Notes: a model not told the origin generated them from the sequence alone. A stretch of 64,000 nt of DNA from Candidatus Multivoradales bacterium (GCA_965248925.1 CBDFLE010000006.1:1408001-1472000), one strand, 5' to 3'; shown: positions 1 to 64,000, counted from the stretch's first letter. Program-made: numbers and translations.

Positions 1-1105
1 AGCCGATGCCTTCGTCGTCGACGCCGCTGGCAAGACCCTGATCCCCGGCTTGGTAGACGTCCACTGGCACGGCCGCCAAGGCAGCGCCGAGATCACCCCC
101 GAACAGAATTGGCTGAACTATGCCAGCCTGGCCTTCGGTGTCACCACCGCCCACGATCCTTCGAACGACACTTCGACCTTCTTCGCCGCTGCCGAGCTGG
201 CCAAAGCCGGCATGATCACCGCCCCGCGGCTATTCTCCACCGGCACCATCCTCTACGGCGCGACAGGTGACTTCAAAGCAGAGATCAACTCCCTCGACGA
301 CGCCCGCTCACACCTGCGCCGCATGCAGGCGGCCGGCGCCTTCAGCGTCAAGAGCTACAACCAGCCACGCCGCGAGCAGCGCCAGCAAGTGATCACTGCG
401 GCGCGCGAACTCAACATGATGGTAGTGCCCGAAGGCGGCTCCCTCTTCATGCACAACATGACCATGGTGGTGGACGGCCACACCGGCATCGAGCACGCCC
501 TGCCCCTGGAGCGCCTTTACGACGACGTGGTGCAATTGTGGTCCGAGAGCGGCACCGGCTACACCCCAACCTTGGTCGTAGGTTACGGCGGCATTTGGGG
601 AGAGCGCTATTGGTATCACCACACCAAAGTGTGGGAAAACGAGCGTCTGCTGAGCTTCGTGCCACGGGAGATCATCGACGCGGCGTCTCGGCGCCGGGTG
701 ATGGCGCCAGAAGAGGAGTACAACCACATCCGCATCGCCGAAGGCTGCAAACAGCTCAGCGACGCCGGGGTTAGCATCCAACTAGGTGCCCACGGCCAAC
801 GCGAAGGCTTGGCCGCTCATTGGGAGATGTGGATGTTCGTCCAGGGCGGCATGACCCCGCACCAGGCGCTGCGCGCCGCTACCCTCAACGGCGCTCACTA
901 CCTGGGCCTCGACAACGACCTAGGTTCCATCGAACCCGGCAAGCTCGCCGACCTGGTGCTGCTAGAGAACAACCCCCTGGCCGACATTCGCAGCTCCGAA
1001 AACGTCCTCTACACTATGCTGGGCGGTCGCCTCTACGAAGCCAGCAGCATGAACCAAATCGCCCCCAACAAGGTCAAAAGAGCCCCCTTCTACTGGCAAC
1101 AATAG
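1..1105 (+). CDS. Metal-dependent amidohydrolase family protein (5' end outside the window)
   Basis: Frame is open from the window edge; PGLVDVHWH metal-binding HxH motif, GVTT motif, C-terminal LGSIEPGKLADLVLL signature. Confidence 0.85.
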   Translation, partial: ADAFVVDAAGKTLIPGLVDVHWHGRQGSAEITPEQNWLNYASLAFGVTTAHDPSNDTSTFFAAAELAKAGMITAPRLFSTGTILYGATGDFKAEINSLDDARSHLRRMQAAGAFSVKSYNQPRREQRQQVITAARELNMMVVPEGGSLFMHNMTMVVDGHTGIEHALPLERLYDDVVQLWSESGTGYTPTLVVGYGGIWGERYWYHHTKVWENERLLSFVPREIIDAASRRRVMAPEEEYNHIRIAEGCKQLSDAGVSIQLGAHGQREGLAAHWEMWMFVQGGMTPHQALRAATLNGAHYLGLDNDLGSIEPGKLADLVLLENNPLADIRSSENVLYTMLGGRLYEASSMNQIAPNKVKRAPFYWQQ

Positions 1106-1138
1106 AATCCACCCAAGCCCTCCTCTCTAAAGATGAGA

Positions 1139-1260
1139 GGCAGGCGCGGCCATGGTGGTAGGGCGCCGTGAGGTGACCGAGCACGGAGCGCAACGCAGTG
1201 AGCACCGCGCGCAGGTCGACCTCACGGACGCTGCCGACACCCATTCAGCCCGCGCCTGCC
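1139..1260. repeat. ~120-bp intergenic long hairpin (REP/MITE-like palindrome) between convergent genes
   Basis: GGCAGGCGCGG (1139-1149) is the reverse complement of CCGCGCCTGCC (1250-1260); inner CCGTGAGGT (1166-1174) pairs with ACCTCACGG (1219-1227). Confidence 0.7.
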
Positions 1261-1288
1261 GGCAACAGTGCTCACCGCCGTTGCCCCT

Positions 1289-2062
1289 TCACTCGACGGC
1301 AACTGGCTTCGGCGAGCTGAAGACCTCGTCCGGCAACTGCTCAAAGACGCGGATTTTACTCAGCGTCTGCACCGCCCCATCGCGGTGGCGAATCCGCTGC
1401 GAAGACAGCTGGATCCCACCGTGCTGCTGCCAGGATCCCCACAGCCAAACCGTCGGCTCCTTCTCCGCTTTCCAGTCTTGCAGATGGTAGGCCCACCGGT
1501 CCATCAGACCCGTCGTCGGATTGATGAAAGCCCAGTAGCGGTCCCCCGGAGTCAGACCAACGCTGTCGAAGGAAAGCTCCACCTTGTCGTAGGTCACCTC
1601 GTCCAGAGTCTCCTGGCCAGCATACTTCAGCGTCACCCCAGGATCGAGCAGCTTGTAAGGCATCAGCAGCCAATAGGTGTCATTGATCCAAGCACTGTAG
1701 GCCCGCTTCAACCACTCGGCGCGGTCGTCTCCGCTCAATTTCTCACCCTTCAGCCAGACCTCTCCCTCGCCACTGTTGACGTTGTGCAAGACAACATACT
1801 CGTCGCCGTCGCCGGTCTTGCCCTCGAGGCGATGCTGACCATTGTGGCGATCCACGTGATGCAGCCTGAACCCGAAGAACTCGAAGCGCAGAAAGCGCGT
1901 CGCCGCCAGATTCTGCTCGCCGCCCAACGCCTCGAGCAGGCCCTCGGCAAGGGCTACGGCCCGCTTGTCCGATGTCGGCTCAGCCGCCACCGCGCTCCAG
2001 CTAGCGGCGCCCAACAGAAACGCTAGAGAGAGCAGGACCCAAACTTTGGTGCATTTCAACAT
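1289..2062 (-). CDS. Exported hypothetical protein (beta-rich, possibly LolA-like fold)
   Basis: ATG at 2062 preceded by GGAGG; signal peptide ending SAVA-A; conserved-looking AWINDTYWLLMPYKLLDPGV and GLTPGDRYW segments. Confidence 0.65.
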   Translation of the reverse strand: MLKCTKVWVLLSLAFLLGAASWSAVAAEPTSDKRAVALAEGLLEALGGEQNLAATRFLRFEFFGFRLHHVDRHNGQHRLEGKTGDGDEYVVLHNVNSGEGEVWLKGEKLSGDDRAEWLKRAYSAWINDTYWLLMPYKLLDPGVTLKYAGQETLDEVTYDKVELSFDSVGLTPGDRYWAFINPTTGLMDRWAYHLQDWKAEKEPTVWLWGSWQQHGGIQLSSQRIRHRDGAVQTLSKIRVFEQLPDEVFSSPKPVAVE

Positions 2063-2312
2063 ACCTAGAAAACCTCCTCGATCCGCTCCGGCGAACGGCT
2101 CCCGACCGCGGCCAACGCGCATCGGCTCTTGGTCTTCCGCTCACCAGCAACGTGTGGTCTGAGTGATAGGGTCAAGGGTGTCTTGAGACTGGCCGACACA
2201 TCGTAATGCCAGAGCAGCCCGGCGCCAAGGGCCAGGCCAATATTGCCGCCGCCCGGCCGACTACCCTGGCCTCGACAGCGGCCAGTTCCGACCGCGCTCG
2301 GACGAGGTGAGT

Positions 2313-2789
2313 ATGAGCGACCCGCCGCCAAACCAAGATCCGCTCGACTATCAACTACTGATCCGCGAGTCACTGCGGGGGGTGGTGCGACAAGCTATCG
2401 ACATCGTCGCCCGCCACGGCCTACCCAGCGATCACTTCTTCTCGATCAGCTTTCGCACCGACGCCAACGGCGTCGAGCTGCCTCCCAATTTGCTGCAGCA
2501 GTACCCAGAGCAGATGACCATCGTCATCCAGCATCAGTATTGGGACTTGGCCGTTGTTGGCGACTGCTTCACCGTAGCGTTGAGTTTCGGCGGTAGCCAA
2601 CAGAAGCTGACGATACCCTTCGACGCCATCACCACATTTGTCGACCCCGGCGCCGAATTTGCTCTCCAACTAGCCGCCGCCAGCCCCGACCAAAATGCCG
2701 CCGCCGAAGCGCCGCTAGCCATCAAGGACATCAAGGACCAGCCCAGCAGCAGCCAAGTGGTCTCCCTTGAGGCCTATCGCCAACGCTGA
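2313..2789 (+). CDS. sspB: ClpXP protease specificity-enhancing factor SspB (alphaproteobacterial type)
   Basis: HFFSISFRT, YPEQMTIVIQHQYWDL, LSFGG, IPFDAITTFVDP motifs; C-terminal VVSLEAYRQR resembles the ClpX-binding tail. Confidence 0.8.
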   Translation: MSDPPPNQDPLDYQLLIRESLRGVVRQAIDIVARHGLPSDHFFSISFRTDANGVELPPNLLQQYPEQMTIVIQHQYWDLAVVGDCFTVALSFGGSQQKLTIPFDAITTFVDPGAEFALQLAAASPDQNAAAEAPLAIKDIKDQPSSSQVVSLEAYRQR

Positions 2790-2865
2790 GAGCCCGAGGA
2801 ATCAGTCGCGCCGCGAGCGGCATCTGATTTTCACCACGGGCTCCTAAGCTGTCGCCAGCCGGGGC

Positions 2866-4197
2866 TCATCCATCGTCCAGCGCGAAACTTTCGACAACAG
2901 ACCGCACTTGTTGATCGACCTCGCCGTCAGCGGCTCCCGATCGACGATAGAGAAAGACATAGAAAGCCACCGCAGTCTGCAAAATGTGAATACCGAGAAA
3001 ATGCCGCTGACCAGCGCCGCCCTGGCGTGAGGGAAGTTCGAACAGCAACTGCCGAGCAGGCTGATCCGCCACCCGGTAACATTGATCGAGTAGCAACTCT
3101 GAGCGGGCCGGCTCGCGCAGAACCTCGGCGATGGTGTGCAAGCGTCGGGCACTGCAAGTCACATGCGTTTCCGCCAGCTGAAAGGCAAACACCGCCGACG
3201 GCTTTGACGACGAGGTCAGCGGCTCGGCCCCCTCCGGCAGGCGTACTCGACAATGGTGACGGGGGTTGACCAGAAACTCACCGTGGCGGTGAAAACTACT
3301 GCCCAAGATCAGCTCCGAGAACTCCTCGCTACCACCAAAACTGCGCCAGCGTTCGATCCAACCGGACAACGCCCGGCGCAGAACTCGCCAAGTCGTCGCC
3401 AACCACGAGACCGGCCGCAAAGCCATCATCACCAACCGTCGGCGCCGATGCGCACGGCGCAACTCGCGCAACAACTCAGGCGGAATCTCCAACTCCGAAC
3501 TCGCCTGTTGACGCTGCCGCGCGGGCGGCTGCCAGCGGGTCAGCGGATGCTGATGGAGGTCAACCTCGACAGTGGTCGCGAAATCGCGGCGAACGAACAA
3601 CAGCCGACGGGTCTGCCAACCCTCGAGGAGGTCGGCGACGCCACACTCCAGGGCATCGAAACTCGCGGCCGCTGGCTCAGCCTCGATCACCCGGCAGAAC
3701 TCGCGGCAGACATCATCCGGATACGTCCGGCGGCGACCCTCCAGGCGCCGCAACTCCGCTGCTAGCTGCGGACGACCCAGAGTCTGCGCCACTTGCTCTG
3801 CCCGTGCCAACGGCCGCCGTTCAGCCGCCAAAGTCTGATCTGGAAACGTCGTGTGAACCCGTGGATCCGAATTGAAAGAGCCAGCGAACTCGCGATCGAC
3901 AAAGAGGTCATAACCCCAGACCTCGCTATCGTAGACCCAGACATAGACCAGCGGCACGCCCAAATCGCCCAACTCGTGGATCAGCCGCCACTCCTCATCG
4001 TAGTGGCTAAAGAAAACCAACACCCAGCGCTCACTTGAGACCAAGAAAGCACTGCGCTCGTGATCACCGTCGAGGTCGAACAGATCCGGCCGCTCACTAG
4101 GCTCGAAACCACGCGCGCCAAGCCACCGCTCAAGCGAACGCTCGACCTCTTCGCGGCTGGAATCCAGCGCGCAAATGCTGTTGTAGAAAGCCCCCAT
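2866..4197 (-). CDS. Hypothetical protein, 443 aa
   Basis: Long ORF with globular-looking composition; no family motif recognised. Confidence 0.6.
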   Translation of the reverse strand: MGAFYNSICALDSSREEVERSLERWLGARGFEPSERPDLFDLDGDHERSAFLVSSERWVLVFFSHYDEEWRLIHELGDLGVPLVYVWVYDSEVWGYDLFVDREFAGSFNSDPRVHTTFPDQTLAAERRPLARAEQVAQTLGRPQLAAELRRLEGRRRTYPDDVCREFCRVIEAEPAAASFDALECGVADLLEGWQTRRLLFVRRDFATTVEVDLHQHPLTRWQPPARQRQQASSELEIPPELLRELRRAHRRRRLVMMALRPVSWLATTWRVLRRALSGWIERWRSFGGSEEFSELILGSSFHRHGEFLVNPRHHCRVRLPEGAEPLTSSSKPSAVFAFQLAETHVTCSARRLHTIAEVLREPARSELLLDQCYRVADQPARQLLFELPSRQGGAGQRHFLGIHILQTAVAFYVFLYRRSGAADGEVDQQVRSVVESFALDDG

Positions 4198-4320
4198 TTC
4201 AAGCCGCTGCCGACGCTTATGGCTTCCAGTGCCTAGGCAATGGAAGTCCGCACCGCGACCGTTTACTCTGCTAACTGGAGCATTCTACTGCCTTCGGCGG
4301 GGCAGCGGATGCCCAGCATT

Positions 4321-4845
4321 TTAGTCAGCGGCGTCGGTCTTGGCAGCAAAGCGTTGGTTGAAGAGGGCTGGGCCAGTAGCTGGAAGAATCTCGATGAATG
4401 GGTGCTCTGTCGCCGTGTGACAGCGGTTGCAGCCAGCGATCAGAGACCTGTAGCTGGCTTCAGTCTGCGGCCAAGAGGCCTCGGGCATTCGTTCCTGCAA
4501 ATCAACCAACAGAGGTCGCATGATTACCGCCGCCGGGTCGCCGATCGGCATTCCGTCGTGCTCCTTGAGGACGAAAACTTCTCCGAAGACCTCCTCCAAC
4601 TCATGCAGATAGAACTGGGATAGCGGCAAATTGCGACCCTCGATCGAGTAACCCAGCTTGGCGCAATGCCGCTGCGCCTCGCCCATCAACCGGGCCAACT
4701 CGACCTCTTCCTCGACCTCCGGCCCGCTGGCAACAAGAGCACTCGGGCTCAGTTGCGAAGCTCTGGATACGCCGCATCCAGAAAGCAACACCGAGCCGCA
4801 AGCGGCCCAACAGACAAAGATCACCACATTCGTGCTTCGCAACAT
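4321..4845 (-). CDS. Putative lipoprotein monohaem c-type cytochrome (helical, cytochrome c'-like layout); start uncertain (4845-4878)
   Basis: Lipobox LLSGC; single C-terminal CxxCH (CNRCH) after predicted helices. Confidence 0.65.
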   Translation of the reverse strand: MLRSTNVVIFVCWAACGSVLLSGCGVSRASQLSPSALVASGPEVEEEVELARLMGEAQRHCAKLGYSIEGRNLPLSQFYLHELEEVFGEVFVLKEHDGMPIGDPAAVIMRPLLVDLQERMPEASWPQTEASYRSLIAGCNRCHTATEHPFIEILPATGPALFNQRFAAKTDAAD

Positions 4846-4955
4846 GGTCAAGCTCCTGAACATTCGGTGGACCCGCACCGAGTAGAAAGACGTTGGCGTA
4901 GCCTCAGCCAGCCGGTGCTGAGGATGAACTGGGGCAGGAGAACGTTTAAATTCTT

Positions 4956-4976
4956 TAATGAGAACAATTCTCGTTA
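4956..4976. promoter_or_regulatory. Fur-family operator (Fur-box-like inverted repeat)
   Basis: TAATGAGAA-CAA-TTCTCGTTA, a 9-3-9 inverted repeat with one mismatch, in an AT-rich patch between the divergent cytochrome and fur genes. Confidence 0.65.
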
Positions 4977-5147
4977 GCTGGTAGTTGATTCTGGACCGCC
5001 TCCGTCTAGTTTGTCAACACCTCTTCACCTGGCAGGCCCGGTACAGCTTGCAGCAGGGTGCAACAGAACTCCCGGCCGAGAAAAAGGAGACCGGATAGGT
5101 TAGAATGGACTTCTGTCCAGGTTGGGGGGACCGATGGGAGACAGCAG

Positions 5148-5615
5148 ATGGCCAAGTTCCCGGAACTGGACCAATTTCTCGAAGCGCTGAGAGAGCACGG
5201 ACATCGAGTCACTTCGGAGCGGCTGCGGCTGTTTCGCGAAGTCTATGCTCAGCACGGTCACATCGACGCCGAAAACTTGCTCAAGTCGATGAAGAGCCAG
5301 GGACTGAAAATCTCACGCGCCACCCTTTACCGCAACCTCGATCTCCTGGCGCGGTTCGGCTTCGTCGAAAAGCGCCGCTTGGGCGGCAACCGCTTCCTTT
5401 ACGAGCATGTCCACGCCGGCCAGCGCCACGACCACCTGGTGTGCGATAGCTGCGGCAAGGTAGCCGAGTTCGTCAGCCTGGGGATCGGTGCACTGCAGCG
5501 CGAGATTTGTCGCGCTCACGGTTACGACCCAGACCAGCACACGCTACAGATCCACAGTCAATGCACGGATTGCGCGGCGGTCCGGCGAAACGGCGAATCC
5601 CCTACCAGTCGCTAA
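5148..5615 (+). CDS. fur: Fur-family transcriptional regulator (Fur/Zur/PerR)
   Basis: RVTSERL, HIDAE, ISRATLYRNL, HDHLVCDSCG and C-terminal CTDC motifs; GGGAG before ATG 5148. Confidence 0.9.
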   Translation: MAKFPELDQFLEALREHGHRVTSERLRLFREVYAQHGHIDAENLLKSMKSQGLKISRATLYRNLDLLARFGFVEKRRLGGNRFLYEHVHAGQRHDHLVCDSCGKVAEFVSLGIGALQREICRAHGYDPDQHTLQIHSQCTDCAAVRRNGESPTSR

Positions 5616-5635
5616 CGACAATCACCGGCGGTGGC

Positions 5636-5756
5636 GGGGGGGGGGGGGGGGGAACCATGGTGGAATGAGATCGCGGTGCACAGACTACAATGCACCGGCG
5701 GCAGGCGCTGGCGGTGCACAGACTACAATGCACCGGCGGCAAGCGCCGGCGGTGCA
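5636..5756. repeat. G17 homopolymer followed by a 38-bp tandem palindromic repeat (two full units plus a partial unit)
   Basis: G run 5636-5652; GCGGTGCACAGACTACAATGCACCGGCGGCA starts at 5673 and 5711, partial third unit at 5749; each unit holds a GGTGCA/TGCACC hairpin. Confidence 0.8.
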
Positions 5757-5766
5757 ATGCCGACCG

Positions 5767-7617
5767 CTACCAGCCGCAGGTACGGCCTTCGTTCTGCTCG
5801 TCGAGCCAGGTGTGCAGCGGCGCGAAATAGTCGAGGATCGCCGAAGCATCCATCTCCCGACTGCCTGCGAGCGCCTCCAGAGCATCCGGCCACGGTTGGC
5901 TCATGCCCATGGCGAGCATCTCCTGCATCGCCTGACCGGCAGCCTCGTTGCCGTAGATCGAGCAGCGGTGCAAGGGTCCTTCGTAACCCGCCTTCTCGCA
6001 CAGGGCGCGCTGGAATTGGAACTGCAGAATGTGGGCCAAGAAATAGCGGGTGTAGGGCACATTCGCCGGCACATGGTACTTGGCGCCGGGATCGAAGTCG
6101 GCCTCACTACGTTCAACCGGCGCCTCAACCCCCTGGTATTTACGACGCAGCTCCCACCAGCCGGCGTTGTAGTCTTGCTCGCTAATCTCGCCTGAGAAAA
6201 CCTGCCAGCGCCACTGATCGACCAACAGACCGAACGGCAGGAAGGCGACCTTGTCGAGCGCCATCTTGAGCAGCAGGCCAAGATCTGCCGAGGGGTCGGG
6301 CTCTGCGTCGAGCAAACCCACGTCGACCAGATACTTGGGGGTGATCGACAGAGCCACCGTGTCACCCACCGCCTCGTGAAAACCGTCGTTAGCACTGTCG
6401 CGGTAGAGGGGATCGAGGTGCGCGTAGGCGCGCTGGTAGAAATTATGCCCGAGCTCGTGGTGGATGGTATTGAAGTCTTCGGCGGTGATCTGAATGCACA
6501 TCTTGATCCGCAGATCCTGCTCGTAGTCGAGATCCCAAGCACTGGCGTGGCAGACCACATCGCGATCTTTGGGCTGGATGAAAAGGGAGCGCTCCCAGAA
6601 AGTCTCGGGCAGCGGCTCGAAGCCCAGCGAGGTGAAGAAGCGCTCGCCGTAGCGCACCATCTCCAACTCGTCGACCCCTTTCTGTGCCAGCAACTCGCTG
6701 AGATCGTAAGCCGGACTCCCCCCCGGCGGTGCCACCAAGTCATAGATATTGGCCCACTGTTGAGCCCACATATTGCCCAGTAGGTGGGCAGGAATCGGCG
6801 CCGTGGGATCGACGACGTCAGAGCCGTAGGTTTCCGCCAGGCGGGCCCGCACATGGCAGTGCAAGGCTTCGTACAGAGGCCGGACCTGCTCCCAAAGCCG
6901 ATCGACCTCGAGGGCGAAATCGTCCGCATCCATGTCGTACTTTGAGCGCCACATAGCACCAAGGTCGGCAAAACCAAGCTCCTGAGCCCCCTTATTGCCC
7001 AGCTCGACATAGCGGTTGAAGGTCTCGCGCATCGGCACCGACACCTGGCGCCAACCCTGCCACAGCTCGAGCAGGCGATCCGCCTCGCGACTCTCGGCCA
7101 AAACCGGAGTCATCGCCGGCAGATCGAGGCAGTCGCCAGCATCGTCACAATACTCGCCGCGGCCGTAGATGCTCTCCATGGCGGCTTTCAGCTGCGGCAA
7201 CTCCTGGGTCTCTGCCGGATTGGCCGGGGCCGGCAACGTGAGATTTAGCTTGACCAACTGCAACCGGCGGCGCAGCTCCGCCGGCAACTCGGCAGCGTCG
7301 AAACGGGTCGCTTGCGCAGCCAGGTCAATGGTCAGGCCGATCGCCGCGGCATTGGCCTCGGCGGTGCGCTGCTCGTTCTCGTCAGTGATGTCGGTGGCGT
7401 GCGCCCAGTCCGCGGTGCCTTCGGTAATCCAGGCATCGAGCAACTGCGTTTCGGCCTGCTGCAAGAATGCGACGGCCTCCTCGGCGGTCGGTACCTTGGC
7501 GGATTCTTCGCCTGAGCCACAAGCGGCGCCCAGCCCGGCCAGCATCGCCAGGGTCAGCACCTGGAGGGTCGAGAGCAATGCCCGGCGGCGATTCAGAGGG
7601 TCGAGAAACATCTTCAA
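5767..7617 (-). CDS. Peptidyl-dipeptidase A (M2 family, ACE-like), probable lipoprotein
   Basis: HHELGH zinc motif, GFHEAVGD, HLLGNMWAQ, CHASAWD, FDPGAKYHV; lipobox-like GAAC. Confidence 0.92.
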   Translation of the reverse strand: MKMFLDPLNRRRALLSTLQVLTLAMLAGLGAACGSGEESAKVPTAEEAVAFLQQAETQLLDAWITEGTADWAHATDITDENEQRTAEANAAAIGLTIDLAAQATRFDAAELPAELRRRLQLVKLNLTLPAPANPAETQELPQLKAAMESIYGRGEYCDDAGDCLDLPAMTPVLAESREADRLLELWQGWRQVSVPMRETFNRYVELGNKGAQELGFADLGAMWRSKYDMDADDFALEVDRLWEQVRPLYEALHCHVRARLAETYGSDVVDPTAPIPAHLLGNMWAQQWANIYDLVAPPGGSPAYDLSELLAQKGVDELEMVRYGERFFTSLGFEPLPETFWERSLFIQPKDRDVVCHASAWDLDYEQDLRIKMCIQITAEDFNTIHHELGHNFYQRAYAHLDPLYRDSANDGFHEAVGDTVALSITPKYLVDVGLLDAEPDPSADLGLLLKMALDKVAFLPFGLLVDQWRWQVFSGEISEQDYNAGWWELRRKYQGVEAPVERSEADFDPGAKYHVPANVPYTRYFLAHILQFQFQRALCEKAGYEGPLHRCSIYGNEAAGQAMQEMLAMGMSQPWPDALEALAGSREMDASAILDYFAPLHTWLDEQNEGRTCGW

Positions 7618-7639
7618 TATCTCCTTGAATTCGGTGTTG

Positions 7640-8839
7640 CTACTCAGCCAAAGCGGCTGCTAGGCCCGCGAGCCCCTCCTCGAGCACTTCTGGCGCCGCG
7701 CCGTAGGCAATTCGCAAGTGATGATCTTCGGCGAAAGCCACGCCCGGCACCAATGCCACCCCAGCCCGCAGCAGAATCCGGTCGGCAAGTTCGAGCGAAC
7801 CGGCAAAACCACGGGTGGCGGACACCTGTGGGAAAACATAAAAGGCTCCCGGCGGCACCGAACAGACTACACCAGGCAAGCGACGGAGGTGATCCAGCAC
7901 CAAGTCTCGACGCCGCTCGAGCTCTGCCCGGCGGCTTTCGATCTCCTTCCCGGCACCCACCAGCGCCGCCAGCGCGCCGTGCATGGCGAAACTGGTCGGA
8001 TGAGTGTTCATATGCCCTTGAATCGCGATCAGCTTGGCAATCAGTGGCGCGGCGCCAAGCACGTAGCCCACCCGCCAGCCGGTCATCGCAAAAGTCTTCG
8101 AGAACGAGCCCACCACCACCACGGTGTTGGGATAGTCGCTGGCGAAAGCAGCGGCGCTCTTCGGCCTACGGTGATCGTAGACGAAGCGCTCATAGGTCTC
8201 GTCAACGATCAATACCACCCCGCGTTCGGCACAGCCGGCTGCCAAGCGGCTGAGTTCCTCATCTTCGCAGACCGCGCCGGTGGGATTGCAGGGCGAGCAG
8301 ATGATCACCGCCCGAGTAGCCTCGGTGATGGCCGCTATTAGCGGCGCCGCGCGCAAGGCGAATCCATCTTCCGCCACCCTCGGCACCGCCACCGGTCGAC
8401 CGCTGGCGAAACGCACTTGAGCCCTGAAGGTAACCCAATCAGGGGCCGCCAAGACCACCTCACTAGCGGTGTCCACCAAGGCTTGAGCAAGCATGAAGAG
8501 CGCCGATTTGGCACCGACGGTGATCAAACAGCTGTCGCCTTGCCACGGTGCCCGCCAAAGCCTGCGGTAGCGTTCGGCCAGAGCTTCGCGCAGCGCTGGC
8601 AATCCGGCACTCTCGGAATAGCGGGTGTAGCCGTCCGCCAAAGCCCGTCGCACCGCTTCTAGCGCACACTCAGGCGACTGAAAGTCCGGTTCGCCGGCGC
8701 CAAGATCCACTACCCGGCGCCCTTTTGCTCGCAGCTGAGCTACGCGCGCCGCCACTTGCATGGTGGCGGAGGCACCTAGTTCTTCGGCCCGCTTGGAAAG
8801 ACGCATGGCTGCGGATGGTATCATTGCTGCTGGCGACAT
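7640..8839 (-). CDS. PLP-dependent aminotransferase class I/II (aspartate aminotransferase-like)
   Basis: GEPDF, SPCNPTG, DETY, SFSKTFAMTGWRVGY with the PLP lysine. Confidence 0.9.
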   Translation of the reverse strand: MSPAAMIPSAAMRLSKRAEELGASATMQVAARVAQLRAKGRRVVDLGAGEPDFQSPECALEAVRRALADGYTRYSESAGLPALREALAERYRRLWRAPWQGDSCLITVGAKSALFMLAQALVDTASEVVLAAPDWVTFRAQVRFASGRPVAVPRVAEDGFALRAAPLIAAITEATRAVIICSPCNPTGAVCEDEELSRLAAGCAERGVVLIVDETYERFVYDHRRPKSAAAFASDYPNTVVVVGSFSKTFAMTGWRVGYVLGAAPLIAKLIAIQGHMNTHPTSFAMHGALAALVGAGKEIESRRAELERRRDLVLDHLRRLPGVVCSVPPGAFYVFPQVSATRGFAGSLELADRILLRAGVALVPGVAFAEDHHLRIAYGAAPEVLEEGLAGLAAALAE

Positions 8840-8971
8840 CGGCCTGGGTGAGGACCCGACGCGGCAACGGCCCGGATCTTGCTTCTATTTGCCACTGCTA
8901 CCGCTGGTCATGCCCACGCTGCTACTGCCTTTGCCGGCAACACCTCAGAGTCACCGAACCGGAGTCATCCC

Positions 8972-9835
8972 ATGCAGAGACTATCGATCACCCTGTCGGC
9001 GCTGATCCTGCTGCTGGCGGCCACCGCCGCCAAAGCTGCCCCCGCCGGCTGGGAAACCGACATTGAACGCGCTTTCGAACTCGCCGCCGAGAGCGATCGC
9101 TTGTTGCTGGTCGACCTATACGCGGATTGGTGTGGCTGGTGCCGAGTGCTCGAACGCAAGGTCTTCGCCACCCCCGAGTTCAAGGCCTTCGCCAAAGATT
9201 TCGTCTTGCTCTATGTCGATGTCGAAGACGGCGCGGCAGGCACCGAGCTGCAATCCCGTTACGGTGGCAATTCCCTACCCACGGTGCTGATCCTGACTCC
9301 GAAACGCGCCCAAGCTGGCGTCGTCAATGGTTTTCAGCCGACCTCTGAGTTGATCGCCACGGTACGCCGCCAACTGCAACTCTACGATAGGTTCTTGACC
9401 CACTACGAGAGCAATCGCAGCAGCGATGATCTAGGCACCTTGCAGCGCCTGGCCGAGACCCTGCACGGGCAGAGCGACGGACGCCGCGCCGTGGTGGTCT
9501 ACCGGCGGGTCGGCGAGTTGGTGCAAGCGGGCTCGAAAGCCGATGCTTGGGTCCACTACATGCTGGCCGACGCCCACCGCCTGGACCGCTCATGGCAGCA
9601 GGCCACTACCGCCATTGGCCGGGCCCATCAGCTAGCGAGCAAGATCGGCCACAAAGACTTGAGCGAGCGGGTCGAGTTGCTGCACTACCAGATCGCTCGC
9701 GAGGCTGGAGACTGCCTGACCGCCAAGACCACCCTCGAGCGCTTTCTGCTCCAACATCCAGCGAGTAGCCACAGCCGTAGGGCACAGCGAGCACTCAATC
9801 TGATCAAGAGCGGCAACGACTCGCGCTGCACCTGA
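8972..9835 (+). CDS. Exported thioredoxin-family protein with C-terminal TPR-like helices
   Basis: Signal peptide from MQRLS; DLYADWCGWC active site; helical repeat C-terminus. Confidence 0.8.
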   Translation: MQRLSITLSALILLLAATAAKAAPAGWETDIERAFELAAESDRLLLVDLYADWCGWCRVLERKVFATPEFKAFAKDFVLLYVDVEDGAAGTELQSRYGGNSLPTVLILTPKRAQAGVVNGFQPTSELIATVRRQLQLYDRFLTHYESNRSSDDLGTLQRLAETLHGQSDGRRAVVVYRRVGELVQAGSKADAWVHYMLADAHRLDRSWQQATTAIGRAHQLASKIGHKDLSERVELLHYQIAREAGDCLTAKTTLERFLLQHPASSHSRRAQRALNLIKSGNDSRCT

Positions 9836-9891
9836 GACCGCCCAGTTAGCTCTCCAGCACTCCGTCGATACCGACCGCACGAGGCAAAGGA

Positions 9892-11739
9892 ATGAAACCA
9901 GGCTCGCTCCTCAGACGCCGTCCGACCGCGCTATTCCTCATCCTGCTGACCTGGCCTTGCTGGGCCGGGCTATCCGTTGCCAGCGCCCAGGGGTTCCCGA
10001 TTCAGCACAAGGCGGGCCTCGATTTGCAAGCCAACCGCACGGCCTACCTGGCTGGCGAGACAGCGCGCGTCGCGGCGGTGGTGGAGATCGAAGACGGCTG
10101 GCATATCAACAGCTGGCAACCCCTCGACGATTTGGTAGTCGCCACCGAGCTTGACGCCATCGTGCCGGCCGACTGCCAGCCTGCGCAAATCAGCTATCCC
10201 GATCCGCACCAAAAGAAGTTTCCCTACACCGACGGCCCGATCCCGGTCTACGACGGGCGGACGATCTTCTTCGCTGATCTCGAGATACCTGCCGGCACAG
10301 GTTTGGGCAGCGTCACCGTGGACTTCAGTCTGCGCTACCAAAGCTGCGACGACAGCCAATGCCTGCCACCAGCAACCCGCGAGGCGAGCATCGAACTGAT
10401 GATCGGCAGCGGCGGCCAAGCCAACCAGCCAGAGCTCTTCGGCGAAGCCGGCACCGCCACCAGCGGCCCGTCTCTGGAGATCCCCGCGGCGGCACCCGCG
10501 GCAGCGCCAAACCTGCTGTGGATCCTGCTCCTCGGGGTGATCGGCGGCCTGATCTTGAACGCCATGCCCTGCGTGTTGCCGGTGCTGTCACTGAAAGTGT
10601 TCGGCTTGGTCAAGAGCGCCAGCCAAGGCCGCTCCCACCTGGTCGCCGGAGCCTTGGCTTCGAGCGCGGGTATCTTGGTCTCTTTCTGGGCCTTGGCGGG
10701 CGCGGCGGCATTGCTGCAAGCCGGCGGCAAGACGGTGGGCTGGGGCATCCAGTTTCAGCAGCCAGGCTTCGTCACTTTCCTGGCGGTAGTGGTGGTGCTC
10801 TTCTCGCTCAACATGTGGGGCCTGTTCGAGATTCAGCTGCCGGGCAGATTGGCGCAAGTGGGTGGCCAACCGCGCGAAGGCTTGGCCGGCCACTTCGCCT
10901 CGGGTCTATTCGCCACTCTGATGGCTACCCCTTGCTCAGCACCCTTCCTCGGCACCGCGGTGGGTTTTGCCCTCAACCAACCCGTGGGGGTGATTTTCGC
11001 CGTCTTCACCGCCGTCGGTATCGGCTTGGCCTTGCCCTATTTGCTGCTCGCCGCGGTGCCTGGCATCGCCAATTTGCTGCCCAAGCCGGGAGCGTGGATG
11101 AACACCTTACGCGGGGTGATGGGATTCCTGCTCGCAGCCGCGGCGGTGTGGTTGTTCTATATTCTCGCCGGCCAAGTGTCGAGCGAACGCCTGGCCTTCA
11201 TCCAGCTAGCTTTGCTCGCTGTCGCTCTTTGCGTCTGGCTGCAACGCCAGGCCGGTAGCAGCGGCGGGCGGCGCCTGGCCAGTGTTGCAGTAGCGGTAGC
11301 GGCGGTGCTCACCGTCGTGCTGGCTGCCGGCGCCACGGCCGACAGCAGAAGCTCGGCCACCCAGGCTTCGAAACTGATCCCCTGGACGGCATTCGACCAA
11401 GCCCAAGCCATCGACTTGGCGGCGGGCGGTCAGCTGGTGTTCGTCGACGTCACCGCCGATTGGTGCCTGACTTGCAAATTCAACGAACGCACCGTGCTCG
11501 AGACCCGCGAGGTCGCCGCAGCCTTCGACCGCCTCGGCGTGGTGCCGATGAAAGCCGACTGGACCAACCGCAGTCAGCAGATCGCTGACTACCTGGCCCA
11601 ATACGGACGGTCATCGATTCCCTTCTATGCCCTCTATCGGCCAGGCAAGGAGCCCCACGTCTTCAGTGAGCTGCTGACCAAGAGCAGAGTGCTCGGAGCC
11701 CTCGACCAAGCCTCCGCGATGGCCTCGGTCGCACCCTAG
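9892..11739 (+). CDS. dsbD: DsbD-family thiol:disulfide interchange protein
   Basis: N-terminal domain YQSCDDSQCLPP; membrane domain LNAMPCVLP and ATPCSAPFL; C-terminal thioredoxin domain VTADWCLTCK. Confidence 0.9.
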   Translation: MKPGSLLRRRPTALFLILLTWPCWAGLSVASAQGFPIQHKAGLDLQANRTAYLAGETARVAAVVEIEDGWHINSWQPLDDLVVATELDAIVPADCQPAQISYPDPHQKKFPYTDGPIPVYDGRTIFFADLEIPAGTGLGSVTVDFSLRYQSCDDSQCLPPATREASIELMIGSGGQANQPELFGEAGTATSGPSLEIPAAAPAAAPNLLWILLLGVIGGLILNAMPCVLPVLSLKVFGLVKSASQGRSHLVAGALASSAGILVSFWALAGAAALLQAGGKTVGWGIQFQQPGFVTFLAVVVVLFSLNMWGLFEIQLPGRLAQVGGQPREGLAGHFASGLFATLMATPCSAPFLGTAVGFALNQPVGVIFAVFTAVGIGLALPYLLLAAVPGIANLLPKPGAWMNTLRGVMGFLLAAAAVWLFYILAGQVSSERLAFIQLALLAVALCVWLQRQAGSSGGRRLASVAVAVAAVLTVVLAAGATADSRSSATQASKLIPWTAFDQAQAIDLAAGGQLVFVDVTADWCLTCKFNERTVLETREVAAAFDRLGVVPMKADWTNRSQQIADYLAQYGRSSIPFYALYRPGKEPHVFSELLTKSRVLGALDQASAMASVAP

Positions 11740-11813
11740 AGATCGTACGCGAAACGAGCTTCGACTAGCACCGGCGAGAGATCTTCAACCACCTGATCCG
11801 AAGGGAGTCCAAG

Positions 11814-12470
11814 ATGGGTTTCTGGAGTACCAAAGACACCAGCTTACCGAGTGCCACGGACGCCTTGCCTGGACGAGCCAGCAAGATGCCGGTCCCAGAG
11901 CGCCATTTCGTGCTCGATTCTCCCTTGGCACCGCCCTACCCGTCGGGCTGTGAGCTGGCGATGTTCGGCCTCGGTTGCTTCTGGGGTGCCGAGCGTAAGT
12001 TCTGGGAGGCTGAAGGAGTGTTGACCACCGCCGTTGGCTACGCCGCCGGCCTGACTCCCAATCCCACCTACCAAGAAGTGTGCGCTGGCAGCACCGGCCA
12101 CAACGAGGTAGTCCGAGTGGTTTTCGATCCCACACTGATCAACTTCGAACAGCTATTACAGATCTTCTGGGAAAGCCACGATCCCACCCAGGGAATGCGC
12201 CAAGGCAACGACGCCGGCACCCAATACCGCTCGGGAGTCTACACTTACGGCGACTCCCAGAAAGCCAGCGCGGAGGCATCGCAAAAGGCTTACCAGGGGC
12301 ACCTGAGCGCCGCCGACCATGGCGAGATCACCACCGAGATCCTGGCCGCCCCCGAATTCTACTTTGCTGAGGAGTACCACCAGCAATATCTGGCCAAGAA
12401 CCCCAGCGGCTATTGCGGCCTCGGCGGCACCGGCGTCAGCTGCCCGGTGGGGGTGGGCCTCAGCACTTGA
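11814..12470 (+). CDS. msrA: Peptide methionine sulfoxide reductase A
   Basis: GCFWG active site, [21 protein letters not shown]. Confidence 0.95.
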
Positions 12471-12475
12471 CGGAG

Positions 12476-12993
12476 TCAGTCGCTCTCCTCGGTTTCTTCG
12501 GCCTTCATCCTCTGTAACTGTCGCAGGAAAGGCAGCGCCCGATGATCTTTCGGTCGATCGGCATATTCCTTGGTTTCGATGAGTGCCGGGAGGCCCAGGG
12601 ATCTGATAACCAGTCCCTCCAGCTCGTAGTCATTGCAGCGACTCACCAATTGATCGTATCGAAGCCCATCGCCCACGACTTGGAGAACGTCCAGAGAACC
12701 GAAGCGGGTCTTCAGCAGGCTGACTTTTACCGCCGCCAAACGCTGGGAATCGGGCTTGATCTCGCGCCCAGCTGGATCTCGATACAGAGCGCCAAGCGCC
12801 TCTAGAGCAGAGGACAGACGGTCGATATTCTCTGAGCTTGTCTCGTAGACGATGTCGAGATCGAGGGTAGGTAGAGGGGCTCCCTCCAGCAACGCCGCAA
12901 CGCCGCAACGCCGCCCACGACAACGAAATCGACGCCATGACGATCCAGGACAGCCAAAAGGTCGAGGAAATTATTGTCGACGTTGTCGGCCAT
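12476..12993 (-). pseudogene. Nucleotidyltransferase-fold (MNT-like) protein frameshifted by an extra 8-bp repeat unit
   Basis: N-terminal part MADN...VDFVVVGGVAA and C-terminal part LEGAPLPTLDLDIVY...RPKDHRAL lie in different frames; removing one of three GCAACGCC units (12889-12912) gives continuous GGVAALLEGAP..TLDLD. Confidence 0.8.
12889..12912. repeat. (GCAACGCC)x3 tandem repeat inside a coding region
   Basis: Read directly from the sequence. Confidence 0.9.
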
Positions 12994-13156
12994 TGCGCAG
13001 TCGAGCCACCCCGTCCACAAAATCCTGTGCCACTCTCAGACGCTCGACCGGGCTGAACTCCAACATCCAGCGAATCAGGCTGATGTCTCCCTCATCGAGT
13101 TCTTCCACACCGGGTTTCCCAGTTTTCTTCAGATTTTCTGGAACGCATTGCACCAT
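12971..13156 (-). CDS. Small partner protein of the nucleotidyltransferase (putative antitoxin-like)
   Basis: ~61 aa; DISLIRWMLEFSPVERL motif resembles small proteins found upstream of such NTases; overlaps the NTase start. Confidence 0.6.
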   Translation of the reverse strand: MVQCVPENLKKTGKPGVEELDEGDISLIRWMLEFSPVERLRVAQDFVDGVARLRNGRQRRQ

Positions 13157-13196
13157 CACTAGATCCTAGCATTCCAACGCTAGGACCCACTAGAAG

Positions 13197-14576
13197 TCAC
13201 TTCCTCGGCTTTAGCCTTGACTCGCCTTCTGCCAGACGGCGAGCCCGGCGGCGGAGTTCTTCCAGCTCTTCCAGGCGGTGGCGGATCTTGTGTTCGGTAC
13301 CGCGATCCGTCGGCCGGTAGAAGGTGGTACCGCGCAGGGCCTCTGGCAGGCAATCGAGACCGCCCACTCCATCCTCTGTATCGTGGGCATAAACATAGCC
13401 CGATCCGTACCCCTGTTCCTTCATCAGTCGAGTGGGAGCGTTGCGAATGACCTTTGGCACCGGATCAGCGGGGCGCTCGGCAACCGTCTTCTTGGCTGCC
13501 TTGTAGGCCGTGTAAACCGCGTTCGATTTCGGTGCCAAGGCGAGGTGAACGGTGGCCTGAGCCAGCGCCAACTCCCCTTCGGGCGAACCCAGACGGTGGT
13601 AGGCATCCCAGGCATCGAGAGTCCGGCCGAGGGCGCCGGGGTCGGCCAGGCCAACATCTTCACTGGCGAAACGCACCAAGCGGCGAGCGATGTAAAGCGG
13701 GTCTTCCCCCGCTTCGAGCATTCGTACCAACCAGTAGAGAGCGGCATCCGGGTGGCTCTCGCGCAACGACTTATGCAGCGCGGACATTAGATTGAAGTGC
13801 TCTTCACCGGCCTTGTCGTAGAGCAGGATCTTGCGCTGCGCCAACCGTTCCACTTGCTCCGAGCCGACTTGCCGATGGCCTGTCGAAGCAGCGTCTTCGA
13901 CCACCAACTCGAGCAAATTGAGCGCCCGCCGAGCGTCCCCAGAAGCCAATTGGGCGATCTGTGCCAAAGCAGCTGGATCGAGTTCCACGGACAGTTGACC
14001 GAGACCACGCTCGCGGTCGCTAAGCGCTCGCTGCATCAGCTCGACCAAGTCTTCCGGCCGCAATGGCTCCAACACCACCACCCGGCAGCGCGACAGCAAG
14101 GCACCGTTGAGCTGGAACGATGGATTCTCGGTGGTAGCACCCACCAAGACGATGTCGCCGCTTTCGACATAGGGCAGAAAAGCATCCTGCTGCGCACGAT
14201 TGAAACGGTGGATCTCGTCGACGAAGAGCAGCGTGCGTCGGCCGTCGGCGCGGCGAAAGCGGGCCGCGTCGGCCATCACCTGCTTGACCTCCTTGATGCC
14301 CGAGGTCACCGCACTGAAAGGCACGAAACGGAGCGAGCTACGCCGCGCCAGAATTCCCGCCAGGGTGGTCTTGCCACAGCCCGGTGGCCCCCACAGGATC
14401 AGCGATGGCAGACGATCTTCATCCAGCGCTCGAGCAAGAAATCCTTGCGACCCAAGCACTGCCCGATGGCCGACCATTTGGTCGAGGGTAAGTGGCCGCG
14501 CGCGCTCCGCCAGCGGCGTCCCGCACGGGTCGCCGCTGGTTTGCCGCGCTGAGTCGGCGATAGGTTCATCGAACAA
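13197..14576 (-). CDS. rarA: Replication-associated recombination protein A (RarA/MgsA AAA+ ATPase)
   Basis: PLAERARP, GPPGCGKTT, DEIHRFNRAQQD, GATTENPSF, ASEDVGLADP. Confidence 0.95.
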   Translation of the reverse strand: MFDEPIADSARQTSGDPCGTPLAERARPLTLDQMVGHRAVLGSQGFLARALDEDRLPSLILWGPPGCGKTTLAGILARRSSLRFVPFSAVTSGIKEVKQVMADAARFRRADGRRTLLFVDEIHRFNRAQQDAFLPYVESGDIVLVGATTENPSFQLNGALLSRCRVVVLEPLRPEDLVELMQRALSDRERGLGQLSVELDPAALAQIAQLASGDARRALNLLELVVEDAASTGHRQVGSEQVERLAQRKILLYDKAGEEHFNLMSALHKSLRESHPDAALYWLVRMLEAGEDPLYIARRLVRFASEDVGLADPGALGRTLDAWDAYHRLGSPEGELALAQATVHLALAPKSNAVYTAYKAAKKTVAERPADPVPKVIRNAPTRLMKEQGYGSGYVYAHDTEDGVGGLDCLPEALRGTTFYRPTDRGTEHKIRHRLEELEELRRRARRLAEGESRLKPRK

Positions 14577-14674
14577 GCCTGGTATGACAGAGACCTCCGA
14601 TAGGTCTCGATTCTATGCGATCAAGGGTACCAAAACAGACACCAGAATCGGCCGAGCCTAACGCTGTCCACCGC

Positions 14675-15682
14675 TTAACCGGCCTCGATCTGCCGCACCA
14701 CCGCTTCGCAAAATTGTTGGGTGCTTGCCTGGCCGCCAATATCACGAGTGGTATCCGTTGCGGCGGCGATGACCTGATAGATCGCTTTCGCCAAACGGTC
14801 GGCGATTTCCATCTCGCCGAGATGTCGCAGCATCATCACCGCCGAGCGCATCAAGGCGGTTGGATTGGCTATGCCCTGGCCAGCGATGTCAGGGGCCGAG
14901 CCGTGGACCGCCTCGAATACGGCTTCGGTTTCGCCTATGTTGCCGCCAGCTACTACACCAAGGCCACCCACCAGCCCGGCACACAGATCGGAAACGATAT
15001 CTCCATATAGGTTTTCAAGCAGCAACATGTCGTATTTCTCAGGCCGCATAACCAACTGCATGCACATATTGTCGATAATCCGGTCGTCGGCCTCAATCTC
15101 GGGGTAGTCCTCGGCGACTTTGCGGAAACAATCGAGAAACAGACCGTCAGCGAGTTTCATGATATTTGCTTTGTGTACCGCGGTAATTCGCTTGCGGCCG
15201 TGCTTGCGGGCGTACTCGAAAGCGTACTTCGACACCCTGGTCGAGGCCACCTCGGTGATCACCTTGAGGCTCTCGACCACGCCTGGGACCACCTCATGCT
15301 CGAGGCCGCGATAGAGCCCCTCGGTATTCTCTCGCACAATGACCAGGTCGACATTGCTGTAGCGACTGGCAATGCCCGGCACGGTGATCGCTGGGCGCAA
15401 GTTGGCGTAGAGCACTAGGGCGCGGCGCAGTTGCACGTTAACCGAACGAAAACCTTTGCCAACCGGAGTGGTCACCGGCCCTTTGAGACAGATCTTGTTA
15501 TGACGGATTGAGTCGAGCAACTCATTGGGCAGCGGCTCCTTGCCTCGGGCAACAGCCTCGGCGCCAGCAATATGACTGTCCCACTCGAAATCAGCTCCAG
15601 CCGCCTGTAGCACTCGCACCGTCGCCGAAGTCACCTCGGGACCAATACCGTCGCCCGGTAGCAGGGTGATGGTTCTCGACAT
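14675..15682 (-). CDS. Isocitrate/isopropylmalate dehydrogenase family protein (NAD-dependent IDH-like)
   Basis: PGDGIGPEV, RENTEG, VHKANIMK, NLYGDIVSD, EAVHGSAPDIAG. Confidence 0.9.
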   Translation of the reverse strand: MSRTITLLPGDGIGPEVTSATVRVLQAAGADFEWDSHIAGAEAVARGKEPLPNELLDSIRHNKICLKGPVTTPVGKGFRSVNVQLRRALVLYANLRPAITVPGIASRYSNVDLVIVRENTEGLYRGLEHEVVPGVVESLKVITEVASTRVSKYAFEYARKHGRKRITAVHKANIMKLADGLFLDCFRKVAEDYPEIEADDRIIDNMCMQLVMRPEKYDMLLLENLYGDIVSDLCAGLVGGLGVVAGGNIGETEAVFEAVHGSAPDIAGQGIANPTALMRSAVMMLRHLGEMEIADRLAKAIYQVIAAATDTTRDIGGQASTQQFCEAVVRQIEAG

Positions 15683-15740
15683 CGCTATCTCCTCGCCAAC
15701 CGCGGCTGGCCCAGGTAGTCAAACATTTCTAGCCTAGCTG

Positions 15741-16814
15741 TCAACCCGGCAAGTGGGCCATCTCTACTGCTTCGCCTTCGCCGCTAAACACCTGCCCCAA
15801 GGGCCGGATGCGGGCGCCATCGACAAAATCAAAACACAGATCCTCGTAGTCGAGCAGGCCAACGCTGCCGAGGTCTCGGTACAGTACGACGATCCGCGCA
15901 CCTACCCGCAGCAAATCGCCAGCGGCTAGCGATGAGTCCCACGAGCTGCTACCTCTCAGATCGACCCAACGCCAGTCGAGTTCGTCGATTCGGCTGCCAG
16001 CTTCCGCTAGCAGGTCTCGCAGCACCGTAGCGCGGTTGAAGGCCAGACCTTGACCGGCCAAGCGCGCTACCGCTCTGAGTTGTTCGGCTGGTGCCCCCAC
16101 CGCGGTCTCGAACTGAGTCAAGCCGAAGACTCGCGACACCTCGCGCAAGCGACCGGGCAGCAGCAAGCGTACGGTCGGGAATCGATCGATCTCGGCGAAA
16201 AGTTTCTCAGCGCCCCACGAAGAGACGATCTGCCCTGGCACCAGCTTGTCCTGCTCGCGCCAAATTTCGACCCTGACTTGGTAGCGCAGGGTGCCAAACT
16301 GCTGCCGATCGGTCAGCGCGCCGGCGATTTCAATCTGGTTGTCGTGGGCAGCGTCGATCTCACCCGGCACACTCCAAGCAGTCGGCCAATCCGCCCGTAA
16401 CAGCTCCTCGACTTCCAGCTCGACTTCGCTGCTGGCAGTGAGCGCGACAAAGGGACGTCGCCCCTCGACAGTGAACCAGCGCACCCGCGCTTCGAGCGGT
16501 CGATCCCACTGCCGCAACTGGGCGGCGGGGATCTCGCGGCCGGCGATGCTCAGCCGTTTGGCCTCGGTGTAGTAAACCGATTCGCCCTGGCGGTCTCGAG
16601 CTTCGAGCACGGCGTGCAAGCGGAAAGCAGTTCCTGCTTGGACTTCAATTGGGCCCACTTCGGCCAACGGGTTGTCCTCGACTGCAATAGCGACCCAGGC
16701 GGCTGTCGGCTGGGGCGCCAAGCGTTGCTCAATGGCCGGCTGCATCCACAGCAGGACCCATGCCAAAACGATCACCGTTCCTGCAGCCAGGAGAATTTTA
16801 GAGCGTGAGTCCAT
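15741..16814 (-). CDS. Hypothetical protein with an N-terminal membrane anchor
   Basis: 357-aa ORF in the same run of minus-strand genes; hydrophobic N-terminal helix. Confidence 0.65.
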   Translation of the reverse strand: MDSRSKILLAAGTVIVLAWVLLWMQPAIEQRLAPQPTAAWVAIAVEDNPLAEVGPIEVQAGTAFRLHAVLEARDRQGESVYYTEAKRLSIAGREIPAAQLRQWDRPLEARVRWFTVEGRRPFVALTASSEVELEVEELLRADWPTAWSVPGEIDAAHDNQIEIAGALTDRQQFGTLRYQVRVEIWREQDKLVPGQIVSSWGAEKLFAEIDRFPTVRLLLPGRLREVSRVFGLTQFETAVGAPAEQLRAVARLAGQGLAFNRATVLRDLLAEAGSRIDELDWRWVDLRGSSSWDSSLAAGDLLRVGARIVVLYRDLGSVGLLDYEDLCFDFVDGARIRPLGQVFSGEGEAVEMAHLPG

Positions 16815-16853
16815 TGGCTATAAGCCCGCGTCTGGAAATACCAAGATCAGCGA

Positions 16854-19469
16854 TCAGTCAGGCTGATACTGGCGCAGCGCTTCGAGTCGCTCGCTGATAT
16901 CTCGGTAGCTGCTGTTGATGCCGAAAATCTCGACAAAGGTCTTGTAAGCAGACTCACCATCGCCGAGGTTGACGTAGGAATTGCCCATATCGTAGAGCAG
17001 ACCCAAGACCTCGTCCTGGCCAATCGCTGGCGAATCCAACCCCTTGCGGTACCACTTCATCGCCAGATCGGCGAGGCCCTTCTCCAAAAAGCACGAGGCG
17101 AGCAAGGAGCTGCACTCGACCAGGTAGCGCTCGTTCTTGGAGGCTAGTTGAAATTCGCCTATCGCCTCGTCGACCAATCCCATCTCGCGATAAGCAATGC
17201 CAAGGTTGAAGTGGGTGTCGTAGTCCTGCTCGCTCAGGTTCTCCGCCACTCCCCGCTTGAAGCCCTCGATGATCTCTTCCAGCGATTGCTCTTCCGCCTG
17301 CGGCACGCCGCGCCCAGCTTGGACTTGATCTTCGGTGAGCTCGCGTTCGAGTTCGGCAGCCAGGTCGAAGAAATCGTCTTCCTCTTCGAATAGGGATTCT
17401 TCGGAAGCCGTTTGTTGGGCACTTTCGCCGCCGGTGTCGTCTAACCAACTCAAACCAGTTTCGTCGAGCGGATCGACGTGCTCGATCGCTTCCGCGGCAG
17501 CGACCTGCTCGCCCAGGTCGCCTTCAGGCTCGTCATCGAGTTGCTCCAGGTCGAGTTCATCAGCCAACGAGAAGAGCTGCTCTTCGGGCTTCGCCGCGGC
17601 CGCCACCGGCTGGCTGGGCGCGGCTGCGGGCAACACTTCAGGCTCGGCGGACGAGGTTCCACTCGGCGCTACGGGATCGTCCTTCTCCTGCAGATTCAAG
17701 GCTGGCACCACACCGACGGGAATAACTTGGCTATCGTTGACACTCAGCGGCGCCTCGATGTCGAGATCCTCGAGCAGCGCGGCGATCCGATCATCTTCGT
17801 CAACCGCCGGCCCCGGTCCGCCGACCAGCTTTCCGTGGTCGAAACGAAAGCCTGCTGACAGCAATTTCCCTTTCAGTTCGTCCCAGGCCTCTACCTCGCC
17901 TCGTTCAGCCGCTAAGCGGGCAACCTCACCGGCATGCAGCAGCACTCCCTCGTGGGCGCCGGCTTCAAGTTCGACCGTGGCCAACAGGGCGAGGCCACCC
18001 AAGTGGTCGGAAGTGATGTTGAGTAGCTCAGCCAGGCGCCCTTGGGCCTTTTCCATCAGACCGTACTTGGCAAAGACTTGGGCCTCCGCCAGCAGATCCT
18101 CCTGGCGCTGTGCCGGGGAACCACCACCCGAATCACCGACCACCGCGTCCTCGGCCAATTCCGGATCAGAGAGCTCGAATGCCACTGGTGACTCTGCAAC
18201 CACTCCGACATCGGGTACTTCAAGATCTGCAAGCTCTTCTAGAGACCACTCGATCTCGTCGCCGGTGGCCAGCACCTCTTCGCTCGGTGCCGGGGCGAAC
18301 GCTCCTGGCGCCGGCACGGTGGAATCGGACTCGTCCAACATCGGTACGAGATCGAGAGTCAAGGAGGTCTCGTCAGCTGCGGAATCTAAGTCGAACGAGA
18401 CCTCGGGCTCGGGCTCACTGAGGGTGTCATCGAGGTCGAGCAGCTGCGAACTGCCGAAGCTCTCAAGTTCGAGTTCTAGTTCTTCCGCGGTTCCCGGGTC
18501 TGCCGCCGGCAGGAGGTCCGCGGGCGGCTGGACCAGACTGTCGGGAACTTCGTCGTCGTTCAGGTCGAGGACGAAGATGCCGCTCTCATCAGCGTCTTCG
18601 TCCTCCGGTGCTGCCCAGCCCTGGTTGCTGATCGCGGGTTCGGCCTCAAGTGCCGGTAGCGGGAGCGGCTCAACCTGCTGCTCCTCCTCGACTACGACCG
18701 GCTCTTCTTGAACCGGCTCTGGCTTCGCTTTCGCACCGTCGGCCCGCAGCAGGCGACCGATGCTCCCCGCCTCAGGATTGAGTTCTTCGGCTCGCTCCAG
18801 TACTTTCGCCGCGGTATCGAGATGGCCCCCATCGCGCAGCTCAACGACTACATCACGCACCAAAGCCAGATTCTTCGCGTTGATCTCTATCGCCCGAATG
18901 TAGACCTGCCCAGCTTCATCGACCGACTCGTTGTCGATCAGCATCTGGGCCAGCGCGCTGTACTCGCGCACCGCCTTCTCGTGCAGATGCTGACTCTCGT
19001 AGAGTTCGGCTAAACGCAAATGAAGCGCGGGGTTCTGCGCGTCGACTTCGACCATCTTCTGGTAGATGGTGATGGCGGAAGCTGGATTGTCGTGACGATG
19101 GTAGTAGTCGGCAAGGACCTGATACTGGGTGCGGGCCTCATTGAGCAAGCCCTGACGGTGATAGAGCTCGGCAAGCTTTTCGTAGACCGGCAGAGTGGTC
19201 GGATCGAGCTTGATGATCTTCTTGTAGATGGCGATCGCTTTGACCAAGAAGCCATCTCGGGTGTACTGCTCGGCGATCTGCGAGAAGAGCTTGACCGCTT
19301 CGTCATAGCGCTCGATGCGAGCGTAGAGGTCACCGACCCGATTGAGGGTGTTGGCATCAGTGGGGTTCTCCGCCAGCACCTTGCGGTACTCGTTGATCGC
19401 CGCTTCCAGCTTGCCCTTGGAAACATAGCGTTCGGCAGCACGGATGACCTTCTCGCGCTTGATCGCCAT
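16854..19469 (-). CDS. TPR protein with acidic low-complexity centre (SgmX/FimV-like polar scaffold)
   Basis: N-terminal TPR array; D/E/P-rich linker; EAQVFAKYGL motif; C-terminal TPRs DYDTHFNLGIAYREMGLVDEAIGEFQ. Confidence 0.75.
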   Translation of the reverse strand: MAIKREKVIRAAERYVSKGKLEAAINEYRKVLAENPTDANTLNRVGDLYARIERYDEAVKLFSQIAEQYTRDGFLVKAIAIYKKIIKLDPTTLPVYEKLAELYHRQGLLNEARTQYQVLADYYHRHDNPASAITIYQKMVEVDAQNPALHLRLAELYESQHLHEKAVREYSALAQMLIDNESVDEAGQVYIRAIEINAKNLALVRDVVVELRDGGHLDTAAKVLERAEELNPEAGSIGRLLRADGAKAKPEPVQEEPVVVEEEQQVEPLPLPALEAEPAISNQGWAAPEDEDADESGIFVLDLNDDEVPDSLVQPPADLLPAADPGTAEELELELESFGSSQLLDLDDTLSEPEPEVSFDLDSAADETSLTLDLVPMLDESDSTVPAPGAFAPAPSEEVLATGDEIEWSLEELADLEVPDVGVVAESPVAFELSDPELAEDAVVGDSGGGSPAQRQEDLLAEAQVFAKYGLMEKAQGRLAELLNITSDHLGGLALLATVELEAGAHEGVLLHAGEVARLAAERGEVEAWDELKGKLLSAGFRFDHGKLVGGPGPAVDEDDRIAALLEDLDIEAPLSVNDSQVIPVGVVPALNLQEKDDPVAPSGTSSAEPEVLPAAAPSQPVAAAAKPEEQLFSLADELDLEQLDDEPEGDLGEQVAAAEAIEHVDPLDETGLSWLDDTGGESAQQTASEESLFEEEDDFFDLAAELERELTEDQVQAGRGVPQAEEQSLEEIIEGFKRGVAENLSEQDYDTHFNLGIAYREMGLVDEAIGEFQLASKNERYLVECSSLLASCFLEKGLADLAMKWYRKGLDSPAIGQDEVLGLLYDMGNSYVNLGDGESAYKTFVEIFGINSSYRDISERLEALRQYQPD

Positions 19470-20128
19470 CAGCCACCACCTTCAGCCGTCAGCTGCAGCC
19501 GTGGCAACACCGAACGGAAAGTCAGGCGATGCTCGGCGGTGGGCCCGAATTCGGCCAATGCCTGGCGGTGCGCGGGCGCGCCGTAGCCTTTGTTGGCGGC
19601 AAATCCATATTGCGGAAAGCGTCGTTCAAGCCGCCGCATGGTGTGATCTCGCGCCACTTTGGCGAGGATCGATGCACAGGCGACGGCGTAGCTAATCTGA
19701 TCGCCGCGGATCACTGGCAAGATGGGAAAGGCTGCGGTTCCGGGATGCACGGCGTCGATCAAGGCGATATCTGGGGCTGGTTCGAGCCTGGCAAGCGCAC
19801 CGCGCATGGCCTTGCGTGTCGCTTGCAGGATGTTGATGCGGTCGATCTCCCGCGCTGAAACAAAGCTCACCGCATGAACCGGGTGGGCCTTCTCGATGGC
19901 CGTTGCCAAACGTTCTCGGGCCGTTTCGCTAAGCCGCTTGCTGTCATCCACGCCTGGAACCACGATACCAGGCTCGACGACAACCGCCGCTGCCGCCACT
20001 GGGCCGGCCAGACATCCCCGACCGACCTCATCAACGCCAGCCACTCGGCCGTAGCCACTACTCCGCAGCAGGTCTTCGAGACCTTGCAAGAGGCGGAGGC
20101 GGTACGCCTCTACCAACAGATGGGCCAT
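19469..20128 (-). CDS. rnhB: Ribonuclease HII
   Basis: GVDEVGRGCLAGP, DSKRL, IDRINILQAT, ASILAKVARD. Confidence 0.95.
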   Translation of the reverse strand: MAHLLVEAYRLRLLQGLEDLLRSSGYGRVAGVDEVGRGCLAGPVAAAAVVVEPGIVVPGVDDSKRLSETARERLATAIEKAHPVHAVSFVSAREIDRINILQATRKAMRGALARLEPAPDIALIDAVHPGTAAFPILPVIRGDQISYAVACASILAKVARDHTMRRLERRFPQYGFAANKGYGAPAHRQALAEFGPTAEHRLTFRSVLPRLQLTAEGGG

Positions 20129-20234
20129 AGTCGTCAAAAGCAGCCAGCTCCCAATCCACCAACTGGTCTGAACCAACGATGGTTTGCGCTCTCTATAGCA
20201 GCAGACTTCGGCGGCGCCGTGCTGCCTCACAGGG

Positions 20235-20582
20235 TCAGATATCCCGCCGCTCTTCGATACGCGCTGCCTTGCCACGCAGCTCCCGCAGGTAGTAGAGCTT
20301 GGCACGGCGCACTTTGCCGCGGCGCACGACCTCTATCTTAGCGAGAGTCGGGGAATGCAGGGGAAAGACCCGTTCCACCCCGATGCTGCCCGAAATCTTA
20401 CGCACAGTAAAGGACTCACGGGTACCACCACCACGGCGGGCGATCACCACGCCTTGGAAAATCTGCACCCGCTCCTTGCTTCCCTCGACCACGCGCACAT
20501 GGACCTTCAGGCTATCTCCAGCCCGGAAGTCCGGCAGACCCTCTTTGAGGTAAGGACGTTCTACGCTCGTCAAATCACTCAT
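20235..20582 (-). CDS. rplS: 50S ribosomal protein L19
   Basis: [29 protein letters not shown]. Confidence 0.97.
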
Positions 20583-20634
20583 GGCAGCTCCTCAAATCCT
20601 TGCTCATGCTGGGGTGTATCCCCTCATTATTGAG

Positions 20635-21414
20635 TCATTCGACTCTTTCTTTCAAGATCTCAGCTACATCATTCTGCAAGCCGGGCTCAAGATCTCCGAC
20701 CAACTGCCGCAGCAGGCGACGATCTCCGTCCCTCAACGCGGCGCCGGCCAACAGATCGGGCCGCTTGATCAGCGTCGCGCGGAGTGCTTCGCCACTACGC
20801 CAACGGTCGATCTCGGCGTGGTTCCCCGACAGCAGCACGGCCGGCACCTGGCGGCCAGCAACTTCCCGTGGCCTGGTGTAGTGGGGGAAGTCGAGGAGCC
20901 CATGTCTGAAACTGTCGTGCTCAACCGATGCATCCAACCCCACAACTCCCGGCACCTGGCGCGACACTGCTTCGATCAACAACATCGCCGGCAGCTCGCC
21001 GCCGGAAACCACAAAGTCACCAATCGAGACCTCTTCATCGACCACCGCATCCAACACCCGCTGGTCAATACCCTCGTAGCGCCCGCAGAGCAGCAGCAAA
21101 TCCTGCCGCGCGGCCAGCTGCCGCACCTTGGCCTCGTCTAAACGAGACCCTTGCGGCGACAACAACACTCGCCACGGCTGGGCGCCTACAGTCAATTGCT
21201 CGACCGCCCGCAGCCAAGGCGCCGCGGTCATCACCATGCCGCCGCCGCCGCCGTAAGGCTCGTCATCGACACTGCGATGGCGATCGTCGGTGTAGTGCCG
21301 AAGATCGCTAACCGCGATCGTCAACAACCCTCGCTCGACCGCTCGACCCACCAGACTGGTCTCCACGAAGGGACCGAACAACTCTGGAAAAATCGTCAGG
21401 ACCTGGAAACGCAT
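20635..21414 (-). CDS. trmD: tRNA (guanine-N1)-methyltransferase
   Basis: VDDEPYGGGGGMV, CGRYEGIDQR, SIGDFVVSGGE, VLLSGNH. Confidence 0.97.
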   Translation of the reverse strand: MRFQVLTIFPELFGPFVETSLVGRAVERGLLTIAVSDLRHYTDDRHRSVDDEPYGGGGGMVMTAAPWLRAVEQLTVGAQPWRVLLSPQGSRLDEAKVRQLAARQDLLLLCGRYEGIDQRVLDAVVDEEVSIGDFVVSGGELPAMLLIEAVSRQVPGVVGLDASVEHDSFRHGLLDFPHYTRPREVAGRQVPAVLLSGNHAEIDRWRSGEALRATLIKRPDLLAGAALRDGDRRLLRQLVGDLEPGLQNDVAEILKERVE

Positions 21415-21417
21415 CTC

Positions 21418-21990
21418 TCAGCTCGAGCAGGTTGCCACCAACCCCGGCGGCAGCCGCAGCGCAATTTCACCGCGCTCGACATCGACTGCCTCCAGGAATT
21501 CCTCGACAAAAGGCACCATCAAGGTGCTGCCGGCGCCCTGGACCCGTAACAGGAGGCCACCACCGTTGTCTTCTACGTCGACCACCGTCCCGAGTTCACC
21601 CGCGACATGATCGCGACAGCGGCAGCCGACCAGCTCGAAGTGATAGAACGAGCCCTTCGGGGCAGGCGGCGCCGCGCACCGCTCAATCTCGAGACTGGCA
21701 CCGCGCAAGCCCTCGGCCGCATCGCGACTGTCGCAATTCTCAAGCTTCAATAGCCGACCGCCGCGAACCTGCCTGCTGGCCTCGATTCGAACCGCGCGCG
21801 GCTGGCCAGCGGGCTCGATCAAGATCAGTTCTCGGCCTTTGGCGAAGCGATCCGCGACATCGCTGTGGACGACTATCTTGAGTTCGCCCCGGATTCCGTG
21901 TGGGCGCACAATCTTGGCGACCAACAAGGTACCCGGGAGATCGCGCGAGGGGTCATGCTTCGCGGATCTCGAGTCCGTAGCGCTGGCCAT
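21418..21990 (-). CDS. rimM: Ribosome maturation factor RimM
   Basis: IVRPHGIRGEL, FYHFELVG, MVPFV; canonical position upstream of trmD. Confidence 0.9.
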   Translation of the reverse strand: MASATDSRSAKHDPSRDLPGTLLVAKIVRPHGIRGELKIVVHSDVADRFAKGRELILIEPAGQPRAVRIEASRQVRGGRLLKLENCDSRDAAEGLRGASLEIERCAAPPAPKGSFYHFELVGCRCRDHVAGELGTVVDVEDNGGGLLLRVQGAGSTLMVPFVEEFLEAVDVERGEIALRLPPGLVATCSS

Positions 21991-22207
21991 TCTGCTCCCC
22001 TCGCGCCGCCAGTAAGGCTCTCAAGGCTCTCGCGGTACGCCCCTGGCGACCGATCACCTTGCCCAGATCGCGACTCGGAAGGCACACATTGAAGCGGGTA
22101 AAGGAACCGTCTTGGCGCTCTTCGACGCGCACTTCGGCAGGCTCCTCCACCATGAGCCGAACCAGTTGGGTCAGCTCGCGGTGTAACGGCGTGACATCCT
22201 GACTCAC
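21953..22207 (-). CDS. khpA: KH-domain RNA-binding protein KhpA
   Basis: DLGKVIGRQGRTARALR; lies between rpsP and rimM. Confidence 0.9.
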   Translation of the reverse strand: MSQDVTPLHRELTQLVRLMVEEPAEVRVEERQDGSFTRFNVCLPSRDLGKVIGRQGRTARALRALLAARGEQNGQRYGLEIREA

Positions 22208-22674
22208 TCGGTCTCCTTAGCCGGGCTATCTTCCGCCACCGCCGCAGCTTCGGCCGGAGTTGCCACCTCAGAGGCAGCTTCCTCGGTCGCCGACTCTTCA
22301 GCAGCAGGTGTCTCTTTAGCGGCGGCTTCAGCAGCCGGAGCGGCCTTCTCCGCGACTTTGACTACCGGCTCCGCGGCCGCTTTGTCGGCAACCTTCTTCG
22401 CCGCCGGCTCGGCCGAACCGGAATTGGCAACAGCGACCGGGCGAGCTGCCTGGCGCACCAGGCGACGGACCGTACTCGACAGCTGAGCACCGCGACCCTG
22501 CCAGAATTCCACGCGCTCGGAATCGATCTTGACAACGGCCGGCTTCTTACACGGATCGTAGTATCCGATCTCGTCGAGCGCGGCGGCCGTCGGCACGTTG
22601 CGGGCGTCGGAAACGACGACCCGATAGAACGGGCGATGTCGGCTACCCATACGACGAAGCCGAATCTTGAGCAT
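22204..22674 (-). CDS. rpsP: 30S ribosomal protein S16 with Ala/Glu-rich C-terminal extension
   Basis: MLKIRLRRMGSRHRPFYRVVVSDAR, IGYYDP; GGAGG ribosome-binding site. Confidence 0.96.
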   Translation of the reverse strand: MLKIRLRRMGSRHRPFYRVVVSDARNVPTAAALDEIGYYDPCKKPAVVKIDSERVEFWQGRGAQLSSTVRRLVRQAARPVAVANSGSAEPAAKKVADKAAAEPVVKVAEKAAPAAEAAAKETPAAEESATEEAASEVATPAEAAAVAEDSPAKETE

Positions 22675-22914
22675 CTCTAGAACCTCCAGAATCTCGCGAG
22701 CCGCGCTAACGCGGCCCGACTAAGGCGTCAGGCTTGGGTGTCCTCGATACCATCTCGAGTCCCGTCTTCGCCTGGACTGCTGCGCACTACTGTACGCTGG
22801 GTCGTTACCCACGGCTTCCTCGGCGAGGCTATGTTTTCAGGGCACTTTCGCGAACCGTGCCGCAAAGACAAACCACCACCGGGACTCTTGACCAAGAGCC
22901 GTAGGGAGCAGCGG

Positions 22915-22923
22915 AATATAGCA
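22915..22923 (-). promoter_or_regulatory. Putative extended -10 promoter for the rpsP operon
   Basis: Minus strand TGCTATATT about 240 nt upstream of rpsP. Confidence 0.4.
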
Positions 22924-22964
22924 GGTTTCCACCGTCGGTGATACCTGAACTCCGGGGGGAGTTC

Positions 22965-24281
22965 TCAGATGCCCATCGACTGGCGCAAAAACTTGCCGCT
23001 GACCCCCTTCATCATTTTGCGCATCATGCGGTATTGCTTGAGCAGCCGGTTGATGTCCTGCACTCTGGTTCCCGATCCACGGGCGATGCGCTTCTTGCGC
23101 TTGGCGTTGAGCACTGCTGGCTTGCGCCGCTCGACGGGGGTCATTGAGTTGATGATCGCTTCGACCCGAGTGATCTGCTTTTCATCGACCGAGGCACCCG
23201 CCAAGCCCTTGAGCGGCCCTACCTTGGGCAGCATCTCCAACAACTGCGACATCGGCCCCATGCGGCGGATCTGGCGCAGCTGGTCGCGGAGATCTTCGAG
23301 AGAAAACTCATTCTTGGCGATGCGCTTCGCCAAACGCTCGGTCTCGTCGGCGTCGAGCCCTTGCTCGGCCTTCTCGATCAGGGACAGCACGTCGCCCATG
23401 CCGAGAATACGCGACGCCATCCGCTCGGGACGGAAGAGATCTAGATCCTCAAGTTTCTCACCGACTCCCAAATAGCGCAGCGGCACCTCAGCCACCGAGC
23501 GGATCGATAGCGCCGCGCCACCCCGAGCATCGCCATCGAGCTTGGTCAACACCACTCCGGTCAGTGGCATCGCGGCGGCAAAGGCCTGGGCGCTCTTGAC
23601 CGCATCCTGGCCGGTCATCGCATCAGCAACGAAGAGGGTCTCCACCGGCTTCGCCACCTCGGCCATCCGCCGCAGCTCTGCCATCAACTGGTCATCGACA
23701 TGCAGCCGACCGGCGGTGTCGATCAACAGCACATCGTGGCCACGGTCCCGAGCCGCGCCCAGCGCGCGCCGCACGAGACTGACCACGTCCTCTCCGGCCT
23801 GCGGTTCGAGTACCGGCACTTGCGCCAGGGCACCGACCTGCAGCAGCTGTTCCACGGCCGCGGCGCGCTGCAAATCGGCGGCTAGCAACAGCGGTTGGCG
23901 GCCTTTGCTGCGCAGCCGCAGCGCCAGCTTGCCAGCGGTGGTGGTCTTACCCGAACCCTGCAAGCCGCACAGCATGACCACCGCCGGAGAGCCCTTGAGC
24001 TGTAGCTCCTGACCGTCTTCACCGAGCAGCTGAGTGAGTTCATCACGAACGATCTTGATGACCTGCTGCGCCGGCGTCAGGCTGTCCATTACTTCGGCGC
24101 CGCCGGCACGCTCACCGACCCGGGCGATAAACGACTTGACGACCCGGAAATTAACGTCTGCTTCGAGCAAGGCAACGCGGATCTGTCGCAATGCGGCAGC
24201 GAGCGTTGCCGGCGTTACGGTGCCCTCGCCTCGCAACCGACGAAATACATCTTGCAGCTTGTCCTGCAGACCTTCGAACAT
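22965..24281 (-). CDS. ffh: Signal recognition particle protein Ffh
   Basis: MFEGLQDKL start, ALLEADV, GLQGSGKTT, DTAGR, TKLDGDARGG, M domain. Confidence 0.97.
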   Translation of the reverse strand: MFEGLQDKLQDVFRRLRGEGTVTPATLAAALRQIRVALLEADVNFRVVKSFIARVGERAGGAEVMDSLTPAQQVIKIVRDELTQLLGEDGQELQLKGSPAVVMLCGLQGSGKTTTAGKLALRLRSKGRQPLLLAADLQRAAAVEQLLQVGALAQVPVLEPQAGEDVVSLVRRALGAARDRGHDVLLIDTAGRLHVDDQLMAELRRMAEVAKPVETLFVADAMTGQDAVKSAQAFAAAMPLTGVVLTKLDGDARGGAALSIRSVAEVPLRYLGVGEKLEDLDLFRPERMASRILGMGDVLSLIEKAEQGLDADETERLAKRIAKNEFSLEDLRDQLRQIRRMGPMSQLLEMLPKVGPLKGLAGASVDEKQITRVEAIINSMTPVERRKPAVLNAKRKKRIARGSGTRVQDINRLLKQYRMMRKMMKGVSGKFLRQSMGI

Positions 24282-24534
24282 CGAATCACTCCTCGGAATC
24301 GGCGCCGCCAGCGGCGGACGGCTCATGGCATCTAGAGCCCCTGATGCTATCGGGCGCGACGCCATCCTCGCAATCCCATATCGCCCCGGAACCGATCTAG
24401 CACCGAGTCTACAGACTCTTGCTGTATCATCACCGATCTGATCTCCCCGCCGCTCAAGCGGTGGGCTCGCCGGTGACGGCTCTGGTGGAGGGCAAGAAGA
24501 CTTCATGCCCCGTAAATCAAAGGAGAACCCGAGC

Positions 24535-24852
24535 ATGACCAAAGCGTTTTTTGCAACCTGCCTGCTCTTGCTGGCCACCAGTCTGTTGATCGGCTGCAGC
24601 GGCAGCGATGCCACCAGCCAAGAAGCGACCCCGACCACCGCTCCCAGCGACGAGGCCACCGGCGACGCCACCAGCGAGAACGAGGCCGCTGAGCAGCCGG
24701 CCGATGAGCCGGCAGCTGAAGCTGAGGAAGGCGACCCAACAGCGGGCGACTCGACTGCCGGCGACGAGCAAGCCGCGACCGACGAAGAAGAAGACCCGGA
24801 AGCAGCCGATGGCGGCGAAGTGGACGAGGCCGGCGAGAAGCCAGTGTCGTAG
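24535..24852 (+). CDS. Small acidic, probably disordered lipoprotein
   Basis: AGGAG ribosome-binding site; lipobox LLIGC; D/E/A/T-rich mature part. Confidence 0.65.
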   Translation: MTKAFFATCLLLLATSLLIGCSGSDATSQEATPTTAPSDEATGDATSENEAAEQPADEPAAEAEEGDPTAGDSTAGDEQAATDEEEDPEAADGGEVDEAGEKPVS

Positions 24853-24935
24853 CAAGGCGGCTGGCCCACAGATTGGCTAGCTAATTTTGCGGCGGCCACC
24901 CTGGGGGCCGCCAGCTACCGCTATACTGCTCCGCC

Positions 24936-26483
24936 GTGGAACGTCGAGCCAAAATTGTTGCGACCATCGGCCCCGCCAGCGCTGACGATGCAGTTCTAGC
25001 CAAGCTGATCGCCAGCGGCATGGACGTGGTGCGGCTGAATCTCTCTCATGGCACTCAAGAAGATCATCGGCGGATGATCCACAACGTGCGACGGTTGGCG
25101 GCCGCCGCCAACCGCTTCGTGCCAGTAATCGCCGACCTGATGGGCCCCCGGTTCCGCCTCGGGCAGCTCGACCTGCGACAATTGGAAGAGGGGGAACGAG
25201 TCTCCCTCGGCGAGGGCGAGGTCGACCTACCAGTGGAAGACCCGAGCTTCTTGTCTCACGTCCAGCCGGGGGAGCGTCTGCTGATCGACAATGGCATGGT
25301 CGAGCTGGAGATCCTCGAAAAGCGTCAGGCAAAGGTACTGACCCGGGTGGTCACTGGCGGCGCCGTCACCACCCGCAAGGGCATCAACCTGCCGGATACC
25401 GAGCTACCGTTCACCATCTCGGACAAAGACCACTCGGACATTGCTTTCGCTGTCGCCGAGCGAGCCGATTACTTGGCGGTCAGCTTTGTCGGCGGAGCCG
25501 ACGACCTGATAGCGGTACGACAGGTGGTGAGCGCCGCAGGCGGCGAAATCCCGTTGATCGCCAAGTTGGAGCGCGCCACCGCCATGCGCCGCCTGGAGCA
25601 CACCGTGCTAGAGGCTGACGCGGTGATGGTGGCGCGCGGCGACCTTGGCGTCGAGGTGCCGCTACATCAGGTACCGGTGTACCAGAAGCGCATCATCGCC
25701 ATCGGCCGCCGCCTCGGCACGCCGGTGATCGTCGCCACTCAGATGCTCGAATCGATGATGGAACGACCGCGCCCCACCCGCGCCGAGTCTTCCGATGTCG
25801 CCAATGCGGTGTTCGATGGCGCTGATGCGCTGATGCTCTCGGGCGAAACCGCCGCTGGTGCCTACCCGGTGACCGCGGTGCGCACCATGGCGCGCATCAT
25901 CCTCGAGGCCGAGGCCTACCGCAGTGCCCATCGCGATCACCATTCCGACGGCAAGGCCAGCGAGCCGATTCTCCCCGGCCTGCACGAGCAAGCCCACATC
26001 GAACCCAACAAGGCCCGCGACTTGGAGATCCCTGATGTTGTCTCAGAAGCGGCGGTAGTGGCCGCCGGACGGCTCAACTTGCGCCAGATCATCGCCTTCA
26101 GCCAGAGCGGCTTCACCGCCCGCATGATCGCTCGCTACCGACCTCGAACTCCGCTGACGGTGGTCACCCACGACCTCCAGGTAGCGCGACGCCTGCAACT
26201 GGTCTGGGGTGCTCGGCCGCTGCTCATCGAAGTCGTCGCTGAGCACCACGACCAGCTGGTCGAGATCGTCGACGGCCTGCTCCTCGACGAGGGCCTGGCC
26301 GAAGTCGGCGACGTGGTGATTATGCTGATGGGAGTGCCGGTCAGCGAGCGTCCGCTGACCAATCTGATGCGCGTGCACCGGGTGCGCAAGCACCCTCCCG
26401 CGCCCACTTTGTCAGTGTCCGCGAGGCTGGCTGCTCGCACCGAAGAAGATGCGACCGTAGCGCACCCCATACTCGATCCCTGA
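24936..26483 (+). CDS. pyk: Pyruvate kinase
   Basis: KIVATIGPAS, RLNLSHG, MVARGDLGVE, ATQMLESM, MLSGETA. Confidence 0.96.
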   Translation: MERRAKIVATIGPASADDAVLAKLIASGMDVVRLNLSHGTQEDHRRMIHNVRRLAAAANRFVPVIADLMGPRFRLGQLDLRQLEEGERVSLGEGEVDLPVEDPSFLSHVQPGERLLIDNGMVELEILEKRQAKVLTRVVTGGAVTTRKGINLPDTELPFTISDKDHSDIAFAVAERADYLAVSFVGGADDLIAVRQVVSAAGGEIPLIAKLERATAMRRLEHTVLEADAVMVARGDLGVEVPLHQVPVYQKRIIAIGRRLGTPVIVATQMLESMMERPRPTRAESSDVANAVFDGADALMLSGETAAGAYPVTAVRTMARIILEAEAYRSAHRDHHSDGKASEPILPGLHEQAHIEPNKARDLEIPDVVSEAAVVAAGRLNLRQIIAFSQSGFTARMIARYRPRTPLTVVTHDLQVARRLQLVWGARPLLIEVVAEHHDQLVEIVDGLLLDEGLAEVGDVVIMLMGVPVSERPLTNLMRVHRVRKHPPAPTLSVSARLAARTEEDATVAHPILDP

Positions 26484-26966
26484 GTAGACGCTGACCACCA
26501 GAGCCACATAGAGCGCCCAGCTGGCCAGCGGCCGCAGGGGTCCGAGTTGGGTGTCGAAGATCAGCAGCGAGATGGCGATCACCTGCACCGTGGTCTTGAC
26601 CTTGCCCGACCACGAAGCAGCGATCACCAGATTCTCGGCGGCAGCGATCGCCCGCAGGGTCGAGATAGCGAACTCGCGGCAGACGATCACCACCACGATC
26701 CAGGCGGGCGCACTGCCCAGCTCGACCAAGGAGATGAAGGCCGCGGAAGTGAGCATCTTGTCGGCGGCCGGGTCGAGCAACTTGCCCAGCCGGGTCACCA
26801 GTCCCCAGCGCCGGGCCAGAAAGCCGTCCAAAAAATCGGTCAGTGCAGCGAACAGGAAGAGGCCGAGACCAACAAACTCTTTGCCCTCAAACTTGGTCAG
26901 CAGCACCACCACCAAGATCGGCACGATCAAGATGCGGATCGAGGTCAGGATATTGGGCAGATTCAT
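26412..26966 (-). CDS. pgsA: CDP-diacylglycerol--glycerol-3-phosphate 3-phosphatidyltransferase (start may extend to 27062)
   Basis: MNLPNILT; TDFLDGFLARRWGLVTRLGKLLDPAADK CDP-alcohol phosphotransferase motif. Confidence 0.93.
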   Translation of the reverse strand: MNLPNILTSIRILIVPILVVVLLTKFEGKEFVGLGLFLFAALTDFLDGFLARRWGLVTRLGKLLDPAADKMLTSAAFISLVELGSAPAWIVVVIVCREFAISTLRAIAAAENLVIAASWSGKVKTTVQVIAISLLIFDTQLGPLRPLASWALYVALVVSVYSGIEYGVRYGRIFFGASSQPRGH

Positions 26967-27116
26967 CGGCCCAGGCGCGGTAGCCGGATCGGAGATGTCA
27001 GTAGAAGTCAATGTCTCAGGTCCAGAGGTTTGCCCACCGCGGGTCGCGACTTGGTGAGTCATTGCGGCAGGCTTCTACCAGGCTGATTAGCCACTAATTC
27101 CCGACTTGGACACCGC

Positions 27117-27869
27117 TCAGCGCGGCGGGTCGGTAGTGACGACAATCCTGTTGTTGGCGTCGCGAGTGATGAAAACCTGCCGCCCGGCGGGTCTCTGGCG
27201 ACGCACCTCGCGCTCTTGCTCCCGCGCTCTGCGCCAAGATTTGTAACGCGCCTCGGCCCGCAGGTCCGCCGATGCCGGCTGGCCGCGATAGAGGCTCAGG
27301 ACCTTGTTGATGTACTGGTGAGTCTCAGGAAACGGCGGGATTCCCGAGTATTGCTCCACCCGATGGGGCCCAGCGTTGTAGGCCGCCAGCGCCAGCTCGA
27401 GACTACCGAAGCGATCGAGCAGGCGACGCAGATAAAGAGTGCCTCCGCGCAGATTCTGATCCACATCATAGGCACTGCTCACCCCAAGTTCGGCGGCGGT
27501 CGGCGGCATCAACTGCATCAATCCCATCGCCCCCTTGACCGAGCGTGCTCGCGGATTGTAGCCCGACTCGACTTGCACCAGCGCCTGCACCAAGCGGGGA
27601 CTAAGGCTCTGGCGCCTGGCGTGGTACTCGATCCGTCGCTGGATCTCAGCGTCCGGCACCGCCACTAGTCGCGCCGACGCCCGGCGCGCGAGCTGCTTAG
27701 GGCTCTCGTTGTAGATCAAGGACTTGCCGTTCGGCAGCTTCTTGACTTTAATCTCGGCAGCGGCTTGCCCAACCCACCCCAACATCACACAGCAAACGGC
27801 CAACAAGCCACCGGCCAGAGGGAGAGGTCGTCTGAGATTTTGATATCGCATCGTTCGAGTCGCTGCCAT
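27117..27869 (-). CDS. Lytic transglycosylase (SLT domain), exported
   Basis: VESGYNPRARSVKGAMGLMQLMP, ALAAYNAGP, PPFPETHQY. Confidence 0.9.
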   Translation of the reverse strand: MAATRTMRYQNLRRPLPLAGGLLAVCCVMLGWVGQAAAEIKVKKLPNGKSLIYNESPKQLARRASARLVAVPDAEIQRRIEYHARRQSLSPRLVQALVQVESGYNPRARSVKGAMGLMQLMPPTAAELGVSSAYDVDQNLRGGTLYLRRLLDRFGSLELALAAYNAGPHRVEQYSGIPPFPETHQYINKVLSLYRGQPASADLRAEARYKSWRRAREQEREVRRQRPAGRQVFITRDANNRIVVTTDPPR

Positions 27870-27999
27870 TTTCGGCCAACGGACCCAGCATGTTACACGC
27901 TGGCCACCTCCTTCGCCAACTCCTGACCGATTTTCACTCCTGACTCAGCACTCAGGGTGGCCGGGATTCGACCGTCGCAAGCCGCGGGCCAGGGGCCGG

Positions 28000-28157
28000 T
28001 CAGCCTGCTTCTAGCTGCTCGCCAACCACCCGCGGCACCGCCAACAGTAGCTCGGGCAACTGCTCCGGCTGCTTGCCGCCGGCCTGGGCGAAATCGGCTC
28101 GGCCGCCCCCCCGGCCGCCGACCACAGCCGCCAACTCGGCAACCATCTTGCCGGCGT
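28000..28157 (-). pseudogene. alaS: Orphan second copy of the alaS 3' end (about 50 codons plus stop)
   Basis: Translates AGKMVAELAAVVGGRGGGRADFAQAGGKQPEQLPELLLAVPRV, near-identical to the alaS C-terminus but ending VGEQLEAG. Confidence 0.9.
28028..28157. repeat. 130-bp direct repeat, copy 1 (copy 2 at 30920-31049)
   Basis: Manual alignment at offset 2892 with a single mismatch (28043 A vs 30935 G). Confidence 0.92.
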
Positions 28158-28163
28158 AGACGT

Positions 28164-30737
28164 CTAGACCGAGGGCAAAGACGGCCCTTCGCTGTATGGG
28201 CCGAGAAATCGCTCGCCATCGAAGTGAACCAGATGCTCTGGAGCGTCTGCCACCCAGACTTCCGTTTCCCAAGCTATTTTCGGCAAATACTCCCGCATCG
28301 CGACCCGGTCGAGGAAGGCCGTCACAAAGACCAGACCAGCTGTGGCACCTTCGAATAGGTCCTTGAGTTGAAGGTGCCGCACAAGATTCACTGGGCCATG
28401 AGAGGTGACGGCCTCAATGAGGACAAGCCAATTGCGATCAACGTGATGAATCACCACATCCGGCATCTTGCCATGAGGGTCAATCTCCACCCTTAGGCCT
28501 CGCAGATAGTCGACCTCGTAGAGCAAGTGCTTCTTGCCAGCATCGCCAACGTAGACGACTTTGCCGCCAGGGGTGAACCACGGCGCAAACTGCTCGACGA
28601 TCTCCTTCACCAGCAGGTTCTGGCCACCCGAAGTGAGTTCTAGCGTCCGACCCCCAGGAAGGGACACTGGGATGCGATTCATCTCGCGATCTCTCTGCCG
28701 TAGACGGTTCTTCTCGGCTACCGAGTCGAGATAGGGGGCTAGCTTAGTAGCCCACGCTTCCGTTGCAAAAGAGCGGAAGAATTCAAGCGCCACCGGTTCG
28801 ATCTGGTAGACAGTCTTGGGACTGTTCGTCGGCCGCTCAGGATCGTCCGGATTGAGCAGAACCAGGCCCATCTCGATGAACTGGTGCAGCGTGTAGCGGC
28901 GAATCGTCTCCCGCGTGTTGGGTGCGTACTTCTTGCCGTAATTAGAGGCCATCCAGTCCATGATCTCGGTAACACCGCGCAGCGGTGCCTCAACCGAGAC
29001 CCATTGAGCCCCTGGAACGAGATCGAGTAACCCCAGAAGAGTAAGTGCTGACCGTTCGTTACATTGATCCCTCGGCGCCTCCAGCGCCTTCAGAATGTCC
29101 TCAGCAGCCCGCACCCGTCGTTTCGCCCTAACGGGGTCGTTTCCTCCACTCATCACCGAAACCTCACTCCTCACAAGTCGGTTGATCTCACCTTGGGTCA
29201 ACTTCGACTGCCCCATAGGGCGGCCCAATCGTTCGAGCTCTTCGACATCCGGAAAGCGAAGTGAGCGCAAATCGCTGGCATTGACCTGGGTGTGGCCGCT
29301 GAACTGCCGGAAGTAGGCATCCACCGCGGTGCTGTTCAAGAAGACTGCAATTCCCTTGGCGAGAAGTTCGGGAAGCCCCGCCTGCTTGCGGTGGAGCACG
29401 TTCAACTTGTTGTCGAAGGCGACCTGCTCGGCGTCAACGCGAGAAGGGTCGTACAGCGCGGCGACAACGCGGCGCCTCTCCTCCTTGGCACTGAATCGGT
29501 TGACGAGAACGTACCAGCCCGCTGGAAGAAGCAATTCATCGTCAGGGCCAGTTACGGCCAGAGCATTCGGCTTTGAGTCAGAATTCAGTGGCCAAGCGGC
29601 GAATCCTGTAGCGAGATGCCGAGGGAAAATCAGCGGTGCATCTCCCTCCTGGGGCATGTTGTGCAAGCGTTCCTTGGCACGAAAGCCAACCACACGACCC
29701 GTCGACACCGAAATACCCAACTCGGCAAGCGACCTCGGTAGACACCGCATCTTTTCTGCAATGCATGCATCCAACTCATCAGGAACTACGTGGAAAACGC
29801 AATCTGGGTCGTCGGGCAGGATCAGTTCAGTCGACTCGATAGAGCGCTCGACCGGGCCCTCATCCATGGGCCCGAGCGAGGTGGTGATCTTGACCTCGCC
29901 ACGAGGACCGCCCCGAATTCCATGGAAGATGACGTTCTCTTGCAGAACTTCGTCGCCGGCGAAAGCAACATCGCGGGCTTCATAGACATGAACCCGGCGG
30001 AACGCCAGTTGATGGGATAGCGCTTGGCGAAAACGGCGGAAATAGGGCCCATTCATGAAACTCCGTGGGGTGATGGCCACCAACTCGCCGCCCTCCTCGA
30101 GAAGCTCGAGAGCGAGCCAAACAAACGCCGAGTAGAGGTTGCTAGTCTCAAGTCCAGCGGCACTCAGGCGCGCCCGCTCTACACTGTCGCTTCTAAGCTT
30201 GCGGTATGGCGGATTCAGGATCGCGACGTGAAAGGAACAGCGCTCCTGCGGCGCGAAGAGGTTGCCGCCCATGATTTGCTGGGTAGCACCGAGAATGAAG
30301 TTTTCCTGATGAAGCTCAGCGGTGAACCCAACGCCTGCGGCGCGACAAACGGCATCACAATGCTCGAAAGTTCGGGCCAAATCTCCAGCCAGCAGCTCAT
30401 CGATTTCCCAGACAGTAGTGTGTATGGCTGAGGGTCTATCACTCTTGGGTCTGGCGCAAATCTCGGCGATCGCCGCGGCCGTGAGAATACCGTTCCCCCC
30501 TCCAGCATCGAGAATGCGAAGCTCGCTGGGCGGCTCGGGCAGCCGTAGCATTGCAGCCATGAAGCGGGCCACGCTCTCTGGGGTGAAGAACTGGCCGAGA
30601 TCTGAACGTCGCTTTGGGTCGGCAGCCAGACGATTGGAGATATCTAGCCGCTCAAGATCAAGCCGTTCGGGAAGGTTGGCCGCGGTGACAACCCCAAGGA
30701 CGCCCCTGTTGTGTAGTTTTGCACTAAGAAGAGTCAT
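28164..30737 (-). CDS. Fused N6-adenine DNA methyltransferase and BsuBI/PstI-family type II restriction endonuclease
   Basis: LGQFFTP, ILDAGGGNG (motif I), NPPY (motif IV), FSGHTQVNASDL; endonuclease part NERSALTLLGL, YAPNTRETIRR, HGKMPDVV...IEAVTSHGP, IAWETEVW. Confidence 0.88.
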   Translation of the reverse strand: MTLLSAKLHNRGVLGVVTAANLPERLDLERLDISNRLAADPKRRSDLGQFFTPESVARFMAAMLRLPEPPSELRILDAGGGNGILTAAAIAEICARPKSDRPSAIHTTVWEIDELLAGDLARTFEHCDAVCRAAGVGFTAELHQENFILGATQQIMGGNLFAPQERCSFHVAILNPPYRKLRSDSVERARLSAAGLETSNLYSAFVWLALELLEEGGELVAITPRSFMNGPYFRRFRQALSHQLAFRRVHVYEARDVAFAGDEVLQENVIFHGIRGGPRGEVKITTSLGPMDEGPVERSIESTELILPDDPDCVFHVVPDELDACIAEKMRCLPRSLAELGISVSTGRVVGFRAKERLHNMPQEGDAPLIFPRHLATGFAAWPLNSDSKPNALAVTGPDDELLLPAGWYVLVNRFSAKEERRRVVAALYDPSRVDAEQVAFDNKLNVLHRKQAGLPELLAKGIAVFLNSTAVDAYFRQFSGHTQVNASDLRSLRFPDVEELERLGRPMGQSKLTQGEINRLVRSEVSVMSGGNDPVRAKRRVRAAEDILKALEAPRDQCNERSALTLLGLLDLVPGAQWVSVEAPLRGVTEIMDWMASNYGKKYAPNTRETIRRYTLHQFIEMGLVLLNPDDPERPTNSPKTVYQIEPVALEFFRSFATEAWATKLAPYLDSVAEKNRLRQRDREMNRIPVSLPGGRTLELTSGGQNLLVKEIVEQFAPWFTPGGKVVYVGDAGKKHLLYEVDYLRGLRVEIDPHGKMPDVVIHHVDRNWLVLIEAVTSHGPVNLVRHLQLKDLFEGATAGLVFVTAFLDRVAMREYLPKIAWETEVWVADAPEHLVHFDGERFLGPYSEGPSLPSV

Positions 30738-30891
30738 TTTCGGCCGCCATCTCCGAATCGCACTCAGTGTCTGGTCAAGCTCAACCCGGGTGGATTCGCC
30801 GCGGTAAGTCTATCCGAAGAACGATCGGCAGCGCCCGTCGCAACCAGTTCCCCCTTGTGGGCTTGATTCCGGCCAGTCCAGCCCGCATAAG

Positions 30892-33549
30892 TCAACTGTC
30901 CGCAAGCTGCCGGCTGAGAACCCGCGGCACCGCCGACAGTAGCTCGGGCAACTGCTCCGGCTGCTTGCCGCCGGCCTGGGCGAAATCGGCTCGGCCGCCC
31001 CCCCGGCCGCCGACCACAGCCGCCAACTCGGCAACCATCTTGCCGGCGTGCACCCGGCCGATCAAGTCTTTGGACACGGTCACCACTACGCCGACCTTGC
31101 CTTCGCCGCGGCTGGCCAACACGACGACTCCGGAGCCCAACTTGTCGCGCATTGAATCGGCCAGGCCGCGGAGTTCTTTGACCGCCGCCCCCGGCACTTC
31201 CCGCGCCACCACCTGGATTCCCTCGACGTCGCTCTGTCCAGCGCTGGAGCTGCCGCCAGAGAGCATCTTGCGCCGCAGCCCGGTGACTTCTGCTTCGAGG
31301 TCCTTGACTTTCTTCTTTAACGCCGCGGCCTCCTGCGGAGCACGCTCGGCCGAAGTCGAAAGGCTGGCCTCGACCTCGCCCAGCAGTGCCTCGCGGCGGC
31401 GTAGCAAAGTCATCGCGCCCTCGCCTGTGACCGCCTCGATGCGCCGTACTCCAGAGGCGACACCGCGTTCGCCGGTGAGCAGCAATAGGCCGATCTCGCC
31501 GCTGTTGCGCACATGACAGCCACCACACAGCTCAAGGCTGAAGCCCGGCACTTCGACCGTGCGCACTCGATCGCCGTACTTCTCGCCAAATAGAGCCATC
31601 GCTCCAGCCTCGCGGGCTTCATCGTAGCCGCGCTCGGTGATCTGGGTGGGGGTGGCGCGGCGAATCTGCTGATTGACCCGGTTTTCGATGCGCCGCAACT
31701 CGTCGGCAGTCACCGGCCGGGGATGGGTGAAATCGAATCGCAGCCGCTCAGCGGCCACCAACGAGCCGGCCTGCCGCGCCGCGCCGCCGAGCACCTCGTG
31801 CAACGCTCCGTGCAGCAGGTGGGTAGCGGTGTGATTGCGCTCGATCGCCAAGCGACGATCGCCATCGACCCGCAAGTCGACAGCCCGCCCGGCGGCCAGC
31901 TGGCCGCGCTCGACTTCGAGGAAGTGGAAGAAGCTGCCGGCGGGATCTTTCTGCGTGTCGATAACCCGCGCCAGGCCACCAGGCCAGGACAGCTCGCCGC
32001 AGTCGCCCACCTCACCGCCAGATTCGGCATAGAACACGCTGCGGTCGAGCACTGCCACGCCACGCTCGCCACCGCCCAGACTAGTCGCCACCCGCGCCGA
32101 ACCATCGGCATCCAGGCGCGCCAAGCGCACCACCATGGCACCGTCGAGCTCGGTGGCGGTGTAGCCGACGAATTCCGTCGCCCCTGGTTCACCGACCCCA
32201 TAGACCGCCTCGCGCAGACTGGCCATGCGGCGCTGTAGCTCGCCGGTGGTATGGCGGGAACTCTCGCGGCGCGCGGCCAGATGGCGCTCGAAACCTTCGA
32301 TATCGACCTCGAGCTGCTCTTCGGCGGCAATCTCACACACCGTGTCGAGTTCTTGGCCGTAGGTGTCGTAAAGCTGAAAAATTGCCTCGCCGGACAACAC
32401 TCCTCGCCCTTGCTGGCGCGCGCCTTCGATGGCTTCCTGTACTCGTCGAGCGCCGCTGGCCAGGGTGTTGAGATACTTCTGCTCTTCCTCGCGCACGGTG
32501 GCCGTGGTGGCGGTTTCAGTCTCACCGAGTTCGCGGTAGTGGTGGCCGAGCATCTCTCCCACCAACGGCACCAGGCGGTGCAGAAAAGGCTCTTCAAAGC
32601 CTAGTCCCATACCGTGGCGCACCGCGCGGCGCAGTAGCCGACGGAGCACGTAGCCACGTCCATCGGGACCGGGAATGACCCCATCGGCAAGCATGAAGCT
32701 CGCCGCCCGCAGATGGTCGCCAACCACCCTCAAGGAGACATCGGCCCGATCGTCGCGGCCATACTCGGTCCCGGCCAGGGCGGCGGCGGCACGCAGCAGC
32801 GGCTGGAAGAGGTCGGTATCGTAATTCGAAGCCACCCCCTGCAGCACCGCCGCCACCCGCTCGAGTCCGGCGCCGGTATCGATCGACGGATTGGGCAACG
32901 GCTGTTGCTGGCCGTCGGCAGTGCGCTCGAATTGCATGAAGACCAGATTCCAGATCTCGACATAGCGCCCGTTGTCGTTGCCTAGATGGAAGTCGATCTG
33001 GGGCAGCTCGGGCTGAAGGTCAACAAAAATCTCACTGCAAGGGCCACAGGGACCGGTCTCACCCATCGACCAGAAGTTGTCCTTGGCGCCACAGCGCACG
33101 ATGCGTTCGGCCGGCAGACTGGACAGCTGGCGCCACAGCTTGGCGGCTTCGTCGTCGTCCTCGAAGACGGTGGCGAAGAGCCGCGCAGCCGGCAACTCCC
33201 AGACCTCGGTGATCAGCTGCCAAGCAAAGCGAATGGCGTCTTCCTTGAAGTAGTCGCCAAAGGAGAAGTTGCCCAGCATCTCGAAAAAGGTGTGGTGACG
33301 AGGGCTGGGGCCGACATTTTCCAGGTCATTGTGCTTGCCCGACACCCGTAGACACTTCTGTGCCGTCACCGCGCGAGAATGCGGCGCTTCCTCGTTGCCG
33401 AGGAAGATGTCTTTGAACTGCACCATCCCGGCGTTGACGAACATCAGTGTCGGATCGCCCTGCGGCACCAACGGCGCGCTGGCCAGCGGCTGGTGGTCGT
33501 GCTGGCTGAAGTAGTCGATGAAACTCTGACGGATATCCTGACTCTTCAT
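30892..33549 (-). CDS. alaS: Alanine--tRNA ligase
   Basis: DPTLMFVNAGM, HHTFFEMLGNFSFGDYFK, DTGAGLER, NHTATHLL, ELCGGCHV, GGRGGG. Confidence 0.98.
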   Translation of the reverse strand: MKSQDIRQSFIDYFSQHDHQPLASAPLVPQGDPTLMFVNAGMVQFKDIFLGNEEAPHSRAVTAQKCLRVSGKHNDLENVGPSPRHHTFFEMLGNFSFGDYFKEDAIRFAWQLITEVWELPAARLFATVFEDDDEAAKLWRQLSSLPAERIVRCGAKDNFWSMGETGPCGPCSEIFVDLQPELPQIDFHLGNDNGRYVEIWNLVFMQFERTADGQQQPLPNPSIDTGAGLERVAAVLQGVASNYDTDLFQPLLRAAAALAGTEYGRDDRADVSLRVVGDHLRAASFMLADGVIPGPDGRGYVLRRLLRRAVRHGMGLGFEEPFLHRLVPLVGEMLGHHYRELGETETATTATVREEEQKYLNTLASGARRVQEAIEGARQQGRGVLSGEAIFQLYDTYGQELDTVCEIAAEEQLEVDIEGFERHLAARRESSRHTTGELQRRMASLREAVYGVGEPGATEFVGYTATELDGAMVVRLARLDADGSARVATSLGGGERGVAVLDRSVFYAESGGEVGDCGELSWPGGLARVIDTQKDPAGSFFHFLEVERGQLAAGRAVDLRVDGDRRLAIERNHTATHLLHGALHEVLGGAARQAGSLVAAERLRFDFTHPRPVTADELRRIENRVNQQIRRATPTQITERGYDEAREAGAMALFGEKYGDRVRTVEVPGFSLELCGGCHVRNSGEIGLLLLTGERGVASGVRRIEAVTGEGAMTLLRRREALLGEVEASLSTSAERAPQEAAALKKKVKDLEAEVTGLRRKMLSGGSSSAGQSDVEGIQVVAREVPGAAVKELRGLADSMRDKLGSGVVVLASRGEGKVGVVVTVSKDLIGRVHAGKMVAELAAVVGGRGGGRADFAQAGGKQPEQLPELLSAVPRVLSRQLADS
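30920..31049. repeat. 130-bp direct repeat, copy 2 (within the functional alaS)
   Basis: See copy 1. Confidence 0.92.
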
Positions 33550-33609
33550 GGTGAGATTTCCCAAGACTGAAAGCTATCGATCACGAGCCAGAGCTGGACC
33601 CAGGGCTCT

Positions 33610-34086
33610 TCAGAGGTCTTCTGAAAGCTGTTCGGCGGACTCGGGACCCGTGCTGCGGAGCGCGGCGAAGATAGCACGGCGAGAGAACCCGCGGCGCTCG
33701 AGATAGCGCGCCAAAGCCGCCGATTCGCCGCTCGGCCGACGCGCCCACCAGCCGCGAGCGCTCTGCTCGGCAAGCTCTGTATCGTTCTCAGGGCAGACAT
33801 CATCGAGAGCTTGATCAGCAATCTCGGCATCGACCCCGCGGCGCAACAGGTCGGCAAAGAGTCGCCGCCGGCCAAGCCCTTGGCGGGCTAATTTGCTGCG
33901 CGCGAAGTCCCGCGCCAGGGAAGCGTCATCAAGCCAGCCAGCGGATTGCAGGCGATCGAGAGTGGCATCGAGGTCTTCGCGCCCGTAACCCCGCCGGCTC
34001 AACTTGGTGGCCAGCTCACGGCGAAAATGGGGCCGCCGAGCCAGCAGCTCGATCGCCTTGCCGTAACTGGTCGGCGTTTCAGCCAT
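33610..34086 (-). CDS. recX: Regulatory protein RecX
   Basis: LLARRPHFRRELATKL, GWLDD, LRRGV, YLERRGF; directly upstream of alaS. Confidence 0.88.
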   Translation of the reverse strand: MAETPTSYGKAIELLARRPHFRRELATKLSRRGYGREDLDATLDRLQSAGWLDDASLARDFARSKLARQGLGRRRLFADLLRRGVDAEIADQALDDVCPENDTELAEQSARGWWARRPSGESAALARYLERRGFSRRAIFAALRSTGPESAEQLSEDL

Positions 34087-34094
34087 CTGCTAAC

Positions 34095-35273
34095 TCAGCC
34101 CAAGCGTTCGATTTCGAAGCTTGAGTCTTCCTGCAGCACACCGTCCTCGCCACCATCGAGCTCCATGCCCTCTTCCATCTCCTCGCGAGCCACGTCCGAG
34201 GTGAACTGTACTCCGGCCACCTTGAGTTTGAACTCATCCGGGTTGGTGGCGCGGCGCAAAGCCTCGTCGAGGGTGATCAGACCACCCTTGAAGAGGTAGT
34301 ACAACGATTGATCGAAGGTTTGCATGCCGTATTGGCTGGTGCCCAAGGCGATCTGCTCACGGATGTACTTGGTCTTCTCTTTGTTCTCGATGCAATCGCG
34401 GATGTAGGGAGTGGTAACCATCACTTCGCAAGCCGGTACCCGCCCCATGTCATCAGCCCGCGGCACCAAGCGCAGCGAGACGATCGCCTTCAGCACTTGG
34501 CCGAGCTGGATGCGGATCTGCTTCTGATGGTGCGGTGGAAAGACCGAAATGATGCGATTGATGGTCTCAGCGGCATCCAAGGTGTGCAAAGTCGAGAACA
34601 CCAGATGGCCGGTCTCGGCCGCCAACAAAGCGGTCTCGATGGTCTCGTAGTCGCGCATCTCGCCGACTAGCACCACATCCGGATCCTGACGCATGGCGGC
34701 GCGCAGAGCCTGAGCGAAAGTGCGGGTGTCGACATCGATCTCGCGCTGATTGACCAGTGATTTCTTGTCCCGGTGGAGGAACTCGATTGGGTCCTCGATG
34801 GTCATGATGTGCTCGCCGCGGGTCGAGTTCACATAGTCGATCATCGCCGCCAGGGTGGTCGACTTTCCCGAGCCGGTGGTGCCGGTACAAAGCACCAAGC
34901 CGCGACGCTCCTCGGACACCTTCTCCAACACCTGCGGCAGCATCAGCTCGCGAATGGTCTTGATCCGCGCCGGAATGACCCGCAGAACCATGCCCACCGT
35001 GCTGCGCTGCTGAAAGACGTTGCAACGAAAGCGCCCCAGCCCCGGCACCGAATAGGCGATATCGATATCGAGCTCTTCCTTGAAACGCTGCTTCTGCCGC
35101 GCGTTCATGATCGAGTAGGCCATCGACAGGGTGTCTTCCTGCATCATCCGCTTGAGTTCGGACATCGGCTGTAGCTCGCCATCGACACGGATCACTGGAT
35201 GACTACCAACTTTCAGATGCAGATCCGAAGCCTTGCGCTCGACTGCGAGCTTGAGGAGGTCGTTGATGTTCAT
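34095..35273 (-). CDS. pilT: Type IV pilus retraction ATPase (PilT/PilU family)
   Basis: ASDLHL, GTTGSGKSTT, TIEDPIE, RQDPDVVLVGEMRD, AETGHLVFSTLHT, GMQTFDQ; the AIRNLIRE position reads YIRDCIEN. Confidence 0.9.
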   Translation of the reverse strand: MNINDLLKLAVERKASDLHLKVGSHPVIRVDGELQPMSELKRMMQEDTLSMAYSIMNARQKQRFKEELDIDIAYSVPGLGRFRCNVFQQRSTVGMVLRVIPARIKTIRELMLPQVLEKVSEERRGLVLCTGTTGSGKSTTLAAMIDYVNSTRGEHIMTIEDPIEFLHRDKKSLVNQREIDVDTRTFAQALRAAMRQDPDVVLVGEMRDYETIETALLAAETGHLVFSTLHTLDAAETINRIISVFPPHHQKQIRIQLGQVLKAIVSLRLVPRADDMGRVPACEVMVTTPYIRDCIENKEKTKYIREQIALGTSQYGMQTFDQSLYYLFKGGLITLDEALRRATNPDEFKLKVAGVQFTSDVAREEMEEGMELDGGEDGVLQEDSSFEIERLG

Positions 35274-35436
35274 CGAAACATCCCTTGGGGGGTGGTTGCG
35301 GAGTGGAAAACAGCGAAATCGCCGCAGCTAGGCTAGCACAGAGGCCGGAGTGCAGAATCTCACTCTGTCAGCATGCTCTGAGGACCGACCACGGTGCTAA
35401 ACATCACCACAAGGCCAGCGGCGAAGACGACAGCAT

Positions 35437-38400
35437 CTACGCCTTGGCGTCTTTCAGACTGAGGACGAACTCGGCCTTCGGCTTCGTGCCGTCTGACCGC
35501 CGGGCAGCCTCCGGACACTCTGGGGCGGCTTGCCTTTTGAAACCACCGCCAGCCCATAAAGCGCTGGTGACGGTACCAAGGTTATAAGCCCGAATCCGGA
35601 GTTCGTGGATCTCCGTCGAATGTCTGAGAAGTCCTGCCAACCGGCTCTCGCTGAACTCTTTGATCAACCTCTCGACAAAGAGTTCGCCGACCCCCACACC
35701 CCATAGACCAGCCCCGACATAGAGCCGATCCGAGTCAACCCACCCAACTTTGGCTTCAATACGGACTTCGACGACGCCAGCGAGGATCCGCTGGGCATCT
35801 GGCCCGAGAGGAAGGGTCAGACCCAGCAGATAACCGTCGTTGGACGACCACTCGCGCCGCCTGGCACGCCACCGCTCGAGGGTGTAGCCGACACCATCAG
35901 GATCGCGGATACGCTGCAATTTCGCTGCTGTTACCTCGAAGCGTAGAGGGAGTTGGAACTCTGCGTGCATAAAGAGTTTGAACGAGCGCGGATAGAGTGG
36001 CGACAACCATGGCCACCAGGCGCGAAACAACTGGCTGGTCGCCCAGCGTCCGAGGCGGTTGAACCAGCCCTTGTAGCGCGGATGGCTGGCCGCCACCGAA
36101 CTGTCGTTCATGCCGCTGCGCACGCAGAGAGTGTGCATCAGGCGCAGCGCGCATTGGATGATCGGCAGCGCCTCGAACAGGACCAGGTCCAGACTAGCGG
36201 GTGGCGAGCAGCGGGGTGGAGTGCAGCCCAACACCTGACGGTAGAGTTCCCTTGGCCCTTTCGCCACCAGCTGAGCTTCCATCGTCTCCCATTCCCGCTC
36301 GAGGTCTGTCAAGGTCGGGGCATCATCGCCGCGAGTCGGCGGCCAGGCCAGCCGCGCCTCGAGAAAGACCCGGATCAAATGCCGCCGGTCGTGGACCTTG
36401 GGTTTGCCCTTCGGCTGCAGGCCGGCCAGCGCCTTGCCGGTAATGTGCTGACCGAGTTGCCGATAAGCCTCCCACTGGGCCTCGTCGTAGAACTGGTCGA
36501 GGGTGGTCTCATGGGGAAAGGCCTCGTTGCGGATGGCGTACTGACTGATGTCGCTAGGCTCTTCGCCGACCAGAGTGGGCTTTAGATAAAGCAAGATTCC
36601 CTGATCTCCCCGCGGGTACTCGATGGTACCGGCGACCATCGGTTGGCGGGCCGACCCAACAGCGGAACGCAGCGGCTCGAGGTCGATATCGATCTCGACC
36701 CCGAAGTCCTCACGCACTCGTCGCACCACATTGCCGAAATCGTCGAAGGCGACGTCTGGATCAGCGCCGCAATCCGACAGCAGGATATAGCGGCAGTGAC
36801 GCCGAATCAGCTCATACAATGCCAAGTTCTCGAAGTGGGCGCCATCGGAGAGGTGGACCCAGCCTGAGCGGGCAGTGCTCCATCCAAACAGCTCGCGCAG
36901 GAACAGCAGGCCCGGAAATTTGCGCTGAATCGAAGTCCAGGCCCGCCCAGCTCCGCTCGGCCCCTCGATCCACAGACCGAGGCGCAGGCCCAGGGCCGCC
37001 AGTAGAAAAGTCGACGGCCGCCCAATCCGCATCGACACACTGCCCATCAGTGAGTTGAAGGCGGCAGCCGAAGCGGTCATGGCGCCAGCCAGAGACGGGG
37101 CTCGCCCACCCTTCTTACCGGTCTCGCTCCAGCGCCGCCAACGGTCTCCGACCTGCAGTCCGTTGCGTGAGATGACGGCGCTCTGAGCACCCCGGTGCAA
37201 GGTCGGCAGCTCATCACTGGCAAGGTCGTTGGCGGTGCAGCAGATCAAGTGCAAAGGGCGCTTCGGCAGCTGGTCGACGCCAAGGTCATCCCCAGGGGCG
37301 ACCTCGGTGGCGAACGGCGGTGCGGTGCGGTTGGAGGCACCCAGATAACTGCGAGTCAGCCGTCCTCGATAGAGAGCGTGAAAACCGGTTTCGTGCGGGT
37401 CGAAAACCACTGCCGCGACCGCCAGCAGCAACGCCGCTACCAGCAGCGGCCACAGCAGATGGCTCCATGCCAGGGACTCGGCCAGCAGTACAAGCAGCGC
37501 AGCGCTGGAGGTTGCACTAGCGAGAATGGTAATCGAGGCGATCAACCGCGGCAGCCAGGGGCGCAACAAAGCCCGCCACCGAGCGCCGCTCGGCTTGTTT
37601 GGCTGGGCCGAAAACAACCGGCGAGCGAAAGCGAAGGTGCCACCGCCACCGAGCGCCGTGGCAACGGCACCGACAATGCCCTCGACACCAACCGCCGCAA
37701 GCCACTGGCCACCCAGCCAGCAACCGCCGACGACCAGCCAGGTCGCCGCACCGAGGAGAGTCAACGACAGCACCCGACCCAGGGCCGCCTGCCGAGCCCG
37801 CGCCGGTTGCGGATCTCTTTCCCCTTGAGCTGCCAGGCGGCTGAGAAAAGTCTGAAAGACCGCCAGAACCAAGGCCGTCACCAACCAAGCCCCGGCTGGT
37901 AGGGCTACCAGGCCACCGGCAGTGAGCGCGGCGTCTGGCGGCAGCGAGCGGAGCAGCATCCAACTCGGCAACGGCACCAGATGCCACAAGAACCACCAAG
38001 CAGTCACCGTCAAGACTACGGCGAACAGGCTCCAGGCCAGGTAGGCGCCGTTGGCCCGGCTCGCCTCTGCTTCCGGCCGCCGCCACCACAACGCTTCACC
38101 GACCAGCACGAGCGTTGCAGAGATCCCCAGCATCCACCCCGCGTTGGCCAGCCCTGGTGGTCCCCAACCGGCACCGCTCAAGTACTGCGACAGCACCGCC
38201 CACGCCGCCAACACGAAAACCAACACCGCCAGCGCGATCACCACCGATGGCACCACCGCACCAAAAGCGCCCGCGACGATGCGGCCGGTCGAGAAGGTAA
38301 ACAGAGACATCCGCGGTCGCAAGAAGTTGGCAAACTCCCGAAGATGACGAATCTCCTCTGCCTCAGGCTCTCCGCTCGGGAACATGGGTGCGGGTTCTTC

Positions 38401-38877
38401 GTCCTCTTTCTTCTCTCCGTCCTCGTTTCTCCTTCCCGGCCCTATCTCTCTTTCTTCCTCTCGTTTTCTCCGCTTCAGCCAAGCGCTCCAGAAGCCGCCT
38501 ACGTAACCGCCACCGGAGACTGTCGACACGTAGTCGACGCCCGACAGGATCTTCAACTTGTCAAGCTCCTGCAGCACACCGAGATTGAAAGTGGCGCTGC
38601 GGATGCCGCCGCCGGAAAGTGCCAAGCCGACCCGCTCCGGCGCCGTAACCTCCTCCCGCCAGCGGGGGAAACGCTGACTGCTTGGACAGGTCAGCTGTGG
38701 CGATTCCTGGTCAGTCCTCTCGATGTCGGCATCTTCGAGTTGCTGCAGGCTCGCCCAGCAGTTGCAACTGTCGAACAAGCTCTCCTCCGTCAAGCCCGAC
38801 GACTCGCTAGCTTCCACCTCTGGCGGCGCCTCCACTTCTACGGTGGTGGCGTTCATTACCTGTTCGTTGTTGCTCAC
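35437..38877 (-). CDS. Polytopic membrane patatin/cPLA2-type lipase with a putative C-terminal GNAT-like domain
   Basis: GLALSGGGIRS oxyanion motif, STVSGG nucleophile Ser, about 8-10 hydrophobic helices, LSDGAHFENL catalytic Asp; C-terminal LYVGAGLWGVGVGELF resembles the GNAT acyl-CoA-binding motif. Confidence 0.8.
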   Translation of the reverse strand: MSNNEQVMNATTVEVEAPPEVEASESSGLTEESLFDSCNCWASLQQLEDADIERTDQESPQLTCPSSQRFPRWREEVTAPERVGLALSGGGIRSATFNLGVLQELDKLKILSGVDYVSTVSGGGYVGGFWSAWLKRRKREEEREIGPGRRNEDGEKKEDEEPAPMFPSGEPEAEEIRHLREFANFLRPRMSLFTFSTGRIVAGAFGAVVPSVVIALAVLVFVLAAWAVLSQYLSGAGWGPPGLANAGWMLGISATLVLVGEALWWRRPEAEASRANGAYLAWSLFAVVLTVTAWWFLWHLVPLPSWMLLRSLPPDAALTAGGLVALPAGAWLVTALVLAVFQTFLSRLAAQGERDPQPARARQAALGRVLSLTLLGAATWLVVGGCWLGGQWLAAVGVEGIVGAVATALGGGGTFAFARRLFSAQPNKPSGARWRALLRPWLPRLIASITILASATSSAALLVLLAESLAWSHLLWPLLVAALLLAVAAVVFDPHETGFHALYRGRLTRSYLGASNRTAPPFATEVAPGDDLGVDQLPKRPLHLICCTANDLASDELPTLHRGAQSAVISRNGLQVGDRWRRWSETGKKGGRAPSLAGAMTASAAAFNSLMGSVSMRIGRPSTFLLAALGLRLGLWIEGPSGAGRAWTSIQRKFPGLLFLRELFGWSTARSGWVHLSDGAHFENLALYELIRRHCRYILLSDCGADPDVAFDDFGNVVRRVREDFGVEIDIDLEPLRSAVGSARQPMVAGTIEYPRGDQGILLYLKPTLVGEEPSDISQYAIRNEAFPHETTLDQFYDEAQWEAYRQLGQHITGKALAGLQPKGKPKVHDRRHLIRVFLEARLAWPPTRGDDAPTLTDLEREWETMEAQLVAKGPRELYRQVLGCTPPRCSPPASLDLVLFEALPIIQCALRLMHTLCVRSGMNDSSVAASHPRYKGWFNRLGRWATSQLFRAWWPWLSPLYPRSFKLFMHAEFQLPLRFEVTAAKLQRIRDPDGVGYTLERWRARRREWSSNDGYLLGLTLPLGPDAQRILAGVVEVRIEAKVGWVDSDRLYVGAGLWGVGVGELFVERLIKEFSESRLAGLLRHSTEIHELRIRAYNLGTVTSALWAGGGFKRQAAPECPEAARRSDGTKPKAEFVLSLKDAKA

Positions 38878-40106
38878 CCGGCACTCCAGAATCCGCCTGG
38901 CGGCGCCGAGCAGTAGTAGACCGCAGCGCCGAAAGCTTGGCCAACCACTAACCCACTGGCTCCTTCGAGTTCGACGACTACAGAGGCGCCGCTGACCAGA
39001 CCGCCGGGATCGAACGACATGGCGTCGATCTCACCCTGCGGACCGATCTCGAGCCGCCATAAGATGCTCGGCGAAGCAGCCCACGGGGAGATCGCGTGCT
39101 GGGCGAGGCGGCGGAGGTTGGCGCTGCCGGCAGCCAGCAGCACGCTGGCTGTCGGATCAGCCCAGGTCAGATTGTCAAGCCCCGGCAACTCCTTGCCCAA
39201 TGGTCGGCCCTCGAGCAGTCCCTGGCGGTCCCGAACAGCGTCGAGGTCGACCTCGTAGAGCCGGCCCTCGAAGGTGGCAGTGACGTAGAGCTTGCCGAAC
39301 TTGCCCAAGAGACCTGGGCGATGGGCGATACCATTGAGAAAACGCCCGTGTTCGAAGATGACACTGAATGTGCCGTGGCAGATCAGCTCCTCAGATCGAC
39401 AGCGGATCTGCACTATCTTGGAGTTCGAATTCGGCCCATCGCGCTCAAGCCACAGCGCCAGAGCACCGTGCGGCGGCGAGGTGACGTAAACATCGCCGTT
39501 GGCAAGTGCTACCAGGTCATTGCCGTGGGTCAGGACTCGTGGCTCAGCAAACCGCTGGACGAAGCGCAGCCGGTGGCGCTCGACGACAAAGACCTCGACG
39601 CTAGTGAAAGGACGGCGGTAGAAGGCAACTTCGCTGGCCGCGGCCAGACAGTTGGCAGCCGGCGTGGCGTCCTCAGCCCGGTGGTGGTTGACGATGTAGA
39701 GCAGCGGTACCGGCTTGCTGCCTGGCGCGATGAGGCGATCAACCCGCGACAGCCCGTGGGGACGGAACGAGCAAGCGTCACGGCCGGCCAAGGTCAGTCG
39801 TTCGGCCCGCGCCGCGACACCCGGCGACGGTAAGGTAAGCGCGTAGACTGCGCCATCAGCACCGCCACCGCGACGGCGATCATGCGACGAGACCAACAAC
39901 CGATCACCATCCAAGACCAGATCCTCAGGCCCCGGAACGGCGGCGACCGGAATACAGCTCGCATCACCGGCCGGCGACAGCTCGCTCGGCGGACCCGGCG
40001 CTCGGCAGGTGACGAGAAGGGTCGACAACAACAGCACCGGCAATCGAGCGCCAGCTCTGCAATCGGTTCGACGGCGGGACGACGGTTTGGTCTCGTTGGC
40101 TCGCAC
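38874..40106 (-). CDS. Paraoxonase/arylesterase-like six-bladed beta-propeller, probable lipoprotein
   Basis: GPEDL, FRPHGL, IVNH, GNDL, LNGI, LDNL in the same order as the PON Ca2+-ligand and His-dyad motifs; GAGGAG ribosome-binding site; stop overlaps the next start (GTGA). Confidence 0.75.
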   Translation of the reverse strand: MRANETKPSSRRRTDCRAGARLPVLLLSTLLVTCRAPGPPSELSPAGDASCIPVAAVPGPEDLVLDGDRLLVSSHDRRRGGGADGAVYALTLPSPGVAARAERLTLAGRDACSFRPHGLSRVDRLIAPGSKPVPLLYIVNHHRAEDATPAANCLAAASEVAFYRRPFTSVEVFVVERHRLRFVQRFAEPRVLTHGNDLVALANGDVYVTSPPHGALALWLERDGPNSNSKIVQIRCRSEELICHGTFSVIFEHGRFLNGIAHRPGLLGKFGKLYVTATFEGRLYEVDLDAVRDRQGLLEGRPLGKELPGLDNLTWADPTASVLLAAGSANLRRLAQHAISPWAASPSILWRLEIGPQGEIDAMSFDPGGLVSGASVVVELEGASGLVVGQAFGAAVYYCSAPPGGFWSAG

Positions 40107-40353
40107 CTGTCTCCTCAGATCTACTCAAAAGGTCTCAGTCGAATACATTGCGGCTTATTTCCGCAAGCTACTGCCTCACTATCCTGCGCAGAATTTCCCA
40201 TAGCAGCCCCCAGAACGGACCGCTGTACTGAGGCGAGAATACCCACTTGAGCGAGGCGCTCTGCCCACAAGCCTAACCCAGCCGGCTGGCCGGATGCTGA
40301 ATCTCTCACCAATGAGGTGAGTCAGCTTTCATCATGGAACGCTGATCGGCCGC

Positions 40354-41043
40354 TCAGCACAGCAGCTTCGCGGCGGCGGCCAACGCCGCTGTCTCGACGC
40401 GCAAGATGCGCTCACCGAGACCCAGCGCGGCGCAATTCAACTCTTGCCAGCAGCCGCGTTCCGACTCGCTCCATCCGCCTTCCGGGCCGATCGCCACCGC
40501 TACCGAACCCTCCGTTGACCGAGGACTCGCAGCCACCGCGCCAACGTCGAGCAGCCAGCGTTCCTCTGCCGGGGCCAGCAGATCCGCCACCTCGGCCCAG
40601 GCATGCACGCCGCTAATCTGCGGCAACCGAGAGCGGTGACATTGCTCCAAGGCCGCGGCCGCCACCCGCCGGAACCGCTCCAGTTGGCCGTTGCCGTAGC
40701 GCCGCGGAGCGCGCTCGCTGGCGATGAACCGTATCGCCACGACACCGAGTTCGGTGGCCTTCTCGACCAACCATGAAGCGCGTTCGGGACGAGGCGGCGC
40801 CACCAGCAAGGTCAGCTCCAACGCCGCTTCGCGACTCGCTGCCGAGTCTGCCAAAAGCACTTGGGCGCAATGCCGATCGACTTTTTCGACCGTCGCCCAG
40901 CGCGCTTTGCCCCGACCGTCAACGATCCGTAAACGGCTTCCTACGGCCAAGCGACGGGCGCGAAACAAATGGCGGTAGGCATCCCCTTGGATCTCGATCT
41001 GCTCGCCTGCAAAAGCCTGCTGAGCCACCAGATGGGTGATCAC
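40354..41043 (-). CDS. rsmE: 16S rRNA m3U1498 methyltransferase
   Basis: EKATELGV, ALEQCHR, IGPEGGW, LGERILRVETAA. Confidence 0.93.
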   Translation of the reverse strand: MITHLVAQQAFAGEQIEIQGDAYRHLFRARRLAVGSRLRIVDGRGKARWATVEKVDRHCAQVLLADSAASREAALELTLLVAPPRPERASWLVEKATELGVVAIRFIASERAPRRYGNGQLERFRRVAAAALEQCHRSRLPQISGVHAWAEVADLLAPAEERWLLDVGAVAASPRSTEGSVAVAIGPEGGWSESERGCWQELNCAALGLGERILRVETAALAAAAKLLC

Positions 41044-41909
41044 GACTGAACTCCCGCGCTGCGCACCAGAGTCCACGCGACCCACTCCTCAGCGTAACGC
41101 TCGGCAGAGGGCGCCAGGCCAAGGCCGGCGAATTGGGCAAGTAGCTCGCTGCGCCTGGTGGCTAGATTGCCGGAGCTGATCAGCCGGCCTCCGGGCCGCA
41201 GGGCGCGGACAAGTCGCGGCAGGTCGTCGACAATACGCTCGGGCAAGACATTGACCAGCAGCAGGTCGAAGCTCTCCACCACCGCCAGGCAGGCGGCTGT
41301 CCCTGCCACCAAGCGAGGAGCCAGAGCATTGAGTTGGGAGTTGCCACGAGCGGTGATCACCGAGGGCAGATCGAAATCGTAGGCGACCACCGAGCGCGCA
41401 CCGCAGCGCAAGGCTGCGAAGGCCAAAATGCCTGAGCCGCAGCCGACATCGAGCACCTGCTGGCGCCGAAGATCGAGTTCCTCAAGCAGTTCCAAGGCCA
41501 AACGGGTGGACTCGTGGCTGCCGGTGCCGAAGGCGTTCATCGCCGGAATCCGCAGCAACACACGCTCGCCAGCCGTGATCGTCGGATCGTCGTCGGGATC
41601 GCGGGGATCGAGCAACCAGCAGCGACCCACTTCAAAGGGCACCGCCTGGGCTCGGTAATCAGCCAGCCAATCACGATCTTCGAGCGCTCGATCGGCCACT
41701 TGCCGCACTCCACGAGCCGCCCAAGGGTCGAGGTTGATCTGGGACGAAGGCGCTGTGCTGGCAGGTGGGAAATAGGCTTCGACGCGGATCTCCTCGCCCG
41801 CCGAGCAGATCTCGAGGCCGGCTACACCTGCTGCCCACAACTCGACGGTGAAGTCCTCTTCGAGCGCCAGGGGCAGCAAGAAACTCTGCTGACGGTAGGG
41901 AGCGGACAC
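41040..41909 (-). CDS. prmA: Ribosomal protein L11 methyltransferase (start approximate)
   Basis: AFGTGSHESTRL, VLDVGCGSGILA; follows dnaJ. Confidence 0.9.
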   Translation of the reverse strand: MSAPYRQQSFLLPLALEEDFTVELWAAGVAGLEICSAGEEIRVEAYFPPASTAPSSQINLDPWAARGVRQVADRALEDRDWLADYRAQAVPFEVGRCWLLDPRDPDDDPTITAGERVLLRIPAMNAFGTGSHESTRLALELLEELDLRRQQVLDVGCGSGILAFAALRCGARSVVAYDFDLPSVITARGNSQLNALAPRLVAGTAACLAVVESFDLLLVNVLPERIVDDLPRLVRALRPGGRLISSGNLATRRSELLAQFAGLGLAPSAERYAEEWVAWTLVRSAGVQS

Positions 41910-41925
41910 GACAGCTGGGGCGGAC

Positions 41926-43026
41926 TCAGCCGAACAGATCTTTGACCTTGCCGAGCACTCCGCGGTCACCGTCGACCACTTTGCCTTCGAACTCGGCCAA
42001 CCGTTCGAGGGTTTCGAGGTGCTCGGCATCGAGGTCTCGCTTGTGCGGCACGGTCAGCTTGACGTGCGCCACGTGGTCACCGTGGCCGCGACCGTCCAAA
42101 CGGGCGACGCCCTTGCCGCGCAAGCGGAATTCGTGTTCGGGCTCGGTTCCGGCCGCGACCCGCAGGTGCTCCGCTCCATGCACGGTCTCGATTTCGATCT
42201 GAGCTCCCAAGACCAGCTGCGAGTAGGCCAGCGACACAGCTTCGTGCACATCAGCGCCGTCGCGCACCAGACGTTCGTGGGCTTCGACGTTGATCACCAC
42301 ATGCAGGTCACCAGGCTGGCCGCCGCCGCGACCATGCTCACCTTTGCCCCGCAGCCGCAGGCGCATGCCATCGTCAACCCCTGCCGGGATCGACACCTCG
42401 ACGGTGCGCTGCCGCTCACGCCGTCCTTCGCCGCCACATACCTTGCAGGGATCGGAGACCATGCGACCCGCTCCTTGGCATTGCGGACACGGCCGGCCGA
42501 CGCTGAAGAAACCCTGGGTGTAACGCACCTGGCCGGCCCCGCGACAGGTCTTGCAGGTTTCCGGCTGACGGCTGCGGCTGCCGGTGCCGGCGCAATCGTC
42601 ACAAGACTCCAGACGAGGAAAACGGATCTCCATATCGCGACCAAACACCGCTTCCTCGAAACTCAGATCGAGGTCATAGCGCAGATCCGCGCCAGGGGTT
42701 CCGCTCCGTCCCCGCCGCGAGCCCCCAAACCCGAACAGATCGCCGAGGATGTCGGAGAAATCACCAAACACCGACGGATCAAAACCGCCGAAACCGCCTG
42801 CCGCGGCTCCCTGGTGACCAAAGCGATCGTACTGCGCCCGTTTGGCGTCGTCCGAGAGCACCGAGTAGGCCTCGGCGGCTTCCTTGAAATTGGCTTCGGC
42901 GGCGGGATCGTCCGGATTGCGGTCGGGGTGGTACTTGACCGCCAGCTTACGATAAGCAGACTTGGTCTCCTGCGCCGAGGCGCCCCGCTCGATTCCCAAC
43001 ACTTCGTAATAATCGCGTTTCGACAT
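41926..43026 (-). CDS. dnaJ: Chaperone DnaJ
   Basis: J domain with HPD, G/F-rich region, four CxxCxGxG repeats. Confidence 0.97.
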
Positions 43027-43120
43027 AGAGGTTCTCTAGCTTCTCGGTCTGATGAGTCCTCAAAGACAAGCTCCGGTGAAGGCGGAAAATTCCCCCTCAC
43101 GCGGCGGCCGGACAATAATC

Positions 43121-44938
43121 TCAGCCCGAGCTTGAACTCTCCAGCATCAGTTGCGAGAGCTTCTGCGAGATGGTGTTGAGATCGAAGATTGCTGCTTCGA
43201 GGTCAGCCCGCTCATCCTCACTAAGCGCCATGCGAGCGCGCAAGAACGACTGGTGGATCTTCTTGTTCTCGGTTTCCGTGACTTGATCCTGAAATTGGTC
43301 GAAGACCCTCTCGTTGGAGTAGATCAGCCCTTCTAGGCGGTTCTTGAGCCGCCTAGTCTCGCGTCGCTGAGCGTCTTCCTGAGCATATTGCTGGGCTTCC
43401 TGCACCAGGCGATCAACCTCCTCGCTGGAAAGACCGCTCGAAGTATTGACCTCAATCCCCTGCTGCTGATTGGTCGCCATGTCGCGCGCCGAAACCGAGA
43501 CGATGCCATTGGAATCGATGGCGAAAGTGACCTCGATCTGCGGCACCCCACGCGGCGCGGGCGGAACGCCGACCAGTTCGAAGCGCCCCAGAGAACGATT
43601 CTCCGCGGCAATCTCGCGCTCCCCCTGCAAGACGTGAATCTCGACCTTGTCCTGGTTGTCGACCACGGTGGTGAAAATCTGGGTCTCTTTGGTGGGGATT
43701 GTTGAGTTGCGGTTGATCAATTTGGTGAACAACCCTCCATGAGTCTCGACCCCCAGCGACAGGGGAGTGACATCGAGCAGCACCACATTCTTGATCTCGC
43801 CACGGATAATGCCGCCCTGGATGGCGGCGCCCATCGACACCACCTCGTCGGGATTGATCTCGCGGTTGGCCGGCCGGCCGAAAATTCTCTCCACCGCTCG
43901 GATGACGATCGGCGACCGGGTCTGACCGCCGACCAGCAAGACCTCGTCGATCTCGCCGGGATCGATACCGGCGGAGTTCAGCGCTTCCAAACATGGACCT
44001 TCGGTGCGATCGACCAGCGGCTGCACCAAGCGCTCAAAATGTTCGCGGGTGAGAGAGCGAGAGAGATGCCGCGGTCCGCTGTCGTCGGCCGAGATAAACG
44101 GCAGATTGATCGCTGCTTCCTCAGCCGTGGAGAGTTCACACTTGGCTCGCTCGGAGGCTTCCTTGAGACGCTGCAGCGCCATCCGATCGCCGCGCAAGTC
44201 GTTCTGGGTCTCCTCGCGGAACTCCTCGATCAACCAATCCATGATCTGCTGATCAAAGTCCTCGCCCCCCAGATAGCTATCGCCGGAGGTGCCGCGAACT
44301 TCGAAGATGCCCCGCGACAGCTCGAGGATCGAAATATCGAAGGTGCCGCCGCCAAGATCGTAGACTGCCACCACATGCTCGTCTTTGTCCTTGTCGAAGC
44401 CGTAGGCAAGAGCTGCCGCGGTCGGCTCGTTGATGATCCGCCTGACTTCCAAGCCAGCGATCTTGCCGGCGTCCTTGGTCGCCTGGCGCTGCGAATCGTC
44501 GAAGTATGCCGGGACGGTGATGATCGCCTCGGTCACTTCCTCGCCCAGAGCTTCTTCGGCAAAACTCTTGATCTCCTTGAGGATGAAGGCGGAGATCTCT
44601 TGCGGACTGTGCTCACGCTGGCGGATCTGAATGCGCACATCGCCGTTGGGAGCCTCGGTGAGGCTGTAGGGCAGCACCTCGCGAGCCCGCTGCACTTCGG
44701 AATCGTGGAACTTGCGACCGATCAGCCGCTTGACGGCGAAAACCGTATTCTCAGGGTTGGTCACCGCCTGACGCTTGGCGATCTGACCCACCAGGCGTTC
44801 ACCATCCTCGGCGAAGGCGACAATCGACGGCGACGTTCTGCTGCCTTCGCGATTGGCCAACACCTTGGGCACCAATGCTTCCACCACCGAAGCACAGCTG
44901 TTGGTGGTCCCCAAGTCGATGCCGATGACTTTACCCAA
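43121..44938 (-). CDS. dnaK: Chaperone DnaK (Hsp70) with a short C-terminal tail
   Basis: [38 protein letters not shown]. Confidence 0.96.
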
Positions 44939-45015
44939 TTCTCCAGCCTCCGAGCGCGGTGCCCATCAGGTCTGCGGCAGATTTCGCCGCCACCCAATCG
45001 GGCCCTTGACCGGTC

Positions 45016-45747
45016 TCACTTCTCAGACTCATTTCCCTCGTCGGAGCCCTGGGGACGTGGCTTCGTCGAGCCCTTGGTCGGCATGCCCACCGCCACCATG
45101 GCGGGGCGCAGCAAGCGATCGTGCAGCACGTAGCCACGTTGCATTTCCTCGATCACTGTCGGCTTATCAAGATCATCCCGCTCCTGTCGGCTGACCGCTT
45201 CGTGGACAGTCGGGTCGAAGAGCTTGCCCACCGACTCGACGGTCTCTACCCCGTGACGACGGAGAGTCTCGGCGAGCTGCCGCACGGTCATCTCTACCCC
45301 GAGCTTCAGATCCTCGGCGCTGCCACCAGCGGCCAAAGCCCGTTCGAGGTTGTCGGCGACAGCCACGAAATCCTTCAGCGGCTCGAACAGAGCGTACCGC
45401 TTCAAGCTGGCTTTTTCACGCTCCGATCGTTTGCGAAAGTTGTCGAAGTCGGCCATCGTCCGCAGCGACAGGTCGCGCAACTCGGTAAGCTCACCCTCCA
45501 ATTCGGCGGAGCGAGCTGCTGCTGATTCGTCCTCAGCAGCCAGCAGCGGTGGCTCGCTGCCCTCAATAAGTACCGCACCATCTTGGTCCCGATCCACCGA
45601 CGCCAAGGCCTCTTCGAAGACCTCGTCGATCGACGATTCGCCACCCTGCTCTAGATCGAGCTCATAAGGCTGGTCGGTTTCGCCACCAGCCGCGGCGCTC
45701 TTCTCATCCATCTTGCCAAGCTCCTGCGAATCCACACCGGCGCTCAT
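45016..45747 (-). CDS. grpE: Nucleotide exchange factor GrpE
   Basis: ADFDNFRKR, DNLERAL, FDPTVHEA, GYVLHDRLLRPAMV. Confidence 0.95.
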   Translation of the reverse strand: MSAGVDSQELGKMDEKSAAAGGETDQPYELDLEQGGESSIDEVFEEALASVDRDQDGAVLIEGSEPPLLAAEDESAAARSAELEGELTELRDLSLRTMADFDNFRKRSEREKASLKRYALFEPLKDFVAVADNLERALAAGGSAEDLKLGVEMTVRQLAETLRRHGVETVESVGKLFDPTVHEAVSRQERDDLDKPTVIEEMQRGYVLHDRLLRPAMVAVGMPTKGSTKPRPQGSDEGNESEK

Positions 45748-45750
45748 CGT

Positions 45751-46827
45751 CTACTCCTCAGTGACCGTCAGCGCCCGCGAAAGCGTCTTACCCAGATAAT
45801 TCACCAAGGCGAAAGCACGCGAGTATTCCATCCTTGAAGGCCCGATGACCCCCAAACTCCCGACTGTGTTGCCACCGATGCCGTAGGGAGCCGCCACCAG
45901 ACTGAAATCGAGCTCGGAAGTCAGCTCGCTATCTTCACCGATGAAGACCCTGACCCCGCCACCAGCCATGCAATGGTTGAGTATCTTCACCAGGTGAGCC
46001 TTGTCGGCAAAGGCATCCAACATCCGCCGAATGTGCTCGACATCCGACATTTCAGGCTGGTCGAGCAGACTGCGGGTGCCTTCCATCAGCACCGCCCGTT
46101 CGTGGGTCGCCTGGGCAGCTCGCTCTGCCAAAGCAATCGCCTGTGACAACAGGTTGTCCACCTGCCGCCGCTCTTCCGCCATCAACGCCAGCAGCCGGTC
46201 CCGAATCTGCGCCAAGCTCAAACCGGCAAAGCTCTGGTTGAGGTAGTTGGAGATGCGGATCAGATCTTCCCGCGACACCGGCTCCTCAGTCTCAATCACG
46301 ACATTATCGATGAAGCCACCCTCAGATACCACCACGCAGAGAACTCGGCAATCTTGCAGACCCACGAAATCAACCGTCCGCAACACGGTCCCATCCACCG
46401 CCGGGGTCAGCACCACGCCAACCTGGTGCGACAGCTCGGACAAGAGATGGGTCGAAACGCTCATCAGCAAGTCGACATCCGATGCCGCCTTCTTGAAGTG
46501 CTGATCGATGTAGCGCCGCTCCCGCACCGGCAGCTGCCGCTGCTGCATCAAGCTGGCCACGTAGAGTCTGTAAGCCGCCTCGGTGGGCACCCGGCCCGCC
46601 GAGGTATGGGGTTGCTCGATCAGCCCCAAATCCTCCAAGTCGGCCATCACGTTGCGGATGCTGGCCGACGACAGACCTTGGCGATCAGCCTTCGACAACA
46701 AACGCGAACTCACCGGCCGGCCGCTGACAATATACGTGTGCACCAAATCCCTCAAGATGACGCGAGCTCGCGAGTTGAGTTCTTGGTGCTCTGCGGCGGA
46801 TGCTGTGGAAGATCTTTGGGCCGGCAC
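45751..46827 (-). CDS. hrcA: Heat-inducible transcription repressor HrcA
   Basis: PVSSR, SSASIRNVMADLE, QPHTSAGRVPT, GVIGPSRMEY. Confidence 0.95.
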   Translation of the reverse strand: MPAQRSSTASAAEHQELNSRARVILRDLVHTYIVSGRPVSSRLLSKADRQGLSSASIRNVMADLEDLGLIEQPHTSAGRVPTEAAYRLYVASLMQQRQLPVRERRYIDQHFKKAASDVDLLMSVSTHLLSELSHQVGVVLTPAVDGTVLRTVDFVGLQDCRVLCVVVSEGGFIDNVVIETEEPVSREDLIRISNYLNQSFAGLSLAQIRDRLLALMAEERRQVDNLLSQAIALAERAAQATHERAVLMEGTRSLLDQPEMSDVEHIRRMLDAFADKAHLVKILNHCMAGGGVRVFIGEDSELTSELDFSLVAAPYGIGGNTVGSLGVIGPSRMEYSRAFALVNYLGKTLSRALTVTEE

Positions 46828-47164
46828 TGGGTCGCTCTGTATCCGTATGCGCGATCGCCTCGCGGCATCGCGGTCTGTTGCTGCGAATGCTGGAGGCTTT
46901 CAGCCTCTCTACCCGAGGTCGAACCAGACTCCGGTGCGAACCTCGCTCTTAGTGTATCGTAGCCGGGTCGACGACGAGAGTATGATCGCTACGAGAAGTC
47001 TGCCGGATCATAGGACCACAACGCCCGGCCCGCAACCATCACCGAACCGATTCGATGTGGCACTAGCTCCGGGCGCTTGATCTTCCCCTCTAAGGATCCA
47101 ACTAGAGAACCGACCCGAAGTTGACGACCGCGCCGAACCAGGGCCGCAGGAAAGGCATGAGCCC

Positions 47165-47194
47165 TTGACCCTAATTCAGGGCCGATGCTAAGCT
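47165..47194 (+). promoter_or_regulatory. Putative sigma70-type promoter for mglA-nrdR-lon-thiL
   Basis: TTGACC (47165-47170) and extended -10 TGCTAAGCT (47186-47194), 30 nt before the ATG. Confidence 0.5.
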
Positions 47195-47224
47195 GCCCCG
47201 TCCCCTACCCAGGGATGTCCGTCT

Positions 47225-48649
47225 ATGGTTTTCTTTAACTACAGCACCATGCAGATGGCCGCCAAGGTCGTGTATTACGGCCCCGGTCTTTGTGGCAAAA
47301 CCACCAATCTGCAATGGATTTTCGACCACACCTCGAACGACTCTCGGGGTGAGATGGTTTCCCTGGCAACCGAGACCGACCGTACGCTTTTCTTCGACCT
47401 GCTGCCGATCGATGTCGGCTCGATCGCTGGTTTCAGCACCCGTATCCAGCTCTACACCGTCCCCGGGCAGGTGTTCTACAACACCACCCGCAAGCTGGTG
47501 CTGAAAGGGGTCGATGGAGTGGTCTTCGTGGCCGATTCGCAGCGGCCAATGCTACAGGCCAACATCGAGTCCTTCCACAACTTGGAGGAAAACCTCGGTG
47601 AGATGGGCCTGTCGCTGGAGAACATCCCGCTGGTCTTGCAGTACAACAAGCGCGACCTGCCAGGCATCTGCTCCGTAGAGGAACTCAACCAAGCGCTCAA
47701 TCGGGGTCAGTGGCCCTCGGTCGAGAGTTCGGCGCTGAACGGCACCGGCGTCTTCGAGACTCTCAAGACGGTGTCGAAGATGACTCTGTTGGCGCTGAAG
47801 AAGCGGCTTACCAAGGGCAGGTCGGATACCCCCAGGGCAGCCAAGACGGGTCCCCGGCCAACAATCACTGCCAAGCCCAGCGCCGTCCCTCGCGAGCAGG
47901 CAGTCGCCAACCCATCCAGTCCTACGCCGCAGAAGAGCCGGCCAGCGGCAGCAGCCGCGGCGACCACCACCAGCCAGAGCCTTGCCTCCGCCGCTGTGCA
48001 ACCGGATCCGGTGGTCGCCGAAACCAAGCCGCCGATCGCTCTGGCGGTTAGTGACGAGGCCGCGGTAGAAATCGTCGAAGACGTCGCCGTAGAAGTGACC
48101 GCAGAGGGGACGAAGAGGGCCGCTGAGGAACACAGCAAGAAAGCGGATGAGGACACCGCCGTCTCAGTACGGAACCAAGCACCGTTGAACCAACCTGTGG
48201 CAGCCAAAGAACCGGTGGCAGCCAGCACCGCCCAACCCGGTGTCCCATTCACCGCCCAACCCACTGCCCGGACCGGGGCGACCGAAGTCATCGCGGCACG
48301 GACAGCAAAACGCACTGCGACCGCCAAGCCAAAGGTTTACAGCGGCATCGACGCCCTGGCTGAACTCGAGAAGATTCGCCAGCAAGCGCTGCATCCGAAC
48401 GCCAAGCCCGAGCTGACCCACAGCGCCCGCAGTGCCCGCAATGGTCACGAGATCCGCCGCAGCCTGCAGGTTCAGTTATCCCGGCAGGAGTTCAGCCGCG
48501 CTCGTCGGGTTTCCCTAAGCCTGCAAATCGAAGACGCCAACCACCAGGTTGTCGACGAAATTCGGCATCTCCACGTCGACATAGACGATGCAAGCTCGCT
48601 CGAAAGACTCCTGCTGCGACTCAACATTGCCGTCGACCCCTCTGCCTGA
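47225..48649 (+). CDS. mglA: MglA-type small GTPase with a ~280-aa C-terminal extension
   Basis: GPGLCGKTTNL, ETDRTLFFDLL, LYTVPGQVFY, NKRD; then an A/P/T-rich linker and a terminal globular-looking domain. Confidence 0.88.
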   Translation: MVFFNYSTMQMAAKVVYYGPGLCGKTTNLQWIFDHTSNDSRGEMVSLATETDRTLFFDLLPIDVGSIAGFSTRIQLYTVPGQVFYNTTRKLVLKGVDGVVFVADSQRPMLQANIESFHNLEENLGEMGLSLENIPLVLQYNKRDLPGICSVEELNQALNRGQWPSVESSALNGTGVFETLKTVSKMTLLALKKRLTKGRSDTPRAAKTGPRPTITAKPSAVPREQAVANPSSPTPQKSRPAAAAAATTTSQSLASAAVQPDPVVAETKPPIALAVSDEAAVEIVEDVAVEVTAEGTKRAAEEHSKKADEDTAVSVRNQAPLNQPVAAKEPVAASTAQPGVPFTAQPTARTGATEVIAARTAKRTATAKPKVYSGIDALAELEKIRQQALHPNAKPELTHSARSARNGHEIRRSLQVQLSRQEFSRARRVSLSLQIEDANHQVVDEIRHLHVDIDDASSLERLLLRLNIAVDPSA

Positions 48650-48684
48650 GGCCCGGCGCTTCACCGAATTCACCAAGTGCAGCG

Positions 48685-49179
48685 ATGAACTGCCCATTCT
48701 GCGGTATCAACCGTGACCGAGTCGTCGACTCTCGCGAGAGTCGTGATGGCGATAGCGTCCGCCGACGGCGGGAGTGCTTGGAGTGTAGGCGCCGATTCAC
48801 CTCCTATGAGCAGATCGACAAAATTCCCTACCTGGTGGTCAAGAGCGGCGGCAGGCGCGAGGAATTCGACCGCAATAAGCTGCTAGGGGGTCTGCTCCGC
48901 GCGTGCGAGAAACGTCCGATCTCGGCCACCGACCTCGAAGGCATCGTCCGCCGAGCCGAAGGACTTTTGCACCAGCGGGAAGATCGTGAACTGCCGAGCC
49001 GCGAAATCGGTCGCTTGGTGATGCAGGAGTTGCGTGATCTCGACCCGGTCGCCTATGTACGGTTCGCCTCGGTCTATCGCAGATTCGAGGATATCGGCGC
49101 CTTTGTGGACGAAGTCCGCAGCCTGCTCGACAACGAGCCCGCGAACACCCCTTCCGACCCTGCCGCCGAAGCCGACTGA
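48685..49179 (+). CDS. nrdR: Transcriptional repressor NrdR
   Basis: MNCPFC, RVVDSR, RRRRECLEC..RFTSYE, ATP cone, VAYVRFASVY. Confidence 0.96.
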   Translation: MNCPFCGINRDRVVDSRESRDGDSVRRRRECLECRRRFTSYEQIDKIPYLVVKSGGRREEFDRNKLLGGLLRACEKRPISATDLEGIVRRAEGLLHQREDRELPSREIGRLVMQELRDLDPVAYVRFASVYRRFEDIGAFVDEVRSLLDNEPANTPSDPAAEAD

Positions 49180-49250
49180 TATCTTGTCCCTGCGCGGCCT
49201 CGCGCGCCTCGCGCCGTAACTCACAGACGGCGCCCCTGAGAGATCTATCG

Positions 49251-51653
49251 ATGAGCGCCCAGAATCCAACTGACGACGTACCCCAGCTCCCCGACGTGCT
49301 ACCGGTGCTACCGCTCAAAGACGCGGTCATCTTTCCCTACATCATCGTTCCGCTATCGATTGGACCCGATCGCAGCGTTGAGGCGGTCGATCGCGCCCTG
49401 GCCGAAAACCGCCTGGTGATGCTGGTGGCGCAGCGCGATCCCAGCATCGATCAACCGACCCCCGAGCAGCTCTACCGAGTGGGTGCGGTGGGCATGATCA
49501 TGCGCATGCTGAAGCTCCCCGACGGTCGCTTACGAATCTTGATTCAAGGTCTCGCTCGAGCGCGGGTCGAGCACATCGGCCAGACCAAACCCTTCTTGCA
49601 AGCGCGCATCTCGGCGATCGAGGAGCCCCCCTCGCCACCGGCCGGCATTGAAGTCGAGGCCCTGACTCGGACGGTCAAGGAAGGACTCGAGAAGGCTCTG
49701 AACCTGGGCAAGGGCATCTCGTCTGAAGTCATGGTCATCGCCGCCAACCTGGACGACCCAGGGCGCTTGGCCGACCTCACCGCCAGCAACTTGGATCTTA
49801 AGCTAGAGGACGCCGAGGAGATTCTCGAAACTCTCGATCCGATGGTGCGGCTAGCACGGGTCAGCGAGCATCTGCACCGCGAACTCCACCTGCTGCGAAT
49901 GCAACACGAGATTTCCTCCCAGGCTCGTGGCGAAATCGACCGCAGCCAACGGGAGTATTTTCTGCGCCAACAGCTCAAGGCGATCCAGGATGAACTCGAT
50001 GAAGGCGACGAGTTCGCGCAAGACATCGAATCCTACCGCGGACTCGCCGAGAAAAAAGAACTGCCGAAGGAAGCTCGCGAAGAACTCGAGAAACAGATTC
50101 GCAGGTTAGAACGCAGTCACCCCGAGAGTGCCGAGAACTCGGTTATTAGAACCTACTTGGATTGCTTGACCGGCCTCCCTTGGGGTGAGCAGAGCCAAGA
50201 TAATCTAGATCTGCTGCACGCACGAAAGGTGTTGGACGAAGATCATTACGACCTCGACAAGGTCAAACAGCGCATTCTCGAAATGCTCGCGGTGCGCAAA
50301 TTGAAAGCCGACAGCAAAGGGCCGATCCTATGTTTGGTTGGACCCCCAGGGGTAGGAAAGACTTCTCTCGGACGCTCGATCGCCCGCGCCCTCGACCGCA
50401 AGTTCGTACGCATCTCCCTGGGCGGAGTACGCGACGAAGCAGAAATCCGCGGCCATCGACGCACTTATGTCGGAGCTTTGCCCGGCAGGATTATTCAAGG
50501 CATTCAACAAGCCGGTACGGCGAATCCTGTCTTCATGCTGGACGAGATCGACAAGCTTGGCGCCGACTATCGAGGAGACCCCTCTTCAGCCTTGCTCGAG
50601 GTCCTCGACCCAGAGCAGAACTGCTCCTTCCGTGACCATTACTTGGCGGTACCTTACGACCTTTCTAGGGTGCTCTTCATTACCACCGCCAACCTCCTCG
50701 ATCCGATCCAGCCAGCCTTTCTCGATCGCATGGAAGTGATACGACTGTCGGGCTACACCGAAGAGGAGAAGCTCGAGATCGCCCGCCGCCATTTGGTGCC
50801 CAAACAACTTGGCGAAAACGGCCTGCGGACGAGACACATCCGCTTCACCAATGGCGGCCTGAGAAAGATCATCCGCGGCTACACCCGCGAGGCCGGGCTG
50901 CGCAACCTGGAACGCGAGATAGGTGCGATCTGCCGCAAAGTGGCGATGCGGGTAGCCGAGGGTACGAAGGGGCGAAAGACCGTAGGCGTACGCACCGTCG
51001 AGGAGCTGCTCGGACCCGAAAAGCATTTCAAAGAGGCCCTGCTATCGACCAGTCGAGTAGGCATCGCTACCGGGCTGGCTTGGACCGCCACCGGCGGCGA
51101 CCTGCTGTTCATAGAAGTCGTAGCGGTGCCCGGCAAAGGCAGGCTGATGCTTACCGGCCGGCTGGGTGAAGTGATGAAAGAGTCCGCTCAAACAGCTCTT
51201 TCCTACGCGCGGACCTTTGCCCATCGTCACGGCATGACGGATAAGTTCTTCGCCGAGCACGATTTACATGTGCACGCGCCGGCCGGCTCGATCCCCAAAG
51301 ACGGCCCCTCCGCCGGCATCACCATCGCTACCGCAATCCTCTCGCTGCTGACCGGTATTCCGGTTCGGAGATCCCTAGCCATGACCGGCGAGATTACATT
51401 ACGTGGCGACATCTTGCCGATCGGCGGTTTCAAAGAAAAGGCATTGGCGGCGCGGGCTGCCGGCATTCGCGAGGTCATCCTGCCGAAGCTCAACCACCGC
51501 GATCTGCCAGAGCTGCCGCCAGCTGTCCTTGACGATCTCGAGTTTCATTGTCTCGAGCATATGGAACAGGTGCTCGCCCATGCCCTGGCGCGAAAGATCG
51601 ACAAACCATCCAAGACGGTTCTCAACGACACCGCAATGCCATCGGCGAACTAG
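49251..51653 (+). CDS. lon: ATP-dependent protease Lon
   Basis: GPPGVGKTS, EIRGHRRTYVGALPG, PKDGPSAG catalytic Ser, MTGEITLRG. Confidence 0.97.
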   Translation: MSAQNPTDDVPQLPDVLPVLPLKDAVIFPYIIVPLSIGPDRSVEAVDRALAENRLVMLVAQRDPSIDQPTPEQLYRVGAVGMIMRMLKLPDGRLRILIQGLARARVEHIGQTKPFLQARISAIEEPPSPPAGIEVEALTRTVKEGLEKALNLGKGISSEVMVIAANLDDPGRLADLTASNLDLKLEDAEEILETLDPMVRLARVSEHLHRELHLLRMQHEISSQARGEIDRSQREYFLRQQLKAIQDELDEGDEFAQDIESYRGLAEKKELPKEAREELEKQIRRLERSHPESAENSVIRTYLDCLTGLPWGEQSQDNLDLLHARKVLDEDHYDLDKVKQRILEMLAVRKLKADSKGPILCLVGPPGVGKTSLGRSIARALDRKFVRISLGGVRDEAEIRGHRRTYVGALPGRIIQGIQQAGTANPVFMLDEIDKLGADYRGDPSSALLEVLDPEQNCSFRDHYLAVPYDLSRVLFITTANLLDPIQPAFLDRMEVIRLSGYTEEEKLEIARRHLVPKQLGENGLRTRHIRFTNGGLRKIIRGYTREAGLRNLEREIGAICRKVAMRVAEGTKGRKTVGVRTVEELLGPEKHFKEALLSTSRVGIATGLAWTATGGDLLFIEVVAVPGKGRLMLTGRLGEVMKESAQTALSYARTFAHRHGMTDKFFAEHDLHVHAPAGSIPKDGPSAGITIATAILSLLTGIPVRRSLAMTGEITLRGDILPIGGFKEKALAARAAGIREVILPKLNHRDLPELPPAVLDDLEFHCLEHMEQVLAHALARKIDKPSKTVLNDTAMPSAN

Positions 51654-51655
51654 CG

Positions 51656-52642
51656 GTGAGCCGAGAGACCAGCGTAGAAGATCGGCTGCTGGCGCCCCTC
51701 CTACGCCGCAGCGGTGGCCTGATCGGTGACGATGCAGCTATCTTGCCCGCCGAGTCTTGGGCCGTCACCACCGACACTCAAATTGCCGGAAGCCACTTTC
51801 CAGCCGATCTTGACCCAGCTTTGATAGCCCGCCGGCTGCTGGCGGTCAACCTCTCCGACCTCGCTGCTATGGGTGCCGAACCAGCCTTTGCTTTCTTGGT
51901 CCTGGCGGCGCCAGCGAGCTTCGACCACCGCTGTTTCCTCGACGCCTTCGAACAGGCTTGCCAAGAGGCAGGAGTGCGGCTGGCGGGTGGTGACCTCTCC
52001 AGCCAGGAACAGGTCGCCACAATAGCAACCTTGCTCGGCCGTCAGACCTCGGGCGGCCGTTGGCTGCGACGCGACGACGCCCACCCAGGCCACCGATTGT
52101 GGCTTGGCGGCAGCGTCGGCGAGTCCGCCCTAGGTCTGCGATTGGTACAACGGGGCGCGCGCTTGGGAGCGTTAGGAACCGCATTGGCAGCAGACCTATC
52201 CGCGCTCCAGGTCACCACGGCAGCCGAACAAGCGTTGCGGCGCCATCTCGAACCCGCGCCGCAACTCGCACTGGGCGCTTGGCTCGCCCAACAAGAAAGC
52301 GGTGGCGTCATCGATGTTTCAGACGGACTGGGTAAAGACCTTGCCCGTCTGTGCAAAGCAAGTGGTGTGGGGGCTGACGTTCATTCACGGCGATTGCCGG
52401 AACCGGCCGATTTCACCGCCCTATGCCAAGCTCTCGATTGCGACCCCCTACCAACAAAGCTCAGCGGCGGCGAAGACTACGTCCTGCTATTCAGCTTGCC
52501 GGAAGGCATCCAACCACCCGCGGCCCTCCACTGCCAGCAGATCGGCAACATCACACAGCCTGCTCAAGTGATCTTGGTCGATCAAGGACGGCGCCGTCCA
52601 CTACCTACCGTGGGTTGGGACCATCTTAGTAAGGGCAGCTGA
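51656..52642 (+). CDS. thiL: Thiamine-monophosphate kinase
   Basis: GDDAAIL, VNLSDLAAMGA, GGD, IDVSDGL, GGEDYVLLF, GWDH. Confidence 0.92.
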   Translation: MSRETSVEDRLLAPLLRRSGGLIGDDAAILPAESWAVTTDTQIAGSHFPADLDPALIARRLLAVNLSDLAAMGAEPAFAFLVLAAPASFDHRCFLDAFEQACQEAGVRLAGGDLSSQEQVATIATLLGRQTSGGRWLRRDDAHPGHRLWLGGSVGESALGLRLVQRGARLGALGTALAADLSALQVTTAAEQALRRHLEPAPQLALGAWLAQQESGGVIDVSDGLGKDLARLCKASGVGADVHSRRLPEPADFTALCQALDCDPLPTKLSGGEDYVLLFSLPEGIQPPAALHCQQIGNITQPAQVILVDQGRRRPLPTVGWDHLSKGS

Positions 52643-52681
52643 TTCCGGCCGCAAACCAAAGCGCGAAACAGCTCTCTACGA

Positions 52682-52711
52682 CAAACGCCCCGCCGTACGG
52701 CGGGGCGTTTG
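52682..52711. terminator. Bidirectional intrinsic terminator between thiL and the convergent gene
   Basis: Perfect palindrome CAAACGCCCCGCCGTACGGCGGGGCGTTTG. Confidence 0.8.
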
Positions 52712-52735
52712 CTAGCTTTGACTATTGCTCGAGGA

Positions 52736-53404
52736 TCAACGTTGCAGAGTGATACGGAAAGGCTTGGTTGACCTCTTCTCGACCCTGGTCAGCTCACGCT
52801 GGAGCTTCTTCACTATCTTTTCGAGCTCTTTCACCCGCGCAGTCAACTCGGCGCCGACATCAGAACCAGCGGCAGCCTGCAGGGCCTTCTGGATTGGACC
52901 GCGCTTGGCGGCTGCTGTCTTTTTGCCCTTGCCAGGCGCTCGTCCGCGGCGACTTTCCTCGCGCAACCGTTTAAAAATGGCGACCGCATCCGGCAAATAC
53001 CGCCGGGCACGCCCAGTGCCGGAGTGGGGAATGCTCTTGAGGTTCATTTTTACGTAGCGCAGCAAGGTCGGATAAGAGATCCCCGTCGTTTTGCCGATCT
53101 GGGTCAAGGTCAGCAAACCGCCGCTACCAGCGGCCTTCGCAGCCGGCTTCTTCGCCGCGGCCTTAGCGGGTTTGGCGGCTTTGGCCGGCGCTAGAGGGTT
53201 CTTACGCGGCCGGCCGCGACGACCGATGTTCTCTTTCTTGAGTTGGCGAAATACCGCTAAAGACGAAGTTGGGTAGCGCTGTGTTCGACCGCTTCCCTCC
53301 GACGGAATGCGATCCTGGTACAGCTTCTTGTAGCGCTGAAGCGTGGGCATCGAAATGCCAGTACGCTTCGACACCTCCGTCAGTGTGTGTAACTTGCCAG
53401 CCAT
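52736..53404 (-). CDS. Basic DNA-binding protein: two MerR-like HTH repeats, AT-hook, K/A-rich linkers, C-terminal coiled coil
   Basis: Internal repeat TLTEVSKRTGISMPTLQRY / TLTQIGKTTGISYPTLLRY; RRGRPRK; PAKAAKPAKAAAKK; AAAGGAG ribosome-binding site. Confidence 0.8.
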   Translation of the reverse strand: MAGKLHTLTEVSKRTGISMPTLQRYKKLYQDRIPSEGSGRTQRYPTSSLAVFRQLKKENIGRRGRPRKNPLAPAKAAKPAKAAAKKPAAKAAGSGGLLTLTQIGKTTGISYPTLLRYVKMNLKSIPHSGTGRARRYLPDAVAIFKRLREESRRGRAPGKGKKTAAAKRGPIQKALQAAAGSDVGAELTARVKELEKIVKKLQRELTRVEKRSTKPFRITLQR

Positions 53405-53470
53405 TAAACGACTCTCCTTTGCAAAATACGCAGAATTGATAAGGGTAAGGGACTCAGAGCCCGCGGCTCA

Positions 53471-53499
53471 TTCTTAGATCACCAATGGCTTTCTGTCAA
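53471..53499 (-). promoter_or_regulatory. Near-consensus sigma70 promoter for the tandem-HTH gene
   Basis: Minus strand TTGACA-N17-TAAGAA. Confidence 0.55.
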
Positions 53500-53794
53500 G
53501 GGTCAACAACCAAGATGCACAGATGATTCGCCGCACTCAAGTCCTGACGAAGATTGAACAAACGGCCCCTACCACAGGACTACTCCTCGCCTAACAAGGC
53601 TCTACTGCACGAACAGACTGGCCTCAGCAAACGATTCTCAAGCAAGTATCGGCATGGCAGTCTGCGAAGCTCGTCCAGGTCGAATTCACGGCGTGGGGGT
53701 TTCCCCTACTGAAACTGATTGATAAGGTGGCTCTACCAGTTAACAGTAGACCAGCTGCACTGCTCGGCCTTTTACCTTCCGCGACAGCAGGTTT

Positions 53795-53822
53795 GCGAAG
53801 ACAGGTGCGCGAAGACAGGTGC
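53795..53822. repeat. 14-bp tandem duplication GCGAAGACAGGTGC x2
   Basis: Read directly from the sequence, just past the activator stop codon. Confidence 0.7.
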
Positions 53823-53833
53823 GCGACAACGAC

Positions 53834-56800
53834 TCACCGCGGGCGCACATCCAGCGAGAAGCGTTTGATCAGATAGGACAAGGTCTGGCGGCTTACACCC
53901 AACTGACGAGCGGCCGAGGTTCGATTGCCATCACAGTCCTCGAGTGCACTCTGCAAAGTACGACGACGGGTCTGTTCGACAATCTCGTGGTAAGTGGTGG
54001 GATAGGATCCAGCAGCCGGATTGGCGTTGAACGGTAGATCTAGGTGTCGGCAATCGATCTGATCATCATCAGCCAACGTTGCCGCCACCGCCAACACGTT
54101 TTCCAGTTCACGAACATTCCCTGGCCATGAATGTTGCAACAGGGCCTGACGCGCAGCCGCGGTTAATCGTAGATTGCCGGCACCCTTCTTGCCGGCGCCC
54201 CGCGCCCTGGCGAGGAAGTAGTCAGTCAACAGCAGGATGTCTTCCCCACGCTCTGACAGTGCCGGTAGCCGCACCGTCGCCACTTTCAAGCGATAGAAGA
54301 GATCAGCGCGAAAAGTCTTTTCCGCGGCGCCTCGTTCGAGATCTCGATGGGTTGCGGCGATGATTCGCACGTCTACTTTTCGCGCGTGGCTCTCGCCGAT
54401 CCGGCGCACTTCCTTCTCTTGCAACACGCGCAGCAACGAGCCTTGAACTGAAAGCGGTAGGTCGCCTATCTCGTCAAGAAATACCGTCCCCCCACGGGCC
54501 GACTCGAATAGCCCCGGGTGATCCCGATCAGCACCGGTGAAGGCTCCTCGGCGATGGCCGAAGAGTTCTGAATTGATCAAGGTCTCGGGCAAGGCAGCAC
54601 AGTTGATCGGCAGAAAGGGACCGCCCTGGCGCGGACTATGCTGATGAACCAACCGCGCTACAAGCTCTTTGCCGGTACCACTCTGACCGAGAATCAGGAT
54701 CGGCAACTCTCCAGCCGCGAGCTTGCTAGCACGTTCCAACACCTCGGTCAGAGCCGGGCTCTTACCGATGATCCCCGACCGATGAGTCAATGGCTCTGAC
54801 AAGGTACCGACGTTGACCTCGAGCGCTAGCTGATCGTTGCCAAGGTCACGACTAATCAGCGACAGAAGGGTAGTCAAGACCTCGTCTTTCGACCCCGCAC
54901 GAAGCTCCAGTCGAAACTCTGGAGGGTGAGCAGACGGCAATTCGACCACCAACTTGTGATCCCCTCCAACCCCATCGACCAGAATTCTCTGCCGACCCTC
55001 GCGGAGCAATATCAGCCGCGCTTCTTCATAGCCAAAGTTTCTGAACAACCCGGCGATCGCCGCCGGCTCTCCCGCCCGATGCAAGTAGTCTTGCAACAAT
55101 CGCCAGCGACTCGACGAGTGGCTCTCAAGCTGCTCTGCCAGCGACCTCGCTCCGAGGCTGCGCAGAGTCGCCATGGCGCGGCGTAACCACCGTCCCGGAA
55201 CCACTCCTCGGCGCAGCAATTCGAGGTCGAATATCAACCGTGAAGCACGGCTGGGCTCAAGCCCACCGAGCTGCTCCCAGAGCCGACGCGGAGGTTCCTG
55301 GCCGAGGGCCAAGGCTTGCCACAGCTCCGACCAAGATGTCCCAGCGGCCAACTCGACGGCGCGCTCTGGCCAACCCGCCAGAGCCATTAGAGCGGGTCGT
55401 TCTTCCGCTTCGAGATCCTGCAACCCTTCGGGATCGGCGCGGCGCAGATAGTCGCGGGCTTGTGCTTGCCGTCCCAGCCAAAGATGAGCCCGAGCGGCGA
55501 GCGCGGCGAGCCCCGGCGGCTCAAGCAAGTCGGATCGACTGGCCAACCGCTCCGCCTCCCGGACATAGGCCAAAGCGCTCGCGGGCCGGCCACGGCTCAG
55601 CTCGAGCCGCGTCCACAGCTCCAAGTCGTGCAGCTGGCCGCGCAGATTGCCGCTGCGACGATTGGCCGCCACCGACGCCTCCAAGGTCTCTTCCACTCCC
55701 TCCGGCCGGCCTCGGCGCAGCCGAACTTCCGCCAGATTGAAAAGCGCCAGGGTAGTTCCGGCCGGTCCGTCGCAGGACCACAGCTGGCGCAGAGCGTGAC
55801 GGGCTGCGCGCTCCGCACCGGCCAAGTCGTCAATTAACACCCGACAGCGAGCCAGCTCACTCCACAAGCGGCCGGCGTCGCGCCGTGGCAGCAGCCGGCG
55901 TTCAGCGGTCAGCGCAGCTGCAAAATGCTCGGCGGCACCCAGCCCATCCTTGCGGCTGAGTGCCAACAAGCCTGCAACTTGGTGCCAGCGCCAAATCTGA
56001 CCAGGCAGCTCGCGGGCGCTGCGAGCTGCTTGCAGATGATCAGCCATCTCCTGCAACCGGCCGCCATCCCAAGCCGCCTCTGCTGCCAACAAGCGAGCGC
56101 GGGGCGCCAGCTCACCCCGTGCCACCCGCCGCGCTCGAGCGACCCAGGTAGCGAGACCCTCGAGATCCCCAAGATTGGCCAAAGTACGCACCGCGATCTC
56201 GGCCAGGTCGACAGCTTGAGTGGGCGAGAGTTTCTCCTCGGCCAAGCGCCGCACCGCCCGAGCCACCGCTGGCAACTCGCCAAGCTCCAGCCGACAGCGG
56301 GCGCGCAGCAATCGCGGGCCGAGGCCACGCCAGGAGGCCAGAGCTTCGCGGCCGAGGCCGAAACGGCCGAGCCGAAAAAGACACTCTGCCAGGCTCAAAG
56401 CCTCCTCGGCGCTCTTGGGCGGCTGCCGATGCCAAGCCGCGACCGCTCGTCGCAGAGCCCCGCGGCGAGCCAGATCGACCCCTTGATCACCTGCCTCGAA
56501 GCCCTCCCAAAGAGCTTTCGCGGCCGGCCCTGACAAACAGGCTTCGATCCCCGACCGATCCTTCGCCGCGCGCAACAGGCGACCCCGACAGCGGCCCGGC
56601 CCGGCGACCCAGAGCCGTGTTTGCCCGCCAAGCTGGATCTCGGCCACCAAAGCCAACCGAGCTATGGCGAAGTCGTCTCGCCATAGGAAATCAGCCGAGC
56701 GCAGCACATCTTCCACCGCTTGATCGGCCGAGACTGTGGTCAGACTCTGCCACCACTGGGCCTGCAACGCCCGCGCCGCCCGCCGCGCCTGACCACGACC

Positions 56801-57103
56801 GGCGATCGCTCCCGAGCTACGAAACACCCGGCCGAGCAGCCGGCGCAGCAGCTCCTGCGGCCGCTCAGCCTGACGCCCTGGAGCTGCGCGCCCGGTGCGC
56901 AGCTCGCCAGCACCGCTGATCTGCACCTGCTGCCATCCAGCGGGCAGATGCCAGCCAACTTGTTCTAGATGGGCGATTAGAGCAGCGCCTTGCAGCACCA
57001 CCGCCAGGCGTTGCCGGTCGGTCAAGCGAGCACTGGTCAGCGCTACCCCAGAGCCGTCCTCGAGACATCGATGATCCAGACTGCGAGTGTCGTCATTCCC
57101 CAT
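53834..57103 (-). CDS. Sigma54-dependent enhancer-binding protein with a large N-terminal TPR-like region
   Basis: GQSGTGKE, ELFGHRRGAFTGA, FLDEIG, FRADLFYRL, WPGNVRELEN, C-terminal Fis-type HTH. Confidence 0.9.
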   Translation of the reverse strand: MGNDDTRSLDHRCLEDGSGVALTSARLTDRQRLAVVLQGAALIAHLEQVGWHLPAGWQQVQISGAGELRTGRAAPGRQAERPQELLRRLLGRVFRSSGAIAGRGQARRAARALQAQWWQSLTTVSADQAVEDVLRSADFLWRDDFAIARLALVAEIQLGGQTRLWVAGPGRCRGRLLRAAKDRSGIEACLSGPAAKALWEGFEAGDQGVDLARRGALRRAVAAWHRQPPKSAEEALSLAECLFRLGRFGLGREALASWRGLGPRLLRARCRLELGELPAVARAVRRLAEEKLSPTQAVDLAEIAVRTLANLGDLEGLATWVARARRVARGELAPRARLLAAEAAWDGGRLQEMADHLQAARSARELPGQIWRWHQVAGLLALSRKDGLGAAEHFAAALTAERRLLPRRDAGRLWSELARCRVLIDDLAGAERAARHALRQLWSCDGPAGTTLALFNLAEVRLRRGRPEGVEETLEASVAANRRSGNLRGQLHDLELWTRLELSRGRPASALAYVREAERLASRSDLLEPPGLAALAARAHLWLGRQAQARDYLRRADPEGLQDLEAEERPALMALAGWPERAVELAAGTSWSELWQALALGQEPPRRLWEQLGGLEPSRASRLIFDLELLRRGVVPGRWLRRAMATLRSLGARSLAEQLESHSSSRWRLLQDYLHRAGEPAAIAGLFRNFGYEEARLILLREGRQRILVDGVGGDHKLVVELPSAHPPEFRLELRAGSKDEVLTTLLSLISRDLGNDQLALEVNVGTLSEPLTHRSGIIGKSPALTEVLERASKLAAGELPILILGQSGTGKELVARLVHQHSPRQGGPFLPINCAALPETLINSELFGHRRGAFTGADRDHPGLFESARGGTVFLDEIGDLPLSVQGSLLRVLQEKEVRRIGESHARKVDVRIIAATHRDLERGAAEKTFRADLFYRLKVATVRLPALSERGEDILLLTDYFLARARGAGKKGAGNLRLTAAARQALLQHSWPGNVRELENVLAVAATLADDDQIDCRHLDLPFNANPAAGSYPTTYHEIVEQTRRRTLQSALEDCDGNRTSAARQLGVSRQTLSYLIKRFSLDVRPR

Positions 57104-57215
57104 CTCAAACCTCCAACTACTCGACGACCCAGAAAGGGCCGCGAGGTCCGGTGTTTCAGCTCGCTCGAGAAGTCACACAGAACAGACTGCTCACCTTAGG
57201 TGGCAGCTCAGAGAC

Positions 57216-58517
57216 TCAATGTTCTTCGGCCAGAGGATGACCGAGTAGACTTCCCAGATCAGTCCAAAAGCCGGGATAGGATTTGGCGACCACGCCGGGC
57301 TCACAGACCCGCACACCCGCGCGGCGCAAGCCGACCAGGGCGAGGCTCATGGCGATGCGATGATCGTCCCAGGTCCGCACATCGACCGCGGTCGAGGGAG
57401 GCTCGTTAGCCGCCCAACAGCCCGCGATCACCAAACCGTCCTCACGTTCCTCGACCGGCACTCCGAGGCGCTTTAGCTCGGTCGCCATGGCGGCCAACCG
57501 ATCACTCTCCTTGAGCCTCAGATGAGGCACACCGGTGATCCGCGTCGTACCCTCGGCGAACGGCGCCAGCGCCGCCAACGTCGGGACTTGATCCGGCATC
57601 TCGCTAAGATCAGCCGTGATCGCCCGTAGGCTGCCGCCGCCAACCTCGAGCACCTTGTCTCGCCAGCTGACCTCGGCCCCCATCTGGCGCAACAGATCGA
57701 AAAAGGCGCGATCCCCTTGGTGCGATTCCTGGCGTAGACCAGTAAGCTGCACCTGGCCGCCGGCCAGCGCCGCCGCGGCGGCGGGGTAGGCCGCGGCGGA
57801 GAAGTCGCCCTCGACGATCACCGCCCGCGCCCGCAGGCTACTGGGCTGCACCCGGAAACTGTCTCGCTCCAAGCGCTCGACCCGGCCACCGAGTTCGGCG
57901 ATGGCGTCAAGGGTCAGCTCGACATAGGGCGAAGAGGTCAGCGCCACCACCTCGATCCGTACCTCGCGCCGAGCCGCCAGGCCAGCCATCAGCAGAGCCG
58001 ACAGATATTGACTCGAGGCACCCGCATCGAGCCGGGCCACCCCACCTTTGAGACTGCCACCAACGATAGCGAGCGGCGCACAGCCAGGTTCGCCCAGGTA
58101 GCTCAGCTCAGCCCCCAGCTGGCGTAGTGCGTCGACCAGCGGCCCTAAGGGTCGCTGCCGTAGTCGCGTCGACCCGTCGAGCCGCCAGCGGCCAGGAACG
58201 GCGGTCAAGGCGGCAGTCAGAAAACGCAACATGGTGCCACCGGCGCCACAATCGATGGTGCCACCGCGAGCGGGCCCAGCGGGTCGCAGACTGACCCGAT
58301 GATCGCCGCGACTCACCGCCAGCCCGCAGGCCGGCAACGCTGCCAAATAGCGGTGGATATCGTCCGAGAACAGCGGCCGCTCGAGCTCTAGCGGCAATCG
58401 ACCGAGCAATGCGAGGTTGAGGTAGCGCTGACTGAGGCTCTTCGACGCTGGCGGAGCGACGGTGCCTTCGATGCGCCCCGCCACTGGCAGCTCGATCCAA
58501 GTTGGAGAGGTCATCAT
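57216..58517 (-). CDS. aroA: 3-phosphoshikimate 1-carboxyvinyltransferase (EPSP synthase)
   Basis: PASKSLSQR, GTMLRFL, SSQYLSALL, LRLKESDR, DDHRIAM, KSYPGFW. Confidence 0.95.
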   Translation of the reverse strand: MMTSPTWIELPVAGRIEGTVAPPASKSLSQRYLNLALLGRLPLELERPLFSDDIHRYLAALPACGLAVSRGDHRVSLRPAGPARGGTIDCGAGGTMLRFLTAALTAVPGRWRLDGSTRLRQRPLGPLVDALRQLGAELSYLGEPGCAPLAIVGGSLKGGVARLDAGASSQYLSALLMAGLAARREVRIEVVALTSSPYVELTLDAIAELGGRVERLERDSFRVQPSSLRARAVIVEGDFSAAAYPAAAAALAGGQVQLTGLRQESHQGDRAFFDLLRQMGAEVSWRDKVLEVGGGSLRAITADLSEMPDQVPTLAALAPFAEGTTRITGVPHLRLKESDRLAAMATELKRLGVPVEEREDGLVIAGCWAANEPPSTAVDVRTWDDHRIAMSLALVGLRRAGVRVCEPGVVAKSYPGFWTDLGSLLGHPLAEEH

Positions 58518-59191
58518 TGGAGCCACTCTATTTTTCGAGAATTAAACCAAGCGTCGACGATTCGCACCTCGCCATCACCCACCCGCCAGCTGTGCGGGGC
58601 GTGGAAATGCCCTAGCAGCACTACATCATGCCCTGCCGCCAAACGGCCGACGGCCCAGCCGCGAATGGCAGTTTCGGGCACCCGCATCTTGTGCTTGAAA
58701 TTGCCTCGCGAGAGCCGTTTCTCTGTAGATCCCACCAGGCGCCGGGCCAGTCCTGTCGGCAAGCCTTTGATCAACCAGCGAACGACGGTGCTCTTCGACA
58801 GCCAGCGCCAAAAAAGATACTTGCGGTCCCGATCGTTGAGCCCATCGCCGTGTACCGCCAAGTAGCGCACGCCGCCGACCTCAAAGTCGATTTCACCAGC
58901 TAAGCGGTCGAAGAGCCCGGCGTAGGGACCCTCACCGAGAAAGAAATCACGGTTACCCTCGACATAGTCGATCTCGATCCCCGCATGGCGCAGTTCGGCC
59001 AGCACCGGCAGCACCGCCCGCACCTCCTCGGTCTCGAAACTCGGGAAGCCAACCCAGACATGGAATATGTCACCCAACAGCAGCAGGCGCCGGCAACCCT
59101 GTCCGGGAAGCGCTCGCAACTGCTCGATCATCGGACCCGCGGCTCCTCCGGGCCCGCCGAGGTGGGAGTCGGCGATAATGGCGGTGGACAT
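58514..59191 (-). CDS. lpxH: UDP-2,3-diacylglucosamine diphosphatase (LpxH-like metallophosphoesterase)
   Basis: ADSHL, LGDIF, GNRDF, HGD, GHFH. Confidence 0.8.
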   Translation of the reverse strand: MSTAIIADSHLGGPGGAAGPMIEQLRALPGQGCRRLLLLGDIFHVWVGFPSFETEEVRAVLPVLAELRHAGIEIDYVEGNRDFFLGEGPYAGLFDRLAGEIDFEVGGVRYLAVHGDGLNDRDRKYLFWRWLSKSTVVRWLIKGLPTGLARRLVGSTEKRLSRGNFKHKMRVPETAIRGWAVGRLAAGHDVVLLGHFHAPHSWRVGDGEVRIVDAWFNSRKIEWLQ

Positions 59192-59193
59192 CG

Positions 59194-60279
59194 TCAGCTA
59201 ACGATCTCCAGCTTGGGAGGGCTGCGCCGAGTAACCTCGTCGACCACTGCTTGGGCGATGCGGCGAAAAGCCGTCGCGTGAGAACCGTCGGCATCAGAAA
59301 CGACGATCGGCACCCCGCTATCGCCCCCTTCGACGATCGCCGGGTCAAGGGGAATCTTACCCAGAAAGGCGGTCTCCAGCAGCTCAGCGGTGCGCTCGCC
59401 GCCGCCGCGTTTGAAGATGTCGGTGACCTCGCCACAACTCGGACAGCAAAATCCGGACATATTCTCGATGATGCCCATGACCGGCACATTGACCTTGCGA
59501 AACATCGCTAGGCCCTTGCGGGCATCTATCAAGGCCACATCTTGCGGCGTGGTGACGATCACCGCCCCCGATAGAGGCACCCGCTGAGTCATGGTCAGCT
59601 GAGCATCCCCAGTGCCGGGCGGTAGATCGACCACCAACAGATCGAGTTCACCCCAGGCGACCTCACCGAGCATCTGTTCGAGGGCGCGCATCACCATCGG
59701 GCCACGCCAGATCACCGGCGTGTCCATCTCCACCAGGAAGCCGAGCGACATCAGCTTCACGCCATAGCGCTCGAAAGGCAACATCTTCTGCCCGTCGAGC
59801 CGCGGCCGGCCATGAACCCCAAACATGGTGGGCTGGGACGGACCATAAATATCGGCGTCGAGCAGGCCAACCCGATGACCCAGGCGAGCCAGACTGACCG
59901 CCAAGTTGGAAGCCACTGTCGACTTACCAACCCCCCCCTTACCGCTAGCCACGGCAACGATGTGCCGCACTCCAGGCACCAGCTGCGGATCGCGGGCTAC
60001 CTTCTTCTGTGCCCCTTCGCGACCTGCTGGCCGGGCTACCTGGAGTTCGACAGCGACCTCCGCAACGCCGCTCACTTGCCCCACCGCGTCCTCGACGGCA
60101 CGCCGTACTTGCTCAGCGGCATCATTGTTATGGGTCGACATCTCCAGCCCAACTCCGACTCTACCGCCGTCGATGGCTACGCTGCGGACGAATCCGAACG
60201 AAACGATGTCGCGACTCATGCCTGGATATCTGACGCTGCGTAGAGCGTCCCAGACCTGTGTTTCCAGATCATTGGCCAT
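59194..60279 (-). CDS. apbC: Mrp/ApbC/NBP35 Fe-S cluster carrier ATPase
   Basis: GKGGVGKST, DADIYGPS, WRGPM, DLPPGTGD, ENMS..CPSC. Confidence 0.93.
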   Translation of the reverse strand: MANDLETQVWDALRSVRYPGMSRDIVSFGFVRSVAIDGGRVGVGLEMSTHNNDAAEQVRRAVEDAVGQVSGVAEVAVELQVARPAGREGAQKKVARDPQLVPGVRHIVAVASGKGGVGKSTVASNLAVSLARLGHRVGLLDADIYGPSQPTMFGVHGRPRLDGQKMLPFERYGVKLMSLGFLVEMDTPVIWRGPMVMRALEQMLGEVAWGELDLLVVDLPPGTGDAQLTMTQRVPLSGAVIVTTPQDVALIDARKGLAMFRKVNVPVMGIIENMSGFCCPSCGEVTDIFKRGGGERTAELLETAFLGKIPLDPAIVEGGDSGVPIVVSDADGSHATAFRRIAQAVVDEVTRRSPPKLEIVS

Positions 60280-60329
60280 GCTTTGTCAAACTCCCTTGTG
60301 CCGCGGCTCGGAGGCGAGACCGCAGGCTC

Positions 60330-61121
60330 TTAGGATACACCCTGAGAAGGGGCTTCCCCGCGCAAACGCTCGACTTCGGCCCGGACTTGGACAGCCAAGC
60401 CGCGGCGCTCCTCGGCCGCAAAATCCGCCACCTCGATCGGCATGCCATAGCGCACCGTCACCGGACCTGGACGTACCCGCAGTGAGCCTGGCGGCTGCAC
60501 CGCGGCCGTGCCACTTATTCCCACCGGCACGATCGGATAGCCACTCTTCAACGCCAGCAAGATACCGCCACGCTTGAACGGCAGCAGACGACCGTCGCGG
60601 GACCGCGTTTCCTCGGGAAAAATCAGCACCGAACGGCCCCGCGACAGCCGATCGAGGGCGGCAGCGAAAGTCGCGCGACCGCTCTTACGATCGCGCCGAT
60701 CCACCGGAATGAAGCCACCAGCGTGCAGGGCCCAACCAAAAATCGGAATCTGGAACAAGCCGCGCTTGGCCATGAACCGGGTCTGCCCCGGCAAGGTGTG
60801 GATGAGGGTAGGGATATCGAAGTAGCTCTGATGGTTAGCCAGGAAGACGTAGCCTTGGCTGGGATCAAGCTCGCTCTCCCGGCTGACCTCGGGACGCACA
60901 CCAGCGAGCCACAGCCAACCACGGCTCCACATCCGGGCTAGCTGATAGGCCCAATCACCCCGCGGTGGTAGCCAACCGACGAAGCAAGCGAGAAAGCCGA
61001 AGAATAGGCTCGCCAGCACCAGATAGACATTCCAAATGGCGGTACGCCAAACCACCTCGAAAACACTGACAGAGCGGCTATCCGGCGCTGCGGCCGGCGA
61101 ATCTGGAGTCGTTGGGCTCAC
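60330..61121 (-). CDS. plsC: 1-acyl-sn-glycerol-3-phosphate acyltransferase (start approximate)
   Basis: NHQSYFD, FIPVDR, IFPEETRS, PFKRG. Confidence 0.88.
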   Translation of the reverse strand: MSPTTPDSPAAAPDSRSVSVFEVVWRTAIWNVYLVLASLFFGFLACFVGWLPPRGDWAYQLARMWSRGWLWLAGVRPEVSRESELDPSQGYVFLANHQSYFDIPTLIHTLPGQTRFMAKRGLFQIPIFGWALHAGGFIPVDRRDRKSGRATFAAALDRLSRGRSVLIFPEETRSRDGRLLPFKRGGILLALKSGYPIVPVGISGTAAVQPPGSLRVRPGPVTVRYGMPIEVADFAAEERRGLAVQVRAEVERLRGEAPSQGVS

Positions 61122-61239
61122 GGTAAAGCCATTGTCGCCGAACCGCGGCAGCGGGTAAAGCCGGTTCGCGAGTTGCCTAGCTCGCCTCACCGAAGAGACC
61201 CCGCATACCTGCACAAGATGGCTGTTAGGATGCGCCCCA

Positions 61240-61665
61240 ATGAGCATCGTCCAGCATCCTCCCCACCGCTGGGCCCATCTGCTGCTGCAAATTGGGCTGG
61301 TGGTCGGCGCACTGTACGACAGTCTCTTCGCGCTGCTCATCGTCGCCCTGCCCGAGCTTCCTGCCCGGCTGCTCGACCTGCCGATTCCTGATGAAACCTA
61401 CTTGCTCTGGTTGCAAGCGGTATTCCTGCTGATGCTCAGCGCGATCTACCTCCTGGCCGCCTACGACCCGGTAGCCTATGGCGGCAACGTGGCGGTGGCC
61501 ATCGGCGGCCGTGGTGCCGGTTTTTTGGTGATGGCGGCAGCGGCATCGAGCAACCCCGCCTGGGCTGGTCTGTGGCCGTTGGCCCTGGCCGATCTGCTCT
61601 TCGCCGCCTGGCATGCGCTGGCCTGGGCGCCGATCCGCCGACCCGGACGATTCGGACTCCGCTGA
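61240..61665 (+). CDS. Small four-helix membrane protein of unknown function
   Basis: Four hydrophobic segments; stop overlaps the epimerase start (TGATG). Confidence 0.65.
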   Translation: MSIVQHPPHRWAHLLLQIGLVVGALYDSLFALLIVALPELPARLLDLPIPDETYLLWLQAVFLLMLSAIYLLAAYDPVAYGGNVAVAIGGRGAGFLVMAAAASSNPAWAGLWPLALADLLFAAWHALAWAPIRRPGRFGLR

Positions 61666-62639
61666 TGGCCCGCCATATCTTGGTTACCGGAGGCGCCGGT
61701 TTCATCGGCTCGCAGGTCGTGGGGCGCCTGTTGCGGCGGGGCGACCGGGTGACAGTGCTCGACAACTTCGACGACTTCTACGATCCGGCGCTCAAGCGGC
61801 GCAACCTGGCAGCCTTTGCCCAGCATCCCAAGCTCACCGTGGCAGCAGGCGACATCCGCGACCGCCAGCTGCTCGACCGCTTGTTCGCCACCAGCCGCTT
61901 CGATCACATCGTGCATCTCGCCGGCCGCTGCGGAGTTCGTCCCAGCTTGGAGCAACCTGCCCTTTATTTCGAGGTCAACTGCCTCGGCATTCTGGCCTTG
62001 CTCGAGGCGGCTCGGCAACATGGGCCGCCGTCCATGGTGGTGGGCTCGTCCTCGTCGGTCTACGGCGCCACTAGCCACTTGCCCTTCAGCGAAGACGACC
62101 CGGCGGACCGGCCGATCAGCCCCTATGCGGCGAGCAAGCGCAGCGCCGAGCTGCTGTGTGCCAACTACCACCATCTCTATGGACTCGACCTCACCTGCCT
62201 GCGCTTCTTCACCGTTTTCGGACCGGCACAGAGACCCGAGATGGCCATCCACCGCTTTACCGACCGGCTTGCCAGAGGGCAGACCATCACCCTCTTCGGA
62301 GACGGTTCGAGCCGCCGCGACTATACCTATATCGACGACATCGTCGACGGTATCGAAGCCGCGCTCGAACTGCGCCGCGGCTTCGAGGTGATCAACCTGG
62401 GCGGTGCTGCAACTACCACCCTGGCCGATCTAGCGCGCTGGCTGGCGGAGGAGCTTGCCGTCGAGCCAAAGATCAAGTATCTTGCCGATCAGCCGGGCGA
62501 TGTGCCCGCAACATACGCTGATATTTCGAAAGCCACGAGCCTGCTGAGCTACACTCCCAAGGTTCCCATCCGAGAAGGGTTGCAGCGCTTTGTTGCCTGG
62601 TACCGCGCGAATCGCCTCGAAGCCCCCGACCCACGGTAG
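61665..62639 (+). CDS. NAD-dependent epimerase (UDP-glucuronate 4-epimerase-like)
   Basis: TGGAGFIG, GVRPS, SSSSVYG, YAASK, LRFFTVFGP..RPEMA, RDYTYIDD. Confidence 0.88.
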   Translation: MARHILVTGGAGFIGSQVVGRLLRRGDRVTVLDNFDDFYDPALKRRNLAAFAQHPKLTVAAGDIRDRQLLDRLFATSRFDHIVHLAGRCGVRPSLEQPALYFEVNCLGILALLEAARQHGPPSMVVGSSSSVYGATSHLPFSEDDPADRPISPYAASKRSAELLCANYHHLYGLDLTCLRFFTVFGPAQRPEMAIHRFTDRLARGQTITLFGDGSSRRDYTYIDDIVDGIEAALELRRGFEVINLGGAATTTLADLARWLAEELAVEPKIKYLADQPGDVPATYADISKATSLLSYTPKVPIREGLQRFVAWYRANRLEAPDPR

Positions 62640-62785
62640 CTTGAGCTGATCATGGCGAGTTACCACCTCGAGCAACCAGGCAATTTCTAGTAGGCAAGAA
62701 GGTAAGCCCCGCACCTAATCGATTTAGCGGCAGCCCGAAGTACCCGACGGCAAGCTGCGTACAAATGTACACATAGAGTCGAATC

Positions 62786-64000
62786 ATGAAGATCTGCGTA
62801 GTAGGAAGTGGTTACGTCGGCCTGGTGACCGGCGCGTGCTTAGCCGACTTCGGCATGGACGTCACCGGCGTCGACATCGATCACGGCAAGATCGAGGCGC
62901 TGAACTCGGGCCAAATTCCGATTTACGAGCCTGGCCTGCGCACCCTGGTGCGCAAGAACATGGAAGAAGGCCGGCTGAGCTTCACTACCGACCTCGGGCC
63001 GGCGATCGAAGAGGCGATCGCGGTATTCATCGCCGTCGGCACCCCGCCACGCGCCGATGGTTCCGCCGACCTCACCTTCATCCGTCAGGTGGCGACCTCG
63101 ATCGGCGAACACCTGAACGGCTACAAGGTAATCGTCACCAAGAGCACGGTACCCACCGGCACCGGTCAGATGATCGAGGAGATCGTCGCCAAGACCAGCG
63201 ATGCCAAGCACCGATTCGCCGTGGTGTCGAACCCTGAGTTCCTGCGCGAAGGCTCGGCGATCGACGACTTCCTGCATCCCGACCGGGTGGTGATCGGTAC
63301 TCGCGACCCCCAGGCGCTGGAGATCATGCACGATATCTACGGTCCGTTACGGGTGGCCAACGTGCCATTCGTCGACACCGACGTCGAGACCGCCGAGCTG
63401 ATCAAGTACGCCTCGAATGGCTTCTTGGCGACCAAGATCTCCTTCATTAACGAGACCGCCGCCCTCTGCGAAGCCTTTGGCGCCGATGTCGAGCAAGTTG
63501 CCCGCGGCATGGGACTCGACAGCCGCATCGGTCCGAAATTCCTGCAACCAGGCCCCGGATTCGGCGGTTCCTGCTTCCCCAAAGACACCCGCGCCGTCGC
63601 TCAGCTGGCAAAAGAAAAGGGCCTCACTTTCCGCATCATCGAAGCGGTGCTGAAAGCCAACGAAGTCACCAAGCTGCGCATGCTGGACAAGATCCGCGAC
63701 ACCCTCGGCGGTCTCGGTGGCAAGACCGTGGCCATCCTCGGTCTGTCTTTCAAGCCCGACACCGATGACATCCGCGAATCACCAGCCTTGCCAATCCTCG
63801 ACGGACTCATCCGCGAGCAGGCCGCGATTCGCGCCTTCGATCCAGAGGCGATCGAAGCCTGCCGCGAGCGCTACCCCCAAATCACCTACTGTGGGGACGC
63901 CTACGAAGCCGCCGAAGGCGCCGACGCGCTGGTGATCGTCACCGAGTGGAATCAGTTCCGGGCCCTCGAACTGGGACGCCTGCAAACGCTGCTGAAGGCG
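62786..64000 (+). CDS. ugd: UDP-glucose 6-dehydrogenase (3' end outside the window)
   Basis: MKICVVGSGYVGLVTG, IAVGTP, TKSTVPTG, SNPEFLREG, GFGGSCFPKD, FKPDTDDIRES. Confidence 0.93.
   Translation, partial: MKICVVGSGYVGLVTGACLADFGMDVTGVDIDHGKIEALNSGQIPIYEPGLRTLVRKNMEEGRLSFTTDLGPAIEEAIAVFIAVGTPPRADGSADLTFIRQVATSIGEHLNGYKVIVTKSTVPTGTGQMIEEIVAKTSDAKHRFAVVSNPEFLREGSAIDDFLHPDRVVIGTRDPQALEIMHDIYGPLRVANVPFVDTDVETAELIKYASNGFLATKISFINETAALCEAFGADVEQVARGMGLDSRIGPKFLQPGPGFGGSCFPKDTRAVAQLAKEKGLTFRIIEAVLKANEVTKLRMLDKIRDTLGGLGGKTVAILGLSFKPDTDDIRESPALPILDGLIREQAAIRAFDPEAIEACRERYPQITYCGDAYEAAEGADALVIVTEWNQFRALELGRLQTLLKA

Follow-up and report, generated by a model that had tools for sequence, protein, structure and literature searches.

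A conserved, overlapping gene pair of a paraoxonase-like propeller and a predicted membrane lipase–GNAT fusion, with a proposed role in envelope lipid remodelling

Two overlapping genes in the window (the whole stretch of 64,000 nucleotides analyzed here) encode a paraoxonase (PON)-like protein and a membrane-embedded lipase fused to a GNAT domain. Their pairing is real, conserved, and confined to one clade. We propose that this coupled operon equips each face of the inner membrane with a lipid-ester enzyme, and that it serves envelope lipid remodelling or repair in an Acidobacteriota-like lineage rather than phage defence. We give this reading a probability of roughly 55%. A preliminary description of the locus knew of no system with this pairing; our literature search agreed, finding no paper on the pairing or the architecture and no study of the lipase–GNAT family.

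Both genes are on the minus strand (Table 1). Gene 1 encodes 410 aa and ends in TGA (38876-38874); gene 2 encodes 1146 aa and begins with GTG (38877-38875), which gives the four-base overlap GTGA. The operon is set between dnaK-dnaJ-prmA-rsmE and pilT-recX-alaS, all housekeeping genes, with gaps of 163 bases from gene 2 to pilT (34095-35273) and 247 bases from gene 1 to rsmE (40354-41085). The separate ribosome-binding sites, the GTGA overlap, and the flanking gaps of 160-250 bp given in the preliminary description were thus all read in the sequence. The GC content was even across the window, and the composition was unchanged at the operon. Rfam matched nothing in 34900-40600, and a sigma-70 scan gave no promoter-like site. 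Ten terminator-like sites were located inside genes or on the opposite strand, with none in the two intergenic gaps.

Table 1. Positions of the features of the gene pair in the window
Feature	Position	Strand	Basis or key residues
Shine-Dalgarno-like GAGGAG, 4 bases before the gene 1 GTG start	40111..40116	-	sequence
Gene 1, PON-like six-bladed β-propeller, candidate exported protein	38874..40106	-	ORF, stop codon included
Gene 1 N-terminal export signal (predicted), aa 1-34	40005..40106	-	Arg-rich n-region, hydrophobic LPVLLLSTLLV, Cys34 in non-canonical lipobox LVTC
Gene 1 propeller body, aa 50-405	38892..39959	-	E61, D62, H117, H141, N196, D197, N258, D311, N312, Cys51/Cys399
GGAG ribosome-binding site of gene 2, within the 3' end of gene 1, 6 bases before GTG	38884..38887	-	sequence
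GTGA overlap of gene 2 start and gene 1 stop, translational coupling	38874..38877	-	sequence
Gene 2, membrane-embedded cPLA2-type lipase + GNAT fusion (predicted)	35437..38877	-	ORF, stop codon included
Lipase N-terminal half, aa 80-190	38308..38640	-	oxyanion G89-G-G-x-R93, nucleophile Ser121 in T-V-S-G-G
Inserted membrane domain, aa 195-491, eight long helices	37405..38295	-	DSSP on model, hydrophobic segments
Lipase C-terminal half, aa 499-830	36388..37383	-	catalytic Asp678 in S-D-G-A-H-F-E-N
Helical linker region, aa 831-980 (~150 aa)	35938..36387	-	helices 831-974 in models; no fold assigned
GNAT-fold domain, aa 981-1146	35440..35937	-	Foldseek, VIA-align; loop W1059-G-V-G1062-V-G1064

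For gene 1, 214 representative homologues were found. A profile of 46 family members (A1, 365 positions) matched eight distinct PON1 sequences with E values of 1.3e-46 to 1.1e-43. The alignment spanned profile positions 21-355 and PON1 positions 30-351, which is nearly the whole length. The second-best family was DFPase (E 2.2e-13). As a single sequence, the gene 1 protein had no match in Pfam, NCBIfam, PADLOC, or the PDB sequences; the PON link came from the family profile only. PF01731 was matched by only 10 of the 46 aligned family members.

The motifs of gene 1 follow the order ED, PHG, NHH, ND, NG, DN. The propeller-body columns were invariant or nearly so in family alignments, and E61, D62, N196, D197, N258, D311, and N312 were invariant or at least 90% conserved. 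All nine sites fell in the PON1 columns E53, D54, H115, H134, N168, D169, N224, D269, and N270, with H117 and H141 on H115 and H134, and Cys51 fell on C42. Cys51 and Cys399 were invariant in the 22 close members. We take E53, N168, N224, D269, N270, D54, and D169 of PON1 to be the ligands of its catalytic and structural Ca2+, His115-His134 to be its dyad, and Cys42-Cys353 to be its disulfide. These results bore out the earlier claim that gene 1 keeps the PON-type Ca2+ ligands and the His dyad in order. Gene 1 is, as predicted from sequence, a PON-family six-bladed propeller. It retains the two calcium sites together with the His dyad and the disulfide, and so most likely works as a Ca2+-dependent lactonase/esterase.

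Each of the 22 close members of the family has a hydrophobic N-terminus. The preliminary description called the gene 1 signal lipoprotein-like, and the likeness stood in that Cys34 follows a hydrophobic stretch. The canonical lipobox did not stand: compared with the pattern [LVI][ASTVI][GAS]C after a signal peptide, L-V-T-C34 has Thr at position -1. Among the relatives, 4/22 had a strict lipobox and 10/22 a loose one, and the others were without such a Cys. The protein is predicted to be exported and is probably lipid-anchored.

Gene 2 had at least 2111 homologues at E <= 0.001 (8000 candidates scored). Its motifs GGGIRS, STVSGG, and DGAHFEN were present, and G89-G-G-I-R93, S121, and D678-G-A were invariant in 56 of 56 family sequences. 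The protein carries the Ser121/Asp678 dyad together with the GGGxR oxyanion hole, and Thr119 stands in for the first Gly of G-x-S-x-G across the family. The conservation of these motif columns, as of those in gene 1, goes beyond chance. Pfam Patatin matched residues 85-142 only (E 8.3e-7; 29.8 bits against a cut-off of 27.7). NCBIfam and PADLOC gave no match, and the ESM Atlas clusters found were unnamed or labelled patatin only.

The structure of gene 2 was modeled with a pLDDT of 84.1 and a pTM of 0.76. The closest structures were cPLA2-delta (5ixc_A; Z 23.9, rmsd 4.3 Å, 362 residues, model residues 36-840) and cPLA2-alpha (1cjy_B; Z 22.1, 391 residues, model residues 32-844). Weaker matches were PlpD (Z 17.6), CapV (15.7), CapE (15.1), patatin (15.0), and VipD (12.1). 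In the model, gene 2 is a cPLA2-type lipase fold made from two segments (aa 80-190 and 499-830) around eight membrane helices. A lipase with its Ser and Asp halves split by membrane helices had been noted in the preliminary description, and the cPLA2 match and the invariant motifs agree with it; of the 8-10 helices then counted, the model has 8 long ones in residues 195-491, within that range.

The predicted topology puts the N-terminus of gene 2 inside the cell. The lipase and GNAT domains are inferred to be cytoplasmic because a signal peptide is absent, the helix number is even, the loops are positive-inside (7 K+R and no D+E in loop 412-444), and CoA is cytoplasmic. Periplasmic loops are very short in the model, leaving little surface for a docked partner. 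Complex prediction with gene 1 aa 40-410 and gene 2 aa 185-500 gave 0.49, 0.49, and 0.55, and the control with chain 1 replaced also gave 0.49; these scores speak neither for nor against a complex.

The tail of gene 2 was modeled with a pLDDT of 86.6. Foldseek gave 80 matches at E <= 0.001, and all matches listed were of the GNAT superfamily. VIA-align against AAC(6')-Ib (1v0c_A) gave Z 13.3 with an rmsd of 2.4 Å over 136 residues, and 205 chains reached Z >= 8; its rows covered the GNAT part and hardly the helical region 831-980. The modeled tail is therefore a GNAT fold, as the preliminary description had suspected. No Pfam GNAT model matched the gene 2 protein; among the matches listed, PF13508/PF00583 occurred in 1 of 120 relatives, and GNAT was named by the source in 5 of 120. 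The WGVGVG loop was compared with GNAT motif A, the CoA pyrophosphate loop (Q/R-x-x-G-x-G/A). W1059, G1062, and G1064 were conserved in 55, 53, and 54 of 56 sequences, and the Trp replaces the motif A Gln/Arg family-wide. At position 1108, the family Tyr (52/56) is Trp in the gene 2 protein; therefore, the predicted transferase activity may be weakened.

Relatives of gene 1 were found in 6 of 60 related genomes. In five of them, gene 1 is directly upstream of a gene 2 orthologue; in the sixth (G038), the two relatives are at the ends of two contigs. Among the metagenome loci with a gene 1 relative, gene 2 is directly downstream in 5 of 6. A four-base start/stop overlap (GTGA, ATGA, or TTGA) is present in seven intact pairs (the window, G011, G033, G043, L111, L113, and L114), and the flanking genes vary between genomes. 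In the tree, all paired gene 2 copies fall in a single clade (SH-aLRT 100). G052 and, likewise, G012/L116 have the two genes disrupted together. Close gene 1 relatives apart from gene 2 were not found in the related genomes or the metagenome loci. The co-occurrence anticipated for the two genes was thus found elsewhere.

The propeller gene is rare: of 401 sampled genomes of the phylum, 2 have it. The membrane-split lipase core belongs to a widespread, large, and mostly solitary family, with several paralogues in some relatives (9 matches in G052). In G054, a gene 2 orthologue adjoins pilT as in the window and is without gene 1; therefore, the lipase can work alone. Distant gene 2 relatives at 74 loci are also without gene 1 and had no recurring neighbour beyond clusters of close kin. 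No third conserved gene was found: the flanking ORFs of the paired loci had no common family, except at two closely related metagenome loci.

For envelope lipid remodelling or repair, a sequence of steps can be proposed. A membrane lipid held or passed by the helix bundle would first be deacylated or transacylated by the lipase. With acyl- or acetyl-CoA bound, the GNAT domain would then re-acylate or N-acylate the lipase product. On the periplasmic side, the propeller would hydrolyse either a damaged lipid or a product that is an ester or a lactone. More speculatively, acyl-CoA may gate the membrane protein, the two proteins may touch across the envelope, and AHLs or oxidised lipids may be substrates. 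A bolder version, which we consider speculative and improbable, makes the pair a machine that edits and repairs lipids across the membrane. Within one protein, a cPLA2-type deacylase, an eight-helix conduit for lipids, and a re-acylase that depends on CoA would in effect complete a Lands cycle. Its one-to-one partner would be a periplasmic paraoxonase removing oxidised-lipid esters or lactones. PON1 partners a phospholipase A2 on HDL, and the lipid-editing pair, if true, would be a prokaryotic counterpart of this partnership. What paraoxonases act on natively is still a matter of debate (PMC9937041). A bacterial PON-family enzyme coupled by an overlap to a lipid-ester enzyme would offer a genetic handle on how the propeller acts on lipids. 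The lipase is itself unusual, with its predicted cPLA2-type fold around an eight-helix insert, its GNAT domain, and thousands of family members in soil and freshwater phyla. Its reaction, once worked out, could reveal a new bacterial route of membrane remodelling.

The same domains could instead synthesize a special membrane lipid, such as an N-acylated aminolipid or an N-acyl-phospholipid. The cPLA2-type part would be a transacylase, the GNAT an N-acyltransferase, and the propeller would trim or mature the product outside. This is the strongest of the alternatives, and we still regard it as unlikely. One mammalian cPLA2 paralogue is an N-acyltransferase, which counts for it. The fusion of the cPLA2-type and GNAT parts is conserved in a large family, but many members are without the tail, and the gene 2 protein has Trp for the family Tyr. 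GNAT-fused enzymes that modify lipid head groups have been described (PMC12419801), but no other lipid-synthesis gene is conserved near the 74 loci.

Quorum quenching or signal processing is quite unlikely. The propeller would degrade AHLs or other lipophilic lactones outside, and the lipase–GNAT would make, import, or recycle the acyl moiety. The title of a 2013 paper by Bar-Rogovsky et al., cited in PMC9937041, ties PONs to bacterial homoserine lactonases, and the full set of PON1 active-site positions is kept in gene 1. PON-family enzymes hydrolyse lactones including homoserine lactones, as stated in PMC9937041; however, no LuxI/LuxR-type gene is conserved in the flanks of the paired loci, and the propeller family is rare in the phylum. 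This reading also leaves the coupling to a lipase of more than 1100 aa unexplained.

Defence had also been suggested. In such an anti-phage or abortive-infection role, the lipase would destroy the membrane on a trigger, like CapV in CBASS, and the propeller would be a sensor or regulator. Gene 2 shares the lipase fold with CapV (8zr9_A, Z 15.7) and CapE (9iom_A, Z 15.1), but cPLA2 is clearly the better structural match. The lipase-core paralogues of some relatives would also fit such a role. However, neither protein matched a PADLOC family, and PADLOC matches in 2 of the 30 flanking ORFs were to generic domains only (L-PSP, cNMP-binding). The flanking ORFs of six loci include no cyclase, and the pair has no STAND or other sensor gene next to it. 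The pair thus has neither the defence-model match nor the adjacent CD-NTase or sensor by which a CBASS-type CapV or CapE is recognized. A defence island was likewise absent among the 30 flanking ORFs scanned, and in the window the operon sits amid housekeeping genes with no change in composition. A defence role is thus very improbable.

That the two genes are mere neighbours with unrelated functions is hardly credible: the G054 orthologue and the 74 distant loci without gene 1 would fit it, but the overlap is kept in the seven intact pairs despite differing flanks, close gene 1 relatives were not found away from gene 2, and the joint disruptions affect both genes.

The reading of envelope lipid remodelling or repair concerns a pair whose parts have known relatives. 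PON1 (PDB 1V04; PF01731) and bacterial PON-like lactonases are homologous with gene 1 along the full propeller. Like PON1, gene 1 is a candidate exported protein with a hydrophobic N-terminal anchor or signal. Its differences from PON1 are the additional conserved cysteines C112, C153, C236, and C243, a lipobox-like Cys in many family members, and a score under every Pfam threshold when searched alone. Gene 1 is also translationally coupled to a membrane lipase; we found no paper describing such coupling for any PON.

Group IV cPLA2 (1CJY, 5IXC) is the best structural match to the gene 2 lipase fold, at an identity of ~15%. Both have a GGGxR oxyanion motif, a Ser/Asp dyad, and a D-G-[GA] Asp motif. 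Unlike cPLA2, gene 2 is bacterial, has no C2 domain detected by Pfam, and carries eight membrane helices that part the Ser half from the Asp half, plus a C-terminal GNAT. Group IV cPLA2 proper has an N-terminal C2 domain and is a soluble enzyme recruited by Ca2+. Gene 2 resembles it in catalytic fold and is not a member of the group, because it lacks the C2 domain and has eight membrane helices instead.

The Ser/Asp patatin fold is also common to PlpD (5FQU), CapV (8ZR9), CapE (9IOM), and VipD (4KYI). Those proteins are soluble, secreted, or linked to an autotransporter, and nucleotides or host factors activate them, whereas gene 2 is a predicted integral membrane protein, without a partner cyclase or secretion signal, and nearer to cPLA2. 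The tail shares its fold with the GNATs AAC(6')-Ib (1V0C), SpeG, and RimI, including the glycine-rich β4-α3 loop W-G-x-G-x-G and a C-terminal (Y)-x-x-x-G-F motif. A difference is that in gene 2 a helical stretch of ~150 aa connects the domain to a membrane lipase.

Gene 1, which encodes a paraoxonase-type (PON-like) propeller, and gene 2, which encodes a membrane lipase–GNAT fusion, sit in the minus-strand order dnaK, dnaJ, prmA, rsmE, the pair, pilT, recX, alaS. Gaps of 247 bases upstream (to rsmE) and 163 bases downstream (to pilT) flank the pair. Purine-rich ribosome-binding sites precede both starts, GAGGAG 4 bases 5' of gene 1 and GGAG 6 bases 5' of gene 2. The coordinates, motifs and gene junction in the preliminary description were all confirmed. 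GC content was 0.58–0.67 with no break across the region, and neither gene has a second copy in the 8-Mb genome.

Coordinates of the gene pair and its features in the window
Feature	Position	Strand	Basis
Gene 1 (410 aa)	38874-40106	minus	ORF
Gene 2 (1146 aa)	35437-38877	minus	ORF
GTGA start/stop overlap (gene 2 GTG on gene 1 TGA)	38877-38874	minus	sequence
Codon of gene 2 residue 1108 (Trp)	35554-35556		sequence

The gene 1 protein by itself had no match in Pfam, NCBIfam, PADLOC or PDB. Among 1.84 billion cluster representatives, 214 relatives were found at E ≤ 0.001 and 24 at E ≤ 1e-30. We aligned 46 of these relatives (alignment A1) and ran the profile against PDB. Profile positions 21–355 of 365 matched PON1 residues 30–351 (E 1.3e-46 to 1.1e-43), and the next family, DFPase, was far weaker (E 2.2e-13). 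The aligned residues, all conserved in A1, were E61 and D62 (PON1 E53 and D54), H117 (H115), H141 (H134), N196 and D197 (N168 and D169), N258 (N224), D311 and N312 (D269 and N270) and C51 (C42). In PON1, these positions belong to the two calcium sites, the His dyad and the disulfide. The proposal that gene 1 is PON-type, with metal ligands and His dyad in order, was borne out by this alignment. Pfam Arylesterase and SGL were matched by 10 and 19 of the 46 aligned members, respectively, which marks the close gene 1 clade as a divergent branch within the PON/SGL propellers.

All 22 closest gene 1 members have a hydrophobic N-terminus, and about half have a lipobox-like Cys. In the window protein, whose signal had been described as lipoprotein-like, the sequence is L-V-T-C34, which departs from the canonical lipobox. 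C51 and C399 never vary among the same 22 members, and four further Cys are invariant or nearly so, which is compatible with an oxidizing, extracytoplasmic location. On these sequence features, gene 1 is predicted to encode an exported PON-type hydrolase with its active-site set intact.

In gene 2, the Pfam match was confined to the first 56 positions of the Patatin model (residues 85–142). A word-index search gave 2111 relatives at E ≤ 0.001 among 8000 candidates scored, the closest non-self relative being 50% identical. Named relatives came from Thermoanaerobaculia, Longimicrobiales/Gemmatimonadota and Myxococcota. Across 56 aligned full-length relatives (A2), G89-G-G-x-R93 and T119-V-S121-G-G were invariant in all sequences, as were S677, D678, H681 and N684 of the S677-D678-G-x-H-F-E-N motif. 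The AlphaFold model built from A2 was confident (pLDDT 84.1, pTM 0.76). It places an alpha/beta segment first, followed by eight long helices (195–491), a second alpha/beta segment to ~830, helices to ~974 and a terminal beta/alpha domain. Structural search of the model against all representative chains ranked cPLA2-delta (5ixc_A) highest, with Z 23.9, an rmsd of 4.3 Å and 362 aligned residues across model residues 36–840. It was followed by cPLA2-alpha (1cjy_B, Z 22.1, 391 aligned), PlpD (5fqu_A, Z 17.6), CapV (8zr9_A, Z 15.7), patatin (1oxw_A, Z 15.0) and iPLA2-beta (6aun_B, Z 14.6). The two halves therefore come together around the membrane insert in a single predicted lipase fold of cPLA2 type, in agreement with the earlier suggestion of a lipase split by membrane helices.

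A separate model of the gene 2 tail, built from 14 locus-derived sequences (A3), had pLDDT 86.6. Foldseek returned 80 matches at E ≤ 0.001, with GNAT-superfamily proteins in every row among the matches listed. VIA-align of residues 981–1146 gave AAC(6')-Ib at Z 13.3 (rmsd 2.4 Å, 136 aligned) and 205 chains at Z ≥ 8, confirming the proposed GNAT-like tail at fold level. Gene 2 is thus predicted from its models to be an integral membrane protein in which a GNAT fold follows a cPLA2-type Ser/Asp lipase. The tail has a conserved glycine loop, W1059-G-x-G-x-G1064. Residue 1108, in the C-terminal GNAT motif L-Y-x-x-A-G-F, is Tyr in 52 of the 56 relatives and Trp in the window protein only. At residues 1055–1056, the usual Pro-Pro is replaced by Gly-Ala in the window protein. 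The GNAT domain of the window copy may be functionally weakened.

The gene 2 N-terminus is acidic and lacks a signal peptide, and the loop at 412–444 carries seven K/R and no D/E, a charge compatible with a cytoplasmic loop. With an even number of helices (eight), the two lipase halves end up on one side of the membrane, and the cytoplasm is where a domain that uses CoA would be expected. Taken together, these features make it most likely that the lipase and GNAT domains face the cytoplasm and the gene 1 propeller the periplasm. In the predicted model, gene 2 has very short periplasmic loops.

Among 60 relatives of the same family and order, gene 1 relatives were present in six (G011, G012, G033, G038, G043 and G052) and near-full-length gene 2 orthologues in G011, G033, G038, G043, G052 and G054. 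Gene 1 lies directly upstream of gene 2 on the same strand in G011, G033, G043, G052 and G012; in G038 one of the two lies at a contig end and the other at a contig start. Of 400 more genomes sampled across the phylum, G038 alone carried a gene 1 relative (threshold E ≤ 1e-10). A metagenome scan with the close-clade gene 1 alignment gave six loci: four with full-length pairs, one with fragments of both genes, and one with a weak partial gene 1 relative (35% identity) without gene 2. Seven pairs have a four-base start/stop overlap: GTGA in the window, G011, G033 and metagenome locus L113, ATGA in loci L111 and L114, and TTGA in G043. The genes overlap in locus L112 too. The pair recurs in related genomes and metagenome loci, and the junctions point to a conserved translational coupling of gene 1 and gene 2.

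G054 (79% complete) contains the gene 2 orthologue (G054:C337 7405–11618, locus L107) without gene 1. An opposite-strand ABC transporter lies upstream and pilT directly downstream, as in the window, which suggests an old gene 2–pilT neighbourhood and gene 1 loss in that lineage. A quick maximum-likelihood tree was built from 29 sequences of gene 2, taken from a subset of 28 loci and the window. In it, the eight paired copies and G054 formed one clade (SH-aLRT 100) with G054 nested inside. This fits a single origin of the pairing and later loss of gene 1 in G054.

Apparently decayed copies were also observed. In G052 (L108, G052:C9, about 6461–10837), gene 1 matches are spread over three reading frames, and two internal TGA stops interrupt gene 2, which is itself split across frames. 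In G012 (L109, G012:C235, 2383–3893) and locus L116 (6001–7610), only short side-by-side fragments of both genes are present. The two genes seem to be decaying together in these three, assembly errors being a possible alternative.

More distant relatives of gene 2 occur at 74 loci. No neighbour was conserved among them, and the only sign of a nearby gene 1 relative was a weak propeller match in L072. Most of these proteins end near residue 820, without the tail. The L072 propeller (10993–12126, a Planctomycetales MAG) is distantly gene 1-like (E 3.3e-17 to the family profile) and lies ~2.5 kb downstream of a tail-less gene 2 relative, which may be chance.

No third gene common to the paired loci was found, and flanks vary from genome to genome. 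In the related loci L111 (2728–5825) and L113 (2621–5741), proteins of ~740 and ~290 aa are encoded just 5' of the pair. They have a common repeated C-terminal domain (~50% identity between both), one gave a weak BNR-like match, and neither was found in other paired loci.

The suggestion that the pair is a defence system is very improbable. Neither protein matched PADLOC, only 2 of 30 ORFs flanking six paired loci did (one via an L-PSP domain and one via a cNMP-binding domain), and no cyclase or STAND gene was present. As a working mechanism, the gene 2 lipase would deacylate or transacylate a lipid on the cytoplasmic side of the membrane, and the GNAT domain would apply acyl- or acetyl-CoA to the product. 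The helix bundle might hold the lipid or pass it, and the gene 1 propeller would act on the outer side, hydrolysing an ester or lactone there.

No paper turned up in literature searches that describes a membrane-split cPLA2–GNAT architecture or the coupling of such a protein to a PON-like enzyme, in line with the preliminary description, which knew of no such pairing. Each component (PON-like propeller, patatin/cPLA2 lipase, GNAT) is of a known kind; the novelty lies in the membrane-split fusion and in its link to a PON-like partner. Malonyl-CoA decarboxylases (4ks9_A, E 1.1e-2 over 280 columns) were also among the Foldseek matches listed for the full gene 2 model (region ~831–1146). In these enzymes a helical domain is paired with a GNAT-like one, a layout reminiscent of the helical linker and GNAT domain of gene 2.
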